Part shown: positions 1 to 63,589 of the stretch, one piece after another | How positions within the stretch are numbered: position 1 is the stretch's first letter | How the letters are laid out: every line of letters starts with the position of its first letter | From: a virus | Lineage: Duplodnaviria; Caudoviricetes | Length of the DNA: 63,589 nt | Reading direction: 5' to 3' (one strand) | IMG/VR virus record: IMGVR_UViG_3300026094_000847 | Location: 1-63,589 of that record | The notes under the pieces: model-generated | Database searches by the model: none | Told to the model about the DNA's origin: nothing | Seen by the model: only the letters and a program-made list of their open reading frames with translations | Position numbers and translations under genes: made by a program

Positions 1-63
1 GTTCTAGCTTGGCTTTCTGTCTTAATTCTTTAGTTGATAATGTTGATATACCGTTAGCTGCCA

Positions 64-345
64 TCAGTTGCCTCCAAACACTCTGCCGTGCTCACCTCGT
101 ATATCAGCTGGATGTTTGGGCTCTTGCCAGCCGCCTCCTGCACGTGTGGTAACAACTGTGATATCACTGACACGTTCATCTGGTTCGTTTGCATAACCAG
201 AGTCGGTGTTACAGCCCTGTAGATCATCTATTTGATTCTTTCTGCGAGTTTCGTCATCGTAGTAAGATGACTCCGCGTCTGTGCTCTTGTGTTCTACCTT
301 GTCGATCAAGTCTAGAATGTCGCGGATAATTTCTGTGGCACGCAT
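64..345 (-). CDS. hypothetical late protein
   Basis: 93-aa ORF with GGAG RBS and a TAAATA motif (364-369, minus strand) upstream; N-terminus MRATEIIRD. Confidence 0.7.
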   Translation of the reverse strand: MRATEIIRDILDLIDKVEHKSTDAESSYYDDETRRKNQIDDLQGCNTDSGYANEPDERVSDITVVTTRAGGGWQEPKHPADIRGEHGRVFGGN

Positions 346-385
346 CTAATTCTCCTGTCTACATATTTATAATGTAAATACATGT

Positions 386-1579
386 ATGATAGATAAGAAA
401 CCTGTTCAACATCTCATTGATCAATTAAAAGAAAATGGGAAGTATAGAGTTTTTAACGATATTATTCGAGAGCGTGGCGATTTCCCCAATGCACTTTGGT
501 ATGGTCCTTACAATATCAAAAACATTGTTAATTGGTGCAGTAACGACTATCTAGGCATGGGGCAACACAAGATTGTTATAGATGCCATGCACACTGCGCT
601 GAATCAAACCGGCTCTGGCAGCGGAGGAACGCGGAACATAGGCGGGACTTCGCACTATCATGTCGCGCTAGAGCACGAACTAGCAACACTGCATCAAAAG
701 CAGAGCGCACTGTTGTTTACAAGCGCCTATGTAGCAAACGAATGGAGCCTGATTGCGCTTGCAAAAATAATACCAAACATAGAATACATATCTGATTCAA
801 AGAATCACAACTCAATGATTATGGGCATACGCCATTCAGGCGCACCCAAACAGGTTTTTGAACACAACAACCTAGAGGATCTAGAAAGCCGTGTTGCTAA
901 TTCTAGACTCAGCGGCAACACGCCTTGTATTGTGTTCGAAAGTGTATACAGCATGGACGGTGATGTTTCGCCTATGCAAGAGATCTGTGATATTGCTGAC
1001 CGTTATGAAGCCATTACGTATATAGACGAAGTTCACGCTGTTGGTCTGTATGGTGAGACCGGCGGAGGTTGGACTGAAAAACTGGGGCTACAATCCCGTG
1101 TTGACATAGTCAACGGAACCCTGGGGAAGGCATTTGGCGTCCAAGGAGGATATATCGCCGCGGACAGCGATGTCACAGATGCTATTCGACTGGTTAGTGC
1201 AGGATTTATTTTCACTACTTCAATGAGTCCTGTTACCTGCGCCGGCGCAATGGCATCTGTCAAATGGTTAAAGCAAAACAACTATATTAGGGAACAGCAT
1301 CAAGAAAGAGCGCAACGTCTAAAAGAACTGCTACAGCAGGCGGAATTGCCTGTAATGAACAGTGCAACGCATATTGTGCCTGTAATGGTAGGCAATGCCA
1401 AACGATGCAAAGCAATGAGTGACGAGTTACTGAACGAGCATAACATCTATGTTCAGCCTATTAATTCGCCAACTGTTGATGTGGGAACAGAACGATTGAG
1501 ATTTGCTCCGACGCCGTTTCATTCTGACTCAATGATGAGCGAACTGGTTTGCGCACTTCAATCGGTGTTCAAATCTTGA
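386..1579 (+). CDS. hemA: 5-aminolevulinate synthase (PLP-dependent, Shemin/C4 heme pathway)
   Basis: ALAS motifs [38 protein letters not shown] (PLP lysine), ERLRFAPTP. Confidence 0.95.
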
Positions 1580-1584
1580 TATTT

Positions 1585-1983
1585 TTATCTACCGATAATT
1601 GTTTTAATTTTTTGTGTGGTCGAATAACCTTCTAGCCTCTCAAAATATTCTATGTTCTTACAATGCTGAGCACCAACAATACGTTTACTTTTGTATTCGA
1701 TTCCGATTACCAATCTATCTGGTTGGTAGGCTTCGTAGATTTGTTCTAGCTCTCGTTCATTATCAAAGATACGAACTTCGTCGATGCCTTTGATGTTTTC
1801 TAAAAGTGCTTTTCTTTCTTCTTGACTGTTAGCAGGCCTGCTGTTTCCTTTAAGTTCTTTTACTCTACGATCACTGTCAATGCATACCAGCAGATAGTTA
1901 CTGTCTTTTCTTGCATACCCGATCAGTGCAAGATGACCTCTGTGCAGAATATCAAAAGTACCGTTAATTGCTGTCTTGGTCAT
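1585..1983 (-). CDS. cytidylyl/adenylyltransferase (RfaE domain II / TagD-like)
   Basis: NGTFDILHRGH (HxGH), DSDRRVKELKG..RP, GYSTT; start reassigned to MTKTAING. Confidence 0.85.
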   Translation of the reverse strand: MTKTAINGTFDILHRGHLALIGYARKDSNYLLVCIDSDRRVKELKGNSRPANSQEERKALLENIKGIDEVRIFDNERELEQIYEAYQPDRLVIGIEYKSKRIVGAQHCKNIEYFERLEGYSTTQKIKTIIGR

Positions 1984-2353
1984 TTTGTGTTTGGCTGTCT
2001 CCGGGAAAAATTCTATAGTTGTCTTCAACTGAATCTGGAGTGCTAACTTCAAAAATAACAGAGTTAGGAACCAGTGCTTCTAATTGATGCGGCACCATCG
2101 GCGGATTGCGCCAGATATCACCTTCCTTTAGGGTCTGTTCATGGGTGCTGCCGTCTTCTAGGTTCATTAATGTGAGTTTGAAACTGCCTGCATTTACAAA
2201 CCAACTTTCGTCTTTTTCTTTGTGAAAGTGCATTGAAAACTTTGCACCTGCACGATCGAATACTAGAAGTTTTCCGCAGTAACTATCAGTAGTAGCCCAA
2301 ATAATTTCATAGCCCCAACCTTTGTCTACTTTTCCTGATTGGCGTTCACTCAC
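1964..2353 (-). CDS. cupin-domain protein (mannose-6-phosphate isomerase/sugar isomerase-like)
   Basis: KGWGYE, SMHFHKEKDESW, PHQL, EVSTPDSVEDNYR. Confidence 0.8.
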   Translation of the reverse strand: MSERQSGKVDKGWGYEIIWATTDSYCGKLLVFDRAGAKFSMHFHKEKDESWFVNAGSFKLTLMNLEDGSTHEQTLKEGDIWRNPPMVPHQLEALVPNSVIFEVSTPDSVEDNYRIFPGDSQTQNDQDSN

Positions 2354-2940
2354 TAGCGCGACTCCTTGATTTCGTCTACTAAACCATAATCAAGAGCTTC
2401 TTGCGCACTCATAAACTTGTCTCGCTCCATGTCTTCGCGCAGTTCTTCGTAGGTTTTGCCTTTTGAATTATGTTTAACGTACACTTCAGTAAGGTACTTT
2501 TTAATTTTGATTATCTCTTCTGCATGAATCTCGATATCTGTGGCTTGACCGCTGGCACCTCCAGACGGCTGATGAATCATGTGCCGAGCGCTGGGCAACA
2601 TGTATCGTTTGCCTGCCGCACCTGCCTGTGCCAACAAAGAACCCATAGAACAAGCCTGTCCCATGACATAGGTTGCAACATCCGGTTTGATAAACTGCAT
2701 GGTATCGTAGATTGACATGCCTGCTGTTACTACTCCGCCCGGGCTATTGATAAACAAATTAATATCTTTGTCTGGGTTTTCGCTTTCAAGAAACAGCAAT
2801 TGCGACACGATCAAATTGGCCATGTTGTCTTCTACTGGTCCATTCAACATCACAATGCGCTCTTTCATCAAGCGACTGTAAATGTCGTAACTGCGTTCGC
2901 CTTTGCTGGTCTGCTCGACTACCATTGGAATAAGATTCAT
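2353..2940 (-). CDS. clpP: ATP-dependent Clp protease proteolytic subunit
   Basis: [23 protein letters not shown] (catalytic Ser), [17 protein letters not shown]. Confidence 0.97.
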
Positions 2941-2968
2941 TAGTTTCTCCGTTGTGTTCTAAAGTTAT

Positions 2969-2996
2969 ATTATAGCGGTTGCAAAAAAATTGTCAA
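2969..2996 (-). promoter_or_regulatory. sigma70-type promoter of clpP
   Basis: Minus strand TTGACA-N16-TATAAT upstream of clpP. Confidence 0.6.
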
Positions 2997-3047
2997 TCGT
3001 TATATAATTGTAGTCTTATGTAAAGTAAATACTCTAGTAGGAACAAA

Positions 3048-3554
3048 ATGTCAACTCTCGTACTAAACGCAGATGCACAACCGACAAACTATCTCCCGCT
3101 GTCTGTTATTGACTGGCAGGAGGCCATACGCTATATGGTTTCTGAGCGTGCTAGAGTTGTAACCTTCTATGAAGATTGGGTTGTGAGCTCTCCCAGCTGG
3201 GAAACTCCCGTTCCTGCTGTAATTATGCTCAGCGAGTATCAAAAACCAAAGAAATCGGTAAGATTATCTAAGCGTAATGTTTATCTACGCGATGAATACC
3301 AATGTCAATACTGTAGTGAGATTGTAAACGAAAAAACTGCCAGTATCGATCACGTGTTGCCTATTTCTAAAGGCGGAAAGAATCGCTGGGACAATCTTAC
3401 CACGGCCTGTAGAACCTGCAACAGCAACAAAAGCTCTAAGCTGATCAAGCCCAAGAACACACCTTACAAACCCGACTATTGGGAATTGGTTGCTAAACGC
3501 AAGGCACGAGGCTACGCAGTTCTCCATCACAGTTGGAACGAGTTTTTAGGTTGA
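3048..3554 (+). CDS. HNH endonuclease (McrA/HNH_5-like)
   Basis: LVLNAD, RDEYQCQYC, IDHVLPISKGG, NLTTACRTCN. Confidence 0.9.
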   Translation: MSTLVLNADAQPTNYLPLSVIDWQEAIRYMVSERARVVTFYEDWVVSSPSWETPVPAVIMLSEYQKPKKSVRLSKRNVYLRDEYQCQYCSEIVNEKTASIDHVLPISKGGKNRWDNLTTACRTCNSNKSSKLIKPKNTPYKPDYWELVAKRKARGYAVLHHSWNEFLG

Positions 3555-3579
3555 CAGCATTGCTTTTTGTGCTATAATT
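3551..3579 (+). promoter_or_regulatory. sigma70-type early promoter of ligase
   Basis: TTGACA-N17-TATAAT followed by AGGAGCG RBS, the same style as the array promoters. Confidence 0.75.
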
Positions 3580-3605
3580 TGGATATAGCAATTAGGAGCG
3601 TAGCA

Positions 3606-4925
3606 ATGCGAACCCAACCCATGTGGTACATTCACAATCTAGAAACCCATAACAGTCGACTAAACAAGGAAGCTATCCTCGAATCGGCTGTAGATGACAA
3701 CGTGCCAGAGTTTTTTGAAGGTCTTCGCATGGCATTAGACCCGCTGGTAACGTTTGGCGTTAAAGAAATTCCCGCGAAACACGACACAGAAGGCCAGGGG
3801 TTGAGTTGGGATAACTTTGTTGTAATGGCAGATAAATTGCAGTCTCGCGAGCTTACAGGCCACGCCGCACGTGATGCAATTGTAATACAAATGAATGTTG
3901 CTACACCGGAACAGTGGAACGATTGGTATCGCAGAATCTTACAAAAAGATCTGAAGTGTGGTGTAAGCGAAAAAACGATCAACAAAGTCGTCAAACGCAA
4001 GGGACGGCCTGAACTAGCCGTCCCTGTTTTCGAGTGCATGTTGGCACACGATGGCGCAAATCACGAAAAGAAAATTGCAGGACGCAAGATTCTAGAGCCC
4101 AAACTAGATGGTGTTCGCTGTGTTACAGTAATCGATTACGAAAAAAGATTGGTTCAGCAGTTTACCCGCAATGGCAAATTGCTCACAAACTTTGGCCACA
4201 TTACATCAGGACTAGAAAAGGTTATAGACGAGTTTGGAAGATCCTATGTAATTGATGGCGAGATCATGAGCAACAACTTTCAAGACCTTATGAAGCAGAT
4301 TCATCGCAAGAAAGATGTTCATGCAGAAGATGCTGTGCTACATGCGTTTGACATTTTGCCTTTGAGTGAATTTCAGTCGGGCAAGAGCGTGATGGCACAG
4401 CGCAAGCGTTCAAACTTTCTCAACACATTCCGTGGTGTGTTTGAAGACGCAGGTTCAGTTAAAATTGTGACTTGGGACGAAGCTGATCTCGATACAAAGG
4501 AAGGCAAAGCCAAATTGCATGAATACAATCAGTGGGCCGTCGACAACGACTTCGAAGGCATTATGATCAAAGATCCACAGGCACTCTACGAGTGCAAGCG
4601 AAGCACTAGCTGGCTAAAGATCAAACCTTTTATTGAAGTCACACTAGAAGTAGTCGACTACGAAGAAGGCACAGGACGCAACGAAGGACGCTTGGGTGCA
4701 GTTATTTGTGAAGGAACAGATGATGGAAAACAAATTCGAGTTAATGTTGGCAGTGGCTTTACGGATGCTGATCGCGATAGCTATTGGAACAGTCGTGATA
4801 GTCTTGTTGGCAACCTCATAGAAGTGAGAGCCGATGCTGTAACACAGAATCAAGACGGTACTTATAGCTTAAGATTTCCTCGATTCAAAACTTTCCGCGG
4901 ATTTGAGACAGGCGAGAAGATATAA
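3606..4925 (+). CDS. lig: ATP-dependent DNA ligase
   Basis: EPKLDGVR (KxDG), IDGEI, EGIMIKD, WLKIKP, VGSGF, SLRFPRF; start at ATG 3606 after RBS. Confidence 0.95.
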   Translation: MRTQPMWYIHNLETHNSRLNKEAILESAVDDNVPEFFEGLRMALDPLVTFGVKEIPAKHDTEGQGLSWDNFVVMADKLQSRELTGHAARDAIVIQMNVATPEQWNDWYRRILQKDLKCGVSEKTINKVVKRKGRPELAVPVFECMLAHDGANHEKKIAGRKILEPKLDGVRCVTVIDYEKRLVQQFTRNGKLLTNFGHITSGLEKVIDEFGRSYVIDGEIMSNNFQDLMKQIHRKKDVHAEDAVLHAFDILPLSEFQSGKSVMAQRKRSNFLNTFRGVFEDAGSVKIVTWDEADLDTKEGKAKLHEYNQWAVDNDFEGIMIKDPQALYECKRSTSWLKIKPFIEVTLEVVDYEEGTGRNEGRLGAVICEGTDDGKQIRVNVGSGFTDADRDSYWNSRDSLVGNLIEVRADAVTQNQDGTYSLRFPRFKTFRGFETGEKI

Positions 4926-4958
4926 TAGTTAAGAAGCGATAATATTATTTTCACTCAC

Positions 4959-5189
4959 TTGGAGTTAACGATGTTTGGACTATTTAAAAAGAAAGAACCC
5001 GAAGAAGCAATTCAATACTATACTGTAGACTTTGACAAGATCGAAACACTGGAAGAACTTAGAGAAGTAGTGCGAGGTCTTGTTTCTGCTATCTCTCCGG
5101 TCCCGCGTTCAAAATTACGTGTGCCAGAAGATAGGCTTGAAAACTACCCTGTGTTGAAGAAAATTGTAGTCAAAGAAGAGACTAAATGA
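4959..5189 (+). CDS. hypothetical protein
   Basis: ORF with GGAG RBS; real start probably at MFGLF. Confidence 0.6.
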   Translation: MELTMFGLFKKKEPEEAIQYYTVDFDKIETLEELREVVRGLVSAISPVPRSKLRVPEDRLENYPVLKKIVVKEETK

Positions 5190-5203
5190 ATATCTATTAG
5201 TAT

Positions 5204-5425
5204 ATGAAAGATTACACTAGACAATTCCCAATGGGTTGCGGCAAAAATTACACTGTTATCGACGTTTCGCACTGTAGAGAGCGGCTGAGATCAGTTGAGC
5301 ATAAAATGCTAGAATGGCTTGAGTATTATGATGATCAAAGTTGGTTTGCTTGGGAGCGGCCCGCCGATAAGATGATATTTGAAGACAAAAAAATTGCAAC
5401 AATATTCGCTTTAAGATGGACATAA
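5204..5425 (+). CDS. hypothetical protein
   Basis: 73-aa ORF ending FEDKKIATIFALRW, a C-terminus typical of small proteins in large phages. Confidence 0.6.
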   Translation: MKDYTRQFPMGCGKNYTVIDVSHCRERLRSVEHKMLEWLEYYDDQSWFAWERPADKMIFEDKKIATIFALRWT

Positions 5426-5464
5426 CGTAGTAGGCATCTTAATTTTAACTTAACGGAGTAAAAT

Positions 5465-5737
5465 ATGTTTGGAGCAATGCTAAAATCATTTAAACGTGTT
5501 AAACACGAACCAGCAAGGCCAACGATTTCAGACTATGAAAGAAATCTACTTGAAATCTGGGAAAGTCTTGACAGCGAACTCAAGGCATTTGCAAAGTCCG
5601 ACAGGCCACATATCGCTCCTCGTGGTAATAAAATTCGCTTTAATGAAAAAGGAATGGCTGAGTTGGTTAGACAACTGGATGAGATTGGGTACGAAATCCG
5701 TAAAAAGAAGGGAAATCGTAGTCAAAGAAGAAATTAA
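5465..5737 (+). CDS. hypothetical protein
   Basis: GGAG RBS plus ATG, 90 aa. Confidence 0.55.
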   Translation: MFGAMLKSFKRVKHEPARPTISDYERNLLEIWESLDSELKAFAKSDRPHIAPRGNKIRFNEKGMAELVRQLDEIGYEIRKKKGNRSQRRN

Positions 5738-5873
5738 ATGAATGTTATACTAGAATGAGTCATCTAAACATAAAGTGCTAAAAACCAAAAGAAGAAAGCA
5801 GATTTTTTTGTCAAACACATGATGGATTTAATTAATCTATTTAAATAAATGATAGTTTGTAAGGATTCACTTT

Positions 5874-6629
5874 TTGAAAATTAAAAAAACAATATTAGAT
5901 AGAATAGAATCAAAATTTTCTAACACATATGAATTACAACAGCGTTATAGAGCGCATCCCTGCTATTCTCTAATAGAAATTAAAAACTTTCTTCCTGTTG
6001 AAATAACACGAAAACTAGCCAAAGAACTAGACTATATCCCTCTTTCAGAATGTAGGAATTTTACTCGCCGCGGCTCTAACATATATGAATATAACAAGTT
6101 AGACGATACTCCAGTTGCTGACGAACTCGTACATGCCCTACATAGTTCTCAATTTATTAGCTGGTTGCAACAAGTAACTGATACTGTCGATATTATTCCA
6201 GATCCGCATCTAATCGGAGCAGGATATTCTAAAGCTTATAAAGGCGATAGTCTAAAGGTACATACAGATTTTAACTGGAACGACGAACTAAGATTGCACA
6301 GAAGATTGAATACTATTATCTTTCTCAATGAAAATTGGAAGGATGAGTACGGCGGACATTTAGAATTTTGGGACACAGAAAACGAAAACATGCTGTCTAA
6401 GATAAAGCCTGACGCTGGTAATTTACTAATTTGGAGCTATCATAACCTTGCCTATCACGGTTATCCAGAGCCTATGCATTGTCCAAAAAATGAGCCTAGA
6501 CGCAATTTTAGACTTTTCTATTATGTTAGCAATGCAAAACCAGATGACAAACATCCGCCTCATAGAAGTTTATATTGGTTTGACAAAAACACAAAAACCC
6601 CTTATGACGCATCCTGGAAAGAAAGATGA
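5874..6629 (+). CDS. 2OG-Fe(II) oxygenase
   Basis: DPHLIGAG, LKVHTDFN (HxD), GGHLEFW, YHGYP, R..FRLFYY. Confidence 0.9.
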   Translation: MKIKKTILDRIESKFSNTYELQQRYRAHPCYSLIEIKNFLPVEITRKLAKELDYIPLSECRNFTRRGSNIYEYNKLDDTPVADELVHALHSSQFISWLQQVTDTVDIIPDPHLIGAGYSKAYKGDSLKVHTDFNWNDELRLHRRLNTIIFLNENWKDEYGGHLEFWDTENENMLSKIKPDAGNLLIWSYHNLAYHGYPEPMHCPKNEPRRNFRLFYYVSNAKPDDKHPPHRSLYWFDKNTKTPYDASWKER

Positions 6630-7144
6630 AGACGCTGCATATAGATTTACCCAACTTTAATTTTAAAAATCTTAACTGGCTTGCACACGACAATGTTAGT
6701 TCGCAAGGTCGTGATGCAAAGTTCGAAGAACAAAACAGAAAATATATCGAAGCAGGTTTTACAGAATATAATTCTTTTTATTATCAAGCGTTTGATATAA
6801 CAGAAGAAATTACACAATTTGCACATGATCTTTTTCCTCGTTGTTCTATTTCTGTAATGTGTCAACCTCCAGGACAAACTCTGCCCAGTCACGAAGATAC
6901 TTTTTATAAATTTTCGAAGCTCAACGATGTTGACCCGTACAAGTGTGTAAGAGTAAATATATTTCTAGAAGATTGGCAGAGTGGACACTATTTTGAAATA
7001 AACGATACTCCTGTAGTACCGTGGGAGAGAGGGGATGCAGTTGTTATCTATAGAGACGAATTACATCTAAGCGGCAACATGGGTATGACCGAAAAATACA
7101 CTATGCAAATAACTGGAGTTGAAAGTGAACTTAAGAGGTGCTAA
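6626..7144 (+). CDS. cupin/2OG-oxygenase-like protein
   Basis: QPPGQTLPSHED (HxD), FLEDWQSGHYF, HLSGNMG. Confidence 0.6.
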   Translation: MKTLHIDLPNFNFKNLNWLAHDNVSSQGRDAKFEEQNRKYIEAGFTEYNSFYYQAFDITEEITQFAHDLFPRCSISVMCQPPGQTLPSHEDTFYKFSKLNDVDPYKCVRVNIFLEDWQSGHYFEINDTPVVPWERGDAVVIYRDELHLSGNMGMTEKYTMQITGVESELKRC

Positions 7145-7991
7145 ACCCGTACAAGATCCTGCAATTAAGACATTTATTTCGCATCTCGAGCCTTCGCACG
7201 ATTTATACAACGAAGATATACAGGAACAGTTTATAGAAAAGTTTTTCAAATGGATTAATTCTAGCGAATTAAATTCTCTAAAGGGTTTAGAAACATTTAT
7301 AAACCGTAAGCTTACAGCAGGAACAGCCCAAACATTTGACCATTTTTATTGGGCAAACAAAACAAGAAGATTTAGATTCTATAAAGGCGAATTTATGTAT
7401 CACTCTGCCTGTTTAAAAAATGGCGGAGAATTTGAATATATCGAAAATGCCGACCTAGATGTAAACGATGCGGTAATTGTTTCTGTACCTTTTTCGGATT
7501 GGGGTACACAAAGACCTATGCAGAATTTACTAGAAACTTGTGATAGTCTTGATATTCCAGTACTATTAGATTTTGCATATTATCCTTGTGCTAAAAATAT
7601 CAGTATCGATCTAGCAAAACACAAATCAATCAATACTGTGGCCTTTTCTATATCAAAAGCCTTTGCTGGAGCAGAGTTTTTACGAGTAGGCATGCGTTTA
7701 CAAAAACAGGATCGAGACGACGGCATAGATGTTTTTAATTCTGTAGAAATGGTGAGTAGAGTCGGTATTTCTATAGCCTACCAGTTGATATCAGAATTTT
7801 CAGTAGATCATAATTGGCACACATACAAAGACGTTTATAAAGGAGTGTGCGAAGAATTAGAACTAGAACCTACAGATTGCGTAATGTTTGGCCTCGGCGG
7901 AGATCGATATCAAGAATACAATAGAGGAGGTTCTGTGAATAGAGTTTGTGTATCAGATATAATCGGAGAAAAATTGAATGGCAGTAGTTAA
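7119..7991 (+). CDS. PLP-dependent aminotransferase-like (fold I) protein
   Basis: SVPFS, IPVLLDFAY (DxA), FSISKAF (PLP Lys), LRVG. Confidence 0.7.
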   Translation: MKVNLRGAKPVQDPAIKTFISHLEPSHDLYNEDIQEQFIEKFFKWINSSELNSLKGLETFINRKLTAGTAQTFDHFYWANKTRRFRFYKGEFMYHSACLKNGGEFEYIENADLDVNDAVIVSVPFSDWGTQRPMQNLLETCDSLDIPVLLDFAYYPCAKNISIDLAKHKSINTVAFSISKAFAGAEFLRVGMRLQKQDRDDGIDVFNSVEMVSRVGISIAYQLISEFSVDHNWHTYKDVYKGVCEELELEPTDCVMFGLGGDRYQEYNRGGSVNRVCVSDIIGEKLNGSS

Positions 7992-9039
7992 TAGTCACAA
8001 TGACTGGGATCCCCTTGAAGAAATATTTGTAGGGGTTGCTGATCATGCTAGAATTCCTACCGTAGACCAATCTACCCACAGTTTCGGATTCGCTGATTGC
8101 ACCCATGACGAGATTAAAGACCTAGAAGGTCCGTCACCGCAATGGGTTATAGACGAAGCAAATGAAGACCTCGACCGTCTATCAGACGATCTGCGCAAAC
8201 TAGGAGTTACTGTACGCAGACCAGAAGCAATTGATCACTCAAAGTCATTTAAATCTCCAGACTGGGAAACAACCGGCTGGTATACCTATTGCCCTCGAGA
8301 TTTACTGCTACCTTTGGACAACCTAATTATCGATTGTCCAGGAGCAATGAGAGCTAGACAGTATGAAACTCTTGCATATAGAGATTTCTTGTATGAAGTT
8401 GTAGACGGTGGCGGAGAATGGTTAGCTGCACCTCGTCCTCGCTTGCTTGACGAAAGCTATCAGCTAGATGATCTTTCTCAACCTACTCTTACAAACAAAG
8501 AGATTGTGTTCGATGCTCCTAATGTAGTTAGGTTAGGCAAAGACTTAATCTATCAAGTTTCTAATTCAGGTAACTTATGGGGTTATAAATGGCTTAAGAG
8601 TGTTTTACAGCCGAGAGGTTATAAAATACACCTAGCAGAAAAGTTTTATTCCTACTCTCATTTTGACTCTACAGTGATACCGCTTCGTCCTGGACTGGTG
8701 TTGTTTAATGGTGATAGATGTACACCCGATTGGTATCCTCCGATTTTTAAAGACTGGGACAAAATCTTTATTCCGGGCGACAAAGTAGTTGATATCGGAA
8801 GCAATTTAGAAGGCAATGTTTCTCCTTGCTCTAAGTATATCGGACTTAATATGCTCAGTGTAAACGAAGACTGTGTTATTATCGATGAAAATCAAGAATA
8901 TGTTCGCAAGGAACTTGATAAATGGGGTATAGAATCTATTGGACTTCCTATGCGCCAAGCAAGAACGCTGTCGGGCGGATTTCACTGTGTAACCCTTGAC
9001 ACAAAGCGTAAAGGAAAATTGGAAGACTATTTTGCGTGA
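7978..9039 (+). CDS. amidinotransferase (glycine/inosamine-phosphate amidinotransferase family)
   Basis: VNSHNDWDPLEEIFVG, YCPRD, FDAPN, HFDST, GGFHCVTLD (Cys-His-Asp triad). Confidence 0.92.
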   Translation: MAVVNSHNDWDPLEEIFVGVADHARIPTVDQSTHSFGFADCTHDEIKDLEGPSPQWVIDEANEDLDRLSDDLRKLGVTVRRPEAIDHSKSFKSPDWETTGWYTYCPRDLLLPLDNLIIDCPGAMRARQYETLAYRDFLYEVVDGGGEWLAAPRPRLLDESYQLDDLSQPTLTNKEIVFDAPNVVRLGKDLIYQVSNSGNLWGYKWLKSVLQPRGYKIHLAEKFYSYSHFDSTVIPLRPGLVLFNGDRCTPDWYPPIFKDWDKIFIPGDKVVDIGSNLEGNVSPCSKYIGLNMLSVNEDCVIIDENQEYVRKELDKWGIESIGLPMRQARTLSGGFHCVTLDTKRKGKLEDYFA

Positions 9040-9904
9040 CAGAGATCGAGGACACTGGATACCAAATTTAGAATGGATGATTACAACATCCTGTGACCTT
9101 GCCTGTTCGGGTTGCGATCGATTTATCGATTTCGGACATAATTGGACAGAAAGTTTTGAAGATATAAAGACCAATATGGCATTTTGGAGCCAGCACCTTG
9201 AACCAGATAACCTAACAATAATTGGCGGAGAACCGTTAATTCATCCTCGCATAGCAGATATTTGTAAAGTTGCTAGAGAAAATTTTGATCATGCACAAAT
9301 TGAAATTTTTACTAACGGATTATTGCTTCCTAAACGTCCAAAGCTAATAGACAGATTATTAAAGCTTGGCAAGACCAGGCTTTCTGTTACATATCACACA
9401 CGCGATGAATTTGTAAGATCCAAAATAGACGAAAATATTAAAAAATTTATTTTTAAAGACTATCACTGGAGACAGATTGACAATAATGCTTGGCAGTACG
9501 AAAGCCTTATATTCGAAACTACTGATCCGCCTTATGAAGGCTGGCAAGAATATCGCAGAGAAATTGCCGGAGAGCTAAAACCTTACAATGACGGCGACCC
9601 AGAAGGTAGTTATAATGCTTGTGGCGTAAATCACTTTCCTATAATTTATAACAATAGATTATACAAGTGTCCACCGATTAGTATGGTTAAAACACACTTG
9701 AAGAAATACGATAGATTAAACGATCCTGATTGGGCACCCTATTTAAAATACAAAGGCCTCGGAACAGACTTCACAGAAGAAGAACTGGCGGAGTTTGTGG
9801 ATAATGTTTTTAAACCACACGCAATTTGCGGAATGTGTCCTGTAACCCCTATCAATAATCCACAGCCAGATGCTGTTATTAAACATAAGATAGAAAAATT
9901 ATAA
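8996..9904 (+). CDS. radical SAM protein
   Basis: CDLACSGC (CxxxCxxC), GGEPLIHP, FTNG, C-terminal LYKC...CGMCP. Confidence 0.9.
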   Translation: MTQSVKENWKTILRDRDRGHWIPNLEWMITTSCDLACSGCDRFIDFGHNWTESFEDIKTNMAFWSQHLEPDNLTIIGGEPLIHPRIADICKVARENFDHAQIEIFTNGLLLPKRPKLIDRLLKLGKTRLSVTYHTRDEFVRSKIDENIKKFIFKDYHWRQIDNNAWQYESLIFETTDPPYEGWQEYRREIAGELKPYNDGDPEGSYNACGVNHFPIIYNNRLYKCPPISMVKTHLKKYDRLNDPDWAPYLKYKGLGTDFTEEELAEFVDNVFKPHAICGMCPVTPINNPQPDAVIKHKIEKL

Positions 9905-9963
9905 ACAATCTCAAACAGCTAGACTAGATTGGATACAAAATCTCGAAAAAAAGGAGAAAAATC

Positions 9964-10155
9964 GTGAAAGTCAATATAGAAATCGATCTAACACCAGACG
10001 AGGCCAAAGAACTGTTCGTTCCAAGTGATAAACAATCAGAATTTATGACTAGAACCTATGACGCCTACATTAAGGCACTAAACGGAATGTTTAGAGAACA
10101 CATTGATCCTTATAACTTTACAGGGATCAATCCCAAAGCCAACGAAAAAACTTAA
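9964..10155 (+). CDS. hypothetical protein
   Basis: GGAG RBS; MKVNIEIDLTPDEA. Confidence 0.65.
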   Translation: MKVNIEIDLTPDEAKELFVPSDKQSEFMTRTYDAYIKALNGMFREHIDPYNFTGINPKANEKT

Positions 10156-10715
10156 AACCAAGCGTCAATTGCCTGTTCTGTTGCTCGTTGCATACAGGCT
10201 TCCCACATGACACCTTCCGGCATTTCATAGATATAGTCCACGCCTGGATCTTCTGTGATTAGCCAACTGCTGCCTGAATGCCAAGGTGGCTGGCCTTCCA
10301 ATTCTCTTTTAAGTTGATTTGGGCTCCAACTGGAAAAACCGTGCATGAATCTAAACTGCCTTGGTATGTCTCCTGCGGCAATGTGATGGAACATTCCTCG
10401 CGAACTGGTCATGGCCCAGTTTTCATTTATTACAATAGTTTTGTCCATAACCCAGTCTGCGTCGTGTAACATCCATATGCTCCCGGGCTGAACAGGGCCT
10501 CCCCAGTAAAGAGGAAATGGTAAATTTGCATCTATATTAATTTCGTCTCTGAGATCATTCACAGTAAATTCTGTGTCGCTATTAAGGCACAGCGCAACAG
10601 TGCTGGAGTCCTCTGCCAGCTGGCATACTAACAGCACAGAGCCTGCAAAACGTATGTCAGTCATGTGTGGTGGTGCTATCAGCAGAGAGCCAGGTGTAAT
10701 ATCTTCGTATTTCAT
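10152..10715 (-). CDS. YqgE/AlgH family protein
   Basis: GSLLIAPP..D.RF..SV, LYWGGPV, GFSSWSPNQL..E, SWL. Confidence 0.88.
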   Translation of the reverse strand: MKYEDITPGSLLIAPPHMTDIRFAGSVLLVCQLAEDSSTVALCLNSDTEFTVNDLRDEINIDANLPFPLYWGGPVQPGSIWMLHDADWVMDKTIVINENWAMTSSRGMFHHIAAGDIPRQFRFMHGFSSWSPNQLKRELEGQPPWHSGSSWLITEDPGVDYIYEMPEGVMWEACMQRATEQAIDAWF

Positions 10716-11128
10716 GACCAGTCTGGTAAGTCTCCGCCGTACTGTTTACCTTTCATCTTTTTGCCCTGAACCTTGACTCGCTTGCGCCCTATCTTATGAC
10801 TTTTACCCCCATCTCTTGCACGGTAACCCTGACTCTTGCATGACGCAAGAGCGCTTGCTCCCAGGGCAGCGTCTGGCTTGCCTGACGTGCACAGCTCTTT
10901 GCTGGCTTTCCACTCTGCAAGTGCTTGATCGATATCCTGTGTTTCTACTGCCATCGAACGGCCGTCAATGTCGACTGTTTTTCCTACGGTCATTTTTAAC
11001 AGCCGGGCTAAACGATCTAGATCTTCTTCTTGGTCTAGGTATTCTTGTATTGCCTGAACAATGTACTGCCTTAGACTACTTCTGTCGTAAAACTGTACTC
11101 GTGCTTCGATTATGTCTCGTGTTCGCAT
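10712..11128 (-). CDS. hypothetical (possible virion internal) protein
   Basis: 138-aa ORF with N-terminus MRTRDIIE and a basic C-terminus. Confidence 0.65.
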   Translation of the reverse strand: MRTRDIIEARVQFYDRSSLRQYIVQAIQEYLDQEEDLDRLARLLKMTVGKTVDIDGRSMAVETQDIDQALAEWKASKELCTSGKPDAALGASALASCKSQGYRARDGGKSHKIGRKRVKVQGKKMKGKQYGGDLPDWS

Positions 11129-11367
11129 TATATCAACCCTGCAGAGCCTAACACTGCTGTGATCAGCAGAGCTTTGGTTTCGAGATCATCAGATGCTCTA
11201 TCTAGCTCGCGTTCGTCTATGATACGACTCATGATGTCTTGAAACTCCATGTCGTCTAGACCGCCGCCTTCATACTGTTCTAGTACTGCAAGTGCCGTCT
11301 GTGCTCGTGAACTGGCCCAATGTTCATTGGCTTCGCTCAACTGTTCTAGTAGATCTCGTTCTCTCAT
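11128..11367 (-). CDS. hypothetical late protein
   Basis: 79 aa, MRERDLLE; TAAATA motif just upstream (~11374-11379, minus strand). Confidence 0.65.
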   Translation of the reverse strand: MRERDLLEQLSEANEHWASSRAQTALAVLEQYEGGGLDDMEFQDIMSRIIDERELDRASDDLETKALLITAVLGSAGLI

Positions 11368-11426
11368 ATATAATATTTATTATCAGATTGGCTGATTTAA
11401 TTTTATTCTATCTGATAACTATCTAT

Positions 11427-11984
11427 ATGAAGAGCTTGCTAGACTATGTTGGAATTTATCATTCAGTTGTCAATAAAGATCTGTGTGATGAGATTTTACA
11501 TGAATTAAACATCGCCGAATATATTGAACATGGATTCTATTCACACAGTGATAAAAAAAGATTCAAAACTGATGCAGAACCCTATATTAGTCATACAGAG
11601 ATAGAAAAAATATCGTATCTAAATGACATTGTAAATCAATGCTTAATTACCTACGTATATGAAAAGTCTGGAGGATATCTACCAGGGTTTGACGGATTCA
11701 CTAACGTAAGATTTAACAAATATCAAAAAGGACAAATTATGAGCAAGCACTGCGATAGAGTCCAAGAGATGTTCGATGGTGAACGAAAAGGAATTCCTAC
11801 ACTATCCGTGGTAGGGCTCCTCAATGATGATTTTACAGGTGGCGATTTTATTATGTTCGAAGACACTAAAATAAATTTAGAAAAAGGCACAGTGATTGTG
11901 TTTCCATCTACATTTATGTATCCACATAGGGTTACAGAAGTGAAAACAGGAATCAGACACTCATTTGTGAGTTGGAGTTGGTAG
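11427..11984 (+). CDS. 2OG-Fe(II) oxygenase (prolyl-4-hydroxylase-like)
   Basis: RFNKY, HCD, LNDDFTGGDF, FPSTFMYPHRV, G.RHSFVSW; start reassigned to ATG 11427. Confidence 0.9.
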   Translation: MKSLLDYVGIYHSVVNKDLCDEILHELNIAEYIEHGFYSHSDKKRFKTDAEPYISHTEIEKISYLNDIVNQCLITYVYEKSGGYLPGFDGFTNVRFNKYQKGQIMSKHCDRVQEMFDGERKGIPTLSVVGLLNDDFTGGDFIMFEDTKINLEKGTVIVFPSTFMYPHRVTEVKTGIRHSFVSWSW

Positions 11985-12069
11985 AAGAAAAATAGCGAAT
12001 CTGAAACATAAACTTTAAATTAATGCGAAGAAAACCGATTTCCACAAGCCGAATAACAAGGAGTCACAC

Positions 12070-12246
12070 ATGACCGAACAAGAACCCAGGCATATTACGC
12101 TGACCTATGCTATAGGAGAAGGCGAAGAACAGCACCTCGATTTCTTTCAGCTGGACCCGCCCGACGGCGAATGGATCTGCACGCTAGAGCCCGAAGAAGT
12201 CGACAGAATAATCAAAAGCGCGATTGATCGCGGAACCTTAGAATAA
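12070..12246 (+). CDS. small hypothetical protein (58 aa, not in ORF track)
   Basis: AAGGAG RBS, ATG 12070, in-frame TAA 12244-12246. Confidence 0.55.
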   Translation: MTEQEPRHITLTYAIGEGEEQHLDFFQLDPPDGEWICTLEPEEVDRIIKSAIDRGTLE

Positions 12247-12264
12247 CACAACAAGGAGAACACA

Positions 12265-13074
12265 ATGACCTGCGGATGCGGAAGATCACCAGACTCATGC
12301 AGAGGTTGGCACAGCCTCTCACAAGCGGAATACGAACAGGAGTATGCTCGCTATCTACGCTTAGAAGTGGGCAAAGTCTCAGTCACAGGTGTAGAACACT
12401 ACACTGATGCACTGTTCAAGTTCGCAACAGAACGACCCCCAGGCTTCGAGTTTCGAGCAGGCGAGTTTGTGATGTTGGGACTGGAAGGCACACCGCAGAG
12501 AGCCTACTCAATCGCAAGCAACCCACATGCTGACGATCTAGAATTCTACTCTATCAAAGCGCAGGAGGGCGAACTGACCAGCAGACTACAGCACATCAAG
12601 CCCGGCGACAGTGTTAGAGTCAGCCCCGCAAGCTCAGGCACACTCGTGCTCGACAACCTAGAACAGGGCACGGACCTTTGGCTGTTGGCTACAGGCACGG
12701 GCATAGCACCATTTGCGAGCATAGTGAGAGACCCACAGACCTGGCAACAGTATGAAAGGGTGCATGTTGCGTGGAGCGTGCGCACAGAACAAGAACTGGC
12801 TGCATACAGACACCTGTTTGAAGACACGCCCGTAGACTTCCACCCTACGGTAACACAAGACCCAGACTGGCAGGGCGCCAGTGAACGCATCTCTGCACTG
12901 TTACACAAAAAGCAGTTTGAGCTTGACAGCAAAACAGATCGCGTGATGCTGTGTGGCAATCTGAACTTCAACAGAGAGCTACAGAGCCAGTTGGAGCAAC
13001 GCGGATTCCGTCAAGGCACAAAAAAACGCAAAGGCACATTCCTCACAGAGCAGGCGTTTGTAGATCGAGCCTGA
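12265..13074 (+). CDS. fpr: ferredoxin-NADP+ reductase with N-terminal CDGSH-like Cys/His motif
   Basis: RAYSIAS, GELTSRL, ATGTGIAPF, VMLCGN, EQAF; N-terminus CGCGRSPDSCRGWH. Confidence 0.9.
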   Translation: MTCGCGRSPDSCRGWHSLSQAEYEQEYARYLRLEVGKVSVTGVEHYTDALFKFATERPPGFEFRAGEFVMLGLEGTPQRAYSIASNPHADDLEFYSIKAQEGELTSRLQHIKPGDSVRVSPASSGTLVLDNLEQGTDLWLLATGTGIAPFASIVRDPQTWQQYERVHVAWSVRTEQELAAYRHLFEDTPVDFHPTVTQDPDWQGASERISALLHKKQFELDSKTDRVMLCGNLNFNRELQSQLEQRGFRQGTKKRKGTFLTEQAFVDRA

Positions 13075-13138
13075 AAGGCCGCGCGCAAATTTTTTTGCTC
13101 GAAGAGCGCAGCGATAAACTAGAGCAGGGAGAACCGCA

Positions 13139-13375
13139 ATGAACACACACTGGGAACCAACAACACTAGTACACAACACTGACACAGGTCAAACTGTCAC
13201 AGCTGATGTGACGCAGTTCACACCAGAACAGCGTCTCACAGTTAACCTACAGGGCATAGATATAAATCTACAGTACAACACGCAACATCAAGAGTATCAG
13301 GGATCTAGAGCTGGCAGAGAGTTCGTTAGCCAGGGTCCTAGGTACTACACAGTGAAACAAGGTCGTGCAAGATGA
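13139..13375 (+). CDS. hypothetical protein
   Basis: GGAG RBS, 78 aa. Confidence 0.65.
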   Translation: MNTHWEPTTLVHNTDTGQTVTADVTQFTPEQRLTVNLQGIDINLQYNTQHQEYQGSRAGREFVSQGPRYYTVKQGRAR

Positions 13376-13572
13376 TGATGTCACAGCGTGAACTCACACG
13401 TGTGTTACAGTGGCTTGCAACAGCATATCCCGGCACACGCCTCAGTGACGTTGTTCGTGTGGGAGAAACCACAGACACACAGTGTGAACCCACTACCCAC
13501 GTAGAATGGCTGGACGCACACAAGCAGGCTCACTGGTGGTTAGTGCGTGATGCTTGGTTGCGAGCACAGTAA
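13372..13572 (+). CDS. hypothetical protein
   Basis: ATGA overlap with the previous gene. Confidence 0.5.
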   Translation: MMMSQRELTRVLQWLATAYPGTRLSDVVRVGETTDTQCEPTTHVEWLDAHKQAHWWLVRDAWLRAQ

Positions 13573-13798
13573 CAATACAGTCGTGAACTATAGAGCACAC
13601 TATCAACACACTATAATCAAACTACAGCGTGAACTCGATCGTGCGATGTACTTGGGTGATTGGGGAGCATACCTGCGACTGCGTCACAGAATAATAGAAA
13701 TCAAAGATCACATCCTAGAGCATGAGACGCGTTGTGGCTATGACTGTGCGTGTGAGCCAGAGCCAGAGTGGGCACAGTTTGCACAGCAGAAAGATTAG
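13547..13798 (+). CDS. hypothetical protein
   Basis: Co-directional ORF filling the gap; start uncertain. Confidence 0.45.
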   Translation: MMLGCEHSNNTVVNYRAHYQHTIIKLQRELDRAMYLGDWGAYLRLRHRIIEIKDHILEHETRCGYDCACEPEPEWAQFAQQKD

Positions 13799-13800
13799 GA

Positions 13801-14151
13801 ATGAACAGTGAGCAACACACAGAGTGGCACAGCAGAGACGGCAGTGTAACAATAACACTGAACGAACTGTTGAACTGCGCACGTGCTGTGTCCGTGACAA
13901 GCATGCCCTTAGATGCTCTCCAAGAATGTGTGTTAGATTGGCAGGGCGACCCAGAAGAATGGGCGAGAGTAAACAGTGTGGACATGCGCGATCCCATACT
14001 AGTGCTGGTTGTGGACGGCTGTGTTGAGAGGATAATAGACGGCAATCACAGAGTACAACGAGCACGACAGTTGGGTTGGCATGAGATTCGTGCACGTGCA
14101 ATTGAGTTGAAACGCTTGCCACGAGAATACACACAGGTGTTTGGATGGTAG
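13801..14151 (+). CDS. ParB/sulfiredoxin-like nuclease-fold protein
   Basis: PILV...IIDGNHRV..A..LG. Confidence 0.7.
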   Translation: MNSEQHTEWHSRDGSVTITLNELLNCARAVSVTSMPLDALQECVLDWQGDPEEWARVNSVDMRDPILVLVVDGCVERIIDGNHRVQRARQLGWHEIRARAIELKRLPREYTQVFGW

Positions 14152-14159
14152 TAGAGAAT

Positions 14160-14520
14160 GTGTGTTGTGTGAATTACCCAATGTAAAGTGCGCAAAAGTG
14201 TGTGAACTGTGTAGTGAATGGGGCCTCGTGGGGTCTAGTGTGTATCAAAGTGTCAAAAAGTGTAGAAAAGTGTGTATTTGTGCAATGCCTGTCATCCCCA
14301 TCCTCCTAAATCTTTGATCTCACTACAGATTCTACCCAAACACCGCTCGTTTGAACCGTTCGCCACAGTTTTACACACTAAATCCACAGTTTTTCACTCT
14401 CAATCCACACTAGATCCACTCTAGATCACGCTACACACAGCAGCGACTGGAGGCTGTGTTCAGCGTAGAAGCACACTTGCTAGTATGATACCTACACACA
14501 CTAACACTAGGATCACACAC
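14160..14520. repeat. non-coding low-complexity block: AAAGTG(T) repeats followed by ATCCAC/CACAC repeats
   Basis: About five AAAGTG copies at 14185-14275, then CCACAGTTTT x2 and ATCCAC x3; GT-rich to CA-rich switch near 14285. Confidence 0.7.
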
Positions 14521-14757
14521 TCTGTGCTCGTCAGCTGTGGGATTTCACTGTCGTCGTTACGCATACTGTTAGTTAGTCACTGTGCGACACATTGGCCCCG
14601 CTGCTGGGATCATGTGTGTGCGCGGTGTTTTCATTATATAGCTAACTTCGCAAGCGTGGTGCGGAGAGTTTGCTATATAACTATCTACTCACATAGGCCC
14701 CGCTGCTGGGATCGCACATGCTGTTGACACGTGTGCACATGTGTGTATAATAGTGTT

Positions 14758-15006
14758 ATGACGATTCCTTATGAGAGATTCAGAGCGGTCGACAACACGA
14801 GAGAGTGGTTGTTTCTAAATTTGAGCAATCAGCGGTTGCCCAAATATCTACGCGATGAGATAAGTTCACTGCTGCGGCACTATCCTTCTCGCATGGAACT
14901 GGCTGCTATTGCAGCTGACTCACCGGCGTGGTTGGAAGCAGAACCGGACGCTTTCGTAGAATGGGTAAATGAGCGTGGGTCAGGGGTTGACACAGAGTCA
15001 GAGTGA
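14758..15006 (+). CDS. BPSL0761-family-like hypothetical protein (probably leaderless)
   Basis: MTIPYERFRA...LLRHYP; ATG lies ~7 nt after TATAAT (14746-14751) with no RBS. Confidence 0.65.
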   Translation: MTIPYERFRAVDNTREWLFLNLSNQRLPKYLRDEISSLLRHYPSRMELAAIAADSPAWLEAEPDAFVEWVNERGSGVDTESE

Positions 15007-15057
15007 TCGTACACTGTATGCACAGTAAACAAAGAGGAGCGCACACACAAGGTTTTT

Positions 15058-15134
15058 GGGACCATAGCTCAATTGGTTAGAGCGCACCACTCATAATGGT
15101 AAGGTTCTAGGTTCAAGTCCTAGTGGTCCCACCA
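15058..15134 (+). tRNA. tRNA-CAT (Ile2 or elongator Met)
   Basis: GGGACCA/TGGTCCC acceptor stem, loop CTCATAA, GGTTCAAGTCC T-arm, encoded CCA. Confidence 0.92.
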
Positions 15135-15138
15135 AGTT

Positions 15139-15214
15139 CTCCCGGTAGCATAATGGATAATGCAACAGACTTCTAATCTGTAGACTGTAGGTTCGAGTCC
15201 TACCCGGGAGGCCA
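15139..15214 (+). tRNA. tRNA-Arg(TCT)
   Basis: CTCCCGG/CCGGGAG acceptor, loop CTTCTAA, GGTTCGAGTCC, CCA. Confidence 0.93.
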
Positions 15215-15218
15215 CCAT

Positions 15219-15305
15219 GCCCGTGTGATGGAATTGGTAGACATACTGGACTTAAAATCCAGAGACCGAGAGGTCGTGGCGGTTCGAGTCCGCCCACGGG
15301 TACCA
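15219..15305 (+). tRNA. tRNA-Leu(TAA)
   Basis: GCCCGTG/CACGGGT acceptor, loop CTTAAAA, long variable arm, CCA. Confidence 0.93.
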
Positions 15306-15449
15306 CACCGTCAAACCACCGCAGGGACTCCTGAACGACGCTTGGACAAAAAAGTTTTAGGGTTCAGCTTTTGTCCTAAAAATAATGCTTGCACATTCCA
15401 GTGTGCGAGGCTATACTGTGTTAACATTAACACAGAGAGGGCAAGCTTA

Positions 15450-15653
15450 GTGTTAACCAGCAAGCAAATAGCACGTAACGTTTTTGTTACATACTGTAGC
15501 ACAACCAACACGCTGTTCACGCACACAGCCAAAACAAAACCCAAAAACGTCAGCATGCACACTGCGGAATTTGCCATTAAAAATGCTGCCGCACAGCAAG
15601 TAAAAGAATTTTTAAAAATGCCTGCGCTGTACACACTGCGCAAAAAAGCGTAA
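15450..15653 (+). CDS. hypothetical basic protein encoded in GA/TC-poor DNA
   Basis: Promoter at 15389, GAGAGG RBS, GTG start; the longer ORF-track version overlaps tRNA-Leu. Confidence 0.55.
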   Translation: MLTSKQIARNVFVTYCSTTNTLFTHTAKTKPKNVSMHTAEFAIKNAAAQQVKEFLKMPALYTLRKKA

Positions 15654-15723
15654 AAAAACGGTTGACAACTTGTGCGTGTGCTGTTATAGTATACGCATAC
15701 TAACACAAAACGGAGCGAACACA

Positions 15724-15906
15724 ATGACAGTAGCACAACTCGTAGCACAGCTACAAGCACTTCCTCAAGACCTTGACGTAACAGCGTTCTCGCATGCACA
15801 AGCAAGTGAGCTTGAACTGTATAGCGCAGAACTGTTTGAGTCACTGGGTGAACCTGAGGATGCGGACCACATTCCAGAATCAGTAACACTACACTTCGAC
15901 GTATAA
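15724..15906 (+). CDS. hypothetical protein
   Basis: Module promoter plus GGAGCG RBS; MTVAQLVAQLQALPQD. Confidence 0.7.
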   Translation: MTVAQLVAQLQALPQDLDVTAFSHAQASELELYSAELFESLGEPEDADHIPESVTLHFDV

Positions 15907-15915
15907 GGAGCAAGT

Positions 15916-16707
15916 ATGCCAGCCAAGAAAACAGAAACTGATGCTGAAATCGTAGAGCGTCTGCGCGAGCGATTTGAAATTCTCAATCTCATGACAGCCG
16001 CTGTGAAGTCAGGCGAAGTACGAGCTATGATTGTTACTGGACCACCGGGCGTGGGCAAGTCGCACGGCGTACAGGAAACTCTCGCCAAAGACGACATGTT
16101 TGCTGCACTGGGCAATCGCGCTCCCAAGTACGAGTTTGTTAAAGGTGCTATGAGTGCAGTAGGACTCTACGCCAAACTGTACGAGTATTCAGCTCGAGAC
16201 GAAGTACTGGTGTTTGACGACTGTGACTCAGTGCTGATGGACGACTTATCGCTTAATATCCTAAAAGCCGCGCTGGATTCAAGCAAGAAGCGAATGATCC
16301 ATTGGAACACGGATTCGCGCAGTCTGCGAAGTGAAGGCATTCCGCATTCGTTTGAGTACCAAGGTGGTGCTATCTTTATTACGAACTTGAAGTTTGAAAA
16401 CGTCAAGTCAAAGAAGCTGAAAGATCACCTAGAAGCACTTGAGAGTCGCTGTCATCACATTGATCTGGGCATGGACACGGATCGTGAAAAAGTACTGCGC
16501 ATTCGCCAGATCGTAGAAGATGGCATGCTGGACGCATATGAACTCAGCCGAGACGTCAAGCGTGACATCGTAGAGTATGTGGTAGAGAACCGTGAGCGAC
16601 TGCGTGAGCTCAGTCTGCGAAGTGTGTTGAAGATTGCGGATCTCGCACGTGCCTATCCAGATCGCTGGCGTAAGATGAGTGAAGTCACTGTGATGCGCAG
16701 GCACTAG
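15916..16707 (+). CDS. AAA+ family ATPase
   Basis: Walker A GPPGVGKS, Walker B VLVFDDCD, FITN, ALESR (Arg finger). Confidence 0.88.
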   Translation: MPAKKTETDAEIVERLRERFEILNLMTAAVKSGEVRAMIVTGPPGVGKSHGVQETLAKDDMFAALGNRAPKYEFVKGAMSAVGLYAKLYEYSARDEVLVFDDCDSVLMDDLSLNILKAALDSSKKRMIHWNTDSRSLRSEGIPHSFEYQGGAIFITNLKFENVKSKKLKDHLEALESRCHHIDLGMDTDREKVLRIRQIVEDGMLDAYELSRDVKRDIVEYVVENRERLRELSLRSVLKIADLARAYPDRWRKMSEVTVMRRH

Positions 16708-16786
16708 GCCCCGCTGCTGGGGTCGTTGACAACAGCGACCCTAGATCATATACTGTAACAGTGTTGAAGAAAGCGAGGTTTAGGGC

Positions 16787-16957
16787 GTGAAATTTATTCT
16801 AGGGTTGATCACAGGTGGCGTGATTGTGGCATACAATCCTTCTATCGTTGACAACATTCAGGTTTGGATCAACACAGCCGCTGACCGTGTGGTGGAGCAC
16901 ACAGAACCCACAGCAGTTGAACAGTTTAAAGGCAGGATCGATGATCTATCAAGATGA
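16787..16957 (+). CDS. small membrane-anchored hypothetical protein (56 aa, not in ORF track)
   Basis: GTG start after module promoter 16726; MKFILGLITGGVIVAY. Confidence 0.55.
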   Translation: MKFILGLITGGVIVAYNPSIVDNIQVWINTAADRVVEHTEPTAVEQFKGRIDDLSR

Positions 16958-17117
16958 CGTAGAATTCAACCTCGCATGTCTGTTGGCAGACGGTGACGAG
17001 GACTTCACAGACGAAGAAACTGCTGACATGGGGCTGTACCTCATGCAGTGTGTGGCCATCAAGGCGGCGGGTGACGAACATCTCGTACACTGGGAAGCCA
17101 GCGAAGCAGTACACTAG
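16941..17117 (+). CDS. hypothetical protein
   Basis: Acidic ORF; start reassigned to MIYQDD. Confidence 0.5.
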   Translation: MIYQDDVEFNLACLLADGDEDFTDEETADMGLYLMQCVAIKAAGDEHLVHWEASEAVH

Positions 17118-17125
17118 GAGGCGCA

Positions 17126-17353
17126 GTGAGCAAGCATTCAGGAGGCTTTAGCCTTAGATACAACAAGCAAACAGGCCAGTGGGATGTCATAGAGCACACT
17201 GAGCCGAGCAGGGCACCGGACAGCACAGGATCGGCTTGGATCTACGGTGACAGTGTTGCCATGGGAATCATTGATCGTGCAATAGAGCACATGACTGAGT
17301 TTCCCACAGTGGAAAAAATCTTATCACAGGTGGTTGACAAGCCCACTCGTTGA
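17126..17353 (+). CDS. hypothetical protein
   Basis: AGGAGG RBS; C-terminus runs into promoter 17334. Confidence 0.6.
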   Translation: MSKHSGGFSLRYNKQTGQWDVIEHTEPSRAPDSTGSAWIYGDSVAMGIIDRAIEHMTEFPTVEKILSQVVDKPTR

Positions 17354-17400
17354 AGGTATACTGTATATAACAGTTAGGGCAAAGGCATTAGGAGCGAACT

Positions 17401-17742
17401 ATGCAAGCACAGATCGAACGTCTCATCGAAGACATCAAATCAGACTATCGCACACACATGAGTCGTGTGGACAGCAAGAGTCACACGTCCAAGACCATGA
17501 TTCAAGAGTTTGAAGAGGGTGTTAGCGTGTCCCAAGGACGCAAGTACATCAAAATCCTTCACAAGTTGGGCACACAGACCATGGTGTGGGGATTCGTAGT
17601 TAACACAGACACGGACAAAAAGTTTCGCCGAGGTGACATCCTAAAGCCAGCAGGCTTTAATGCGCCAGCTCGCAACCAGCCACGTGGCAACATCCTAGAC
17701 GGCGACTACAGTATTCGTTGGACAGGGCCACTGTATCTATGA
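17401..17742 (+). CDS. conserved phage hypothetical protein
   Basis: GRKYIKI...VWGFV..GDILKPAG..APA...RGNI; module promoter and RBS. Confidence 0.8.
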   Translation: MQAQIERLIEDIKSDYRTHMSRVDSKSHTSKTMIQEFEEGVSVSQGRKYIKILHKLGTQTMVWGFVVNTDTDKKFRRGDILKPAGFNAPARNQPRGNILDGDYSIRWTGPLYL

Positions 17743-18101
17743 AGTGTTTGGTAGAGGTCACTGGTTGGGACACCGAGACACAGCCCAACCACACCTATCT
17801 CGTGTCGGGCGATAAAATGATTGCCTACAGGCCTCATCACACAGGCCCAGTAGAGTGGTTTAAACACCCCATGCGACTGAATCGTGCTCGTCGACGGTTT
17901 GAAGAACGAGCAGTGTGTTCTACAGAGTGGAGCATTGAGTCAGCTGAAGACCCCGCAGTGGTGACTGTGCAGGGCAGCCGTGGAAACACCTACGAAGTCA
18001 ACACCCAAGAGAAGACCTGTAGTTGCACGGGCTATCGATTCCACGGGCGCTGTCGGCACTTAGATCAAGTGATAGCACAACAGGGGTTGACAGCTGCATG
18101 A
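17739..18101 (+). CDS. SWIM zinc-finger protein
   Basis: GSRGNTYEV...CSCTGYRFHGRCRH. Confidence 0.75.
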   Translation: MKCLVEVTGWDTETQPNHTYLVSGDKMIAYRPHHTGPVEWFKHPMRLNRARRRFEERAVCSTEWSIESAEDPAVVTVQGSRGNTYEVNTQEKTCSCTGYRFHGRCRHLDQVIAQQGLTAA

Positions 18102-18145
18102 CTAGGTCATACACTGTAACTACACTGAACAATTAGGAGCGAGCA

Positions 18146-18346
18146 ATGGACACTGTAACACTGTACCAGACCACATATGATGATCTCACAGAGAGCATCT
18201 CAGCCAAGACCTACGACGTCAACTACCTCAAAGGCTGCATTCATGGCCTTGCACTGTTTGCAGACAGCGATCCTCTGCATGTAGCACGAGAGATCAAACG
18301 GATGTCAGAAAAGATCCAAGCAGGGGTTGACGTCGCTGAACTTTGA
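18146..18346 (+). CDS. hypothetical protein
   Basis: Module promoter and RBS. Confidence 0.7.
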   Translation: MDTVTLYQTTYDDLTESISAKTYDVNYLKGCIHGLALFADSDPLHVAREIKRMSEKIQAGVDVAEL

Positions 18347-18385
18347 TCTTAAACTGTACTTACACTGAACAACTAGGAGCGAACC

Positions 18386-18745
18386 ATGTCTAATTCAGTA
18401 GAAACACTCGTCGTCCAGGCGGCACACGACAAAGCGATCAGAGCGGCACGCGATGCGGCACAAGAGTTTGCCGATCGTCATTTCGAAGGCAACGACGGCG
18501 GTCCCTGTGGATTTGCGTGGGTAGATGCATACGGCATTCGTTCAAACTCAAAGATGGGCAAGGCTCTGCAGGCTGTGGGATTCCGCAAGAGTTATTCAGG
18601 CGGACTTCAACAGTGGAACGGACGCGATGGTTGGTATTTTGGCCAGAGCGTGGATGCAAGTGAAGCAGGTGCTCGTGCCTACGCTGAAGTATTCCGCGAA
18701 GAGCTTGAGTTGGACCGCGTGTTTGCAGGATCACGCCTAGACTGA
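18386..18745 (+). CDS. conserved phage hypothetical protein
   Basis: GPCGFAWV...Q.....EAGARAYA...SRLD; module promoter and RBS. Confidence 0.8.
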   Translation: MSNSVETLVVQAAHDKAIRAARDAAQEFADRHFEGNDGGPCGFAWVDAYGIRSNSKMGKALQAVGFRKSYSGGLQQWNGRDGWYFGQSVDASEAGARAYAEVFREELELDRVFAGSRLD

Positions 18746-18776
18746 ACACGAGCGGGGTCTGTGTCCCCGACTGGGT

Positions 18777-18808
18777 ATGGGCACCGCCCGAAATGGGCCC
18801 ATTTTTTT
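18777..18808 (+). terminator. intrinsic terminator
   Basis: ATGGGC...GCCCAT stem followed by a T-run; a CGGGG/CCCCG hairpin lies just upstream. Confidence 0.65.
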
Positions 18809-18877
18809 ATTGCAGGGGTTGACACAGTCGTCAATGATGTTACTATAAGAGAGTAGGGCAAACACGGAGCGAACACT

Positions 18878-19276
18878 ATGACCACACTTCTACAGCACAT
18901 CGAGTCCATCAATGCTCGTGCAGATATCTTGATGCAGCAGGAGCCAGGCACTGTAGTGTTCAAACTCACAGACGACCTCAGCCATTGGCACGACCAGGGC
19001 ATCTACACCGTGGAAGACTTCCGTCGCAACGAGTTGATCAATGGGATTTCGGATGCTTCAAAGGACCTTTACGGTTGCCGCTTGCGCCTCAACTGGGATG
19101 AGATGTCTATTGAGCAGTTGCAGTCTACCTACGACAACATCTGCCGTCAACTCAATGAGCAGTTTGAGGAAGAGCAGGCCACAGCGGCTTGGGAAGCAGA
19201 GTTAGCACGAGGTCTGCCCGCGGACGTTGAGCCTCTGCCCTACGAAGAATACGCTTATCTAGAGGAGTCGATCTAG
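18878..19276 (+). CDS. hypothetical protein
   Basis: Module promoter and RBS; ISDASKDLYG.R motif. Confidence 0.75.
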   Translation: MTTLLQHIESINARADILMQQEPGTVVFKLTDDLSHWHDQGIYTVEDFRRNELINGISDASKDLYGCRLRLNWDEMSIEQLQSTYDNICRQLNEQFEEEQATAAWEAELARGLPADVEPLPYEEYAYLEESI

Positions 19277-19491
19277 TGGGATATGCCGCAATGCCAGCAG
19301 TTACTCCACAGTGGGAACAGGGCTCGCGAGAAAGCGAAGGACTGGAAGGTCCGTTCACATATCCCAATGGCAGAGTTCTGTTCTACGATCGCTGGGAGGG
19401 CGAATACTGGGATCCCTACACCGACCTGTATGTAGATCGCAGCGAGGTCGCACAGCTGCAGGCAGAGATCGTAGACATGATTAGGGGTTGA
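19276..19491 (+). CDS. conserved phage hypothetical protein
   Basis: GLEGPF..NGRVLFYD..EG.YWDP.TD.Y. Confidence 0.7.
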   Translation: MGYAAMPAVTPQWEQGSRESEGLEGPFTYPNGRVLFYDRWEGEYWDPYTDLYVDRSEVAQLQAEIVDMIRG

Positions 19492-19538
19492 CACACAGTG
19501 CGAAAGATCATACACTGTGAGCAAGTTGGAGGCAAATT

Positions 19539-19727
19539 GTGAGATCATATCGTTTTACATTTGATGTACACTGTGTGGGGTCGGGCTCAGCAGATCTTGC
19601 ACAGGTCGAAAGCATGATTGATCTCGCCATGCAAGAGTTGATCTACGATGACACGTTCGTAGCTGCTCTAGACGAGAACGAGGCTGTAACCATCCAGGTA
19701 AATAGGGTTGACACAGCCGATGAATGA
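19539..19727 (+). CDS. hypothetical protein
   Basis: Module promoter, GGAGG RBS. Confidence 0.65.
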   Translation: MRSYRFTFDVHCVGSGSADLAQVESMIDLAMQELIYDDTFVAALDENEAVTIQVNRVDTADE

Positions 19728-19742
19728 CTGTACAATTTTCGT

Positions 19743-19878
19743 GAACTTTGATAGTTGTGACAAATTACAAGTTCCCACCGAATCAGCCGCCCGGCTGATA
19801 GCCATGGAATCCGATTCGCTCCCGGAGCCCATGGCACCCGGAGCACTCCCCCGCCCTCGGGAGTGCTCCACCCTTTTT
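19743..19878 (+). ncRNA. putative structured small RNA ending in an intrinsic terminator
   Basis: Follows promoter 19708 with no RBS; four consecutive stems, the last an 11-bp GGAGCACTCCC/GGGAGTGCTCC followed by CCCTTTTT. Confidence 0.55.
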
Positions 19879-19895
19879 CCAGCAGAGTCGATTCG

Positions 19896-20300
19896 ATGAA
19901 CTACTTGATCGACTTTGCTATTTTTGTTCTAGGTTGTGCGGTAGGCAGTGCTGTTACCACACGCATTGCGGGCCGGGCACTGGGCAACCTACTGAACGAA
20001 TTCAATATCGGCGATCGTGAAATCAAACAGAAAGCACGAGAGTTAGGAGTTGACGTCAGTGAGTTCTATCCAGAAGAAACAGAAGAAGACGCTGTGCGAG
20101 AAGTCACTGTGGAAAAGATCAATGACAACTACCTTGCCTATCATTATGAAACAGACGAGTTTATTGCACAGGCCAGCACACCCCAACAGTTGTTTGAACG
20201 GTTGGTAGAATACTTTCCCGCCAACACTCGAGTCAACATTGACATTGATCGTGGCGGACACTACTTCGAAGATCTAGTAGACAAGGAAGAACCAAAATAA
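19896..20300 (+). CDS. hypothetical protein with N-terminal TM segment
   Basis: MNYLIDFAIFVLGCAVG. Confidence 0.65.
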   Translation: MNYLIDFAIFVLGCAVGSAVTTRIAGRALGNLLNEFNIGDREIKQKARELGVDVSEFYPEETEEDAVREVTVEKINDNYLAYHYETDEFIAQASTPQQLFERLVEYFPANTRVNIDIDRGGHYFEDLVDKEEPK

Positions 20301-20457
20301 CTACTGCACTGATGCCATTGACCGTGTTGCTTGCGTTGAGCATTGTGGTGTTTGCGATCGGTTGCGTCTCTGAGTGGTGTGATCACAGATCAATGGTTGA
20401 CAAGGGACTGGACTGAGCGTACACTGTAGATACACAGTTAGGAAACGGAGCGACACA

Positions 20458-20646
20458 ATGAAAGGCACTATTCGAATTGCACTGGGCTTTGTGATGCTGA
20501 TCTCAGCGGTTGGCGTGATGGAAGACTGCGGCGGTGCTTGCTACGAACCCCTCGGCCTGTTTGAAATTGCACTGGCAGGTGTGCTTGTGATGGGCGGAGC
20601 ATTCTTTGGCCTTTGGGGTGCGACTGCTGCCAATGCGGACGCTTGA
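20458..20646 (+). CDS. small 2-TM membrane protein
   Basis: Module promoter and RBS; two hydrophobic helices. Confidence 0.7.
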   Translation: MKGTIRIALGFVMLISAVGVMEDCGGACYEPLGLFEIALAGVLVMGGAFFGLWGATAANADA

Positions 20647-20703
20647 CACTCTGCCTTAGAGATCATACACTGTAACTACACTGAAGCACAAGAGAGCGAA
20701 ATC

Positions 20704-20970
20704 ATGTACAATCAATACGCAATGTTTACAGAAACAGGCAACATCCTTGTCAGTCGAATCGTGTTGGCCGCATACGACCTTGCGGTTCATCAAGTGGCCA
20801 CTAACCGAGACATCACAGGATTCGTCAGTCGCGAGTTGAGCCGACTGGCCAGCACGGAAGACTATGCAGAAGCAGGAGACACTGCGGTTCGTGAAGCAGT
20901 GTATTCCGCCCTTGCTGAAGCCATTGATGGCTATCAGTTCCACAATAACGACAGTTTGGAGACTGTGTAA
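20704..20970 (+). CDS. hypothetical protein
   Basis: Module promoter; YAMFT..GN...EA.DTAVREAVY. Confidence 0.75.
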   Translation: MYNQYAMFTETGNILVSRIVLAAYDLAVHQVATNRDITGFVSRELSRLASTEDYAEAGDTAVREAVYSALAEAIDGYQFHNNDSLETV

Positions 20971-21117
20971 TGCGTGTAGGTGATCGCGTGTGCCTTAAAG
21001 ATGCACCCAACTTTGACTATGTGGTTGTTGAAGTGCGTTCCAATCGAATCATCGTAGAGGATCCGTTCGGTGATCGCTATGACTTCCCACCTCGCAGCCT
21101 AAGGACGATGGTATAAC

Positions 21118-21318
21118 ATGGAATGGAGCAAACGAGGTCGAATGATCGCAGGTGTATACCTTGGCGTGGGCTATGCGGGCACTGTGACCAAGAGTCGAAT
21201 CGATTCTGAAGGTTGGATCCATCACACCGTAGATCTGTTCGAGCCCATTGTGGTTCAAGGACGCAAACTGTCAAAGATCGAAGTGATTGACGAGCATCAA
21301 CGGTTGAGCCTCGGATAA
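21118..21318 (+). CDS. hypothetical protein
   Basis: Co-directional 66-aa ORF. Confidence 0.55.
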   Translation: MEWSKRGRMIAGVYLGVGYAGTVTKSRIDSEGWIHHTVDLFEPIVVQGRKLSKIEVIDEHQRLSLG

Positions 21319-21326
21319 ATACAGCC

Positions 21327-21674
21327 ATGGACACCGCAACAGTAGAACAATTTAAAAAGTGGGCCAAGAGCGAGATCTTTGGCGTGCTTGATCAGTTCAT
21401 GCGAGGCAGTGGCAAACCTTGGAATCCCATGATTAATGAGATCATGGACACACTGGAGTTTAAAAAGACTCGCTCAGGCAGCATTCGTGCTGTTACCACA
21501 CACCCCGACCGCAACACTCGTTGGTTCGAACTCACAGCCGACGGTGATGTCTACGGTCTAGGACTGTTAGGACCTAGAAAACACCGTGGCAACATCACAG
21601 ACGATCCCGATCGTTTTGTGGTGCGTGAAGACGAAATCGATCAACTCAAAACCCTCTCTGGTCTAAACAAGTAG
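21327..21674 (+). CDS. hypothetical protein with late-type promoter
   Basis: TAAATA at 21316-21321; C-terminus IDQLKTLSGL. Confidence 0.65.
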   Translation: MDTATVEQFKKWAKSEIFGVLDQFMRGSGKPWNPMINEIMDTLEFKKTRSGSIRAVTTHPDRNTRWFELTADGDVYGLGLLGPRKHRGNITDDPDRFVVREDEIDQLKTLSGLNK

Positions 21675-21756
21675 GCGAAAGTGTTTAGGGGGGTTGACAG
21701 GGCCACTCCGAAATCATATACTAGTATCAAGAGTTAGGGCAAAGAGGGCGAACAAC

Positions 21757-21885
21757 ATGACCAATTATCACGTTATCTACGCAACCTATCGTCAGCGGGA
21801 TGCACAACGAGTAGCCGGCCGCTATGAGCGTGCGGAACTCACATACACACCGCACTCGGGTTGGGAAGTTCGAGTCCCGGCCTAA
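21757..21885 (+). CDS. small hypothetical protein
   Basis: Module promoter 21694 plus GAGGG RBS. Confidence 0.55.
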   Translation: MTNYHVIYATYRQRDAQRVAGRYERAELTYTPHSGWEVRVPA

Positions 21886-22069
21886 AGGAGAACTACAATG
21901 GGATTTCTAGAAACACTCACAATCGTATTCATCGTTCTCAAACTCACAGATGTTGTTGTTTGGTCGTGGTGGGCAGTGTTTTCTCCCATGCTGGTGGGTT
22001 ATTTTGTGATCTTCGCAGGTGCAATTGTCATTGCGCTCACACGTATAGTACAGGATCGTAGAGGTTAAC

Positions 22070-22267
22070 ATGAGAACCATTGAAGAGATCGAACAGGCGA
22101 TTCGAGAAGCAGAAGAAGCGCAAGCAGAGACAGAGTTCAGTTCTGTGGGCTGGGACTTCTTGAACGCAGAGATCATCGGCTTGCACGCAGAACTCAAACA
22201 AGCGACTCTGCACCGAGATCGATTACAGTTGAGCGGCATGCTAGGGGTTGACACCCACGGCCGTTGA
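22070..22267 (+). CDS. hypothetical protein
   Basis: GAGG RBS; C-terminus overlaps promoter 22248. Confidence 0.65.
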   Translation: MRTIEEIEQAIREAEEAQAETEFSSVGWDFLNAEIIGLHAELKQATLHRDRLQLSGMLGVDTHGR

Positions 22268-22306
22268 CCATACACAGTATACGAACTTAGGGCAAAGAGA
22301 TACACC

Positions 22307-22507
22307 GTGACAGATTTACTTGACAATTACGAACAGCTTCCCCTCCAAGTACAGGATCTACTTGACAGGTTCGACCAAGAATCAGAATCAGGTGATTCAT
22401 ATGCTGCTGCGGCGCGGCTGTCACAGGCGCTTGCTTGTTTGGGCTACTCTGTAGACTACGGGCCAGATGGTGAACTATGCGATTTGGTTGACACGAACTC
22501 AAACTGA
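22307..22507 (+). CDS. hypothetical protein
   Basis: Module promoter; GY..DYG.DG motif. Confidence 0.65.
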   Translation: MTDLLDNYEQLPLQVQDLLDRFDQESESGDSYAAAARLSQALACLGYSVDYGPDGELCDLVDTNSN

Positions 22508-22548
22508 TCATATACTGTATATAACAGTTAGGCAATTGGAGCGAGCAT

Positions 22549-22851
22549 ATGCCATACTACACCCACACTAAAGATCCAATCGGAATCTTCACAGAGAAAG
22601 ACACCGGCAATTATTTCGAATACAGCCTCAACCCAGACGACACTGTTCTTGCTCCGCCAGCACACGGCGGACGCAACATGGAATACCCACATATCGTTTG
22701 GGTAGGTGGTGAAGGCGTATGCGGTATGAGTGGCTATCGTTATGCCAAGGTTATGAAGAACGTGGTGCACATCATCACAGACGAAGATGACCGTGGTTGG
22801 GCTGTGGTTGAGAAGTGGCACATCAAGAACCACTCGGAGTATGTGGTTTAG
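22549..22851 (+). CDS. hypothetical protein
   Basis: Module promoter and RBS. Confidence 0.75.
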   Translation: MPYYTHTKDPIGIFTEKDTGNYFEYSLNPDDTVLAPPAHGGRNMEYPHIVWVGGEGVCGMSGYRYAKVMKNVVHIITDEDDRGWAVVEKWHIKNHSEYVV

Positions 22852-22910
22852 GGTCGACACCCGTCAAAATGATCATACACTATACATATAGTGAAGTTAA
22901 GGAGCGAACA

Positions 22911-23069
22911 ATGACAGACTACAGAGATTTTGCAATTGAGTTGGTTGAAGAGATGGGCTACTCCGCAGAGGATATGCTCACAGCCTGCTTGAAGTATATG
23001 AGCATGGACGATGTTGAAGACATGTTACACTGTAACGAATATCCAACACCTTGCGAGGAGGATGCATAA
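22911..23069 (+). CDS. hypothetical protein
   Basis: Module promoter and RBS; ACLKYMS.DDV.DML..NE. Confidence 0.7.
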   Translation: MTDYRDFAIELVEEMGYSAEDMLTACLKYMSMDDVEDMLHCNEYPTPCEEDA

Positions 23070-23229
23070 TGTTCAATCAATACTTTGTTTATTATGATGG
23101 CCGGTTCGCTGGCACTGTGATGGCTCTGAATGAGCGTAGTGCAAAGGACAAAGGTCGTCAGATGGTTGGTGTGAGTGCTTCAGCTTACACTGGAAAGTCA
23201 AGTCATTTAGTAGAGGTTGTAAGACGATA

Positions 23230-23790
23230 ATGCCAAACTGGTGCTATAACAATGTGGACATCACAGCCACAACAGAAGAAGGTAAGGCTCTGTTAGAACG
23301 AGTGAGCCGAGCAGAAGCCGCAGATGGTTTCTTTGGTATGTTCCTTCCACTGCCAGAGATCTTGCGAGACACTGTATCTCCCACGCCAGACAACCTCGAC
23401 AGTGTGCAGCGACAAGTTATGATCGCACAGACTGGACATACCAATTGGTATGACTGGCAGGTTGCCAACTGGGGCACTAAATGGGACATTGATCCCGTCA
23501 GTGAAGACTTTGACGGCGTGACTCTGAGCTTAAGCTTTGACTCAGCCTGGGCACCTCCCGTCCAGTTCTATGAGTATCTCAGAGAGCAGGGCTTTGAGGT
23601 CAGCGCGAACTACTATGAACCTGGCATGGCCTATGCAGGCGAGTGGGTCAACGGTGAAGACTTCATGATCGATGACGTGTATGCTCTCGCTCGTTTAGAA
23701 ACCAGTGAACTCAGCGAGCAGGAGTATAACATCCTCGACCAGTTCGGTGTGTACGACGATCTCGCAATGATGGAAGACAGCGTTGGTTGA
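23230..23790 (+). CDS. DUF1281/YubB ferredoxin-like fold protein
   Basis: MPNWC.N, NWYDW...NWGTKWD, FDSAWAPP, YYEPGM. Confidence 0.8.
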   Translation: MPNWCYNNVDITATTEEGKALLERVSRAEAADGFFGMFLPLPEILRDTVSPTPDNLDSVQRQVMIAQTGHTNWYDWQVANWGTKWDIDPVSEDFDGVTLSLSFDSAWAPPVQFYEYLREQGFEVSANYYEPGMAYAGEWVNGEDFMIDDVYALARLETSELSEQEYNILDQFGVYDDLAMMEDSVG

Positions 23791-23848
23791 CATGCTGTCT
23801 CAAAGATCATATACTGTAGACACACTGTTAGGAAAAGAGGGCAAGACT

Positions 23849-24235
23849 ATGTTTGACACTTTCCACGAAGTAGCAAGTTGGCGTGACGACTTCTACCATG
23901 TCGTAGTAGACTGGTGGTATGAGGACGTGCCCATCCGCGACATGTTCGACGACACTGTTTCGGATGTTGAGGAAATGGAGCGACGCTGCGACGCGGGCAT
24001 TGACACTCACTTCATCACTCGAGTTCGCGTGTTCTATCGGGGACACCTCATGGCAGACGAGAACTTGGGATCCTGCTATGCCGCAGACTGTTCGCCTGAA
24101 GAGGAGATCCTTGAGAACCGTTTGGGCGGATACTTGGACGACATGCTGGAGCAGACTCGTGAGGCGGCAGATCGCGAACTCGTGCGCCTCAACCGCGAGA
24201 TTGCTCGTGACGCTGCTCTGGTTGACACGGTGTAG
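23849..24235 (+). CDS. hypothetical protein
   Basis: Module promoter 23787; start MFDTF. Confidence 0.7.
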   Translation: MFDTFHEVASWRDDFYHVVVDWWYEDVPIRDMFDDTVSDVEEMERRCDAGIDTHFITRVRVFYRGHLMADENLGSCYAADCSPEEEILENRLGGYLDDMLEQTREAADRELVRLNREIARDAALVDTV

Positions 24236-24282
24236 TTGAGATCATATACTGTAGACACTTAGGGCAAACCAGGAGCGACACA

Positions 24283-24507
24283 ATGAGCATGAACTATCCT
24301 AACATGAGCTATTGCGCTGTTGAGAACACTGCGGCCGCAATGGATCAGATTCTTGCGCTGATCGACGAAGCAGGCGGCATTGGCGAGTGGATCGCAAACC
24401 TAGACGATCACGAGCGCGGCAAGGTAAAGTCTCTGCTGTTGGCCTGCTCTGAGATTGCAGAAGCGGAAGAAGACATTCGCTACGAACTTGACAGCACTGT
24501 GGCTTGA
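24283..24507 (+). CDS. hypothetical protein
   Basis: Module promoter and RBS; NMSYC..ENT. Confidence 0.7.
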   Translation: MSMNYPNMSYCAVENTAAAMDQILALIDEAGGIGEWIANLDDHERGKVKSLLLACSEIAEAEEDIRYELDSTVA

Positions 24508-24548
24508 TCATATACTGTACATGAACACTAAGGCAAGAGGGCAACGCA

Positions 24549-24842
24549 ATGGACGCACGTTTTGTAGACACGAAGAAACTGGCTCGTGAGATCGAAGAGA
24601 AGATCCTACGCCGGTTCGAGTCAGACTGGGCGCGGGCTTGTGAAGACGGCAGTCACGCCGCTGGCTTGAAGGCACTGTATATCTCCGACGCTGGCGACAT
24701 GCTGGAGGTCTGCCGCTATATCAGTCAGGGCCACACTCGTGCAGCACGGGCTGCACTGCTGTCAATGGACACTGCTCCCCGTGAGGACATGTTTGGTCTT
24801 ATCGAAGAGACTGCGGGCTCGGACTTCGTAGACAGTTGGTAA
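24549..24842 (+). CDS. hypothetical protein, paralog of 25704-26000
   Basis: TK.LA.E.EEKI.R.F, ISDAG.M.E.CR.I, MDT.PRE.M. Confidence 0.75.
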   Translation: MDARFVDTKKLAREIEEKILRRFESDWARACEDGSHAAGLKALYISDAGDMLEVCRYISQGHTRAARAALLSMDTAPREDMFGLIEETAGSDFVDSW

Positions 24843-24907
24843 GGGGTTGACAAGACCCCTAGAACATCATATACTGTAGACACTTAGGGCAAACCAGGAG
24901 CGACAAG

Positions 24908-25315
24908 ATGGCAACTCGCGCAACGATTGGACAGGTCACTGACGAAGGCTACATCCGTTACATCTACTCACACTGGGACGGCGGACTCAAAGGCGTAGGC
25001 GCTGTTCTCCTAGAGAACTACAACACTGACGATCAGATTGCCGAACTCATCGAGCAGGGTGATGCCAGCCAAATGGCACCCACTATTGAGGACTCAGTGT
25101 TCTATCACAGAGATCATGGCGAACTGCTCAACACAGTGTGCGCCGTTGAGACCAGCACTGTGAAGGACTTGAAGAACGACTATAACTATGTGTGGACAGG
25201 GTCAGAGTGGATCGTAGGCTATGAAGGCAGTTGGTATCGACTGTCATATCTGCTCAACGCTCGCATTCCAGGAATCCAAGCGGACGACTATGTGTTTGGC
25301 AGGCTAACTGCTTGA
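24908..25315 (+). CDS. conserved phage hypothetical protein
   Basis: MATRATIG...YIYSHWDG...VG..L..NY...LI..GD.S. Confidence 0.8.
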   Translation: MATRATIGQVTDEGYIRYIYSHWDGGLKGVGAVLLENYNTDDQIAELIEQGDASQMAPTIEDSVFYHRDHGELLNTVCAVETSTVKDLKNDYNYVWTGSEWIVGYEGSWYRLSYLLNARIPGIQADDYVFGRLTA

Positions 25316-25371
25316 CAGGAACCCGCCAAGGTCATATACTGTATAAACACTGAACGAACAGGAGCGACACA

Positions 25372-25644
25372 ATGAATTCAGTACAGACAGCAGTCTCAGC
25401 TATCAACTCAATGAACACGAAGGAACTAGAGCAGGTTGTTGAAGCGATCAAACTGCGCCGCACCTACCTGTCGCGCGAAACTACTCGCGCACTGGCAACA
25501 GGAGACTCTGTTGAGTTTGAAGCACGTGGTCGCACCGTGACGGGCACGGTAATCAAAATCAATCGCAAGACTGTGATTGTCAGCGAGTCGGGCTACGGCA
25601 ACTGGAAGGTTCCTGCGAGCATGCTTCGCACGGAAACTGCTTGA
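25372..25644 (+). CDS. SH3/KOW-like small protein
   Basis: GDSVEF..RG....GTV.KINRKTV.V...WKVPASML. Confidence 0.75.
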   Translation: MNSVQTAVSAINSMNTKELEQVVEAIKLRRTYLSRETTRALATGDSVEFEARGRTVTGTVIKINRKTVIVSESGYGNWKVPASMLRTETA

Positions 25645-25703
25645 CACACTCTTTCAAAGATCATACACTGTACACAGTTAGGGCAAAAACAGAGAGCGAC
25701 ACA

Positions 25704-26000
25704 ATGAACTCACGTTACATTAATACCAAAGCACTTGCCAAAGAACTTGAAGAGAAGATCGTGCGCGAGTTTCGCACGGACTTCGCAGAAGAGCGCATGG
25801 GCGACGACGACATTGGCTACACTGCGATGTTGATCTCCGACGCGGGCCGCATGATTGAGATCTGCCGCTGGATTGGTTGGGGCGAGTTTGATCGTGCACG
25901 TGAACTGCTGCGTGACATGGACACACTGCCGCGCGAGAACATGATGTACTACATCGAATCTGTCGCAGGCAGCAGCATGCTGGACACGATCTTTGCATAG
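25704..26000 (+). CDS. hypothetical protein, paralog of 24549-24842
   Basis: Same motifs as its paralog; module promoter 25641. Confidence 0.75.
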   Translation: MNSRYINTKALAKELEEKIVREFRTDFAEERMGDDDIGYTAMLISDAGRMIEICRWIGWGEFDRARELLRDMDTLPRENMMYYIESVAGSSMLDTIFA

Positions 26001-26169
26001 GAGTCACTCATGACAGGCACACTGGAAGAACGTTATGAGATCTACTGTGAGCAGGCTAGAAGTTTGGGCTGGCGTGTAAAGACATTTGACGAGTGGTTAA
26101 ACTTATAGTTGACACATCCAACAGTAGATCGTATACTGTAGACACTTAGGGCAAACCAGGAGCGATAGA

Positions 26170-26538
26170 ATGGCATATGTAAGTCAAGAATTCAAACGTG
26201 AAGTTGCACCCCAGATCCGTGCAGTGCTAAAGAAGTATGGCATGCGTGGCACAGTATCAGTGCGCAATCACTCCACACTGGCAGTGACGCTGACTGAAGG
26301 AGCAATTGACTTCCCCCGGCCTTACATGCAGGTCAACCACTACTGGATCGACGAGCACTATGAGGGCACCGCACGTGACTTCCTCACTGAGCTGTTAGCG
26401 GCAATGCGTGGACCCAACTACTATGATCACAGTGACATCCAGACTGACTACTTCTGTGTCAGCCACTACACTGACATTGACGTAGGGCGGTACAACCGGC
26501 CGTACCGTTGCACAGCACGAGAGGCACTTGCACAGTGA
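26170..26538 (+). CDS. conserved phage hypothetical protein
   Basis: MAYVSQE.K, VRNHSTL, YDHSDIQTDYF. Confidence 0.8.
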   Translation: MAYVSQEFKREVAPQIRAVLKKYGMRGTVSVRNHSTLAVTLTEGAIDFPRPYMQVNHYWIDEHYEGTARDFLTELLAAMRGPNYYDHSDIQTDYFCVSHYTDIDVGRYNRPYRCTAREALAQ

Positions 26539-26747
26539 GCATTACCATACACGATCCTGAACAGGTACAGCCTGTTACTCACTATCTACAGGTCATAGAA
26601 GATCTCAAGCGCACGGGCGCGGAGCATGCTGAACTGCGTCCCGGTGGTGACAATGTAGTATGGGTCAGCCGAGGTTCCAGCACGTGTCCCATCAACATCT
26701 ACTACATATTCCGCAACGGACAGATCAGTAGCGTACAGGTTGACTAG
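26535..26747 (+). CDS. hypothetical protein
   Basis: GTGA overlap with the previous gene; ends in promoter 26740. Confidence 0.55.
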   Translation: MSITIHDPEQVQPVTHYLQVIEDLKRTGAEHAELRPGGDNVVWVSRGSSTCPINIYYIFRNGQISSVQVD

Positions 26748-26800
26748 CGCACCTCAAGACCATATACTTTATAAAAGTTAGGGCAAAGAGGGCAAACACC

Positions 26801-27328
26801 ATGACTGCATTGGATATCAACACATACACACCAGACGGTTTTGAACGTGTGTGCACGGTAACACAAGAAACAGCACACAACAACAGTTGGTTCTACACAG
26901 ACATCGACCAAGACCTTATGTTTCGAGATCACCGCAGCTGGATCTACTTTATTGTGGTTAACGGTGAAATTTGGAAGGTAGGCGAAACAGGCAATCCACT
27001 TGGCATTCGATACAAGCGCGGAACCAGCAGTCAACCAAAGCCAGGCACGGAAGGCAGACTGGGTCGTTACAGAACTGGTGACTACGGCGGCGCAGACAGA
27101 TACGACACTGACTGGACAATTCGCGAGCGCCTGCACACGGAACTCACAGAAGGTGCACGGGTTGAGTTTTGGGCCAAGGCTTGTCCGATAGCAGAAACCC
27201 AAATAACCGTTGCAGGCAACACTGAGCAGGTAGGTAGTGCAATACACAAAGAACTTGAAATGGCGTATCTGGATTACATATTTGAGCAGACAGGCACCCT
27301 ACCGCGTCTCAATAAACTGCGCAAATAA
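26801..27328 (+). CDS. GIY-YIG-like nuclease-fold protein
   Basis: WIYFIVVNGEIWKVGET...R...ELE..YL.......P.LN. Confidence 0.5.
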   Translation: MTALDINTYTPDGFERVCTVTQETAHNNSWFYTDIDQDLMFRDHRSWIYFIVVNGEIWKVGETGNPLGIRYKRGTSSQPKPGTEGRLGRYRTGDYGGADRYDTDWTIRERLHTELTEGARVEFWAKACPIAETQITVAGNTEQVGSAIHKELEMAYLDYIFEQTGTLPRLNKLRK

Positions 27329-27390
27329 AGGTTGACAAACCACAGCCAAGATCGTACACTGTAAACAGTTAGACAACAGGAGCGAACAAC

Positions 27391-27654
27391 ATGAAACACT
27401 CAAACACAGCACAGGTAGGTGATGTGATCCGCGCACTGGACTTTCAGGGTCAGCCCTACTATATCCAAGGACGTGTCCTGAAAAAAGGTGCAGTACACAC
27501 ACGCTCAGGTGTTTACCTCTACGATGGATATCACATCAGTATCGAACAGGACACACTGGGTGAGGGATCACGCGTGGGCGACATAGGTTATGTGCCATTC
27601 GAAACAGCGTTAGACTATGAAGATCGTGTACAGCGTGTGGAGAGCACAGCATGA
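27391..27654 (+). CDS. hypothetical protein
   Basis: Module promoter and RBS; AQVGDVIRALDF. Confidence 0.75.
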   Translation: MKHSNTAQVGDVIRALDFQGQPYYIQGRVLKKGAVHTRSGVYLYDGYHISIEQDTLGEGSRVGDIGYVPFETALDYEDRVQRVESTA

Positions 27655-27821
27655 GACTGCTGGCGCTTGTGCTAGCGTGCGCTGTGCTAGCAGGCTGTGC
27701 AGCACGCGAGCCACTACCACACGAACTGTTTGAACAGATTCCCAATTGGGATGGTGAAGCACACCAAGTGTGCTGTGGTCACTTGGAGACTTGTGAACCA
27801 CACCAGACTCCAAGGTGTTGA
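27651..27821 (+). CDS. small Cys-rich lipoprotein (56 aa, not in ORF track)
   Basis: MRLLALVLACAVLAGC (lipobox LAGC), ATGA overlap. Confidence 0.6.
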   Translation: MRLLALVLACAVLAGCAAREPLPHELFEQIPNWDGEAHQVCCGHLETCEPHQTPRC

Positions 27822-28145
27822 CAGTGGTGGTCATGGTGGAGGGTAGTGTGGGGGGTGGGCCGGTATAGTGCGTACAGTGTAGTAGCTGTGCGCTAGCCTT
27901 AATATCTCACACTTTCACACTTTCACATTTTCGCACATTTCACACTTTCTCACACACACATTACACAGTTTTGAAACCCATGGTCTAGAATCACCAGGGG
28001 TGGGATAAACTTTATACATATGTAAATTTTTGCGCGGCCAAATTTTTTACCTATAGGACCCATTTGGGCTAGACACAGCTCACACACAGTGTTATAATTG
28101 CATTACACACACAGAGTTCCCATCTGGGCACTGTGAACACACACA
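27822..28145. repeat. non-coding low-complexity block: G/GT-rich followed by CACA(C/T)TTT repeats
   Basis: About five CACACTTT/CACATTT copies at 27907-27950; GT-rich to CA-rich switch near 27900. Confidence 0.7.
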
Positions 28146-28155
28146 GGAGAACACA

Positions 28156-28563
28156 ATGAAATATTGGAATCGAGAAGAGCGCGGCCTCTACACTAAAGCT
28201 CAACGTAAAGTAGCCGAACAAGCATTTTGGCTTGCCGCTGAAGTGTACGAGAACAGTGCGCACACTCACGAAGACGCGTGGGCAGCGTGGGATCGAGTCA
28301 TAGACTACACTAAAGACGTAGACGCTCGCATAGCCACTAGAGATCTGTTAAAAAAGCAGTACTATGGGTTCCACACAATTGCAAACAATTGGTTCTATGT
28401 AGACAGCACGGAACATGCTAAACAGCCATTCACACGAGCACAACTGTTGGCAGAAGCCAGACGGACACTGCATCCATCACAGAAAAACTTAGATCTAGAA
28501 CAGTTTTACACAGAGGTACACGGCAAGCCTGCACACGTGAGATCAGGATTTGGTTATGCCTAA
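28156..28563 (+). CDS. hypothetical protein
   Basis: AGGAG RBS, 135 aa. Confidence 0.7.
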   Translation: MKYWNREERGLYTKAQRKVAEQAFWLAAEVYENSAHTHEDAWAAWDRVIDYTKDVDARIATRDLLKKQYYGFHTIANNWFYVDSTEHAKQPFTRAQLLAEARRTLHPSQKNLDLEQFYTEVHGKPAHVRSGFGYA

Positions 28564-28878
28564 GTGGGCAGTGATTGCAATCGCGCTGGCGGTAGTAATT
28601 GCTTATGCGCTTGTGTCAGACGTGGGGCGCACACCTAGTGGATCAGTGCAAGACAACTTTGGAGAAAACTGGAGTAGATAACTACTCAGTCAGTGTAACA
28701 CACAGTGCTTGATAGTTGTTGAGTACGGGCTTGCCCAATTGCTCAACAACCCGTGTGCGCTGTTCAAAACAGCTTTGCATAGTGCTGTGTGTGTTTAACT
28801 GTTGAACGCTAAAGCCGTTGAGTGTCATTGTGATTACAAATAATGTCCATGTCATACGGCTATTTAGCATCTGCACAA

Positions 28879-29136
28879 CTAGCCAGTGTGCACAGTGAAC
28901 TGCGCATAACAGCTGAGATACACTAGAGCCATGGTCTGTTCTGGTTCTGAATCAAAAACCAGTGTAACCGCATCACGCTGATGTGTGTCGATGCCTAGGT
29001 CACAGTAGAGATCCACTGCGGCGGCATTTGTAAGGGCATCCTGTGCGGCTGGTGTATTGATTGTGTAATATTCTAGCACAAGCACGTGTTCTTGTGTACT
29101 GGACATGTGTGTATTTATGGTGGTGATGTGCTTCAT
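28879..29136 (-). CDS. hypothetical protein
   Basis: ORF with a TAAATA motif near its 5' end; start uncertain. Confidence 0.45.
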   Translation of the reverse strand: MKHITTINTHMSSTQEHVLVLEYYTINTPAAQDALTNAAAVDLYCDLGIDTHQRDAVTLVFDSEPEQTMALVYLSCYAQFTVHTG

Positions 29137-29242
29137 GGTGTTTTTGCGCTATCGCGCTGCAAGCTTCGCTTGCTTGGAATCTACCGCGCTGCGCTTCGCG
29201 CAGAGTTGCTGGACCTGGGGATAAATACTGCGGAGGACGGAT

Positions 29243-29446
29243 ATGCCAACACAATACATAATGCCAATGGCTCGCAACGTTAACACAGGCCAAACTCAGA
29301 AGATTCAGGACCTAGCAGGTGGACGGTTTACTCAAACCCAACATCGTCTTGCACAACAGGTTGCTGAACAGTACGCACACAAGCTAAGCCAAAGCACAGG
29401 TGATGTGTGGGAAGGATTTATTAAAGACTACTCTCCAACCAGTTAA
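29243..29446 (+). CDS. hypothetical late protein
   Basis: TAAATA at ~29222 plus GGAGG RBS. Confidence 0.65.
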   Translation: MPTQYIMPMARNVNTGQTQKIQDLAGGRFTQTQHRLAQQVAEQYAHKLSQSTGDVWEGFIKDYSPTS

Positions 29447-30039
29447 CCCCGCACAGGGTCATGTTCTGGCTGCATCATTCCTCTTACCCAGGTATCGAAT
29501 GCAACACTGTGTCTTTCACTGTGCGCTTCATCTACGGGATCCGTGTCGTGTTCAATGTACGAAGGAAACAGCACCAACAGCCCGGGCTCGGGACTGAATG
29601 TCCAATGCTGGCTGTTCAGTATATTTGTCTCTGCAGGAACTGTGCCGATGACCGACGGATGCGGTGTATATAGGTTTAACTGGCACGGATGGTGTTCAAA
29701 AAACAAAACTCCGCTGTAGTAACTGTTCACATGGTTGTGCCTTGATCTATTCATGCCTGCGAGGCTGCGATTTATCCAACTGTCTGTGATATACACACTG
29801 GTATTTGCATCTGATCGCAAAATGCTGTGATGCACAGTGTTACAGACTTCGTTCAGCTGCGTTTTGATGTCTAGCCATTCTGGACGATCCAGCAGTTTGT
29901 CGTCACGACTGATCTGGTTGATGTCATTGCGCTTCGCGGTTATCCAATCTATTTTGTCAAAGTCCGGTCGAGAATCCGTGTCTATACGTGTCACAAAAAC
30001 TGGACAGCTAAACAGTGGAACCGATTCAATTTCATTCAT
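29443..30039 (-). CDS. 2OG-Fe(II) oxygenase (TIGR02466-like)
   Basis: LFS.PV, SWIN, HNHVNSYYSGVLF, GLLVLFPSYIEH, RHSVAFD. Confidence 0.85.
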   Translation of the reverse strand: MNEIESVPLFSCPVFVTRIDTDSRPDFDKIDWITAKRNDINQISRDDKLLDRPEWLDIKTQLNEVCNTVHHSILRSDANTSVYITDSWINRSLAGMNRSRHNHVNSYYSGVLFFEHHPCQLNLYTPHPSVIGTVPAETNILNSQHWTFSPEPGLLVLFPSYIEHDTDPVDEAHSERHSVAFDTWVRGMMQPEHDPVRG

Positions 30040-30280
30040 AACACAGTATATATTGCAGATAGGTTTTTTCACAAAAAAATTCGCAGCTCAGTCTAGCCCG
30101 TGTGTGTTGCCGTTCTACCAGCATTTGAACTGTGCCTTCCTGTTCTTTTTTTGTTAGCCATGCAACACAATCTTCACCTATTTCTCTGTGCAACAAGGGC
30201 CAGTCGACTTCTAGATCGGGTCTAGGATGTGTATACCATCTACTGAGAACAACGATCTTACTCGTCATCATCGTCCCCAA
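30032..30280 (-). CDS. hypothetical protein
   Basis: Overlaps neighbours in a minus-strand operon. Confidence 0.5.
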   Translation of the reverse strand: MGTMMTSKIVVLSRWYTHPRPDLEVDWPLLHREIGEDCVAWLTKKEQEGTVQMLVERQHTRARLSCEFFCEKTYLQYILCYE

Positions 30281-31688
30281 ACTGATTGTTTAGTATTTCT
30301 CTCATTTTGCTACTGGTCACGGTAGCTTTGACCTTGGCCACAGGCTTGCCCTCGTCTGGCTCACGCTCTGCTTCTGTGTCTTGTGTTTGAGTCTTGCGTT
30401 TGATCGAGTCGATGATACTGCTGCCACCTCGGTTAGTGGCACCGTTGTGATCCTGATCCTCTTCGTCGCAGTCTGTGATTCGCAGTGTTTCTATGTTAAA
30501 TTCGAGATCAATTTTTTGTCCAACGCCACTCGAACTGCGTGTTTTCATTAGCTGTAGTTGATAACGTCCGCGCTCTCGCATGGCTCTGCTGGTAAAGATG
30601 CCGATAACATTGTCTGCTGTTTGAATCTTACTCAACCCGCCCGATATGTGGCTGTGATCAAATTCAACTTCTTCTACTGCGCCCCTGTTTAACTGTGCGG
30701 CAGTTACAAACACACAGTCTAGTTCCATTGCGAGATTGCGCAGTTCTTCAGAAACATACTTGTCTTTAATAAACAAATCACTAGGTGCTACACGTTTGCT
30801 GATAGGCATCAATAGATCTAGATAGTCTACTAGCAGAACATCTACTCTGCGTCCCATTTTGATTTCATATTCTTTGAGATAACTGCGTATGTCATTTGCG
30901 GTCTTTCCTGAAGGCATGTATTTGACCTGCATGGCACCACTTTTCTTGCCAATCATCTTGACTTTCATTTCAACATCGTCGAGGTCTTTGAATATTTCTC
31001 TAGTTGTGATGCCTGTTAGCATACTGTCCATGCGCATGCTTACCAATGGCTCCGATAGCTCTAAGGTAAGATAAACAACGTTCATGCCTTCTAGTGCCCA
31101 GTTTATTCCTAGGTTAGCAAGGAACAAACTCTTGCCTGCACCTGAACCGCCTGCAAATATGTTAAGCTCGCCTCGATTCATGCCGCCAAACAGTTTGTTG
31201 TCTAGCGCACTCCAGCCTGTGCTGATCTGGCCGTTTTTATCTTTTAATCCCAGCAGTCGTCCTCTAGGATCTTCAAAATAGTCTGTGCCCATGTCTTTGG
31301 CCAATCCGACCTGCACAGCTTCCTTGATCATAGATTCGACTTCGCCATATGCACCTTTTTCTAGTAGATCGGCGGAGTTAACAATCGCACGTTCGAGGCT
31401 CTTGTGTCTCGTAAACTCTTCAAACTCGTCCATGAGCCAATCGAGATGCCCTTCTTTGAGTTCACCGGGCGGTTCGAGATTGCTGCCACAACTTTTATTG
31501 ACCATGTCATAGTCGGGCAATACTGTATACTTTTTAGCGTATTCGTTAATAAACTCTGCGGTATCTTGCAGTTTTCTATCAAACAGAGAGCTGTCGAATA
31601 TACCCTGGCAGCGAACAAATGTCTCTGCATCACTTAACATTAGTTCTAAGTAAAGTTTCTGTAGATCATAGTTGTAATTTTTTTCCAT
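30258..31688 (-). CDS. replicative DnaB-family helicase (T4 gp41-like)
   Basis: AGGSGAGKS, TLELSE, VDYLDL, TAAQLNR, QTAD, MKTRSS. Confidence 0.95.
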   Translation of the reverse strand: MEKNYNYDLQKLYLELMLSDAETFVRCQGIFDSSLFDRKLQDTAEFINEYAKKYTVLPDYDMVNKSCGSNLEPPGELKEGHLDWLMDEFEEFTRHKSLERAIVNSADLLEKGAYGEVESMIKEAVQVGLAKDMGTDYFEDPRGRLLGLKDKNGQISTGWSALDNKLFGGMNRGELNIFAGGSGAGKSLFLANLGINWALEGMNVVYLTLELSEPLVSMRMDSMLTGITTREIFKDLDDVEMKVKMIGKKSGAMQVKYMPSGKTANDIRSYLKEYEIKMGRRVDVLLVDYLDLLMPISKRVAPSDLFIKDKYVSEELRNLAMELDCVFVTAAQLNRGAVEEVEFDHSHISGGLSKIQTADNVIGIFTSRAMRERGRYQLQLMKTRSSSGVGQKIDLEFNIETLRITDCDEEDQDHNGATNRGGSSIIDSIKRKTQTQDTEAEREPDEGKPVAKVKATVTSSKMREILNNQFGDDDDE

Positions 31689-31719
31689 ACTTGTATTTTA
31701 CTTGAGGTTTCTATTATAG

Positions 31720-32403
31720 TCAATTTTTATATTTGCATATTGGTAAGGATTCATCGTTAGATACAATAAATTGCCATGTAGGTGTAAATCTATGCTTGTC
31801 ACGCATTCCAATTGCTGAATGTTCTATGTCGCCCCTGAACATAACAATACGGCCCGGTATAGGCATAATATTCAAACTGATAGGATAATGATCAGATTGG
31901 AATGTGATATCGTTGGTGTTAGGAATCATATCAGGCCGTAAGATAAATTTTGTTTCTCCCATTTGGTCGTGATTGTAATCTAGATTGGCATAAAATATTA
32001 CTGTATAGTTAGGGTCTGTAAAATTGTCTGTATGATAGCATGCATGTTCATTTGGTGCAAACAAGTTAATATGTGATCTACAACATCTTAAGCCATCTAA
32101 TTCTGGTAAGTGACTTTCAAAAAAACTCCAGCATTGTTTATAAAAGAACTGTTGACTCAAATCTGTAACAACATTGTTATTGCATGTGCTTAATCCCGTT
32201 GGCTTGTATTCGATTTTGGTATTAGATTTTTGATCTCCGAACGGTAAAAACCCGGCCAATGTAGGAATTTCTACTTGATTGTCAACCATGCCGTAGAAGA
32301 ATGATTGCGAATAAATTTCGTCGCACATCATTTTTAGATCTTGTAAATCAAAAACTTCGTCATACGTTACAATTAAATTATCCCAGTATCTTGTTTCTAT
32401 CAT
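31720..32403 (-). CDS. 2OG-Fe(II) oxygenase
   Basis: YHTD, GETKF, PIPGRIVMF, EHSA, RFT. Confidence 0.8.
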   Translation of the reverse strand: MIETRYWDNLIVTYDEVFDLQDLKMMCDEIYSQSFFYGMVDNQVEIPTLAGFLPFGDQKSNTKIEYKPTGLSTCNNNVVTDLSQQFFYKQCWSFFESHLPELDGLRCCRSHINLFAPNEHACYHTDNFTDPNYTVIFYANLDYNHDQMGETKFILRPDMIPNTNDITFQSDHYPISLNIMPIPGRIVMFRGDIEHSAIGMRDKHRFTPTWQFIVSNDESLPICKYKN

Positions 32404-32411
32404 GTTACCTC

Positions 32412-32711
32412 CTATAATAAGCCATGTTCAAGACGCGTTGCTTCAGGCACCATTTCTAGTGTAAACGGAGGGTCGAATGTAACATCTACTTCAACACTGT
32501 TTACTCCTTCTAACTGCATAGGAGCCTGCCTGATATCATTGCAGATTTCGTCAGCAAAAGGACACATAGGCGATGTAAGTGTATGCAGAATCTTTACGTG
32601 ATCGCCTTCAACTTCTACATTATAGATTATCCCAAGATCCTGTACATTAATACTGATTTCAGGATCGTATACCTCTCTCAAAACATTTTTTACATCATCA
32701 ACTGTTACCAT
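32412..32711 (-). CDS. DUF59 (SufT/PaaD/MIP18) Fe-S cluster assembly protein
   Basis: VYDPEISINVQDLGIIY, TLTSPMCP, FDPPFT. Confidence 0.9.
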   Translation of the reverse strand: MVTVDDVKNVLREVYDPEISINVQDLGIIYNVEVEGDHVKILHTLTSPMCPFADEICNDIRQAPMQLEGVNSVEVDVTFDPPFTLEMVPEATRLEHGLL

Positions 32712-34162
32712 ACTTTTACTCCATATGTGTTTTCAAATTCTCGTGCGTCCTGTTCTGAATTTACCATGGGTCTGCCTTTCATATTTAGGCTGGTATTGAG
32801 CAGTACAGGACACCCTGTTTCTTTGTACCAGGCTTCTAGCAGTTTGCGAAAGCCTGTGTTGTCGTCTTTGCCTACTGTTTGAACTCTAGCAGTACCATCA
32901 GCATGTACAACTGCTGGTATTGCTTCAGGGTCCTTAACCACCGCCGTAGACTGCATATAAGGGCCTACAACCCCGTCGAAATAGTCTTGGGCATGCTCGG
33001 CCAGCACCGCAGGAGCAAACGGCCTAAATTGCTGGCGTTTTTTAATTTCATTTACCCTTTGTTTGTTATCATGTGTTCTAGGATCAGCCAGCAGACTTCT
33101 ATTGCCCAGCGCTCTTGGGCCATACTCGGCAGGCCCATTGGCCACACCACACAGACCGTTAGAAACAAGGTCCTGTATCACGGGTTTAATAGGGTATGGA
33201 CGTTTTATGTTATACCCTAGATAAGGCCCCTGCCAATCTATGCGCATATTATAATGCCCTAAAACAGCACCCACAGCAGATCCTGCATCTCCCGGGTTGG
33301 GCATAATCCACACGCTGTCGTAATACTTGTAGGCCAAACTGTTTGCGCTACAGTTTAGTGCGCACCCTCCCATCAGCACTAGGTTCTTACTGGGCAAACG
33401 TTGTTCAGTGTAACGCAAAACAGATTCTAACATCTCTTCGTATATTTTTTGCGTTGCCGCCGCAATATCAAATCTATCTTGCTCTGTGTTTAAATCAGGC
33501 CTCCACCACTTACACCCGCGGTGCAGATTTTGTTTGAATGTGATGTCGGGATGGCCTATGCGGTTAACAAAATCGTTTAAAATTTCTTTTCGATATTTGT
33601 TAGGATCGCCGTATGCAGCCATGCCCATGAGAATGTATTCGTCCTCGTTAGGCTTTAGACCCACACGCTGTGTCATGGCCGAATACCATAATCCTACAGA
33701 GTGAGGATAGCTTTGAGAGTATGCTTTGGTTAGATTGTTGCCCTGTCCTTCCCAAACAGTGAGTGTTTCAAATTCACCAATCGAGTCAATAACGACCACA
33801 GTGGCGTCATCATAAGGGCTAGTAAAAAAACCAGCGGCAGCATGGCTACGATGGTGACTGCAATAATCAACTGTAGAATTAACCCCATAACCGCGCAGAT
33901 AAGCGCGAATGTCATTATCACGCCGCCGCCAACCTTGGCCTGCCCGTATCTGTCTAACTGTCTTTCTAAATGGTCTCTCATACCAAACTACTTTGTCTGG
34001 CTCGCCCCAACGTCGAGCATATTCTATTAGTTTAGTATTTAAGTGAGGATCATTTTTTATGCCGCTGAAGCGCTCGCTGTGCGAAGCAAATTCTAGTTTG
34101 TTTTCTGCGAACACAGCCAAGGCGGCATCGTGACTGTTAGCACTTATACCCCATGTTATCAT
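32705..34162 (-). CDS. carbamoyltransferase (NodU/CmcH family)
   Basis: HDAALA, SERFS, HHRSHAA, MGMAAYG, GGCALN, EYGPRALGNRS, FRPFAP, LNTSLN. Confidence 0.95.
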   Translation of the reverse strand: MITWGISANSHDAALAVFAENKLEFASHSERFSGIKNDPHLNTKLIEYARRWGEPDKVVWYERPFRKTVRQIRAGQGWRRRDNDIRAYLRGYGVNSTVDYCSHHRSHAAAGFFTSPYDDATVVVIDSIGEFETLTVWEGQGNNLTKAYSQSYPHSVGLWYSAMTQRVGLKPNEDEYILMGMAAYGDPNKYRKEILNDFVNRIGHPDITFKQNLHRGCKWWRPDLNTEQDRFDIAAATQKIYEEMLESVLRYTEQRLPSKNLVLMGGCALNCSANSLAYKYYDSVWIMPNPGDAGSAVGAVLGHYNMRIDWQGPYLGYNIKRPYPIKPVIQDLVSNGLCGVANGPAEYGPRALGNRSLLADPRTHDNKQRVNEIKKRQQFRPFAPAVLAEHAQDYFDGVVGPYMQSTAVVKDPEAIPAVVHADGTARVQTVGKDDNTGFRKLLEAWYKETGCPVLLNTSLNMKGRPMVNSEQDAREFENTYGVKVW

Positions 34163-34273
34163 TTGTAAATAAACGGATCTCGTTTTTTAAGTTCTTTGAT
34201 TTTTTGTTCTAATTTTTTCTTTTGTTGGTACTTTCTGTAGGGTGTAAGTATCCATTCTTTTAACTTAACTAAT

Positions 34274-35287
34274 TTATTCTTCATTCTGTTTAATCCTGTT
34301 GAGCATGTGCTTTTTAGCAATTTCGCACTTGATAGATCCGTGCTGTGCCGTTTGTATTGCATCTACAAGCACAAATAATTCGCCGTATTTATTGACAGCA
34401 TCATTGGCATCTTTGACATCAAGATCCCAGTTGGGGAATGCAACACCCCAGTCTAGATCTACTGCGTCGTTAATTAAATTCATCCCCGCTCTATCTTGAT
34501 CGGGTATCACAATTACCTCTCTGCCCAGCTGATTGATGATTTTTGCCTGCTGTTCGTGTATGCGATTTGTAAGAAGAGCAACTCCGCCTGTGGCCAATGC
34601 ATCAAACGGGCCTTCGCACACAAATATAAATCGTTGATCTGGATTTTGTCTGTCTGCATTGAACACAAAGTTTGGATGCTGTTCACTGAGGTACTTGGGC
34701 TTTCCTGCTGTTACTTTTCTTGCAGTATACCCAACGATTCGGTTATGAAATTTGAAAGGCAATATCACACGACTTTCGAATCCGTCTAACGGAGACCAGT
34801 AAAAGTTTTCGTCGGTAGGATTAAATCCTCGATTGACTATGTATTCTACCACATATGCTAGCGCAGTCTCTGTGTTTAGATCTAGATCTTCTTCTATCCA
34901 TTCTCTAATTGGCTGAGCGCCTTCAGGCAGCTTTTTATCTTCAAATGCTACACGACTGTTTGATTCTTTCGGAATATATTCGGGCGATTCGGTTTTAAGT
35001 GCCTCGAACACAAGTTCTTTGATGTCGTCTTCGTCAGCACCTAGCCAATAGCAAAAACTTTTAAGTTTAGGACTAATAGTTCTGCCAGGCTGCCAACTTG
35101 TAGAAAACTTACAATTAAAACAATTATATATGAAGCCTGTATCTATTTTTACGCCGCCGCGTTTTCTACGATCAGGCTTGTGTCCTCGATGTACACAGCA
35201 CGGCGCATTAAAGCTAATCCAGCCACTGGGACTGGGTTTAGCGTTTAGCGGCAACAGTGACTTTAATTTGTCTAGAACAAACGTCAT
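34274..35287 (-). CDS. DNA primase (Zn finger + TOPRIM)
   Basis: FNAPCC...YNCFNC, VGYTAR, PKYL, CEGPFDA, PDQD.AG, KDAND. Confidence 0.9.
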   Translation of the reverse strand: MTFVLDKLKSLLPLNAKPSPSGWISFNAPCCVHRGHKPDRRKRGGVKIDTGFIYNCFNCKFSTSWQPGRTISPKLKSFCYWLGADEDDIKELVFEALKTESPEYIPKESNSRVAFEDKKLPEGAQPIREWIEEDLDLNTETALAYVVEYIVNRGFNPTDENFYWSPLDGFESRVILPFKFHNRIVGYTARKVTAGKPKYLSEQHPNFVFNADRQNPDQRFIFVCEGPFDALATGGVALLTNRIHEQQAKIINQLGREVIVIPDQDRAGMNLINDAVDLDWGVAFPNWDLDVKDANDAVNKYGELFVLVDAIQTAQHGSIKCEIAKKHMLNRIKQNEE

Positions 35288-35299
35288 TGTTCTAGCATA

Positions 35300-36382
35300 C
35301 TATCTATAAAGTATTTTGTCAACTGTTCCTATGTCTGTAACTTCCGCAGATTTAACAAATTTGCGAAATCCATTGTACGAAACACCCTCGTGTTCAAATT
35401 CAGTAATAGCACCGTCGCTATCAGTTTCTGTTACTGTTATTATTAGATCATTAGTAGTGTCTTCACCGCCTAACTCAGAGCCTTTTATGATTATAACATC
35501 GTCTACATCATACTTAACTCCGCCGTTACGCGCTGCCACATCATAATTACCAAACACAGTTTGTGTTATTACAAACGTGGCCTGTGCGCCGGTTTTTGTA
35601 GGTGTATGAACTACCCTAAACCATCTATACTTGCCTGTGACGTTTTTATAGACATTTGCAGTTTGCTCTACGTATTCGGAAACTTCCAGCTCTGACCAAT
35701 TGCTGGGTGCTCCGCCTTCGTCTAGGCTACCTTCTATTGCAACTTCGCCTGTGTAGTTACTGAAATAGAATTGAAAGGTATGTGTTCCGTTTGGCTGTGT
35801 TAAATGTCGCTTGGCATCTATGATTGTGCTTTCGAAGTAAGGAAGTTCCTCGTCTCCTGTTGCCGCAGGATCAACTCTATTGAAATTGGTTATCTCCTGA
35901 CTTGCTGTAACCTCGCCTGTGGCCCCCGATAAGATTTCTAAGGTGTTGTATCCGCCATAGTGATCATCTGTGTATAGAATCTGTTTTGTTATCACTTCAT
36001 ACTGTGTGCTGTCAACGTTTTGTCTTTTTTCTGCAACAAGTGTGATGTCGTAGTATCCTGCTTCTAGATCAAATAGCTCTCTTTCTGTAAGAACTACTTG
36101 GTGCCTTCCTCGATCTACATCTAATACTGTGCAGTCTTTTTGTAAGGCTAAATCTTTAGTGCTTCTACTAATCAAGTTAAATACTAGGGTAGTGTCTGCA
36201 CCGAGCGAAATTTCTTTTTCTTCGCCGTTGCGTACTGTGAAATCTATAGTGTTATCAACACTGCGATATATTTTTAAATTGCGATTATACACTCTGCGAT
36301 ACCTTTCTTGGGTCCAAGATTGATTATAATTAGTAAATATGTCTAATTGATTTCGATATAAATATACACGATTTAGTTGCAT
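35300..36382 (-). CDS. probable virion structural (beta-rich) protein
   Basis: 360 aa Thr/Val-rich; TAAATA upstream; C-terminus GTVDKILYR. Confidence 0.55.
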   Translation of the reverse strand: MQLNRVYLYRNQLDIFTNYNQSWTQERYRRVYNRNLKIYRSVDNTIDFTVRNGEEKEISLGADTTLVFNLISRSTKDLALQKDCTVLDVDRGRHQVVLTERELFDLEAGYYDITLVAEKRQNVDSTQYEVITKQILYTDDHYGGYNTLEILSGATGEVTASQEITNFNRVDPAATGDEELPYFESTIIDAKRHLTQPNGTHTFQFYFSNYTGEVAIEGSLDEGGAPSNWSELEVSEYVEQTANVYKNVTGKYRWFRVVHTPTKTGAQATFVITQTVFGNYDVAARNGGVKYDVDDVIIIKGSELGGEDTTNDLIITVTETDSDGAITEFEHEGVSYNGFRKFVKSAEVTDIGTVDKILYR

Positions 36383-36414
36383 AATAATAAAAGGACCTCT
36401 TTACATATTTATCC

Positions 36415-36786
36415 ATGAAGATTTCAGATAACTTACAGGAAAATTTTCCGTTTATAAGCGTTATAAACCATACCGATAAAGAGTATGTAGGAATCATAAT
36501 CAATCAAGATGCTAATATAACCAGCATGTATGATTACGAAGCTCTTAGAACCGATGTAGAAAAACAGGCGTTGCTTGATCTTGGAGAAGCATGGTGGTGG
36601 GAAAGCAATAGGAGTATTCCTATAAATATTTTTCTCAATAAAGAAATACAACCGTTTGCCTACTGCATAAAAAATTTTAACAGTAAAGATGTTAAGGTTT
36701 TGCTAGGGCCAGCAACCAGTTTGAACGACTTTGTGGTTAAAAGAGTTAAAAGAAAATCAATTACATTAGTTAAAAAAACTAACTAA
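36415..36786 (+). CDS. conserved phage hypothetical protein
   Basis: EYVGII.N.D, WWWESNRSIPINIFL. Confidence 0.75.
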   Translation: MKISDNLQENFPFISVINHTDKEYVGIIINQDANITSMYDYEALRTDVEKQALLDLGEAWWWESNRSIPINIFLNKEIQPFAYCIKNFNSKDVKVLLGPATSLNDFVVKRVKRKSITLVKKTN

Positions 36787-37327
36787 CAAATTTGAACCAA
36801 CCGGTTGCAATTATTTTTTCTTGTTCACTACTTACAATTCCTCTATGTAGGTGTGTGAAGTCAGCAGGCCATATTACACTTAGTCCTTTTACGGCTTCTA
36901 ATTTAAAATCTTGATAATACCATTCGGTTCCGCCACTACTCACAGTATTGAGATATGTCATATACACAAGTTGTCTTGACGCATCGCCATTATCACGTTC
37001 ATAATGCCATACTTTATATCCTCCGCCGGGTGGATAGAATTGTATTAAGTTAGTTTGTTCAGTAACTAAATTAAAATGGTCGATTCCAAATCTATTTACA
37101 TAGCCTTCGTAACCATTTTGCAAATGATTAAAGTAATCGACAATGGCCGGATGGGTCGAGTGGTTGTAAAAAAGTAAATCTGTTGACTGCTTAACTGCAA
37201 AATCTACAATGCCTGTATTACCTACAGACCCGATATGTCTATATTCGTCGCTTGCAATCTTAAAATATTCAAGTAAATTATCGCAAACATATTCGGGCAT
37301 TGTCCAAGTATGAATAAAATTTTCCAT
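36779..37327 (-). CDS. 2OG-Fe(II) oxygenase
   Basis: YPPGGGYKVWHYE, YMTYLN, GGTEW, WPADFTHLHRG, KIIATGW. Confidence 0.9.
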   Translation of the reverse strand: MENFIHTWTMPEYVCDNLLEYFKIASDEYRHIGSVGNTGIVDFAVKQSTDLLFYNHSTHPAIVDYFNHLQNGYEGYVNRFGIDHFNLVTEQTNLIQFYPPGGGYKVWHYERDNGDASRQLVYMTYLNTVSSGGTEWYYQDFKLEAVKGLSVIWPADFTHLHRGIVSSEQEKIIATGWFKFVS

Positions 37328-37893
37328 TATTTTATGTTTTCTGTGAGTAAATTCATATGCACAATGCATGCCATCGCATAAGAAACAGCATGTGCTTTCT
37401 TAAAGTAGTATGAACCATCAGCTGGCTTAGTCCACACTTCCTTTTGTATAGTCTTCCACGTTTCGTCTACTAAATGACGTTTTGCAGGACGAATTATTGC
37501 TAGTACGGCCGCTAACTGTTCTACGTTTTGCGGTTTCAATTTCTTCAATATCTCTGAGTGTCCTGATAGGTGAAACACCTGATCTACAAACTCTTGGTGT
37601 TCTAAAAGTTCCCATAGAGGCTCCTTATTAATTAGATGCTGTAGATGATCTTCGTCCTTTACATCTTTGTATATGCTTACATTTAAGAAATCGATCTTAA
37701 AATAACCTTTGGCCTCGGCCTGCTTGTAAGGAACCGAGCAAAGGCTAGTTTTAGCATCAACAGGAACTTCGTGCATGTACACGCCGGTGTTGTGTTTGGC
37801 TAATTCGTCGTCCTCTAACCGGCTTGCGGTAATATGATTGAAATATTCTAAAGCCTTGTCTCTATCTACAAAATCGATGTCTATGTCAGGCAT
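37327..37893 (-). CDS. miniature DnaE-like (Pol III alpha palm/fingers) protein
   Basis: MPDIDIDF, KHNTGVY, YFKIDFLN, LAAVLAIIRP, FKKAHAVSYA. Confidence 0.8.
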   Translation of the reverse strand: MPDIDIDFVDRDKALEYFNHITASRLEDDELAKHNTGVYMHEVPVDAKTSLCSVPYKQAEAKGYFKIDFLNVSIYKDVKDEDHLQHLINKEPLWELLEHQEFVDQVFHLSGHSEILKKLKPQNVEQLAAVLAIIRPAKRHLVDETWKTIQKEVWTKPADGSYYFKKAHAVSYAMACIVHMNLLTENIK

Positions 37894-37926
37894 TTGCTAT
37901 ATCCTAAATAATCAAAGTCTTCTTTT

Positions 37927-38424
37927 TTACATATAATTTAAATTAATTGTAATTCTAAATTGTTCGTCTGTGCAATTTGTGCTACGATGAGGGGTTGCTG
38001 AATTGAATATTAACAGACGGTTTTCTATAGATTCAACTTTAGTTCCATCACTTAATATTGTAAATCCATCATTGCTGTTTACATAGTATACGGCACCCTT
38101 ATGAGGAACTTCAAAATCTTTATGCCAATCATGTTCCTGCAGGCTACTAGTAGATGGAAAACAGTTTCCTTTTACACGCATAAGTGCAGTCATATTAAGT
38201 TTTTGACATATTGGTAGAGCAATAACATTAAAGAAAGGACTAGTAGGTTGATAATCTTTGTAGAAAGAATGATAAAGATAACCTACAGGAAAATCTTCAT
38301 TATTATGTGCCACATATCGTGAAATATACCACGGAACTGCATCTATATTGTTTCCTAAACAAGATCTTTGTATCTGTTCGGAAATATCTTTATCTAAAAA
38401 GTTATCAATAATTTTATATGTCAT
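37927..38424 (-). CDS. 2OG-Fe(II) oxygenase-like protein
   Basis: IIDNFL, WHKD, YYVNSNDGFT, ENRLLIF, HRST, RITINLNY. Confidence 0.8.
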   Translation of the reverse strand: MTYKIIDNFLDKDISEQIQRSCLGNNIDAVPWYISRYVAHNNEDFPVGYLYHSFYKDYQPTSPFFNVIALPICQKLNMTALMRVKGNCFPSTSSLQEHDWHKDFEVPHKGAVYYVNSNDGFTILSDGTKVESIENRLLIFNSATPHRSTNCTDEQFRITINLNYM

Positions 38425-38624
38425 TGTATTCTTGTAGATCCATGTAGCAGAATAGGTAACACTTCTGCAAGCGTAGTTGCGTATTCCTCTGCATCTAATT
38501 CGCTATCAAAGCCTTCGAACTGTACAAGCACTTTGCTCTTAGTGTATCTCACATCGATATCGATGCTTTCGCTCGGCAGTATCCATTCTTCTTTTCTAGG
38601 CAGTCCGGTATCTTTTTCCGTCAT
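38421..38624 (-). CDS. hypothetical protein
   Basis: Operon-coupled ORF; start MTEKD. Confidence 0.55.
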   Translation of the reverse strand: MTEKDTGLPRKEEWILPSESIDIDVRYTKSKVLVQFEGFDSELDAEEYATTLAEVLPILLHGSTRIQ

Positions 38625-39304
38625 TGTATATTTGCCTCTTTTATTACATCCTTGCAGAGTTCGTGATCTGCAGGTCTTGCTTGAAATCGTTTTTTCCAAT
38701 ACATAGGATCTATTAACGACCCTACAATCTCTAACTGCTCGTCGTTCATATTTCCTAACATCTTTTTTCCAGCCTTGCTGTTGAGTATAACCCAGGGACT
38801 TATTCTACCCTGCCTTATATCATTTGCTGCTCTGTTTAAATTTACATACAAAAAATAATGTTCCCATTCTGCGTCTTTTTCGTCTGCCCAATCCATCATA
38901 TTTTGTATTGTGCGTTGTATGGCTCCGTCGGCTGGTTCGGTTTTAATAAGATTAATAAGATATTTATCGTATAATTCGTCTCTGCACCAGTGATCTAACT
39001 TAACACCGCTAGTCACCACATAGTCAATAAATCTTTCAGGATATATAGGTTTGGTGTTAACCAGGAAGCTTCCAAATTTTATAAAAGCATTATAGTACGG
39101 ACTATTAGTAAAATCTTCAAAGGTTTTTGGCTTTTTTCCTTTCTGTGCAATTTCATAGAATTTCTGATAGGTTAACAATCCCATTTGACTGTGTTTTTCG
39201 GTACGAGCAAGATACCTGCGCTTTTTTTCGCACACATGCACAATGAGAGTTTTTTCTTTGGCAAATTTTTTGCCACAGTGTTCACACTTATAATTTAATT
39301 CCAT
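38621..39304 (-). CDS. C2H2-like zinc-finger protein
   Basis: YKCEHCGKKF..EKTLIVHVCE. Confidence 0.75.
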   Translation of the reverse strand: MELNYKCEHCGKKFAKEKTLIVHVCEKKRRYLARTEKHSQMGLLTYQKFYEIAQKGKKPKTFEDFTNSPYYNAFIKFGSFLVNTKPIYPERFIDYVVTSGVKLDHWCRDELYDKYLINLIKTEPADGAIQRTIQNMMDWADEKDAEWEHYFLYVNLNRAANDIRQGRISPWVILNSKAGKKMLGNMNDEQLEIVGSLIDPMYWKKRFQARPADHELCKDVIKEANIQ

Positions 39305-39755
39305 TGATTGCTTTTTTATCCCAGCCTAGGTCTTCACAGTATTGCTTGATTTCTTTGTCTGTCGAAATAGCAGCAAGTGCAGCAATGTCAGCTCTTTTCA
39401 TATTAGGGAACAGTGTTGCAAGAAACTCTTCGCGTTTGTTCTTTTCCTTTTTAATTTTCAGCCACGGATGAAACTTAATGTTTTTGTCTTCTGCGGCGCA
39501 ACTGCATGCCAATTGCCAACACAGTTTCGGATGTCGATTTAAGAACTGAAAAAGATGTTTGTTATAACGTTCATTGGTAACAACACAAGCATGTTCTTGT
39601 GTTTCTCGATTTCCATTTACATTAGATAGATATCTATTTAGAGTAAAGAACACAACACTCTTTCGTTGATCTTCTGTTAGCTCATCCCAAACGTATTTGG
39701 CATCCATGTCACATGCCGCAAGTATTTCATTTAATTTTAGTTTGTCTTCAGCCAT
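39288..39755 (-). CDS. possible clamp-loader small subunit (T4 gp62-like)
   Basis: Size, F.LNRYLS...NE...HPKL.W...F.PW.K pattern and replication context; remote similarity only. Confidence 0.45.
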   Translation of the reverse strand: MAEDKLKLNEILAACDMDAKYVWDELTEDQRKSVVFFTLNRYLSNVNGNRETQEHACVVTNERYNKHLFQFLNRHPKLCWQLACSCAAEDKNIKFHPWLKIKKEKNKREEFLATLFPNMKRADIAALAAISTDKEIKQYCEDLGWDKKAINGIKL

Positions 39756-39999
39756 CTTTTATAGTATAATACAATAATAAAGTTTTTTCAAGTTGTTTCT
39801 TAAGGGCACTGTTTTGTTCAGCGAGATCACACAGTCTCTGCCAATCTGCATAGCTACATCCTCCTTGAGCCCTTGCCACTGCATCCGAGTCGCCGCCTAT
39901 AATCCATCTTTCAATATCTGGCCTATCTCTATATTTTGCATACACAACACCGTTTGCTCTTTCGTAAATAAGTGGTTCGTTTGGTTTTAAGGAGCTCAT
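39748..39999 (-). CDS. hypothetical protein
   Basis: LKP...IYER..GVVYA. Confidence 0.65.
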   Translation of the reverse strand: MSSLKPNEPLIYERANGVVYAKYRDRPDIERWIIGGDSDAVARAQGGCSYADWQRLCDLAEQNSALKKQLEKTLLLYYTIKDG

Positions 40000-40544
40000 G
40001 ATCTTAACATTACATAGTAATTTTTTACGGGAATATTTTTTCTAAGCTGTTTAGAATATTTTTCGAACTCTTTATAATCATCTGAAAGGATTGTATAACC
40101 ATTATTTTCAAACTGGTGTCGCCACCACTCGGGAGTTTCTTGTATAAGGTGTGCATTACGACCGTCAGGCAAAATCAACTTTGCAGGCGCACAACTGATC
40201 AAATGATAGTGAAAACGGGCTTTTGTCCCAAGCATTGCAATTGTATCTGCAATATGTTCTGGCTCGATATGTTCAAGAACATCTGTGCTGATTATCATAT
40301 CAACCGGTGTAATTTCTCTATCAAAAATAGGATTTCCTGGATCATATCCGAAGAGCTGGATATTTTTATAATTTTCTTTAAGTGTTTCTAAAAGTCTACC
40401 TTTACCGCATCCAAAATCTAAAATCGACTTTGGAACATTCGAATCAATAAAACCCTTTAAATGACAAGGTATCTTAGATCTTTTTCCGAATGGCGTTTCT
40501 CTGTGTATTGTGTTTAATATTTTTTTGTAGGACAAAGATATCAT
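39996..40544 (-). CDS. class I SAM-dependent methyltransferase
   Basis: ILDFGCGKG, GYDPG, STDVLEHIEP. Confidence 0.88.
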   Translation of the reverse strand: MISLSYKKILNTIHRETPFGKRSKIPCHLKGFIDSNVPKSILDFGCGKGRLLETLKENYKNIQLFGYDPGNPIFDREITPVDMIISTDVLEHIEPEHIADTIAMLGTKARFHYHLISCAPAKLILPDGRNAHLIQETPEWWRHQFENNGYTILSDDYKEFEKYSKQLRKNIPVKNYYVMLRS

Positions 40545-40894
40545 TAATCTTTGCTGCCCACAGTTCTTCTTTTGATATCGTCGTGGTTGAATTCTGCCCA
40601 GTATAGCTCGAATGCCACGCCATCTTCTACACCTTCGAATTGATGAAACTTGCCAGGCTTGACCTGCATGAAATCGCCCGCTTCTAAAATTGTTTCATCG
40701 ATCAACCCTTCTTGATCTTCTTGCCATACACGAACTAACATCTTGCCTGACTCAACGAAGAAGCCATTCCACTTAAATTCGTGTTTGTGTTCAGAACACT
40801 TTGCACCTGCCTTGTATTCAATCCTATGAAATTCTAGTACGCCGTTTGCATGTATTAATTCTGTCTGACCCCAAACCTTTCCTGCCTTTGACAT
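40544..40894 (-). CDS. cupin-domain protein
   Basis: GKVWGQT, CSEHKH..KWNGF.VESG, PGKFHQF. Confidence 0.8.
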   Translation of the reverse strand: MSKAGKVWGQTELIHANGVLEFHRIEYKAGAKCSEHKHEFKWNGFFVESGKMLVRVWQEDQEGLIDETILEAGDFMQVKPGKFHQFEGVEDGVAFELYWAEFNHDDIKRRTVGSKD

Positions 40895-40905
40895 AATTCC
40901 TCCTG

Positions 40906-41415
40906 TTAAACTAAATTTGCCAATTGTAAGACTTCGCTCTGTCTACTTATCTCTTTGACAAAGAAAGCACAGTAAGGGTTGGGCGTGTCTGACAAGGGAA
41001 CACACAGCAGTTGCCCATTTTTCATTTTTGGAAAATACCATTTTACATCTTGGAATATATTTGTAATTTCTACTGACGCAAACTCTGGCCTAAATCCTTC
41101 CAGCGGATTATGTATTAATGCTTCAAACCCGCGTTCGTTGATACTTGTAAGTGGCAACACTTCTGGATCCATTCCGCATTCTCTATCTCCTACTACCATA
41201 CACCAATCTAAAGGCATTGTAATTTCAGCGCCGCCGATCTTCATTTGTATAGCAGGAGAATTAAAACTTTCAAGAAACACAAGAGGAATAAAAAAGAAGT
41301 CAGGATCTTTCGGATCACTGTTATCGAGCACTGCAAACCGAACATCGTCTTCCAGTTCTTCGGGCAAGTCATTTAAATCGAAACTTGTATTTTCTAGTGT
41401 TAGTATTTTTGTCAT
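40906..41415 (-). CDS. conserved phage hypothetical protein
   Basis: ILTLEN, FFIPLVFLESFNSP, MPLDW, VKWYFPK. Confidence 0.75.
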   Translation of the reverse strand: MTKILTLENTSFDLNDLPEELEDDVRFAVLDNSDPKDPDFFFIPLVFLESFNSPAIQMKIGGAEITMPLDWCMVVGDRECGMDPEVLPLTSINERGFEALIHNPLEGFRPEFASVEITNIFQDVKWYFPKMKNGQLLCVPLSDTPNPYCAFFVKEISRQSEVLQLANLV

Positions 41416-42866
41416 AAGTCAACCTTTGTTATTGTAAATGGATATTTTGCTTCTCGATAGAATTTTTTCCTCTCTGTGAGATGCCGCTTGGCATACTTGC
41501 ACGTAGAAGTAATATCCCATATCTGTACAAAATCTTTGTCTTCTGCTTTGCGAATTCCTCGACCAATGCTTTGTATTACTCGCACAAAGCTTTTGCCAGG
41601 CTCTATTAGGACAAGATTAAAGATGCGAGGAATGTTGATACCCACAGCCGCCACACCATATGTGGCCACAAGCACTTTTCCATCTGCTGTTTTAATCTCA
41701 TCATATTCGTCTTTCCTATCATCCAGTTTCATGCTGCCGCTCACAAACACAGCATCATCGATTCGCTCGATCAATTTGTTACCAGTATCTACTCGATTTA
41801 CTAGGATCAATGTGTTTCCTGCTTGTTTAATTGTATTAACAGTTTCTGCAATCCAATCTAATCGTCGATCGTTAGTTACAAGCCATTTGTATTCTTCTTG
41901 GAAGTTGCGAAATGTTTCAATGTCTTTGGTCTGTAGAATATTGATATCTAATTTTGCAAGTACATCTTTTTCCTGAAGATCGTGAGCAGACACTTGGTTT
42001 ATTACAGGGCCGATACCTGCAAGTATGCCTTGGAACTGCCATTCTTCTTTGGGCACTGTTCCGGTCAATCCCCAACGAATAGCCGCATGTCTAAAATTTT
42101 GTGTAAGCAGTTTTTTTAATACATCGGCTTTTGCTTGATGCACTTCGTCAACAATTACCGCCACAACACCTTCAGCAAATTCTGCAAGACTTAGTGCTTC
42201 GGTATCGTATTTCTTTTTTTCTAATACATTCAAACTTTGCCAAGTGCAGATTGTATGTGTGTGTCCTAGTTCTTTTCTGTCTCCAAAGTATACTCCTACA
42301 TCTAGCCCGCAGTTACGATAATCTTCTTCAGTTTGTACAACAAGGCTTTTGTTAGGAACAATCACAACTGTTCTTCCGTATTTTTCACACAAATGGCTAA
42401 GTGTTGCGGTTGTAATTGTTTTGCCTGCTCCGGTTGCAACTTCTTGAATACTTTGAGGATTCTTTAAAAATTTGTTTACAACGTCGTATTGATAGTCGCG
42501 AAGCACAATGGGATTCCCAGCATCCGGGTGTCCCTCAGGCCAGCAAACGCCCTGTTGTTTCCAAAAATTTTCATCAATGAAATCAAACTTTAGTTCTGCA
42601 TGTTGTCTTTGATCTTCTACTTCGATTTCATAGCCACTTTGTTCTATGATCGGTAATACTCGATCAAGGTGTGCTAGATAGCCATTGCCGCCAATGCCAA
42701 AGAAACTGACTGTGCCGTCCCATCGTCCTAGTTTAAACGCAGGCATGTGTCGTGCATACGGCAACTCGTATTTGAGCGCATTTACACACTTGCGCCTAAC
42801 ATCTACAGCCAGACCTTCGACTTTAAAATTTACTTCGTCTTTGATAATCAGTTTACAGCTCGGCAA
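41412..42866 (-). CDS. uvsW: SF2 DNA helicase (UvsW-like)
   Basis: LRDYQ, ATGAGKT, VDEVH, GLTGT, QSIGRGIR. Confidence 0.9.
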   Translation of the reverse strand: MPSCKLIIKDEVNFKVEGLAVDVRRKCVNALKYELPYARHMPAFKLGRWDGTVSFFGIGGNGYLAHLDRVLPIIEQSGYEIEVEDQRQHAELKFDFIDENFWKQQGVCWPEGHPDAGNPIVLRDYQYDVVNKFLKNPQSIQEVATGAGKTITTATLSHLCEKYGRTVVIVPNKSLVVQTEEDYRNCGLDVGVYFGDRKELGHTHTICTWQSLNVLEKKKYDTEALSLAEFAEGVVAVIVDEVHQAKADVLKKLLTQNFRHAAIRWGLTGTVPKEEWQFQGILAGIGPVINQVSAHDLQEKDVLAKLDINILQTKDIETFRNFQEEYKWLVTNDRRLDWIAETVNTIKQAGNTLILVNRVDTGNKLIERIDDAVFVSGSMKLDDRKDEYDEIKTADGKVLVATYGVAAVGINIPRIFNLVLIEPGKSFVRVIQSIGRGIRKAEDKDFVQIWDITSTCKYAKRHLTERKKFYREAKYPFTITKVDL

Positions 42867-44046
42867 CAGTTGCCTCCGATTCTAAAAAATGTCCCATGTT
42901 GGGTCTCATGTTTTGTTCGTTTATGTAAAACACACAGGGATGTGAATGTAACCAATTGTTTAACAGTCTGTTATTGCTGATATAACAGACATCTGTACCA
43001 ACTATTGTAACGTCAACATTTTCTTTAAACAACCACTTGGGAGGTTTATGCTCAAACACCAAATATTTTTGTCCGTCTACTTTACCAGTTACTCCTTGTG
43101 ATTTAATATAGTTGTTAAATCCAATACAGCCTCGAAAACCTATTAGTATATCGCTGGCGTGCACGCCGGCTCTATTTGCTGTATACAAAAAATCTGATGC
43201 CCAATCTTTTTTATCAAGAGTTCGATCCTTGAGAAAAACAACAGTTCCTGCTGCCTGTTTTGCAATTTTAAAGAAATCATCTAATCGTTTAAGCCAGACA
43301 AGATCCGAGCGTTGAGTGCAGACCTGCTGAACTATATCCTCTGCACTGCCCCCGTAAGGTATGCCCATGTTCTTTGCATGCAATAAATCTGCATTCAAGT
43401 TATTGGTCCGAGTCTTATTAAAATACTCAACAACTTCTGCGTCGACATTTTTAAGTTTTACACAATTGTTTTCGATAACGCAGTGCGGAACAATATTTTC
43501 TGCGTTGTTTTGTACCTCTTCTACAAAAGATACAAGTGCATCGTAACTAGAATGCTTTTCAAAGGCATGCTTTTGTACAAACGAGTCTATGGCTAAAATA
43601 TTGTATTCAGTCGCCAGCAACATCCTTACTTTTCGATCTTTATCGAATACATCACTGAGAAAACTGGATCCCACAGTGTGATCGAGTTCGTCTTTGAGTT
43701 GAAAAGGAAATTGTAGGCAGATCCATGCCCCGCTTTCTTCTTGTTCTACCCAAACACGTTTGCTGTAATCAATTTCTCTAAATGGTATTTTCCATGCGGG
43801 CTCTTTGAGAATTTGATTTAAATCCACATCGTGTGCCTGTGCAAGGTGTTGATATTTTTTTAGCAACACAAGAACAAACTTGCCCTGTCGCTTAGTAAGA
43901 GGTTTTTGATTACTGATTAAATTTGCGAAATTTTTTACAGGAGCACGGTCCTTGCTGTCAATATTGATTTTACGCTTGAGAATTAGCGCATAGAAGTCTT
44001 GACAGGCATCTTCGACATAGTTATACATACAGTTAGTATACAACAA
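42853..44046 (-). CDS. hypothetical protein
   Basis: 397-aa ORF in operon. Confidence 0.7.
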   Translation of the reverse strand: MLYTNCMYNYVEDACQDFYALILKRKINIDSKDRAPVKNFANLISNQKPLTKRQGKFVLVLLKKYQHLAQAHDVDLNQILKEPAWKIPFREIDYSKRVWVEQEESGAWICLQFPFQLKDELDHTVGSSFLSDVFDKDRKVRMLLATEYNILAIDSFVQKHAFEKHSSYDALVSFVEEVQNNAENIVPHCVIENNCVKLKNVDAEVVEYFNKTRTNNLNADLLHAKNMGIPYGGSAEDIVQQVCTQRSDLVWLKRLDDFFKIAKQAAGTVVFLKDRTLDKKDWASDFLYTANRAGVHASDILIGFRGCIGFNNYIKSQGVTGKVDGQKYLVFEHKPPKWLFKENVDVTIVGTDVCYISNNRLLNNWLHSHPCVFYINEQNMRPNMGHFLESEATVAEL

Positions 44047-44052
44047 CGAGTG

Positions 44053-44901
44053 TTAGAGATCAAGAGCATTTAGCAGTTTTTCAAACGGCATTCCGCTTGC
44101 AATTTCCTGCAGGGTAAACTCTGTGTGCGAATACCGTGCAAGCCATTGTTCTCTATCGGGCAGGGGCGGATTTTCGATAAGCGATAAATCTTTCATGCTT
44201 ACATCATATGCTAAACTTTCTGGTCCCGTGAACACAGGTATCCCGTTTAAAGCACTGCGTATTCCGGGGTTAGAACTCCAACTGACTGTTGCCCATGCAT
44301 TGTCGAATGCCATGTTAAATTCATCATAGGTGTGCGGAATTTTTTGCGGGGTTTGTCTAACAACATTAGAAAATTTGTGCTCTATGTCAGGCACTCTGCA
44401 TCTGGGATGTGGTCTAAATATTATTTTTCTATCGGTGTGTTTTCTTATTTCAGTTATTGTGTTTTCGACCCATCTTTCTACAGGCGGCATGTTTCTCCAT
44501 TGATGACTGCGTTCGTGTTGACCGCACAACAATATGTGATCTCCTCGTGTTCTCCAAGGATGCAATTCGAGGCCTAATTTTTTAGCACGCTCTAAATTAT
44601 CGTAATCAAACTTGGGCCATGTAGCTTCGCGGTTAATTCCGTTTACAGCCACTTTCCAAGTTTCTCCTCGACTTATACCGCCTACCTCAATCACCAGAAC
44701 AGGTTTATTATGTTTTCTAAAACTATCGAAAATTTGTTTGTTGCCCTGCATTCTGCCATGCCATAACACGCTCCAAATAACCGGAACGTCCTCGCCGGCA
44801 TTGACTACGTCATGGCCTAACTGCTTTAGCCCCTGCTCTGCCGCCCCAAAAACAGGTGCAGAATTTAGACTGCCGTGTTCTCTATATAATTTAAATCTCA
44901 T
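44053..44901 (-). CDS. capsule-synthesis-like glycosyltransferase (paralog 1)
   Basis: LHPWR..G.HIL, TDRKIIFRPHP, SSNPG..S.L.GIP, REQW...EF...E. Confidence 0.7.
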   Translation of the reverse strand: MRFKLYREHGSLNSAPVFGAAEQGLKQLGHDVVNAGEDVPVIWSVLWHGRMQGNKQIFDSFRKHNKPVLVIEVGGISRGETWKVAVNGINREATWPKFDYDNLERAKKLGLELHPWRTRGDHILLCGQHERSHQWRNMPPVERWVENTITEIRKHTDRKIIFRPHPRCRVPDIEHKFSNVVRQTPQKIPHTYDEFNMAFDNAWATVSWSSNPGIRSALNGIPVFTGPESLAYDVSMKDLSLIENPPLPDREQWLARYSHTEFTLQEIASGMPFEKLLNALDL

Positions 44902-44934
44902 ATTAACTGTCAATAAATAAGTTGTATTTACATT

Positions 44935-45333
44935 ATGAGCAAATTTCTAAAACAACTTCAGAAAATTGATGCGCGGTTCGAAAATGCATTTGTTATCGGC
45001 CAAGGGTTCGGACTAGTAGAACAATTGCTTGCTGTATATAAAACTGTTTTTGTACAGGATACGGAACACCCCGGCATTGTTGCTAAAAATTTGGTCTATA
45101 GAATGCCCGCTAGTGACCTAAACCAACTAGCAAATATCAGTACTGTATATGTAGGACTAGACAATTTAGATGCATTGGATAAAATTGTGCCCAGACTTCT
45201 ACAACAAAAACCAGATTATTTTGTAGAAGGCAATGAAGTTATTGGCAGAGACAAATCCAAGGCCTTTTATGCTAATGGATATAGAGCCACAAGCCAGCAG
45301 GGATTATTTCACGTTTGGAAAAAAATAAAATGA
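44935..45333 (+). CDS. hypothetical protein
   Basis: TAAATA upstream, 132 aa. Confidence 0.6.
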   Translation: MSKFLKQLQKIDARFENAFVIGQGFGLVEQLLAVYKTVFVQDTEHPGIVAKNLVYRMPASDLNQLANISTVYVGLDNLDALDKIVPRLLQQKPDYFVEGNEVIGRDKSKAFYANGYRATSQQGLFHVWKKIK

Positions 45334-46172
45334 GTATATCTGTAGTAACAACATTTCATGCAAAAGGTCTCAAAGATTACGGCCAAAGAATGATTGATAC
45401 GTTTGTCCAAAATTGGCCAGACGAAGTTAAATTGTGGGTCTATCCGGAAAAATGCAACCCACAGGTTATCGATCACTCGCGTGTTATTCTCACAGATCTA
45501 GATTCAGTACAAGAACTTACAAATTTTAAAAACCGTTGGCGCGATGTGCCCAAAGCCAACGGCGATGTCAGTCGCGACCCTGTACGCAGTAAAAGAAAAG
45601 ACTCGGGCAAGGGTTTTAAATGGGATGCGGTTAGATTTGCACACAAGGTATATTCAGTCTTTGATTGTGCTAAAAGATGCAATACTGACTGGTTGTTTTG
45701 GATGGATGCAGATACAATTTGTCATAGTCCTATAACATTACAGAGAATAGAACAGTTTCTTCCACCACAAACAGATCTCTGTTACCTAGGAAGAAAAGGC
45801 AAGTACAGTGAATGCGGACTGTATGCGATGAATTTAAAATCGAATGCTACACAAGATTTTATCAAAGAATTTAATCGCATGTACGATGATGCAGAAAACG
45901 GTATATTTAAATTGGCCGAGTGGCACGATAGTTTTGTATTTGATGCAGTTAGATGCAAGATACCCAATTTAAAACAGCATGACTGGGCCGCTGGTTTACA
46001 AGACCTTCGTCCTCGCAGAGGCATGAGTGCGGGCGAAGGACATCCCTTAATAAATTCAGATTGGGGTGCTTATTTAGATCATCTCAAAGGCGGAAGAAAG
46101 CAGTTGGGTAAAAGCAAACGCGATGATCTTAAAGTGCCTAGAACAGAACCTTACTGGCAACAGTTTCGTTAA
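45330..46172 (+). CDS. GT-A fold glycosyltransferase-like protein
   Basis: VVTTF, RFAHKV, WMDADT (DxD), EWHDS, DHLKG. Confidence 0.75.
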   Translation: MSISVVTTFHAKGLKDYGQRMIDTFVQNWPDEVKLWVYPEKCNPQVIDHSRVILTDLDSVQELTNFKNRWRDVPKANGDVSRDPVRSKRKDSGKGFKWDAVRFAHKVYSVFDCAKRCNTDWLFWMDADTICHSPITLQRIEQFLPPQTDLCYLGRKGKYSECGLYAMNLKSNATQDFIKEFNRMYDDAENGIFKLAEWHDSFVFDAVRCKIPNLKQHDWAAGLQDLRPRRGMSAGEGHPLINSDWGAYLDHLKGGRKQLGKSKRDDLKVPRTEPYWQQFR

Positions 46173-47095
46173 ACATAAGATCTAAAAAAATTCCAAGCAG
46201 TGCCGTCTCTCAACTCATTAAAATTCCAATGGCTCATGCACAAGCGTTGTATCCACTGTTCACGTTCGGGCATGGCTGGATTCTCGATATTTTCTATACC
46301 TAAATTAGCAACACTTTCTGCTTGACTGTGGCCGGTTACGGGGTCAGTTATAATTACAGGAACTCCCTCAATTGCGCTGGCAACACCCGGCGAACTGTTG
46401 TATATAACTGTTGCCCATGCGCCTTTTAAATCGGTTGTAATATCTCTGCTGGTACTTAATCTAACATTTTTGTGCGCAATTCTAAGATAATTTCTAATTT
46501 TTTTATCGCCCGGATGTGCTCTTACTACGATAGGACGCTTTTTATCATACATGCGAATTTCTTGAATGGTTTTATTCATCCATTCTATCACATCGAATCC
46601 GCGCATGCTCCAGCCGCCGTTTCTTTGAAGGCAGAGAAGAATATGATCGCCTTCTTTTCTCCAAGGTTTTAAACTTAGGTTAAGATCTTTTTGAATCTGT
46701 TGCCAACGCGTTGCTGTAAAGTCTGAATCAAAATAAAATCCCGTCTTGGGAAACACACCATCAAAACTGTATCTCAAATAGCGTTTATGATTAGCAGGAT
46801 CTTTGTATAGAAAGAGATTGCTGTCAACTATCAAAGATCTCTTTCCGCGTTTTGCTTGACAATCTATCGCATTGCGTCTAACCTGTAGATGGGGTGCTTT
46901 TTTGCCATGCTCATGCACAAACCCCTGTATCAATGCCACATCAGCATCAACAACATTAGTTCCTTTGTGAGCTACAGCGTTATCGCCACAGGATCTCACG
47001 CCAGCAAGAAAGTTATCTAAAATTTGCGGTTTCTCAGGATTAGAGTTCCTTGCTGGAATACCTGCATAGTATGCAACAGCTTTAAGATAAGTCAT
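46169..47095 (-). CDS. capsule-synthesis-like glycosyltransferase (paralog 2)
   Basis: LKPWR..G.HIL, RPIVVRAHPG, YNSSPGV...IEGVP, REQW. Confidence 0.7.
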   Translation of the reverse strand: MTYLKAVAYYAGIPARNSNPEKPQILDNFLAGVRSCGDNAVAHKGTNVVDADVALIQGFVHEHGKKAPHLQVRRNAIDCQAKRGKRSLIVDSNLFLYKDPANHKRYLRYSFDGVFPKTGFYFDSDFTATRWQQIQKDLNLSLKPWRKEGDHILLCLQRNGGWSMRGFDVIEWMNKTIQEIRMYDKKRPIVVRAHPGDKKIRNYLRIAHKNVRLSTSRDITTDLKGAWATVIYNSSPGVASAIEGVPVIITDPVTGHSQAESVANLGIENIENPAMPEREQWIQRLCMSHWNFNELRDGTAWNFFRSYV

Positions 47096-48191
47096 GATAG
47101 TTTTTAAGAATTTCCAACGCCTTGCCTTCGGTTAACTCATCAAATGTAAATTGGCTGTAACTTAACATACAAAGCCATTGTGATAGGTCTCCTCTATACA
47201 GATTGTTGACATCCTCTAATTTGTTAGCAGAAACAGGATTTGTAATATGTTTTCCTAAGGTGATTACTGGTATGCCTGCCCATATAGCTTCTGTAGCACC
47301 GTTTGAGTTTATGCTAACTACACAATGATAATCTTCATTGCACAATTCTTTGTAAAGATTTTTCCTTTTTCTTTTAGGTCTTTTTTCTCTTATTATTATT
47401 TTTTTATCTGTATACTTTGATAACTCATTTTTTACGTTTTCTGCCCATCCATTAAGGTCGACGTGAAAAACTTCTGCCGCAAATGGTCCAGGTTCTAATA
47501 TTAAAATATATTTCCCGTCATCTCTCCATTTCTTAGGAAACTTTTTAAAGTTTCCTAATCTATCCACAGGCGCTTGAAAAAATTTTCCATAATGCAAATG
47601 GTTCCTAACCAAACGGTGCCATTTCTTATTAGGCTCTAGGAAATTAGTATATCCGCTGTCAATGAACCAAAACGGATAATTATTATCTATTTTAGATACT
47701 AAAAGTCCTTCATTACCTGTAGTGTTTCTTATTAGGCAGTCTTGTTTGTAGTCTTTAAATTCCTTTCTACGCATTAACGTAGCTGTCTTATCTAATTTTT
47801 TACCAGTGCTTTTAACAAAATTTCGCTTTTCTGATTGTGTATACTTTGTAAAAATAAAATCGATACCAAATTTCTCAATAAAAAATTCTATATTTTTATG
47901 CACTCGATTATAATTCTTTTCTCTTTTTTCCTGCAGGAAATTTTGCACATAAGTTAAATGTGCTCTCGTATCTCTAGCAACACACTTTGTAATCTTGTCC
48001 CACGCTTTCTTTTTTCCTAAAGGAGGGAATCTTTTGACCGGCAATCTTTTCTTATCGTGTTTTAAAGCAAAATTATCCATGTAGGCCTGCGTGGATGTCA
48101 TTGCAAAGTTAAGATCTTTTGCTTTTTTATTATAATCTAATAAACTTAAAAGAAAGTGTGCTATTTCTTTATCGTTAATAAGCAGTTTCAT
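47082..48191 (-). CDS. capsule-synthesis-like glycosyltransferase (paralog 3)
   Basis: FIDSGY, WHRLV.N, TDKKIIIR, INSNGATEA...GIP, YSQF. Confidence 0.7.
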   Translation of the reverse strand: MKLLINDKEIAHFLLSLLDYNKKAKDLNFAMTSTQAYMDNFALKHDKKRLPVKRFPPLGKKKAWDKITKCVARDTRAHLTYVQNFLQEKREKNYNRVHKNIEFFIEKFGIDFIFTKYTQSEKRNFVKSTGKKLDKTATLMRRKEFKDYKQDCLIRNTTGNEGLLVSKIDNNYPFWFIDSGYTNFLEPNKKWHRLVRNHLHYGKFFQAPVDRLGNFKKFPKKWRDDGKYILILEPGPFAAEVFHVDLNGWAENVKNELSKYTDKKIIIREKRPKRKRKNLYKELCNEDYHCVVSINSNGATEAIWAGIPVITLGKHITNPVSANKLEDVNNLYRGDLSQWLCMLSYSQFTFDELTEGKALEILKNYHDLS

Positions 48192-48946
48192 ATTTCGTAT
48201 TTTTTTATCAGGTTCCATGCTGTTCCATTTCTTATTTCATCTACACTAAATTGTCCGTAAGCTATGTTGTGACATTGCTTCTCTATTATATGTTTATCCG
48301 GAAAAAAAGGGTTTTGTAAATTATTTAGGTCAGTATTTGCAAGCGGGCTAGCGGCGCAGGGAACGCTTACAAATGCCGGAATTCCGTAAAGGACAGATTC
48401 TAGTGCTGCTATACTGTTCAAACAAACAGTTGCATATACACCGCTATCGAACGCGTCGTATATGCTGTATTCTCTATTTCTATATGTTCTCGAGCCTTTG
48501 ATTCTAACTTCAATAGGAAGATCGATTAATTCGCTTAGATGTTGTTTTGTTGCACATTTCCATTCGTTAAAGTCTATATTATAGTATCTGCAAGCTTTAG
48601 GATTAGGCATTACCATTAATATTTTTTTATTATAATGTTTTTGTCCTTTGTATATCAATCTGTTATCTGCCTCCACTAACTTATTCCATCTATCTGCAGG
48701 AACATCTCTTATCATAGAATGTTGCAAATTATTTTTAACTATTCTATGATAAAGTTTTTTGCCGGTAGGGTTTCCTTGTGCAGGAAAGTTACCAACGTAT
48801 CCAGTATCGATATAATAAAAATCTTTTTTATTTCTTATTGCTTCTTCAATTTTATCCTTTTTAATGATACCTCTTACTACAAGACTATTTGATAACTCTC
48901 CGTTTGCGGATTCAATAAACAAATTTTCTAAAGATAACTCGGCCAT
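48188..48946 (-). CDS. capsule-synthesis-like glycosyltransferase (paralog 4)
   Basis: YIDTGY, HRIVKNNLQ, LNSIAALES..GIP, AYGQF. Confidence 0.7.
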   Translation of the reverse strand: MAELSLENLFIESANGELSNSLVVRGIIKKDKIEEAIRNKKDFYYIDTGYVGNFPAQGNPTGKKLYHRIVKNNLQHSMIRDVPADRWNKLVEADNRLIYKGQKHYNKKILMVMPNPKACRYYNIDFNEWKCATKQHLSELIDLPIEVRIKGSRTYRNREYSIYDAFDSGVYATVCLNSIAALESVLYGIPAFVSVPCAASPLANTDLNNLQNPFFPDKHIIEKQCHNIAYGQFSVDEIRNGTAWNLIKKYEI

Positions 48947-49740
48947 TATTCAAAATCCATTAGTTCTTTTGCATATCCGTTTTTGAGTTCATTTGTGTGA
49001 AATTGTCCGTATGACAAATGACATGCCCATGCAAAACGTAAATCATTATCTGCATAAAACGGATTTTCTATTTTACTTAAATTAGTTTCTGCTACTGGCT
49101 TTGCGGCATGAACAGGTGACAAAACAAAAGCCGGTATGCCGTTAAAAATACTTTCGACTGCTGCATTTGAATTAAATGTCACTAGTGCAAAAACGTCATC
49201 GTTTAATGCATCAATAAAAGGTTTTTCTCGTGTTCTGGTTAATCTACTTTTTACACGCTTCCTTATTTCGATAGGTCTGTCGGTATAGGATTTTATTTTT
49301 TCGACGGTGTTGTTAATCCAATTATCATAGCTTTCGTTGTAAAACTTACAAGGCTTCTCGTCAGGACAGGCTAATAATATTTTTTTTCCGGTCTTTTTCC
49401 AGTCGTAAATTTTTTTACCTATTTTTTCAAATCTATCCGGCGGTCTTTCAATTATTCTCTCGTGCTGTAAATTATTTTTTACAATTCTATGATAGTATTT
49501 CCAGCCATTAGGATTCATAGAAGTTACTTCATTTCCAAAATATCCAGTGTCCATATAAAAGAAATCTCTTTTATTTTCCCAACATCTCTTTATTATTTTC
49601 TTTTTAAGAATGCCTCTCAAAACAATAGGATCATCAGATTCATCAAATATAAATTCTTCGGTTGGCGTAGGAACCGAGCCACATGCTTTAGCAAAATAAT
49701 TTATGTAAGGATCCTCGCCACCTTTACTTAGAAAAATCAT
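48946..49740 (-). CDS. capsule-synthesis-like glycosyltransferase (paralog 5)
   Basis: YMDTGY, HRIVKNNLQ, TDRPIEIR, FNSNAAVES..GIP, LSYGQF. Confidence 0.7.
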   Translation of the reverse strand: MIFLSKGGEDPYINYFAKACGSVPTPTEEFIFDESDDPIVLRGILKKKIIKRCWENKRDFFYMDTGYFGNEVTSMNPNGWKYYHRIVKNNLQHERIIERPPDRFEKIGKKIYDWKKTGKKILLACPDEKPCKFYNESYDNWINNTVEKIKSYTDRPIEIRKRVKSRLTRTREKPFIDALNDDVFALVTFNSNAAVESIFNGIPAFVLSPVHAAKPVAETNLSKIENPFYADNDLRFAWACHLSYGQFHTNELKNGYAKELMDFE

Positions 49741-49746
49741 ATGCTT

Positions 49747-51270
49747 TCAATGAAACTGTGCATAATAATCAAAACTATTAGGAAAACTTTCGATAATATT
49801 TCGTCTATTATCTAAATAGGGTTGCATTTTGCAATCTAATGACTTTAAAACATCAGGATCTTTATATCCCCAGAAATCCAAATGGCTTGTCTTGAAATTA
49901 GTAAATGGATTAATTTTATGCCCTGCTAACATATACAGATGCGCTCCTAATTGAGGCCAATTAAGTAAGTCAGGCAAATCGTAAATCGATGCTGTCCTTA
50001 ACTCGTATATTTGTCTCATAACTGGACTATCTGTAAAATCTTGTTTAAGAATATCCTGCCAATATTTACTGTCGATCCTATTTGTCATGGCATAATGTAT
50101 GGTTATAAAATCTGCAAAATACAAAAATTGTTCTCTGCAGGCATGGTTAAAAGTATGTGCATCAAAATTATTCAAAATATCTTTACCTTCACAGATGTTA
50201 ATAAAATGTATAAGAAATTCGTGCACGCTCATTAAACCATTTGATTCTAGTGGCTCAATAAATGCACCGCTTAACCCTATGCTGATGCAGTTTTTGACCC
50301 ACATACGTTCACTCATTCCGTTGCGCATCCTAATATGCTTAAAATCCATCTGTTCATGTATTGGGCCTAAATAGGATTTAAATTCTTCTAATGCTTCCTC
50401 ATCACTGATGTATTCTCTAGCGTAATTGTAACCGGTCCCTATTCTTGCCCAATTTGGTATTTCCCAAACCCAACCGTTTTTCAAAGCAACCGAATTTGTA
50501 TATAGTTTTAATTCTTCTTTTTTATTTACATATGGTCTGCCAGCTGCCCAAGCACTATCGGTGTACGTCTTGTTATTAAACTCGCGCCACGGTTCACCCA
50601 GTGCGCCTTCTATCAATAACCTTTTAAAACCGGTGCAGTCAAAAAACACATCACCTGTAATAATTTCATTTTTTGTTTTTACGCCTGTTATAAATCCCTC
50701 TGCATCTTTTACAACTTGATTAACGTGGCCAACAATACGTTTTACACCTCTAGGAATTGAATACTCATCTCTTAGATAAGAATAAAACAAATGAGTGTCA
50801 AAATGCCAAGCAGCATCTTTCGTTATATCCCAACCATCTATTACCTGTGTAGGAACCTTATTTTTATCTAAACAGTTTGCAATAGGTGAAAGCATTTCAA
50901 CAAAGTTTTCAAATTCTACATCTGGATTATAGTTTTGATAAGCGAACCAATCAGTAACACTACAATGACGTTCGTCTAATCTTCCGAATGGGTAATGAAA
51001 CCCTTTTTTATTATTAGAATGAAAATTTTCAAAACGTATTGATAATTTATGAGTCGCGTTACATTTTGTTATTAAATCTTCGCTGGTTATTCCTAGATAA
51101 TGTAGCCAACGTCTCATTAACTGTGTTGTAGACTCGCCTACACCGACAGCAGGAACATCTGGAGATTCAACGACTGTGATACTTTTATGCGGGAAAGTTT
51201 TGATCAATGTTGCCGCTGTCATCCACCCTGCCGAGCCTCCACCTACTATTACAATATTGTTAAACTTCAT
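49747..51270 (-). CDS. tryptophan halogenase family (flavin-dependent) protein
   Basis: IVGGGSAGWMTA, GVGEST, FDCTGF, GWVWEIP, FIEPLES. Confidence 0.92.
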   Translation of the reverse strand: MKFNNIVIVGGGSAGWMTAATLIKTFPHKSITVVESPDVPAVGVGESTTQLMRRWLHYLGITSEDLITKCNATHKLSIRFENFHSNNKKGFHYPFGRLDERHCSVTDWFAYQNYNPDVEFENFVEMLSPIANCLDKNKVPTQVIDGWDITKDAAWHFDTHLFYSYLRDEYSIPRGVKRIVGHVNQVVKDAEGFITGVKTKNEIITGDVFFDCTGFKRLLIEGALGEPWREFNNKTYTDSAWAAGRPYVNKKEELKLYTNSVALKNGWVWEIPNWARIGTGYNYAREYISDEEALEEFKSYLGPIHEQMDFKHIRMRNGMSERMWVKNCISIGLSGAFIEPLESNGLMSVHEFLIHFINICEGKDILNNFDAHTFNHACREQFLYFADFITIHYAMTNRIDSKYWQDILKQDFTDSPVMRQIYELRTASIYDLPDLLNWPQLGAHLYMLAGHKINPFTNFKTSHLDFWGYKDPDVLKSLDCKMQPYLDNRRNIIESFPNSFDYYAQFH

Positions 51271-51953
51271 TTTTCATATCTCATCATATCAATCAGTTCG
51301 TTTTTCCATTCTCGGTGAAATTTGCAAAATCTATATTCTTCTTGCTCGAACCAGGGACCGCCTTCAGTATAGTGTATCAGTTTAGGTTTATCTAGATCGT
51401 TGTAAACGCCAACAAGATAATTCCATGTGTGATCTAGTTCTCCGATTTCGCCGTCATTTAGCCAACTAAATCGATGAAGATATGCGCCGTTTATTTCTGG
51501 ATTGTTAACTAACTCCTGAGTAAGAGCTCTATTGCTGGGGTGGCCACAATTAAACAGCATGACACTAGACCAATTCTTGCGCGGATATACTGTCTGTTTT
51601 TGTCCGTCCATTTTAGTGCCTTCTTTAACTTTATAATCGTGTTTAACACACATTACAGCGTATTTGTCATCGGCTTGATCAAAAAGTTCTTTGATGTCTG
51701 TTGTAAGGATCATGTCGCAATCCATAAATAGAGCCCACCCTTCGAAGTTGGCTAGTTCTGGCACTAAAAATCTTGTAAATGTAAACTCAGTGCTGGCAAG
51801 TTTATCTACAGGTCTAGTATACCAGCCTGCATCTCTCAATTCCTGTTGTTTTAATGGTCTTACATCTGCCTCTGGTTGTTTGCTTACAATGCTGTGTTTA
51901 CAAACTTGGTAAGCAATATCTTCTCTGGTATCATATCCTACGAACACTTTCAT
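51267..51953 (-). CDS. glycosyltransferase (GT8-like)
   Basis: VFVGYD.RE, STEFTFTRFLVP, FMDCDM, YPRKNWSS, HYTEGGPW. Confidence 0.85.
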   Translation of the reverse strand: MKVFVGYDTREDIAYQVCKHSIVSKQPEADVRPLKQQELRDAGWYTRPVDKLASTEFTFTRFLVPELANFEGWALFMDCDMILTTDIKELFDQADDKYAVMCVKHDYKVKEGTKMDGQKQTVYPRKNWSSVMLFNCGHPSNRALTQELVNNPEINGAYLHRFSWLNDGEIGELDHTWNYLVGVYNDLDKPKLIHYTEGGPWFEQEEYRFCKFHREWKNELIDMMRYEK

Positions 51954-52725
51954 AATTTCTTCTCTCTATGTCTTCCTCTATGCATTCGTCGCCTGTTTGA
52001 ATTTCCAAAACGTGAGCTGGTACTGTTTCAGGATTACTAGCACAATGCCAAACACCCTTGCCGATATTATATGGTAAGCTTTCTAATCTTAGATGTGCTG
52101 TGTCGAATCTCTCTTTGTATTCTGTCTCTATTTTAACAACGCCTTCTAGAATAATCCATTGTTCGTCGCGCTTAAAGTGTCTTTGGTCGCTTAGCCTCTT
52201 GCCCGGATATATTACAAGTTCTTTGACTTTATATCCCTTGTCTGGTTTGTCGTCTAGCACCCTCCAATAGCCCCACGATCTTTCTGTTTTCTGAGTTTTC
52301 CACTCGTCCAGTATCCAACTTGAAGAATTTGCTTTCTTATCGCCGCCAATTCCATATGCAAATGTTACTCGAGCATGATTAGAAAACCTATCTTCTTCTG
52401 GCACATTACCTTGCTTCCTATCCCCGCCGTTTGCAAATATTATAGGATCATTTGTTTTCCAAAAGTTTATAGTCTGTTTGATAGCATCGCAAGCAGTATC
52501 GTCAGAATCGTCGAAGTCAATTACATGATCAACATCAGCTAACGCATTAATAATAGCTTTGCGATCTTTGGCTGGCATGAAGGGTCTGCCTTTTTTACGT
52601 GCTAACCAGCTGTCCGAATTTACCCCCACAACTAGATAATCACCAAGGGACTTAGCAGATTTAAAGTATGAGATATGGCCTATATGAAGAGGGTCGAACC
52701 CACCTGTAACTAACACAATTTTCAT
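51931..52725 (-). CDS. cytidylyltransferase fused to cupin (mannose-6-P isomerase type II-like)
   Basis: TGGFDPLHIGH, FANGGDR, NSSSWIL; C-terminal ERSWG..LS.QRH..R.E.W, EIQ.G....EDIER. Confidence 0.85.
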   Translation of the reverse strand: MKIVLVTGGFDPLHIGHISYFKSAKSLGDYLVVGVNSDSWLARKKGRPFMPAKDRKAIINALADVDHVIDFDDSDDTACDAIKQTINFWKTNDPIIFANGGDRKQGNVPEEDRFSNHARVTFAYGIGGDKKANSSSWILDEWKTQKTERSWGYWRVLDDKPDKGYKVKELVIYPGKRLSDQRHFKRDEQWIILEGVVKIETEYKERFDTAHLRLESLPYNIGKGVWHCASNPETVPAHVLEIQTGDECIEEDIERRNYESVRRI

Positions 52726-52762
52726 CAGGGTATTTATGCATTAATATAATCATCACAGCAAC

Positions 52763-53356
52763 TTAAGATTTCAGCATCAATACTGTGTCTTGTCGCTCTT
52801 TGCTAGACTTATATCCAATGCTGTGATACTTTTTTAAGACGGATTCTACATGTGTAGTGTTAGATAAACTATTTGTTTCGAATTTTATTTTCATTGGATA
52901 TAAACTAGGTTTATCCAAAATAAAATCATAATACTGATCTAGAATACAACAGTCGCCGCCTTCGGTATCTATTTTTAGATATGCAAGATGTTCAATATGA
53001 AATAAATCATACAGTCGACCTATACAAATTTGCTGGACAACATCAATAGTCACATACTTCTGTAAATTATGCTGTATATGTAATGGGTGATATTTTTTAA
53101 CACTATTACACCCTTTTAGATAATTCTTTAATCTGAACTTATCTATAATCTCTGGTTTGATGTAGTAAACATCGACAGGATCCTCTGAACCGTCCAAACT
53201 TATTACATAATTTAATTTATGAACGTTTTTAGGATTCGGCAAGTCATCTAGATATATGTTTACAGGCTCGATTGAAATTCCAAAGGTTGATTCATCTGCT
53301 TTTTCTATCAGCGTATCAAAATTACTAGTTCCTATTTCAATAAAGTCTAACTTCAT
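52763..53356 (-). CDS. FkbM-like methyltransferase
   Basis: FIEIGT, SIEPV, LKIDTEG.D, IKFE. Confidence 0.7.
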   Translation of the reverse strand: MKLDFIEIGTSNFDTLIEKADESTFGISIEPVNIYLDDLPNPKNVHKLNYVISLDGSEDPVDVYYIKPEIIDKFRLKNYLKGCNSVKKYHPLHIQHNLQKYVTIDVVQQICIGRLYDLFHIEHLAYLKIDTEGGDCCILDQYYDFILDKPSLYPMKIKFETNSLSNTTHVESVLKKYHSIGYKSSKERQDTVLMLKS

Positions 53357-53362
53357 AAGAAA

Positions 53363-53977
53363 CTATCCCTTAGGGAATCTGTCCCTATATTTTGATTTAT
53401 AGTGAATGATTCTTGCACTTGTCTGATCACGTTTGAAGAAAAAATTATTAAATGTTTTACAATCTAAAACTTTTACTTTAGCATCTAAAATATCTAAGGT
53501 TTTGTTAATATAACTGTTATTAGGAATTTTACAAATTCTATTCAAAGCATTTTGATCGCCATTTACTTCTAACGATATTTTACACCATTCATTTAAAAAA
53601 TTTATCGAGTTAGGTGTTTTTTTCCAAAAACTTACGCCACTATTTAAACTGCTCTTTCTAAATGTAACTGCTAGATCATAGTTATCTATTGCATTGTCTA
53701 CATGATACTGCATTATGCAATCTATATCTATCCATGCTAGATATTGGTCATCGTCTAACTTACTAAGTGCGTCTAAAATCACAAATGGTTTTTTTGGAAA
53801 CTTTTGTAACGATTTGCTACTTGTATTTGATTCAAATGAAATGCCAAAATCTAAGCCGCCAAGATTATAAAAAATAGGTTCGTATCCACATTTTCGAATA
53901 CTTGTTAAACAAGGATCTATAAATTTAATTAAGTTTGAATCCGATGCTACTACTATGTTAAGTATTCTTTCTGTCAT
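53363..53977 (-). CDS. nucleotide-diphospho-sugar transferase-like protein
   Basis: KP..I, WIDID, LNSGV.F, DQNALN, IIHYK. Confidence 0.7.
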   Translation of the reverse strand: MTERILNIVVASDSNLIKFIDPCLTSIRKCGYEPIFYNLGGLDFGISFESNTSSKSLQKFPKKPFVILDALSKLDDDQYLAWIDIDCIMQYHVDNAIDNYDLAVTFRKSSLNSGVSFWKKTPNSINFLNEWCKISLEVNGDQNALNRICKIPNNSYINKTLDILDAKVKVLDCKTFNNFFFKRDQTSARIIHYKSKYRDRFPKG

Positions 53978-54687
53978 TAGATTTTTTTTCGTTTTCTTGT
54001 AGGAAGTAATTTGTTTACAACATTTTCAGTAAACCAACTATTAAATTCGCCGTGTTCTTCTATAGTTTCTTTGAAGTAGGTTAATTTATTCGAAGTTACC
54101 TCCCAGCCGGGAATGTCATAAATAGGCCGGCCTACCGAAACGTGTATTCCATGAATGGGTCTTTTTGATAGTCCTTCGCTAAAAACTGCATTAGGATACG
54201 TTTCTCTTGTTATGTTATGCAAAATAGTTTCATCTTGACCTTTTATCGGCGCTTTACTTCTAGCAGATTTTGTTTCAGCATACCATTTCTCCGACTCTAC
54301 AAAATGCAATCCGGATAACCTATCTATCTTATTTGTTCTATAAATGTTACTAAAAGGTAGATTTGTCTCCTCCATATGCAATATATGAAAAGGCTGCACA
54401 TGTTCGGTATGCATTATATCAATATCGCAAATATATGTATGTTTCGTATTGGTTGTAGGTTCTACAATATATCGTAATACATCTGCTCGCCCTTTAGGTA
54501 ATTTGTGAAAAATTACGTCTTTTTGTTTTTTAAAAATCTCAGGTTGAGGAACAAATAATTCTATCTTGCAACCTGGATTGCTTTTTTTAGCAAAATAAAT
54601 AAATGGTTCTACAAAATTTAAATAATGCCCGTTGCAACAACTTAAAAATGTAAGGTCAGCAGTGTTATAATCTAAAGTATATCTCAT
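53977..54687 (-). CDS. glycosyltransferase-like hypothetical protein
   Basis: YICDIDI, FSN..R..RLSGLHF, DE..L, RP.HGIH. Confidence 0.55.
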   Translation of the reverse strand: MRYTLDYNTADLTFLSCCNGHYLNFVEPFIYFAKKSNPGCKIELFVPQPEIFKKQKDVIFHKLPKGRADVLRYIVEPTTNTKHTYICDIDIMHTEHVQPFHILHMEETNLPFSNIYRTNKIDRLSGLHFVESEKWYAETKSARSKAPIKGQDETILHNITRETYPNAVFSEGLSKRPIHGIHVSVGRPIYDIPGWEVTSNKLTYFKETIEEHGEFNSWFTENVVNKLLPTRKRKKI

Positions 54688-55217
54688 AATCTTTTTTTAC
54701 AATGTCTTAATTTAGTAAGTTCTTTATGTATCTCAAAAAAATGGGATGTGTATTTTTGTTCAACATATCTATTACAATCATGAACAAAAATATCGGTATT
54801 GGTAGTTGACAACGTATATGCTGTGTATATACTCTGCATTCTTCCAAAACTTGTTTTTTTATTTCCGGGCGGTGCGTCAACAAAAATTACGTCCCAATGT
54901 GTTTCTGTAACTTGTTTAGGTAAATCCATAACAAGTTCTTTCTGATGAGTCAAATAATAATCTGCTTTCTTAATTATTGTGTTGTATTTTACCTTAAGTG
55001 TGTCTGATGATTTTGGACTAATCCATTTTTCATCGTGCTCCAAAAATATGTTGGTGCCTTTGTTTATTGATCTCCAATATGGTGTGTCGTGGCCTGTTCC
55101 GAATACTAATAAATTAACTTTGCCTAAAAACTGGCTTATGTATTCGTATTCTACTCTAGTCATTTGGCCTTTGCCTACCAAAGACATAAGAGTATCTAAA
55201 TCATAGTGTTGCATCAT
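54684..55217 (-). CDS. DUF579-like polysaccharide O-methyltransferase
   Basis: LLVFG.GHD...W...N..T.FLE.D, WDVI.VDAP.G, GRMQSIYTA, TD.FVHD..R.VE. Confidence 0.75.
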   Translation of the reverse strand: MMQHYDLDTLMSLVGKGQMTRVEYEYISQFLGKVNLLVFGTGHDTPYWRSINKGTNIFLEHDEKWISPKSSDTLKVKYNTIIKKADYYLTHQKELVMDLPKQVTETHWDVIFVDAPPGNKKTSFGRMQSIYTAYTLSTTNTDIFVHDCNRYVEQKYTSHFFEIHKELTKLRHCKKRL

Positions 55218-55653
55218 CTAATCCAGCTGTTCTTAGTTTTACTACATTACTCAACTGCCATTGTTTGATATCAAGAGCCTTTGTAATACCTAGCCACTTG
55301 TTACGTATTAGTGCAAAGTCGTTGATAATTTTTTCAAAATCAACAATGTCGGCTTCGCCGTCAACATATTTTTCAACATCGCGACTAGACAACGCACGTT
55401 GGTAATTTTCTAGATATTTTTTAAAATGTTGACTTCTTAGACGTCGAAGTTCGATATTAAGATATTCTAATATTGCTTCAATTTCTTGTAACTGACTAAA
55501 ACGAGATTCGACCACAGCAGGCATTTCTGCTGCGGCCTTCTCGATTCGACCAGTAATCTTGGTTTCCTTTTTTGCTTCTTCTAATTCGTCATAAAAATAT
55601 TGAATAGCATTAGGAATATTCGAAATATCTTTTGTTATGCGATCATACCACAT
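55201..55653 (-). CDS. uvsY: recombination mediator UvsY-like
   Basis: Helical 150 aa next to recA; LSSRDVEKYVDGE, W...NVVKLR.AG. Confidence 0.65.
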   Translation of the reverse strand: MWYDRITKDISNIPNAIQYFYDELEEAKKETKITGRIEKAAAEMPAVVESRFSQLQEIEAILEYLNIELRRLRSQHFKKYLENYQRALSSRDVEKYVDGEADIVDFEKIINDFALIRNKWLGITKALDIKQWQLSNVVKLRTAGLDDATL

Positions 55654-55871
55654 TAATCAAAATACTCGTCCAAGCCTTCTTCGTCGTCAATTGCATACTC
55701 GATCGCTCCGTCTAAATGAGGATCGACACCTTTTAGTGCAACCAATGTTGATTCTTTAATTCCGTGATCCATTAGCACGTTAATAAAGTCAGTTGCTACA
55801 TTATCCCTCTTATCATTCGGCAGATGCTCTATTGCAACCTGCCAAAGATCGCCGATTTGCTCTTCATTCAT
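55653..55871 (-). CDS. hypothetical protein
   Basis: Operon-coupled acidic ORF. Confidence 0.6.
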   Translation of the reverse strand: MNEEQIGDLWQVAIEHLPNDKRDNVATDFINVLMDHGIKESTLVALKGVDPHLDGAIEYAIDDEEGLDEYFD

Positions 55872-56949
55872 TAATTTCAGTCTCCGTAGTTTCTACAACG
55901 TCAACATCGTCTTCTAAAGGTTCTTCTTCCTTGGGTCCGGAGAGATCGTAGAATTGATCAATAATCATATCTAGCTTTTCGCCCGTCCAGGCCTTTCGAT
56001 ATTCTTTATGTTCCTCTCCGTTGACGTCAACGTATTTAAGTCTATTGCCATCTTTTTGGAGAATGCCTTTCTTTTCAAATAGATCTACAAGACCGCTGTA
56101 AGGATCCATGCCTGTTTCGTATGGAATCTTAACTTGTACGCTTTCAAACGGTTTTGCATAGCGCGTCTTCATAACCTTACAGGCGGCACGAATGCCGTGT
56201 ACGTCGGAGGTCTTGTTGCCATCTTCGTCTTCTTTGAGCTTGAGCTTTTTCATTGCTATTACAATACTGGAAGCATACACAAAACCCTGTCCGCCTGAAA
56301 TCTTGTCATCCGGGTCGAACATGTCCTGTGATGCATAGGTATGATTAGTACACACCATGCCTACGTTGTAACTACCAAACATGTTAACACAGTTTCGAAC
56401 AAGTGCTGTCAATGCTTTGGGCTTGCGACCCATATCGCCTTTCAAATCACCCTTGCCAAACTGATCCACATCAGTAGGCGTAAGCAACATGCCTAGACTG
56501 TCTACTACAAACAAGACTTTGGGACGATCCTCTTCTGCCATGTCTTTGTAATCCTTCATAAACTCGGACACAGTTTTAGCAACGTCGTCGATCATTGCCA
56601 TGTTGAGTTTAAGAAGTTTTTCTTCGCTTGTGTCAACATCAAGTCTTTGAAGCCAATCTTCATCCAATGCATTTTCTGAGTCAATGAGAACAACAAAAAT
56701 GCCTTGATCCTGCGCATGTTTAATGATATTGCCCGAACAAAAATAGCTCTTGCCAGAACCGCTTTCGCCGGCAAACACCGTTACTTTACCTAAGGGGACC
56801 CCCTTGTGAAAATCACCACTTACCAAATAGTTTAGTGCGTAATTACCAGTCGATACCCAATCTGTAGGGTCATTAAAACCTACACCAAGTCCGTCAATGC
56901 TCTTGGTTAGATTTTTTCTAAATTTACTTAAATCAAATGCCTTTGCCAT
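55864..56949 (-). CDS. uvsX: RecA/UvsX recombinase
   Basis: STGNYALN, AGESGSGKS, IDSENALD, VVDSLG, SGG.G..YASS. Confidence 0.93.
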   Translation of the reverse strand: MAKAFDLSKFRKNLTKSIDGLGVGFNDPTDWVSTGNYALNYLVSGDFHKGVPLGKVTVFAGESGSGKSYFCSGNIIKHAQDQGIFVVLIDSENALDEDWLQRLDVDTSEEKLLKLNMAMIDDVAKTVSEFMKDYKDMAEEDRPKVLFVVDSLGMLLTPTDVDQFGKGDLKGDMGRKPKALTALVRNCVNMFGSYNVGMVCTNHTYASQDMFDPDDKISGGQGFVYASSIVIAMKKLKLKEDEDGNKTSDVHGIRAACKVMKTRYAKPFESVQVKIPYETGMDPYSGLVDLFEKKGILQKDGNRLKYVDVNGEEHKEYRKAWTGEKLDMIIDQFYDLSGPKEEEPLEDDVDVVETTETEINE

Positions 56950-57005
56950 GTTTACTCCTATAAGCCTGAAGGATAGGGCATGCAGATGCAGAGGCCCTAT
57001 AGATT

Positions 57006-58013
57006 TTATTCTGCAGATTTACGTGCACGAATCTGTGCAAGAATATCCTGTGCGCGGCTTGCACCTTCTTCGCTTTCAGTGCTTTCCTGCGCAGGTTCTG
57101 CTGCCGGCTTGCTTTCTTCTGCAGGAGCAGTTTCTGCGACAGTCTCTTTAACTGGTTCTGCTGCTGGCGCAGGCTTTGGAGCGGCAACCTGTGTTTTGTT
57201 GGGATCACCTGTTGCTTGACTCATGCCAGCTGGACGGAAATACTGACTCCAGCGATCTGCGTCATAGGGTTCACCATCGACGCTGGCCTCGAACATTTCC
57301 TTCATTACCTGCATTTCGACTTCGCCTGGCTTCTTGGGTAGGAAGTCAGAAAGATTAAACAACCCATGCTTTTCGATTGCCGCCGCTTCTTCTTCAGTAA
57401 GACTGCGTTCACGACGACTCCACTGAGAAGTAGAATAGTCTGCATACCCGCCTTTTGAAGTTTTCTTGATGCGGAAGTCAACACCGCGCATATAATCAGT
57501 CGGCAGTTCTTCTAGCTCTGGATCCATTAGCGCACCCTTAATGATCTGGAAAATCTGAGGTCCGATAATAAACCTACGAATAGGATTTTCTGGTGTGTTG
57601 TCTTCTTTGATAGGATCGTCTACTACAAAGCCTTGGAAGATATACGAACGCTTCTTCCAATACTTACGACCCATGTCCTCAAGACTCGGATCTTTAAACC
57701 ATGTGCGCACTTCAGATAGGATTGGGCAGGTATCCCCTTCGCCATACATTTCTACACAGGGAATTTGTACGATTGTCTGACGGCTGTCAGTCTCGCCTTT
57801 GATGCCTGAGAAAGGCAGTTTGATCATTGCACGTTCTACCCAAAAGAACGTGTTAGAATCGTTGCCGTCTGGAAGGAATCGAAGAACGGTTTCTGAACCT
57901 TCTTGCATATTCCAGTGCGGATAAATTGCGTTGTCGCCCGGACCTGATGATCGATTGCCACCGCCGTTATTTTGCTCTTGAAGCTTTGCTCGGATTTCAG
58001 CTAATGATGCCAT
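57006..58013 (-). CDS. single-stranded DNA-binding protein (T4 gp32-like)
   Basis: LRFLPD, CP.L, YWKKRSY, GYADYSTS, acidic tail; AGGAGG RBS at MASLAEIR. Confidence 0.88.
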   Translation of the reverse strand: MASLAEIRAKLQEQNNGGGNRSSGPGDNAIYPHWNMQEGSETVLRFLPDGNDSNTFFWVERAMIKLPFSGIKGETDSRQTIVQIPCVEMYGEGDTCPILSEVRTWFKDPSLEDMGRKYWKKRSYIFQGFVVDDPIKEDNTPENPIRRFIIGPQIFQIIKGALMDPELEELPTDYMRGVDFRIKKTSKGGYADYSTSQWSRRERSLTEEEAAAIEKHGLFNLSDFLPKKPGEVEMQVMKEMFEASVDGEPYDADRWSQYFRPAGMSQATGDPNKTQVAAPKPAPAAEPVKETVAETAPAEESKPAAEPAQESTESEEGASRAQDILAQIRARKSAE

Positions 58014-58156
58014 TATGTGCCTCCTTTGTTGTTGCCTAATGGTATGCCTAATCGCATAAAACATATTATGCGTGTTTTATTTAGCGTTGTCAAGCGGAGA
58101 TTGAATCTATTTTCCACAATGATAAATATCTCTACCAGGCAAACACGAGGCAAAAA

Positions 58157-59833
58157 ATGAGTGCAAAATTAGACGAAGTAGAAAAGCTAGTAGAGGCTTT
58201 TGAAAGGCAACTGCCAGAAGGCAAAGAATACGAAGACAGGTTAAGAGAAGAACTAGAAATAATAGCAGATCTCAACTTTTCTAAACATTTTCTTAGAGTG
58301 GTAGAGATATTAAATCTCACCAAAGATATTCCGCATATTACTCGGGGCTCAGCAGGCAGCAGTCTTATTTGTTGGCTATTAGGTATATCCGATGTAGATC
58401 CTATTAAAGAAAGAATCCCCTTGTCACGATTTATGAATCCCAAGCGAGACGATTTACCAGATATAGATCTAGATTTTCCACATTGGAAACAAGATACTGT
58501 AATGCAGAGAATATACAAACGCTGGCCGGGACAGAGTGCAAGGGCGTCAAACTATGTGACATATAAAGAAAAGAGTGCTGTTAGAGAAGCCGCAAAACGA
58601 TTTGGCGCTCCGGGAAATCTCAAACGAGGTTTTAAACTAGAAGAAGTTATAGACAAAGACTATATTAAAGATGCAGAAAAACTTGCACAGAAATTAAAAG
58701 GTAAAAAACGCTGTATCTCTAAACATTGCGGCGGTGTGCTTATATTTGACAGACCCGTTCCTAAAAGTCTTTTAAATGCTGAGAATCAAATACTGCTAGA
58801 CAAATATGAAATTGAAGATTTAGATCATTTTAAAATAGACATATTAGCTAACAGAGGGTTAAGTCAGTTGTGGCACATTTCAGATCAGCATCTTTTAGAT
58901 TATCCAGAGCATGATGAAGCAACCGCAGAACTGTTATCATCTGGCGATGTTCTAGGCGTAACACAAGCAGAATCACCTGCAATGAAAAGACTATGCAAAG
59001 CCATCAAACCGCAATCGAGAGAAGACTGTGTGCTTGCCACAGCACTAATACGTCCAGTAGCAACAATGGGTAGACGCAAGGCCAGCTTTTTTCAAGATTG
59101 GAGCCAAGATAACTTTAGTAAAACTATTGTGTACGAAGACGATGCCATAAGCCTAATATCGGAAATCCTTGGTTGCGACCATTATGAAGCAGATATGTGG
59201 AGGAGAGCGTTTGCTAAGAAAAACGAAGAAAAAATATTTGAATTTATGCGTCTCGTTGGAGATCATCCGCGCAAAGATGAAGTTTTTATGGCTCTTAAGG
59301 AACTAAGTCATTTTGGGCTATGCAGAGCGCACGCAATTAATCTAGGCAGACTAATATGGTCTCTTGCATACGAAAAAGCACACAATAGGAGAGATTTTTG
59401 GACAGCCGCATTAAAACACTGCAAAGGATCATATGCTCGTTGGGTATATTGGCACGAAGCTAAATTAGCAGGCTCTGTGCCCAGTATTACTGAAGGCGAC
59501 GAAGTTACTGAACTACAACAGCTAGGAAAATGGCGAAGCGGCCGTTTTATACCAGGCTGTCAAGAGATTAGAAAGCCCGGACAGATTGAATTTTGTGGCT
59601 TAGTGGCCAACTATAGAGTATTTAAAAGCGGTCCAAAAGAATACATAACATTTGTTACTTTGGGCACAGGCAATGGCAAATATCTTGATGTTATTCTTAA
59701 AGGAGCCAACAGTTTTAGAGACAAACAACTGCTTTGGGGGAGAGGTAAATTGGGATATAAAAATAACTCAGAATATGTTAGTGTATACAAGTATAAAAAA
59801 TTAGCACTTAAAGAGGTTGAACATCTACAATGA
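58157..59833 (+). CDS. dnaE: DNA polymerase III alpha-like (DnaE), PHP domain absent
   Basis: RGSAGSSL..WLLGI..VDP, RFMNP.R.DLPDIDLDF, KHCGG, KIDILA, ALIRP, RAHA. Confidence 0.88.
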   Translation: MSAKLDEVEKLVEAFERQLPEGKEYEDRLREELEIIADLNFSKHFLRVVEILNLTKDIPHITRGSAGSSLICWLLGISDVDPIKERIPLSRFMNPKRDDLPDIDLDFPHWKQDTVMQRIYKRWPGQSARASNYVTYKEKSAVREAAKRFGAPGNLKRGFKLEEVIDKDYIKDAEKLAQKLKGKKRCISKHCGGVLIFDRPVPKSLLNAENQILLDKYEIEDLDHFKIDILANRGLSQLWHISDQHLLDYPEHDEATAELLSSGDVLGVTQAESPAMKRLCKAIKPQSREDCVLATALIRPVATMGRRKASFFQDWSQDNFSKTIVYEDDAISLISEILGCDHYEADMWRRAFAKKNEEKIFEFMRLVGDHPRKDEVFMALKELSHFGLCRAHAINLGRLIWSLAYEKAHNRRDFWTAALKHCKGSYARWVYWHEAKLAGSVPSITEGDEVTELQQLGKWRSGRFIPGCQEIRKPGQIEFCGLVANYRVFKSGPKEYITFVTLGTGNGKYLDVILKGANSFRDKQLLWGRGKLGYKNNSEYVSVYKYKKLALKEVEHLQ

Positions 59834-60144
59834 TATATAGGTCGAGACTGCATTTATATCCTCACAAAGAACCGCAAGGCAAATCGTACATTGTCGGAGA
59901 AAAACGCGCTCTAAAAGAACTTGCTCGAGCATTGGATCGAGCCGCAAACGGACACATTGGCATTGATAATGTAAAATTATACTCTAGCGACGGTCATGAA
60001 TACGAAGTAATTATTGCCAAGGACATTGCAGAAGAAGAGTGGCAGAATCTACAATTACCTTACGAAAAAAATGCTTCGCCCGATGTGTTAGAATCAATCC
60101 AGTTGTGGGAAAGCATAAGAGAAGAATGCAAGCAGGACTATTAA
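59830..60144 (+). CDS. hypothetical protein
   Basis: ATGA overlap with dnaE; YSSDGHEY. Confidence 0.65.
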   Translation: MIYRSRLHLYPHKEPQGKSYIVGEKRALKELARALDRAANGHIGIDNVKLYSSDGHEYEVIIAKDIAEEEWQNLQLPYEKNASPDVLESIQLWESIREECKQDY

Positions 60145-62126
60145 AGTCCTGCTAGCTTTTTAAGTGTGTCAAATTCGGCTGTGTCTTCGCCGGTGTTACC
60201 GAGTTCGTCGAGCTCAACATCTTGTGTCGGAGCCATTCTTTCAATCATTCGGCTTGCGGCTTTTCCTGCGGTTTCGCCAAACTTTTTAGCAACCTGTTGT
60301 TCAACCGCAGTTGGACCTTTTGGAAACGTGCCTTTTTCTCTGTCATAAAAGCTCATTACAAAATCAGCAACTTCTTCTACTTTAAAGGTTTCGCCGTCTA
60401 CTTCAAACTCGTCCTTGCCCTGTTTTTTGGCCTTGGCCATTGCACCAGTAAACTTATTGCCTTCTTCTTGCATGTCGCCAAAGTCAATATCATCAACAAC
60501 ATCAGGTGCATTGTCCTCAAGCCAATCTTTTACCATTGGCCGAACACACTGCTCTGGGTCTTCCTTGGCCGCCTGTCTAATTTGATTAAACAGCGAAGGA
60601 TCGTCAATCACGCCTTCTAGACTTCCAATAGCATTTGTTCCGTCAACGCCGGCCGGAAAATGTTCGCCCATAAGATTGTTAAGCTGTCTTACCGCCGCCT
60701 GTTTTTCTTCGGCGTCTCTGCTGACAATAGCACTTTCTTCGCCTAGATTGTTAACCCACGATTCGAATCTATCAAACCCGTCCATCATATCATCCATTGG
60801 GTTATCATCGTATTCTTGTCTAAAATCAAAATCATCATTCTCATAGCCGCCACCGTAGTCTTGTTCGAAGCCGTCTATCATGCGATCTAAAATGCCTTCG
60901 TAATCGTCATCTGGGTGTAGATCAGCGCCGTCTACGATGTCTCCATATCTTTTTTCAATTTCTCTTTGAACATCAGGACCGTATTTTCCATTTAGAGCAT
61001 CGCTTAACATTTCGTAACCAGCATCTCCGCTGTCAGCAACCTTTTGCTTAAACTCTTCTGGATCCATTCCTTCAGCAACTTCAGTGTTGTTTTCTCCGAC
61101 TATGTCGTTATATCCTATTGTATTGTTTTCTTTCATGAGCCTATACAATACAGGAAACACATTTTCCATTTCCTCTTTAAAGCTGATTACAGTGAATTTA
61201 CTTTTGAGATCTTGCCTTACAGTTTCTGGAAGTTCCGTGTCTTGATTTTTAGAGAAGTTATCTACATAAGATTCGTAGTTCTTTTGTTTAGAAAGTCGCT
61301 TTATTTGTTCTTTGAGATTGTTTAGTTGCTCGGTTCCTTTTTCTACGATTTCTGAATTATGTTCGTTTACTAGATTGTTTTTATTAACATAGTTCTGAAA
61401 CATTTTAAGTTGTTTAATTTCTTCGCTAATTCCGGTAATGCTTGAACCTATGTCATCATATGGGTTCCCGCCGTTTGCAACATGGCGCTGCATGGCTCTA
61501 GCACCTGCAAGATGAATGTAAGGATATTTAAATCTTTCTCCTTGTGCATTCTCAATAAAAAGTGCCGAAATATTTCTAGTTCTTGCATTCGGGCTCAGCT
61601 CTTGATCATCAGTGAGTTTCTTGCTGTGCTTGATGATTAATTTTGTGTCATTTAATTTTTGGAAGCTCTGTGTCTTTGTTCCATACAGTGTGCTTTCATT
61701 CATTATGTTTTCCTCTACGGGCTCTTGCATTGTCTGTTGTGGTTCCTGCATAGCATGAGTTCGCAGGAAATCATAATCTCTTTTGTCTAGTGCGTCTTTA
61801 GTAATATCTCTTACATCAAAATTTAGGAGTCTTCTTTTTGCAAAGCCTCTTAACTCACGCAAAAAATTATACCAGTTCTTTTGTTGATCGTTGTCCATTC
61901 CCTCCGCAATTCCGGAAGAAAAGTAAACTTTCATGGACCCTTCTTCTGCAAGGCTTATCGAAACATGGCCTAGACTTTTTTCACCTTCCATGTAATTAAA
62001 ATCAAAAAAAGCAGCCAGTTTGGGATCTACAGTAATTTCGCCAGTTTCCTCTCCCAGTTTAAGGCCAGAGAACCTGCTGCGAATCTTATAAAATAGATCT
62101 TCTGAAATATTTTCTAAAGCATTCAT
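60141..62126 (-). CDS. large acidic hypothetical (probable head/core) protein
   Basis: 661 aa, TAAATA upstream (~62134), adjacent to terminase, C-terminus LKKLAGL. Confidence 0.7.
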   Translation of the reverse strand: MNALENISEDLFYKIRSRFSGLKLGEETGEITVDPKLAAFFDFNYMEGEKSLGHVSISLAEEGSMKVYFSSGIAEGMDNDQQKNWYNFLRELRGFAKRRLLNFDVRDITKDALDKRDYDFLRTHAMQEPQQTMQEPVEENIMNESTLYGTKTQSFQKLNDTKLIIKHSKKLTDDQELSPNARTRNISALFIENAQGERFKYPYIHLAGARAMQRHVANGGNPYDDIGSSITGISEEIKQLKMFQNYVNKNNLVNEHNSEIVEKGTEQLNNLKEQIKRLSKQKNYESYVDNFSKNQDTELPETVRQDLKSKFTVISFKEEMENVFPVLYRLMKENNTIGYNDIVGENNTEVAEGMDPEEFKQKVADSGDAGYEMLSDALNGKYGPDVQREIEKRYGDIVDGADLHPDDDYEGILDRMIDGFEQDYGGGYENDDFDFRQEYDDNPMDDMMDGFDRFESWVNNLGEESAIVSRDAEEKQAAVRQLNNLMGEHFPAGVDGTNAIGSLEGVIDDPSLFNQIRQAAKEDPEQCVRPMVKDWLEDNAPDVVDDIDFGDMQEEGNKFTGAMAKAKKQGKDEFEVDGETFKVEEVADFVMSFYDREKGTFPKGPTAVEQQVAKKFGETAGKAASRMIERMAPTQDVELDELGNTGEDTAEFDTLKKLAGL

Positions 62127-62138
62127 AATAAGTATTTA

Positions 62139-63589
62139 TCAGACTATGCCGCTTATGTAAATAGGCATAGGCATTTCTGCTTCCTCTACTTTTTCAGCCA
62201 TTTTGTTGTAAATTGCCGGATCCCAATCGGCTAGAACAGCGGCCATCCGCACAACCAACAGACAGGCCGAAACCAAATCGTCTGTTTGCTGCCCTTTTGC
62301 CTTAAAGCCAATGCCGGTGGACACATAGTTTTTCAGCTCTGAAATAAGAGGTTTTGAATGTATGGTCATGTTGTTTTGCTCGATCAAATGCTTTAATCTA
62401 GAACAGGCAGATATTTTAGTTTTATGAGTGGTATTAAAACCTTTTCTAAATCTTCGAACATGGCCTCTACGTATAGGTTCACTCAAAAACAAACCGTGAA
62501 AGTTTTCTTCACCTATATCGTTTATTACAATAAGCGCGGATTCTCCCAGCGTGTTGTTTTCGACAGAATAATATATCTGTGGCGGGCTCCCGCGCTCCGA
62601 ACCTTGTTCGTGAACCTGTTTTAGAATTTCTCTCATAATTTTCACTTGTTCTTGTACAGGTGTCATATTGTGACGCCATTCGGCAACCTGTTCCATGCTA
62701 GGTAGCTCAAACACCTGTATTGCACCATGGTCACCGCCGGTGCCAAGGCTGGGATCCAATGCTACCAAATAAGAACAGTCTGGATCAATTTCTTTATACC
62801 AGCGGGTCTGACCCATTTTATAAATTGGCTCTTTGCCTTCTAGTTCAGCTAATTTAACGCTGTTTAGAAGTGTTTCATCATAGATTAAAAATTCGCATTC
62901 GAATTCGCGTTTAAATCGTTCTTCTCCGATTTTAGCAATTTCTTGATTGGCCCAGTCTTGATCTCTATCGGGGTGCTCATTCCAGTGTGCAAAATACGGA
63001 TAAAATCCGTTGGTTCCTGTTTCTTGTTCGTTCCCGTGCTCGTCAAATTTTTTGTTCGCTTCTGTCCAGATTAGAGCAAACTGATCTTCGTCTGAGTTAG
63101 GTGTCGATGTAACAATACATTTACCGCCCGTTGACAGTGTAGGTGATAGTGCTGTCCAAAACTCAGATGCTTTTTCTGGTGGTTGCACAAATGCAAACTC
63201 ATCGCAGTAAATTAAGGAAAGGGATTTGCCGCGTCCTGTATTTTCGGTTGTTGTAGTTGCTTCTACTCTGCTGCCATTGTCAAACTCAACTGAATTTCGA
63301 TTATAGGTATAGACGCCCGCTCTTATAAAATCAGGCAGCATCTCATATCCGTATCTAAATCGATTCATAATATCCTGGGCACCTGTATATTTGTGTGCAG
63401 CGATTAAAACCTGTGCTTCTGGCGTAAACATACTGTACCAAAGTAGATACCCTGCCGCGCAGGTGGTTTTTCCCATTTGTCTCGGCAACATAGCCACAGT
63501 ATATCTGTAATCGTGATAAGAACGGATTAGTCCCTCTTGAAAATCATAAGGAACAAAGTCAATACTACCTCGTGTAGGATGCTGGATTT
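62139..63589 (-). CDS. terminase large subunit (T4 gp17-like), 5' end beyond window
   Basis: PRQMGKT, YCDEFAF, TSTPN, REFECEF, ALDPS.G.GGD, DDLV; frame stays open to the window edge (IQHPTRG..PYDFQ). Confidence 0.95.
   Translation of the reverse strand, partial: IQHPTRGSIDFVPYDFQEGLIRSYHDYRYTVAMLPRQMGKTTCAAGYLLWYSMFTPEAQVLIAAHKYTGAQDIMNRFRYGYEMLPDFIRAGVYTYNRNSVEFDNGSRVEATTTTENTGRGKSLSLIYCDEFAFVQPPEKASEFWTALSPTLSTGGKCIVTSTPNSDEDQFALIWTEANKKFDEHGNEQETGTNGFYPYFAHWNEHPDRDQDWANQEIAKIGEERFKREFECEFLIYDETLLNSVKLAELEGKEPIYKMGQTRWYKEIDPDCSYLVALDPSLGTGGDHGAIQVFELPSMEQVAEWRHNMTPVQEQVKIMREILKQVHEQGSERGSPPQIYYSVENNTLGESALIVINDIGEENFHGLFLSEPIRRGHVRRFRKGFNTTHKTKISACSRLKHLIEQNNMTIHSKPLISELKNYVSTGIGFKAKGQQTDDLVSACLLVVRMAAVLADWDPAIYNKMAEKVEEAEMPMPIYISGIV

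What the first reader, a model, noticed from the sequence alone, without database searches (positions are those of the whole stretch)
37327..37893. 188-aa miniature C-family polymerase retaining all three catalytic aspartates
Seen: PDIDIDF at the very N-terminus, then KHNTGVY, FKIDFL, AIIRP and FKKAHAVSYA, in the DnaE order but with the intervening thumb/finger segments deleted. Established: bacterial DnaE exceeds 1000 aa and uses DxD plus a third Asp in K.D.L. Internal deletions that keep every motif argue for a streamlined functional enzyme rather than a decaying fragment. It lies in the helicase/primase region. Inference: a minimal nucleotidyltransferase for primer extension, DNA or protein nucleotidylation, or signalling.
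Basis: partly seen in the sequence, partly recalled or inferred. Interest (0 to 1): 0.75.

Follow-up and report, generated by a model that had tools for sequence, protein, structure and literature searches.

The report
Half of a split mini-DnaE polymerase
This small giant-phage gene is real and strongly conserved, but it encodes only the metal-binding half of a miniature, two-gene relative of the bacterial replicative DNA polymerase, a family already described from sequence in 2021 and apparently never tested at the bench.

Summary
D3, D5, K66, D68 and P136 are invariant in 88 homologues. dN/dS is about 0.10. The AlphaFold model (pLDDT 97) matches only Pol III alpha among solved structures.

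It is not a stand-alone enzyme. It starts exactly at the DxD strand and lacks the glycine-serine NTP-binding half of the palm. In relatives that half is a separate 155-185-aa gene (phrog_11127), tens to hundreds of kb away. One natural N+C fusion exists. A predicted heterodimer scores 0.91 against a best control of 0.20.

This is the C-terminal unit of the split minimal Pol III alpha of group 2.2 jumbo phages (Iyer et al. 2021, PMC7824862). The scan has met it before on other DNA. The partner gene is not in this 17%-complete record.

The verdict is already known and still biochemically untested.

Three extras were noticed:
- The gene sits in a fixed helicase-primase block.
- It contains a conserved nested reading frame.
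- The phage also carries an unsplit 558-aa DnaE cassette.

The parts
37327..37893 (-). C-terminal (metal- and template-binding) unit of a split minimal Pol III alpha, 188 aa
   Evidence: The ORF is. phrog_11778 matches with E=3.4e-68. AlphaFold gives pLDDT 97.2. Foldseek ranks 1-14 are Pol III alpha chains. dN/dS median is 0.10.
37870..37890 (-). PDIDIDF strand: D3 and D5 (metal ligands by homology) and D7
   Evidence: D3 and D5 are invariant and D7 is at least 90% conserved in 88 sequences. The strand aligns to Taq Pol III alpha 461-468 (MPDIDTDF). In the predicted heterodimer it contacts N-unit residues 146-159.
37777..37797 (-). KHNTGVY palm strand that follows the deleted thumb
   Evidence: H34 and G37 are at least 90% conserved. 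It aligns to 'KHCGGV' of the window's own 558-aa DnaE.
37684..37701 (-). FKIDFL: K66 and the third aspartate D68
   Evidence: K66 and D68 are invariant. They align to E. coli K553/D555 and Taq K616/D618 by position in the alignments.
37486..37500 (-). AIIRP finger motif
   Evidence: R135 is at least 90% conserved and P136 is invariant. The motif aligns to the 'RPG' of E. coli and Taq Pol III alpha.
37375..37404 (-). FKKAHAVSYA finger helix
   Evidence: K165, H168 and A173 are at least 90% conserved. The helix aligns to 'FNKSH(S/A)AAYA' of E. coli 756-765 and Taq 809-824.
38621..39304 (-). Conserved upstream neighbour (227 aa, phrog_11058, weak C2H2 zinc-finger hit); context only
   Evidence: A homologue lies upstream of the C-unit in 83 of 83 loci.
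36415..36786 (+). Conserved convergent downstream neighbour (123 aa, phrog_11637, unknown function); context only
   Evidence: It is present in 83 of 83 loci, with a median offset of 485 nt. Its fold has no significant PDB match.
34274..35287 (-). DnaG-type primase of the same conserved block; context only
   Evidence: Toprim_2 and DNAG_N hits. It lies downstream of the C-unit in 76 of 83 loci; the misses are loci where no homologue was found in the DNA held, some of them cut by contig ends.
41412..42866 (-). Superfamily-2 DNA helicase of the same conserved block; context only
   Evidence: ResIII and Helicase_C hits and phrog_16. It lies upstream in 70 of 83 loci.

Best explanation
The ORF encodes the C-terminal subunit of a two-chain, stripped-down Pol III alpha (DnaE-type) polymerase. 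This enzyme is a core gene set of Rak2/PA5oct/Atu_ph07-like (group 2.2) jumbo phages.

This chain supplies the three metal-binding aspartates (D3, D5, D68), K66 and a reduced finger region (R135-P136, K165/K166, H168). A second protein of about 155-185 aa is encoded far away in the genome (phrog_11127, invariant WGVGRGS motif). It supplies the NTP-binding glycine-serine loop and the neighbouring beta-strand.

The two chains associate non-covalently; there is no room for an intein. Together they rebuild one Pol-beta-like nucleotidyltransferase palm of about 360 aa. That core has no PHP, thumb, clamp-binding or OB domains.

Shown here: homology, conservation, fold, split architecture in relatives, co-occurrence, one natural fusion, and fixed position in the helicase-primase block.

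Inferred: that the pair binds, that it polymerises DNA, and that it serves the phage replisome beside the family B polymerase, for example in primer extension or repair.
For: Family and homology:
- phrog_11778 matches with E=3.4e-68.
- The family profile hits nine distinct PDB sequences at E<=0.01, all nine Pol III alpha. D68/K66 fall on E. coli D555/K553 and D3/D5 on the Taq MPDIDTDF strand.
- D3, D5, K66, D68 and P136 are invariant in 88 sequences of 29-58% identity.
- 85 of 89 full-length representatives start with DxDxD within 30 residues.

Fold: AlphaFold gives pLDDT 97.2 and pTM 0.89. Foldseek ranks 1-14 are Pol III alpha chains, with TMq 0.39-0.54.

Selection: dN/dS has a median of 0.10 (range 0.064-0.203) over 112 pairs.

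Split partner in relatives:
- N-unit ORFs of 169-177 aa ending '...EFL(N/K)' are present in 3 of 3 complete isolate genomes, which lack an unsplit DnaE.
- An N-unit is present in 2 of 5 large partial contigs.
- The N-unit is found in 93 phage records against 96 for the C-unit. Six of the nine genera listed in both tables have identical counts: Escherichia 34/34, Pseudomonas 11/11, Erwinia 8/8, Salmonella 8/8, Xanthomonas 4/4, Yersinia 4/4.
- The N-unit alignment has an invariant WGVGRGS motif.

Natural fusion: P0202 (375 aa) matches the N-unit profile over residues 24-185 (probability 99.7%) and the C-unit over residues 190-369.

Predicted complex: window C-unit with the N-unit of relative G002. 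ipSAE was 0.91 in three runs, best of 3 controls 0.20. The mark was reached by 58 of 80 solved complexes and 2 of 110 mismatched pairs. Runs agree in at least 80% of contacts and the partner's pLDDT is 73-74. C residues 2-9 pair with N residues 146-159.

Synteny: the block is conserved in 83 of 83 loci.

Literature: Iyer et al. 2021 describe exactly this split in group 2.2 phages (passages).
Against: - No N-unit is present in this window. tblastn with three N-units and the phrog_11127 profile found only the homologous N-terminus of the unsplit 558-aa DnaE. The record is only 17% complete, so presence in this phage is assumed, not shown.
- G001 is 79% complete and also shows no N-unit in the DNA held.
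- The complex used a stand-in partner from a relative whose C-unit is 65% identical. Halves of a split protein can pass by likeness to solved single-chain DnaE structures, so the pass shows likeness rather than binding.
- The monomer folds confidently on its own.
- No thumb, clamp-binding or OB domain is present. Templated, processive synthesis is not assured.
- I found no bench data (searches, open-access library only).
- Pfam models do not reach their cut-offs.
Confidence: 0.8

Rival explanations
1. Stand-alone miniature polymerase or nucleotidyltransferase. The 188-aa chain by itself binds NTP and metal and catalyses nucleotidyl transfer.
For: All three aspartates and the finger residues are invariant or nearly so. 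The monomer model is very confident. No partner gene is visible in the window.
Against: - The chain starts at the DxD strand and lacks the glycine-serine NTP-binding loop that every Pol-beta-like nucleotidyltransferase has (a family feature recalled, not tested by a call).
- That loop is in a co-distributed separate gene.
- It is fused to the C-unit in P0202.
- The predicted interface places that loop's strand against residues 2-9.
Confidence: 0.05
2. A two-chain enzyme as above, but not a templated DNA polymerase. It could be a terminal transferase, a nucleotide-signal synthase, or an enzyme that nucleotidylates DNA or protein.
For: The thumb, clamp-binding and OB domains needed for duplex grip and processivity are absent. 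A family B polymerase of 887-892 aa is present in 3 of 5 relatives and could do the bulk synthesis. This phage also has an unsplit DnaE.
Against: The retained finger motifs (RP, FKKxH) are the DnaE ones. The gene sits invariably between helicase and primase. No signalling or effector genes are conserved beside it.
Confidence: 0.1
3. In this particular phage the C-unit works with, or regulates, the co-resident unsplit 558-aa DnaE rather than with an N-unit.
For: Both genes lie in one 63.6-kb window and no N-unit was seen there.
Against: - The two proteins are only about 27% identical over 115 aa.
- The 558-aa gene is a lineage-specific two-gene cassette, absent from 3 complete isolates and 5 large relatives that keep the C-unit.
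- A contig carrying a 78%-identical copy of the cassette does encode a true N-unit.
- The 558-aa protein already has its own DxD strand.
Confidence: 0.03
4. A decaying fragment or pseudogene of a full-length DnaE.
For: It is one sixth of DnaE length. Pfam does not reach its cut-offs.
Against:
- 421 cluster representatives match at 50% clustering.
- Catalytic residues are invariant.
- dN/dS is about 0.10.
- Synteny holds in 83 of 83 loci.
Confidence: 0.01

Closest known systems
Split minimal DNA polymerase III alpha of group 2.2 jumbo phages, C-terminal Mg2+/template-binding unit (Iyer, Anantharaman, Krishnan, Burroughs, Aravind 2021, Viruses 13:63, PMC7824862); PHROG phrog_11778
   Same: It has the same architecture: about 190 aa starting at DxD, with the N-terminal NTP-binding unit in a distant gene. 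It occurs in the same phage group (Atu_ph07, Rak2-like, PA5oct, XacN1, SCTP-2). It is accompanied by T4-like replication genes and, in relatives, a family B polymerase.
   Different: Nothing essential differs. This copy is from an uncultured phage, 56% identical to the best isolate (Phosso). Here it is flanked by two variable 2OG-Fe(II) oxygenase genes, and the phage additionally carries an unsplit DnaE. I saw only text passages and the figure legend of the paper, not Figure 3b or the supplements. The equation with their family therefore rests on the description, not on accession numbers.
Bacterial replicative Pol III alpha / DnaE (E. coli 2hnh, Taq 2hpi/3e0d/4iqj, M. tuberculosis 5lew/7pu7)
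   Same: It has a Pol-beta-like palm with DxD plus a third Asp in K-x-D-x-L, and the RP and FNKSH finger motifs, in the same order. It is the only significant structural and sequence match in the PDB.
   Different: It is 188 aa against 910-1220 aa. It has no PHP domain, no N-terminal palm half with the glycine-serine loop, no thumb, a truncated finger region, and no clamp-binding, OB or tau-binding parts.
Compact unsplit phage DnaE-like polymerases (PB1-like Pseudomonas phages, Streptomyces and Mycobacterium phages; phrog_405), including the window's own 558-aa protein at 58157-59833
   Same: They are phage-borne, lack a PHP domain and keep the same catalytic motifs.
   Different: They are single chains with the glycine-serine loop, thumb and full fingers. 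Identity to the 188-aa protein is only about 27% over 115 aa.
Intein-free two-gene DnaE of other huge phages, noted elsewhere in this scan (e1-5377904, e1-5645089 and others; AI notes, not checked here)
   Same: One active site is built from two chains cut just before the catalytic aspartates.
   Different: Those are described as full-size replicative DnaE in adjacent genes. Here the enzyme is minimal and the two genes are far apart. I did not test those notes.

Membership tests
Split minimal Pol III alpha, C-terminal unit (phrog_11778; Iyer et al. 2021) | Full-length match to the family profile | tested here: met
   phrog_11778 matches with E=3.4e-68, residues 3-186 on profile positions 8-194 of 197.
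Split minimal Pol III alpha, C-terminal unit (phrog_11778; Iyer et al. 2021) | A chain of about 190 aa that begins at the DxD strand and keeps the three acidic metal ligands | tested here: met
   The protein starts MPDIDIDF. D3, D5 and D68 are invariant in 88 sequences. 85 of 89 representatives start with DxDxD.
Split minimal Pol III alpha, C-terminal unit (phrog_11778; Iyer et al. 2021) | A separate N-terminal NTP-binding unit encoded elsewhere in the same genome | tested here: inconclusive
   It was not found in the window, but the record is only 17% complete. It is present in 3 of 3 complete isolates, 2 of 5 large relatives and a contig with the same 558-aa cassette. It occurs in 93 phage records against 96 for the C-unit.
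Split minimal Pol III alpha, C-terminal unit (phrog_11778; Iyer et al. 2021) | Group 2.2 jumbo-phage context: T4-like replication genes and a family B polymerase | tested here: inconclusive
   A gp32-like SSB, a RecA/UvsX-like protein, a primase and a helicase are in the window. No family B polymerase is in the window. One of 887-892 aa is present in 3 of 5 relatives.
Split minimal Pol III alpha, C-terminal unit (phrog_11778; Iyer et al. 2021) | The two units assemble into one active polymerase | not testable with these tools
   Only a prediction is available: ipSAE 0.91 against a best control of 0.20, with a stand-in partner. One natural fusion exists.
C-family polymerase catalytic subunit (DnaE/PolC; Pfam PF07733 + PF17657) | Pfam NTPase-domain and finger-domain models above the gathering score | tested here: not met
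   PF07733 gives no hit. PF17657 scores 18.2 bits against a cut-off of 22.
C-family polymerase catalytic subunit (DnaE/PolC; Pfam PF07733 + PF17657) | A complete Pol-beta-like palm on one chain, with the glycine-serine NTP loop as well as the three Asp | tested here: not met
   The chain starts at the DxD strand. The WGVGRGS loop lies in the separate N-unit family.
C-family polymerase catalytic subunit (DnaE/PolC; Pfam PF07733 + PF17657) | PHP, thumb, clamp-binding and OB domains | tested here: not met
   Only phrog_405 positions 441-454, 576-678 and 777-810 of 1190 are matched. There are no other Pfam hits.
C-family polymerase catalytic subunit (DnaE/PolC; Pfam PF07733 + PF17657) | Homologous palm/finger fold | tested here: met
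   Foldseek ranks 1-14 are Pol III alpha chains, with probability 0.72-1.00. All nine profile hits in the PDB are Pol III alpha.

The most novel reading that the evidence does not exclude
The two-chain mini-Pol III may be the primase-coupled primer-extension polymerase of these T4-like jumbo phages. That would make it a functional analogue of eukaryotic Pol alpha or of B. subtilis DnaE (recalled). It would be recruited through the invariant neighbours (the 227-aa zinc-finger-like protein, the 155-aa protein and the convergent 123-aa protein), which would replace the missing thumb and processivity parts, and it would hand over to the family B polymerase. In this phage a third, unsplit DnaE cassette would add a further division of labour.
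Probability: 0.15. Interest if true: 0.65.

Novelty: already known. Interest (0 to 1): 0.3.

Why it matters
The family is the smallest known version of the bacterial replicative polymerase fold, and its active site is apparently built from two separately encoded chains. It is very abundant in environmental phages: two searches were capped at about 8000 hits each. As far as my searches of the open-access library show, it has not been tested at the bench.

For this scan, the value of the result is to file the finding correctly. It is a rediscovery of the published split mini-Pol III, not a new stand-alone nucleotidyltransferase.

A reconstitution experiment would still be informative about the minimal requirements of C-family polymerases. 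It would also help explain why phages that already have a family B polymerase keep this enzyme.

Tried and rejected
- Looked for the N-unit inside the window, by tblastn with three isolate N-units and with the phrog_11127 profile. Only the N-terminus of the unsplit 558-aa DnaE answered.
- Tried to prepare an alignment for folding the natural fusion P0202 with N- and C-units as rows (A3). MAFFT misplaced the N-units (about 13% identity to the first row), so the alignment was not used and the fusion was not folded.
- Folded the invariant neighbour p123 (pLDDT 76.7) and searched the PDB. There was no match at E<=0.001; the best was E=0.18, with weak Sm/Hfq-like hints. Its role stays unknown.
- PHROG and Pfam scans of the conserved neighbours gave only 'unknown function' families and one weak C2H2 hit.
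- Checked whether the 188-aa gene is a recent truncation of the window's 558-aa DnaE. It is not: identity is 27% over 115 aa.
- Megablast of 15 kb of the window against isolate phages gave no match.
- The 2026 jumbo-phage review (PMC13282480) has 0 occurrences of the polymerase III terms I searched. The PA5oct omics paper and the RsoM2USA paper gave nothing on this gene.
- The earlier-findings look-up by place returned nothing for this genome.
Full report
**Observation**

The ORF at 37327..37893 on the minus strand is real. It encodes 188 aa from an ATG with an AGGA 8 nt upstream. It carries all the quoted motifs in DnaE order:
- PDIDIDF at residues 2-8
- KHNTGVY at 33-39
- FKIDFL at 65-70
- AIIRP at 132-136
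- FKKAHAVSYA at 164-173

Pfam alone barely sees it. The finger domain PF17657 scores 18.2 bits against a cut-off of 22, and PF07733 gives no hit. The phage family phrog_11778 ('DNA polymerase') matches end to end with E=3.4e-68.

Against the 1190-position phage DnaE profile phrog_405, only positions 441-454, 576-678 and 777-810 are matched.

**Family, conservation and selection**

- tblastn finds the protein in 96 isolate phage records. All are matched over at least 80% of its length at under 60% identity. The 40 records listed are jumbo phages of 286-490 kb except one of 141 kb: Phosso 56%, Atu_ph07 53%, PA5oct 49%, XacN1, RaK2/K64-1 39%, 121Q and others.
- In metagenomes, 7961 of the 8000 scored candidates passed E<=0.001. 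The 120 listed are 185-195 aa.
- Among clusters at 50% identity, 421 representatives pass E<=0.001. Of the 150 listed, 89 are 180-235 aa, 60 are shorter (apparently fragments), and one is 375 aa.
- Of the 89 full-length representatives, 85 start with DxDxD within the first 30 residues. Two have DxD only and two have neither; those two look mis-started and were dropped.
- In the alignment of the window protein with the remaining 87 (29-58% identity), D3, D5, K66, D68 and P136 are invariant. D7, A23, H34, G37, P44, W94, P121, A128, R135, K165, H168 and A173 are at least 90% conserved.
- Among 81 gene copies (window plus 80 IMG/VR loci), 138 pairs had 80-99.5% protein identity. Of these, 112 pairs had 0.05<dS<2. 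Their dN/dS has a median of 0.10 and a range of 0.064-0.203.

The gene is under strong purifying selection. It is not a decaying fragment.

**Fold and residue mapping**

AlphaFold2 with this alignment gives pLDDT 97.2 and pTM 0.89. In the Foldseek search of the PDB, ranks 1-14 are Pol III alpha chains from Taq, M. tuberculosis and E. coli (E from 3.3e-4, TMq 0.39-0.54). Three hits have E<=0.001, and unrelated folds start near E=0.6.

The family profile hits nine distinct PDB sequences at E<=0.01, and all nine are Pol III alpha. In those alignments:
- The N-terminal strand falls on Taq 461-468 (MPDIDTDF).
- K66/D68 fall on Taq K616/D618 and E. coli K553/D555.
- RP falls on the RPG of both enzymes.
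- FKKxH falls on FNKSH (E. coli 756-760).

That D401/D403/D555 (E. coli) and D463/D465/D618 (Taq) are the catalytic aspartates is recalled from the literature, not from a call.

**Why it is not a stand-alone enzyme**

The chain begins exactly at the DxD strand. In full-length DnaE, and in the window's own 558-aa DnaE, that strand is preceded by about 100 residues containing the glycine-serine loop ('RGSAGSS').

In three complete isolate genomes (Phosso, K64-1, PA5oct), the DnaE profile finds two small ORFs and no unsplit DnaE. One is the C-unit. The other is an N-unit of 169-177 aa that ends '...WG(V/L)GRGSS...EFL(N/K)', which is where the C-unit would continue.

The two genes lie 34-44 kb apart in K64-1 and PA5oct and more than 180 kb apart in Phosso and Atu_ph07. 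In five large IMG/VR relatives (45-79% complete), the C-unit is present in 5 of 5 (they were chosen for it) and the N-unit in 2 of 5, more than 100 kb away.

The N-unit is phrog_11127. It is as abundant as the C-unit: 7993 and 7984 of 8000 scored candidates passed. It has an invariant W-G-V-G-R-G-S motif in 119 sequences.

It occurs in 93 isolate records against 96 for the C-unit. Of the nine genera listed in both tables, six have identical counts: Escherichia 34/34, Pseudomonas 11/11, Erwinia 8/8, Salmonella 8/8, Xanthomonas 4/4 and Yersinia 4/4. Klebsiella is 11 for the C-unit against 10 for the N-unit.

One of the 150 best representatives, P0202 (375 aa), is a natural fusion. Residues 24-185 match the N-unit profile (probability 99.7%, E=3.8e-27) and residues 190-369 match the C-unit.

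Neither unit has room for intein halves, so assembly would be non-covalent. This last point is inference.

**Predicted assembly**

I folded the window's C-unit (alignment A1) with the N-unit of relative G002 (alignment A2). Results:
- The score was 0.91 in each of three runs, and the best of 3 controls was 0.20.
- The mark was reached by 58 of 80 solved complexes and 2 of 110 mismatched pairs.
- The runs agree in at least 80% of contacts.
- The partner's pLDDT is 73-74.
- C residues 2-9 (the DxD strand) lie against N residues 146-159 (the WGVGRGS strand and loop). The FKKxH helix (165-178) touches N residues 152-178.

Two caveats apply. The partner is a stand-in from a phage whose C-unit is 65% identical. 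The two halves resemble one solved chain, so the pass shows likeness to DnaE architecture rather than proven binding.

**The partner in this phage**

The window is the whole IMG/VR record, and CheckV puts it at 17% complete. Neither tblastn with three N-units nor the phrog_11127 profile finds an N-unit. Both hit only the N-terminus of the unsplit 558-aa DnaE.

Because relatives keep the two genes tens to hundreds of kb apart, absence from 63.6 kb is expected but leaves the point open. G001 (79% complete) also lacks an N-unit in the DNA held.

**Context**

In 83 of 83 loci (80 IMG/VR plus 3 isolates), two neighbours are fixed:
- A homologue of the 227-aa protein (38621-39304, phrog_11058) lies upstream of the C-unit.
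- A convergent homologue of the 123-aa protein (36415-36786, phrog_11637) follows it, at a median offset of 485 nt.

The other block genes, with misses that include loci cut by contig ends:

| Gene | Loci with homologue |
|---|---|
| 155-aa protein | 81 of 83 |
| Virion-structural-like protein | 76 of 83 |
| Primase | 76 of 83 |
| Helicase | 70 of 83 |

The two 2OG-Fe(II) oxygenase genes that flank the C-unit here are variable inserts, found in 9 of 83 and 2 of 83 loci.

A family B polymerase of 887-892 aa is present in 3 of 5 relatives and none is in the window.

**Literature**

Iyer et al. 2021 (PMC7824862) is the key source. I read passages of sections 3.4.1 and 3.5 and the legend of Figure 3. 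I did not see the figure or the supplements.

[quoted passage not shown] It accompanies the family B polymerase and possibly serves one strand or repair.

That is this family. The identification rests on the match of description, since I did not see their accession numbers.

Other papers:
- Attai et al. 2018 (PMC6102473, passages) annotated a Pol III alpha subunit in Atu_ph07.
- Weinheimer and Aylward 2022 (PMC9123017, passages) report PF07733 in 51.9% of one marine jumbo-phage cluster.

I found no bench test of the split enzyme. The searches were made, and searches returned essentially only Iyer et al. This covers the open-access library only.

**Earlier notes of this scan**

The same family was met on other DNA (e1-5963995, e1-5697564, e1-5696816) with the same verdict. 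I reached my reading before opening them, and they agree with it.

Note e1-5322465 gave the lead on a nested reading frame, which I tested (see below).

**Verdict**

This is a functional, streamlined DnaE derivative, but it is half of a published two-gene enzyme rather than a self-sufficient minimal nucleotidyltransferase.

Novelty: already known. This copy is a further, uncultured member. Its biochemical role remains open and would be straightforward to test by reconstitution.

**Side observations**

*(a) Nested reading frame.* A 62-codon ATG frame lies inside the gene at 37427-37615, in frame +2, with AAGGAG 5 nt upstream.
- An ATG frame of at least 55 codons at the same place occurs in 55 of 71 distinct gene copies, against 1 of 71 in frame +1.
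- A stop-free run of at least 60 codons occurs in 56 of 71 copies. In 100 synonymous-codon shuffles the mean was 3.2 and the maximum 9.
- dS is lower in the overlapped part (0.73 against 1.25 and 0.98), but in only 59 of 102 pairs.
- The nested product is poorly conserved: median identity 31%, against 61% for the host frame.
- The copies are related, so the counts are not independent.

*(b) Unsplit DnaE cassette.* A 558-aa unsplit, PHP-less DnaE (58157-59833; PF07733 E=9e-43) and a 104-aa ORF form an opposite-strand cassette between the SSB gene and the 661-aa gene.
- Relatives G005 and G001 have a 222-aa or a 110-aa ORF at that position.
- 16 IMG/VR contigs carry the cassette.
- In all 4 of the contigs that are 90-96% identical, the SSB and UvsX-like genes lie beside it as in the window.
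- The 11 contigs that are 70-78% identical show none of the window's flanking genes within 6 kb.
- The remaining, 55%-identical short contig shows neither flanking genes nor the 104-aa ORF.
- Three such contigs (29-32% complete), searched with the C-unit protein, lack a C-unit; positive controls answered. The phrog_11778 profile had also found none in all five such contigs, but without a working control.
- One of these contigs has a true N-unit.

Noticed in passing
window 37427-37615 (minus strand, frame +2 of the C-unit gene): A 62-codon ATG frame with AAGGAG 5 nt upstream is nested in the polymerase gene. The same frame is open (ATG frame of at least 55 codons) in 55 of 71 distinct homologous genes, against 1 of 71 in frame +1. 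A stop-free run of at least 60 codons occurs in 56 of 71, against a mean of 3.2 (maximum 9) in 100 synonymous-codon shuffles. dS is lower in the overlap (0.73 against 1.25 and 0.98) but in only 59 of 102 pairs, and the product is poorly conserved at 31% median identity. This matches the earlier scan note e1-5322465.
   Followed up: partly
window 58157-60144 (plus strand): An unsplit, PHP-less 558-aa DnaE (PF07733 E=9e-43, with glycine-serine loop, DxD, third Asp and fingers) plus a 104-aa ORF form an opposite-strand cassette inserted between the SSB gene and the 661-aa gene. Relatives G005 and G001 have a 222-aa or a 110-aa ORF there. The cassette sits in other contexts in the 70-78% identical copies. 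The phage thus carries two different C-family polymerase systems. The best isolate-collection match is an uncultured 484-kb phage at 37% identity.
   Followed up: partly
window 36415-36786 (+) and 38621-39304 (-), 39288-39755 (-): Three genes of unknown function (phrog_11637, phrog_11058 with a weak C2H2 hit, phrog_11758) flank the C-unit in 83, 83 and 81 of 83 loci. The 123-aa protein is always convergent and immediately downstream. Its model (pLDDT 76.7) has no significant PDB match. They could be partners of the mini-polymerase.
   Followed up: partly
L136:583-990 (G006), L098:1822-2205 (G002), L009:1761-2222 (Phosso), L010:1741-2082 (PA5oct): A small protein (113-153 aa, phrog_14844, motif '...NARGD.LGPGG...') lies immediately downstream of the N-unit gene in the 4 genomes where ORFs of at least 100 aa showed it. 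In K64-1 no ORF of at least 100 aa was seen there. Its function is unknown.
   Followed up: no
window 36779-37369 and 37927-38424 (minus strand): Two 2OG-Fe(II) oxygenase-like genes bracket the C-unit. They are variable inserts, with homologues in 9 and 2 of 83 loci. An internal ATG of the downstream one overlaps the C-unit stop codon as TAATG at 37325-37329, which suggests translational coupling.
   Followed up: no
window 32705-34162 (minus strand): A 485-aa ORF that by eye resembles carbamoyltransferases lies just downstream of the primase. It was not scanned against any library.
   Followed up: no
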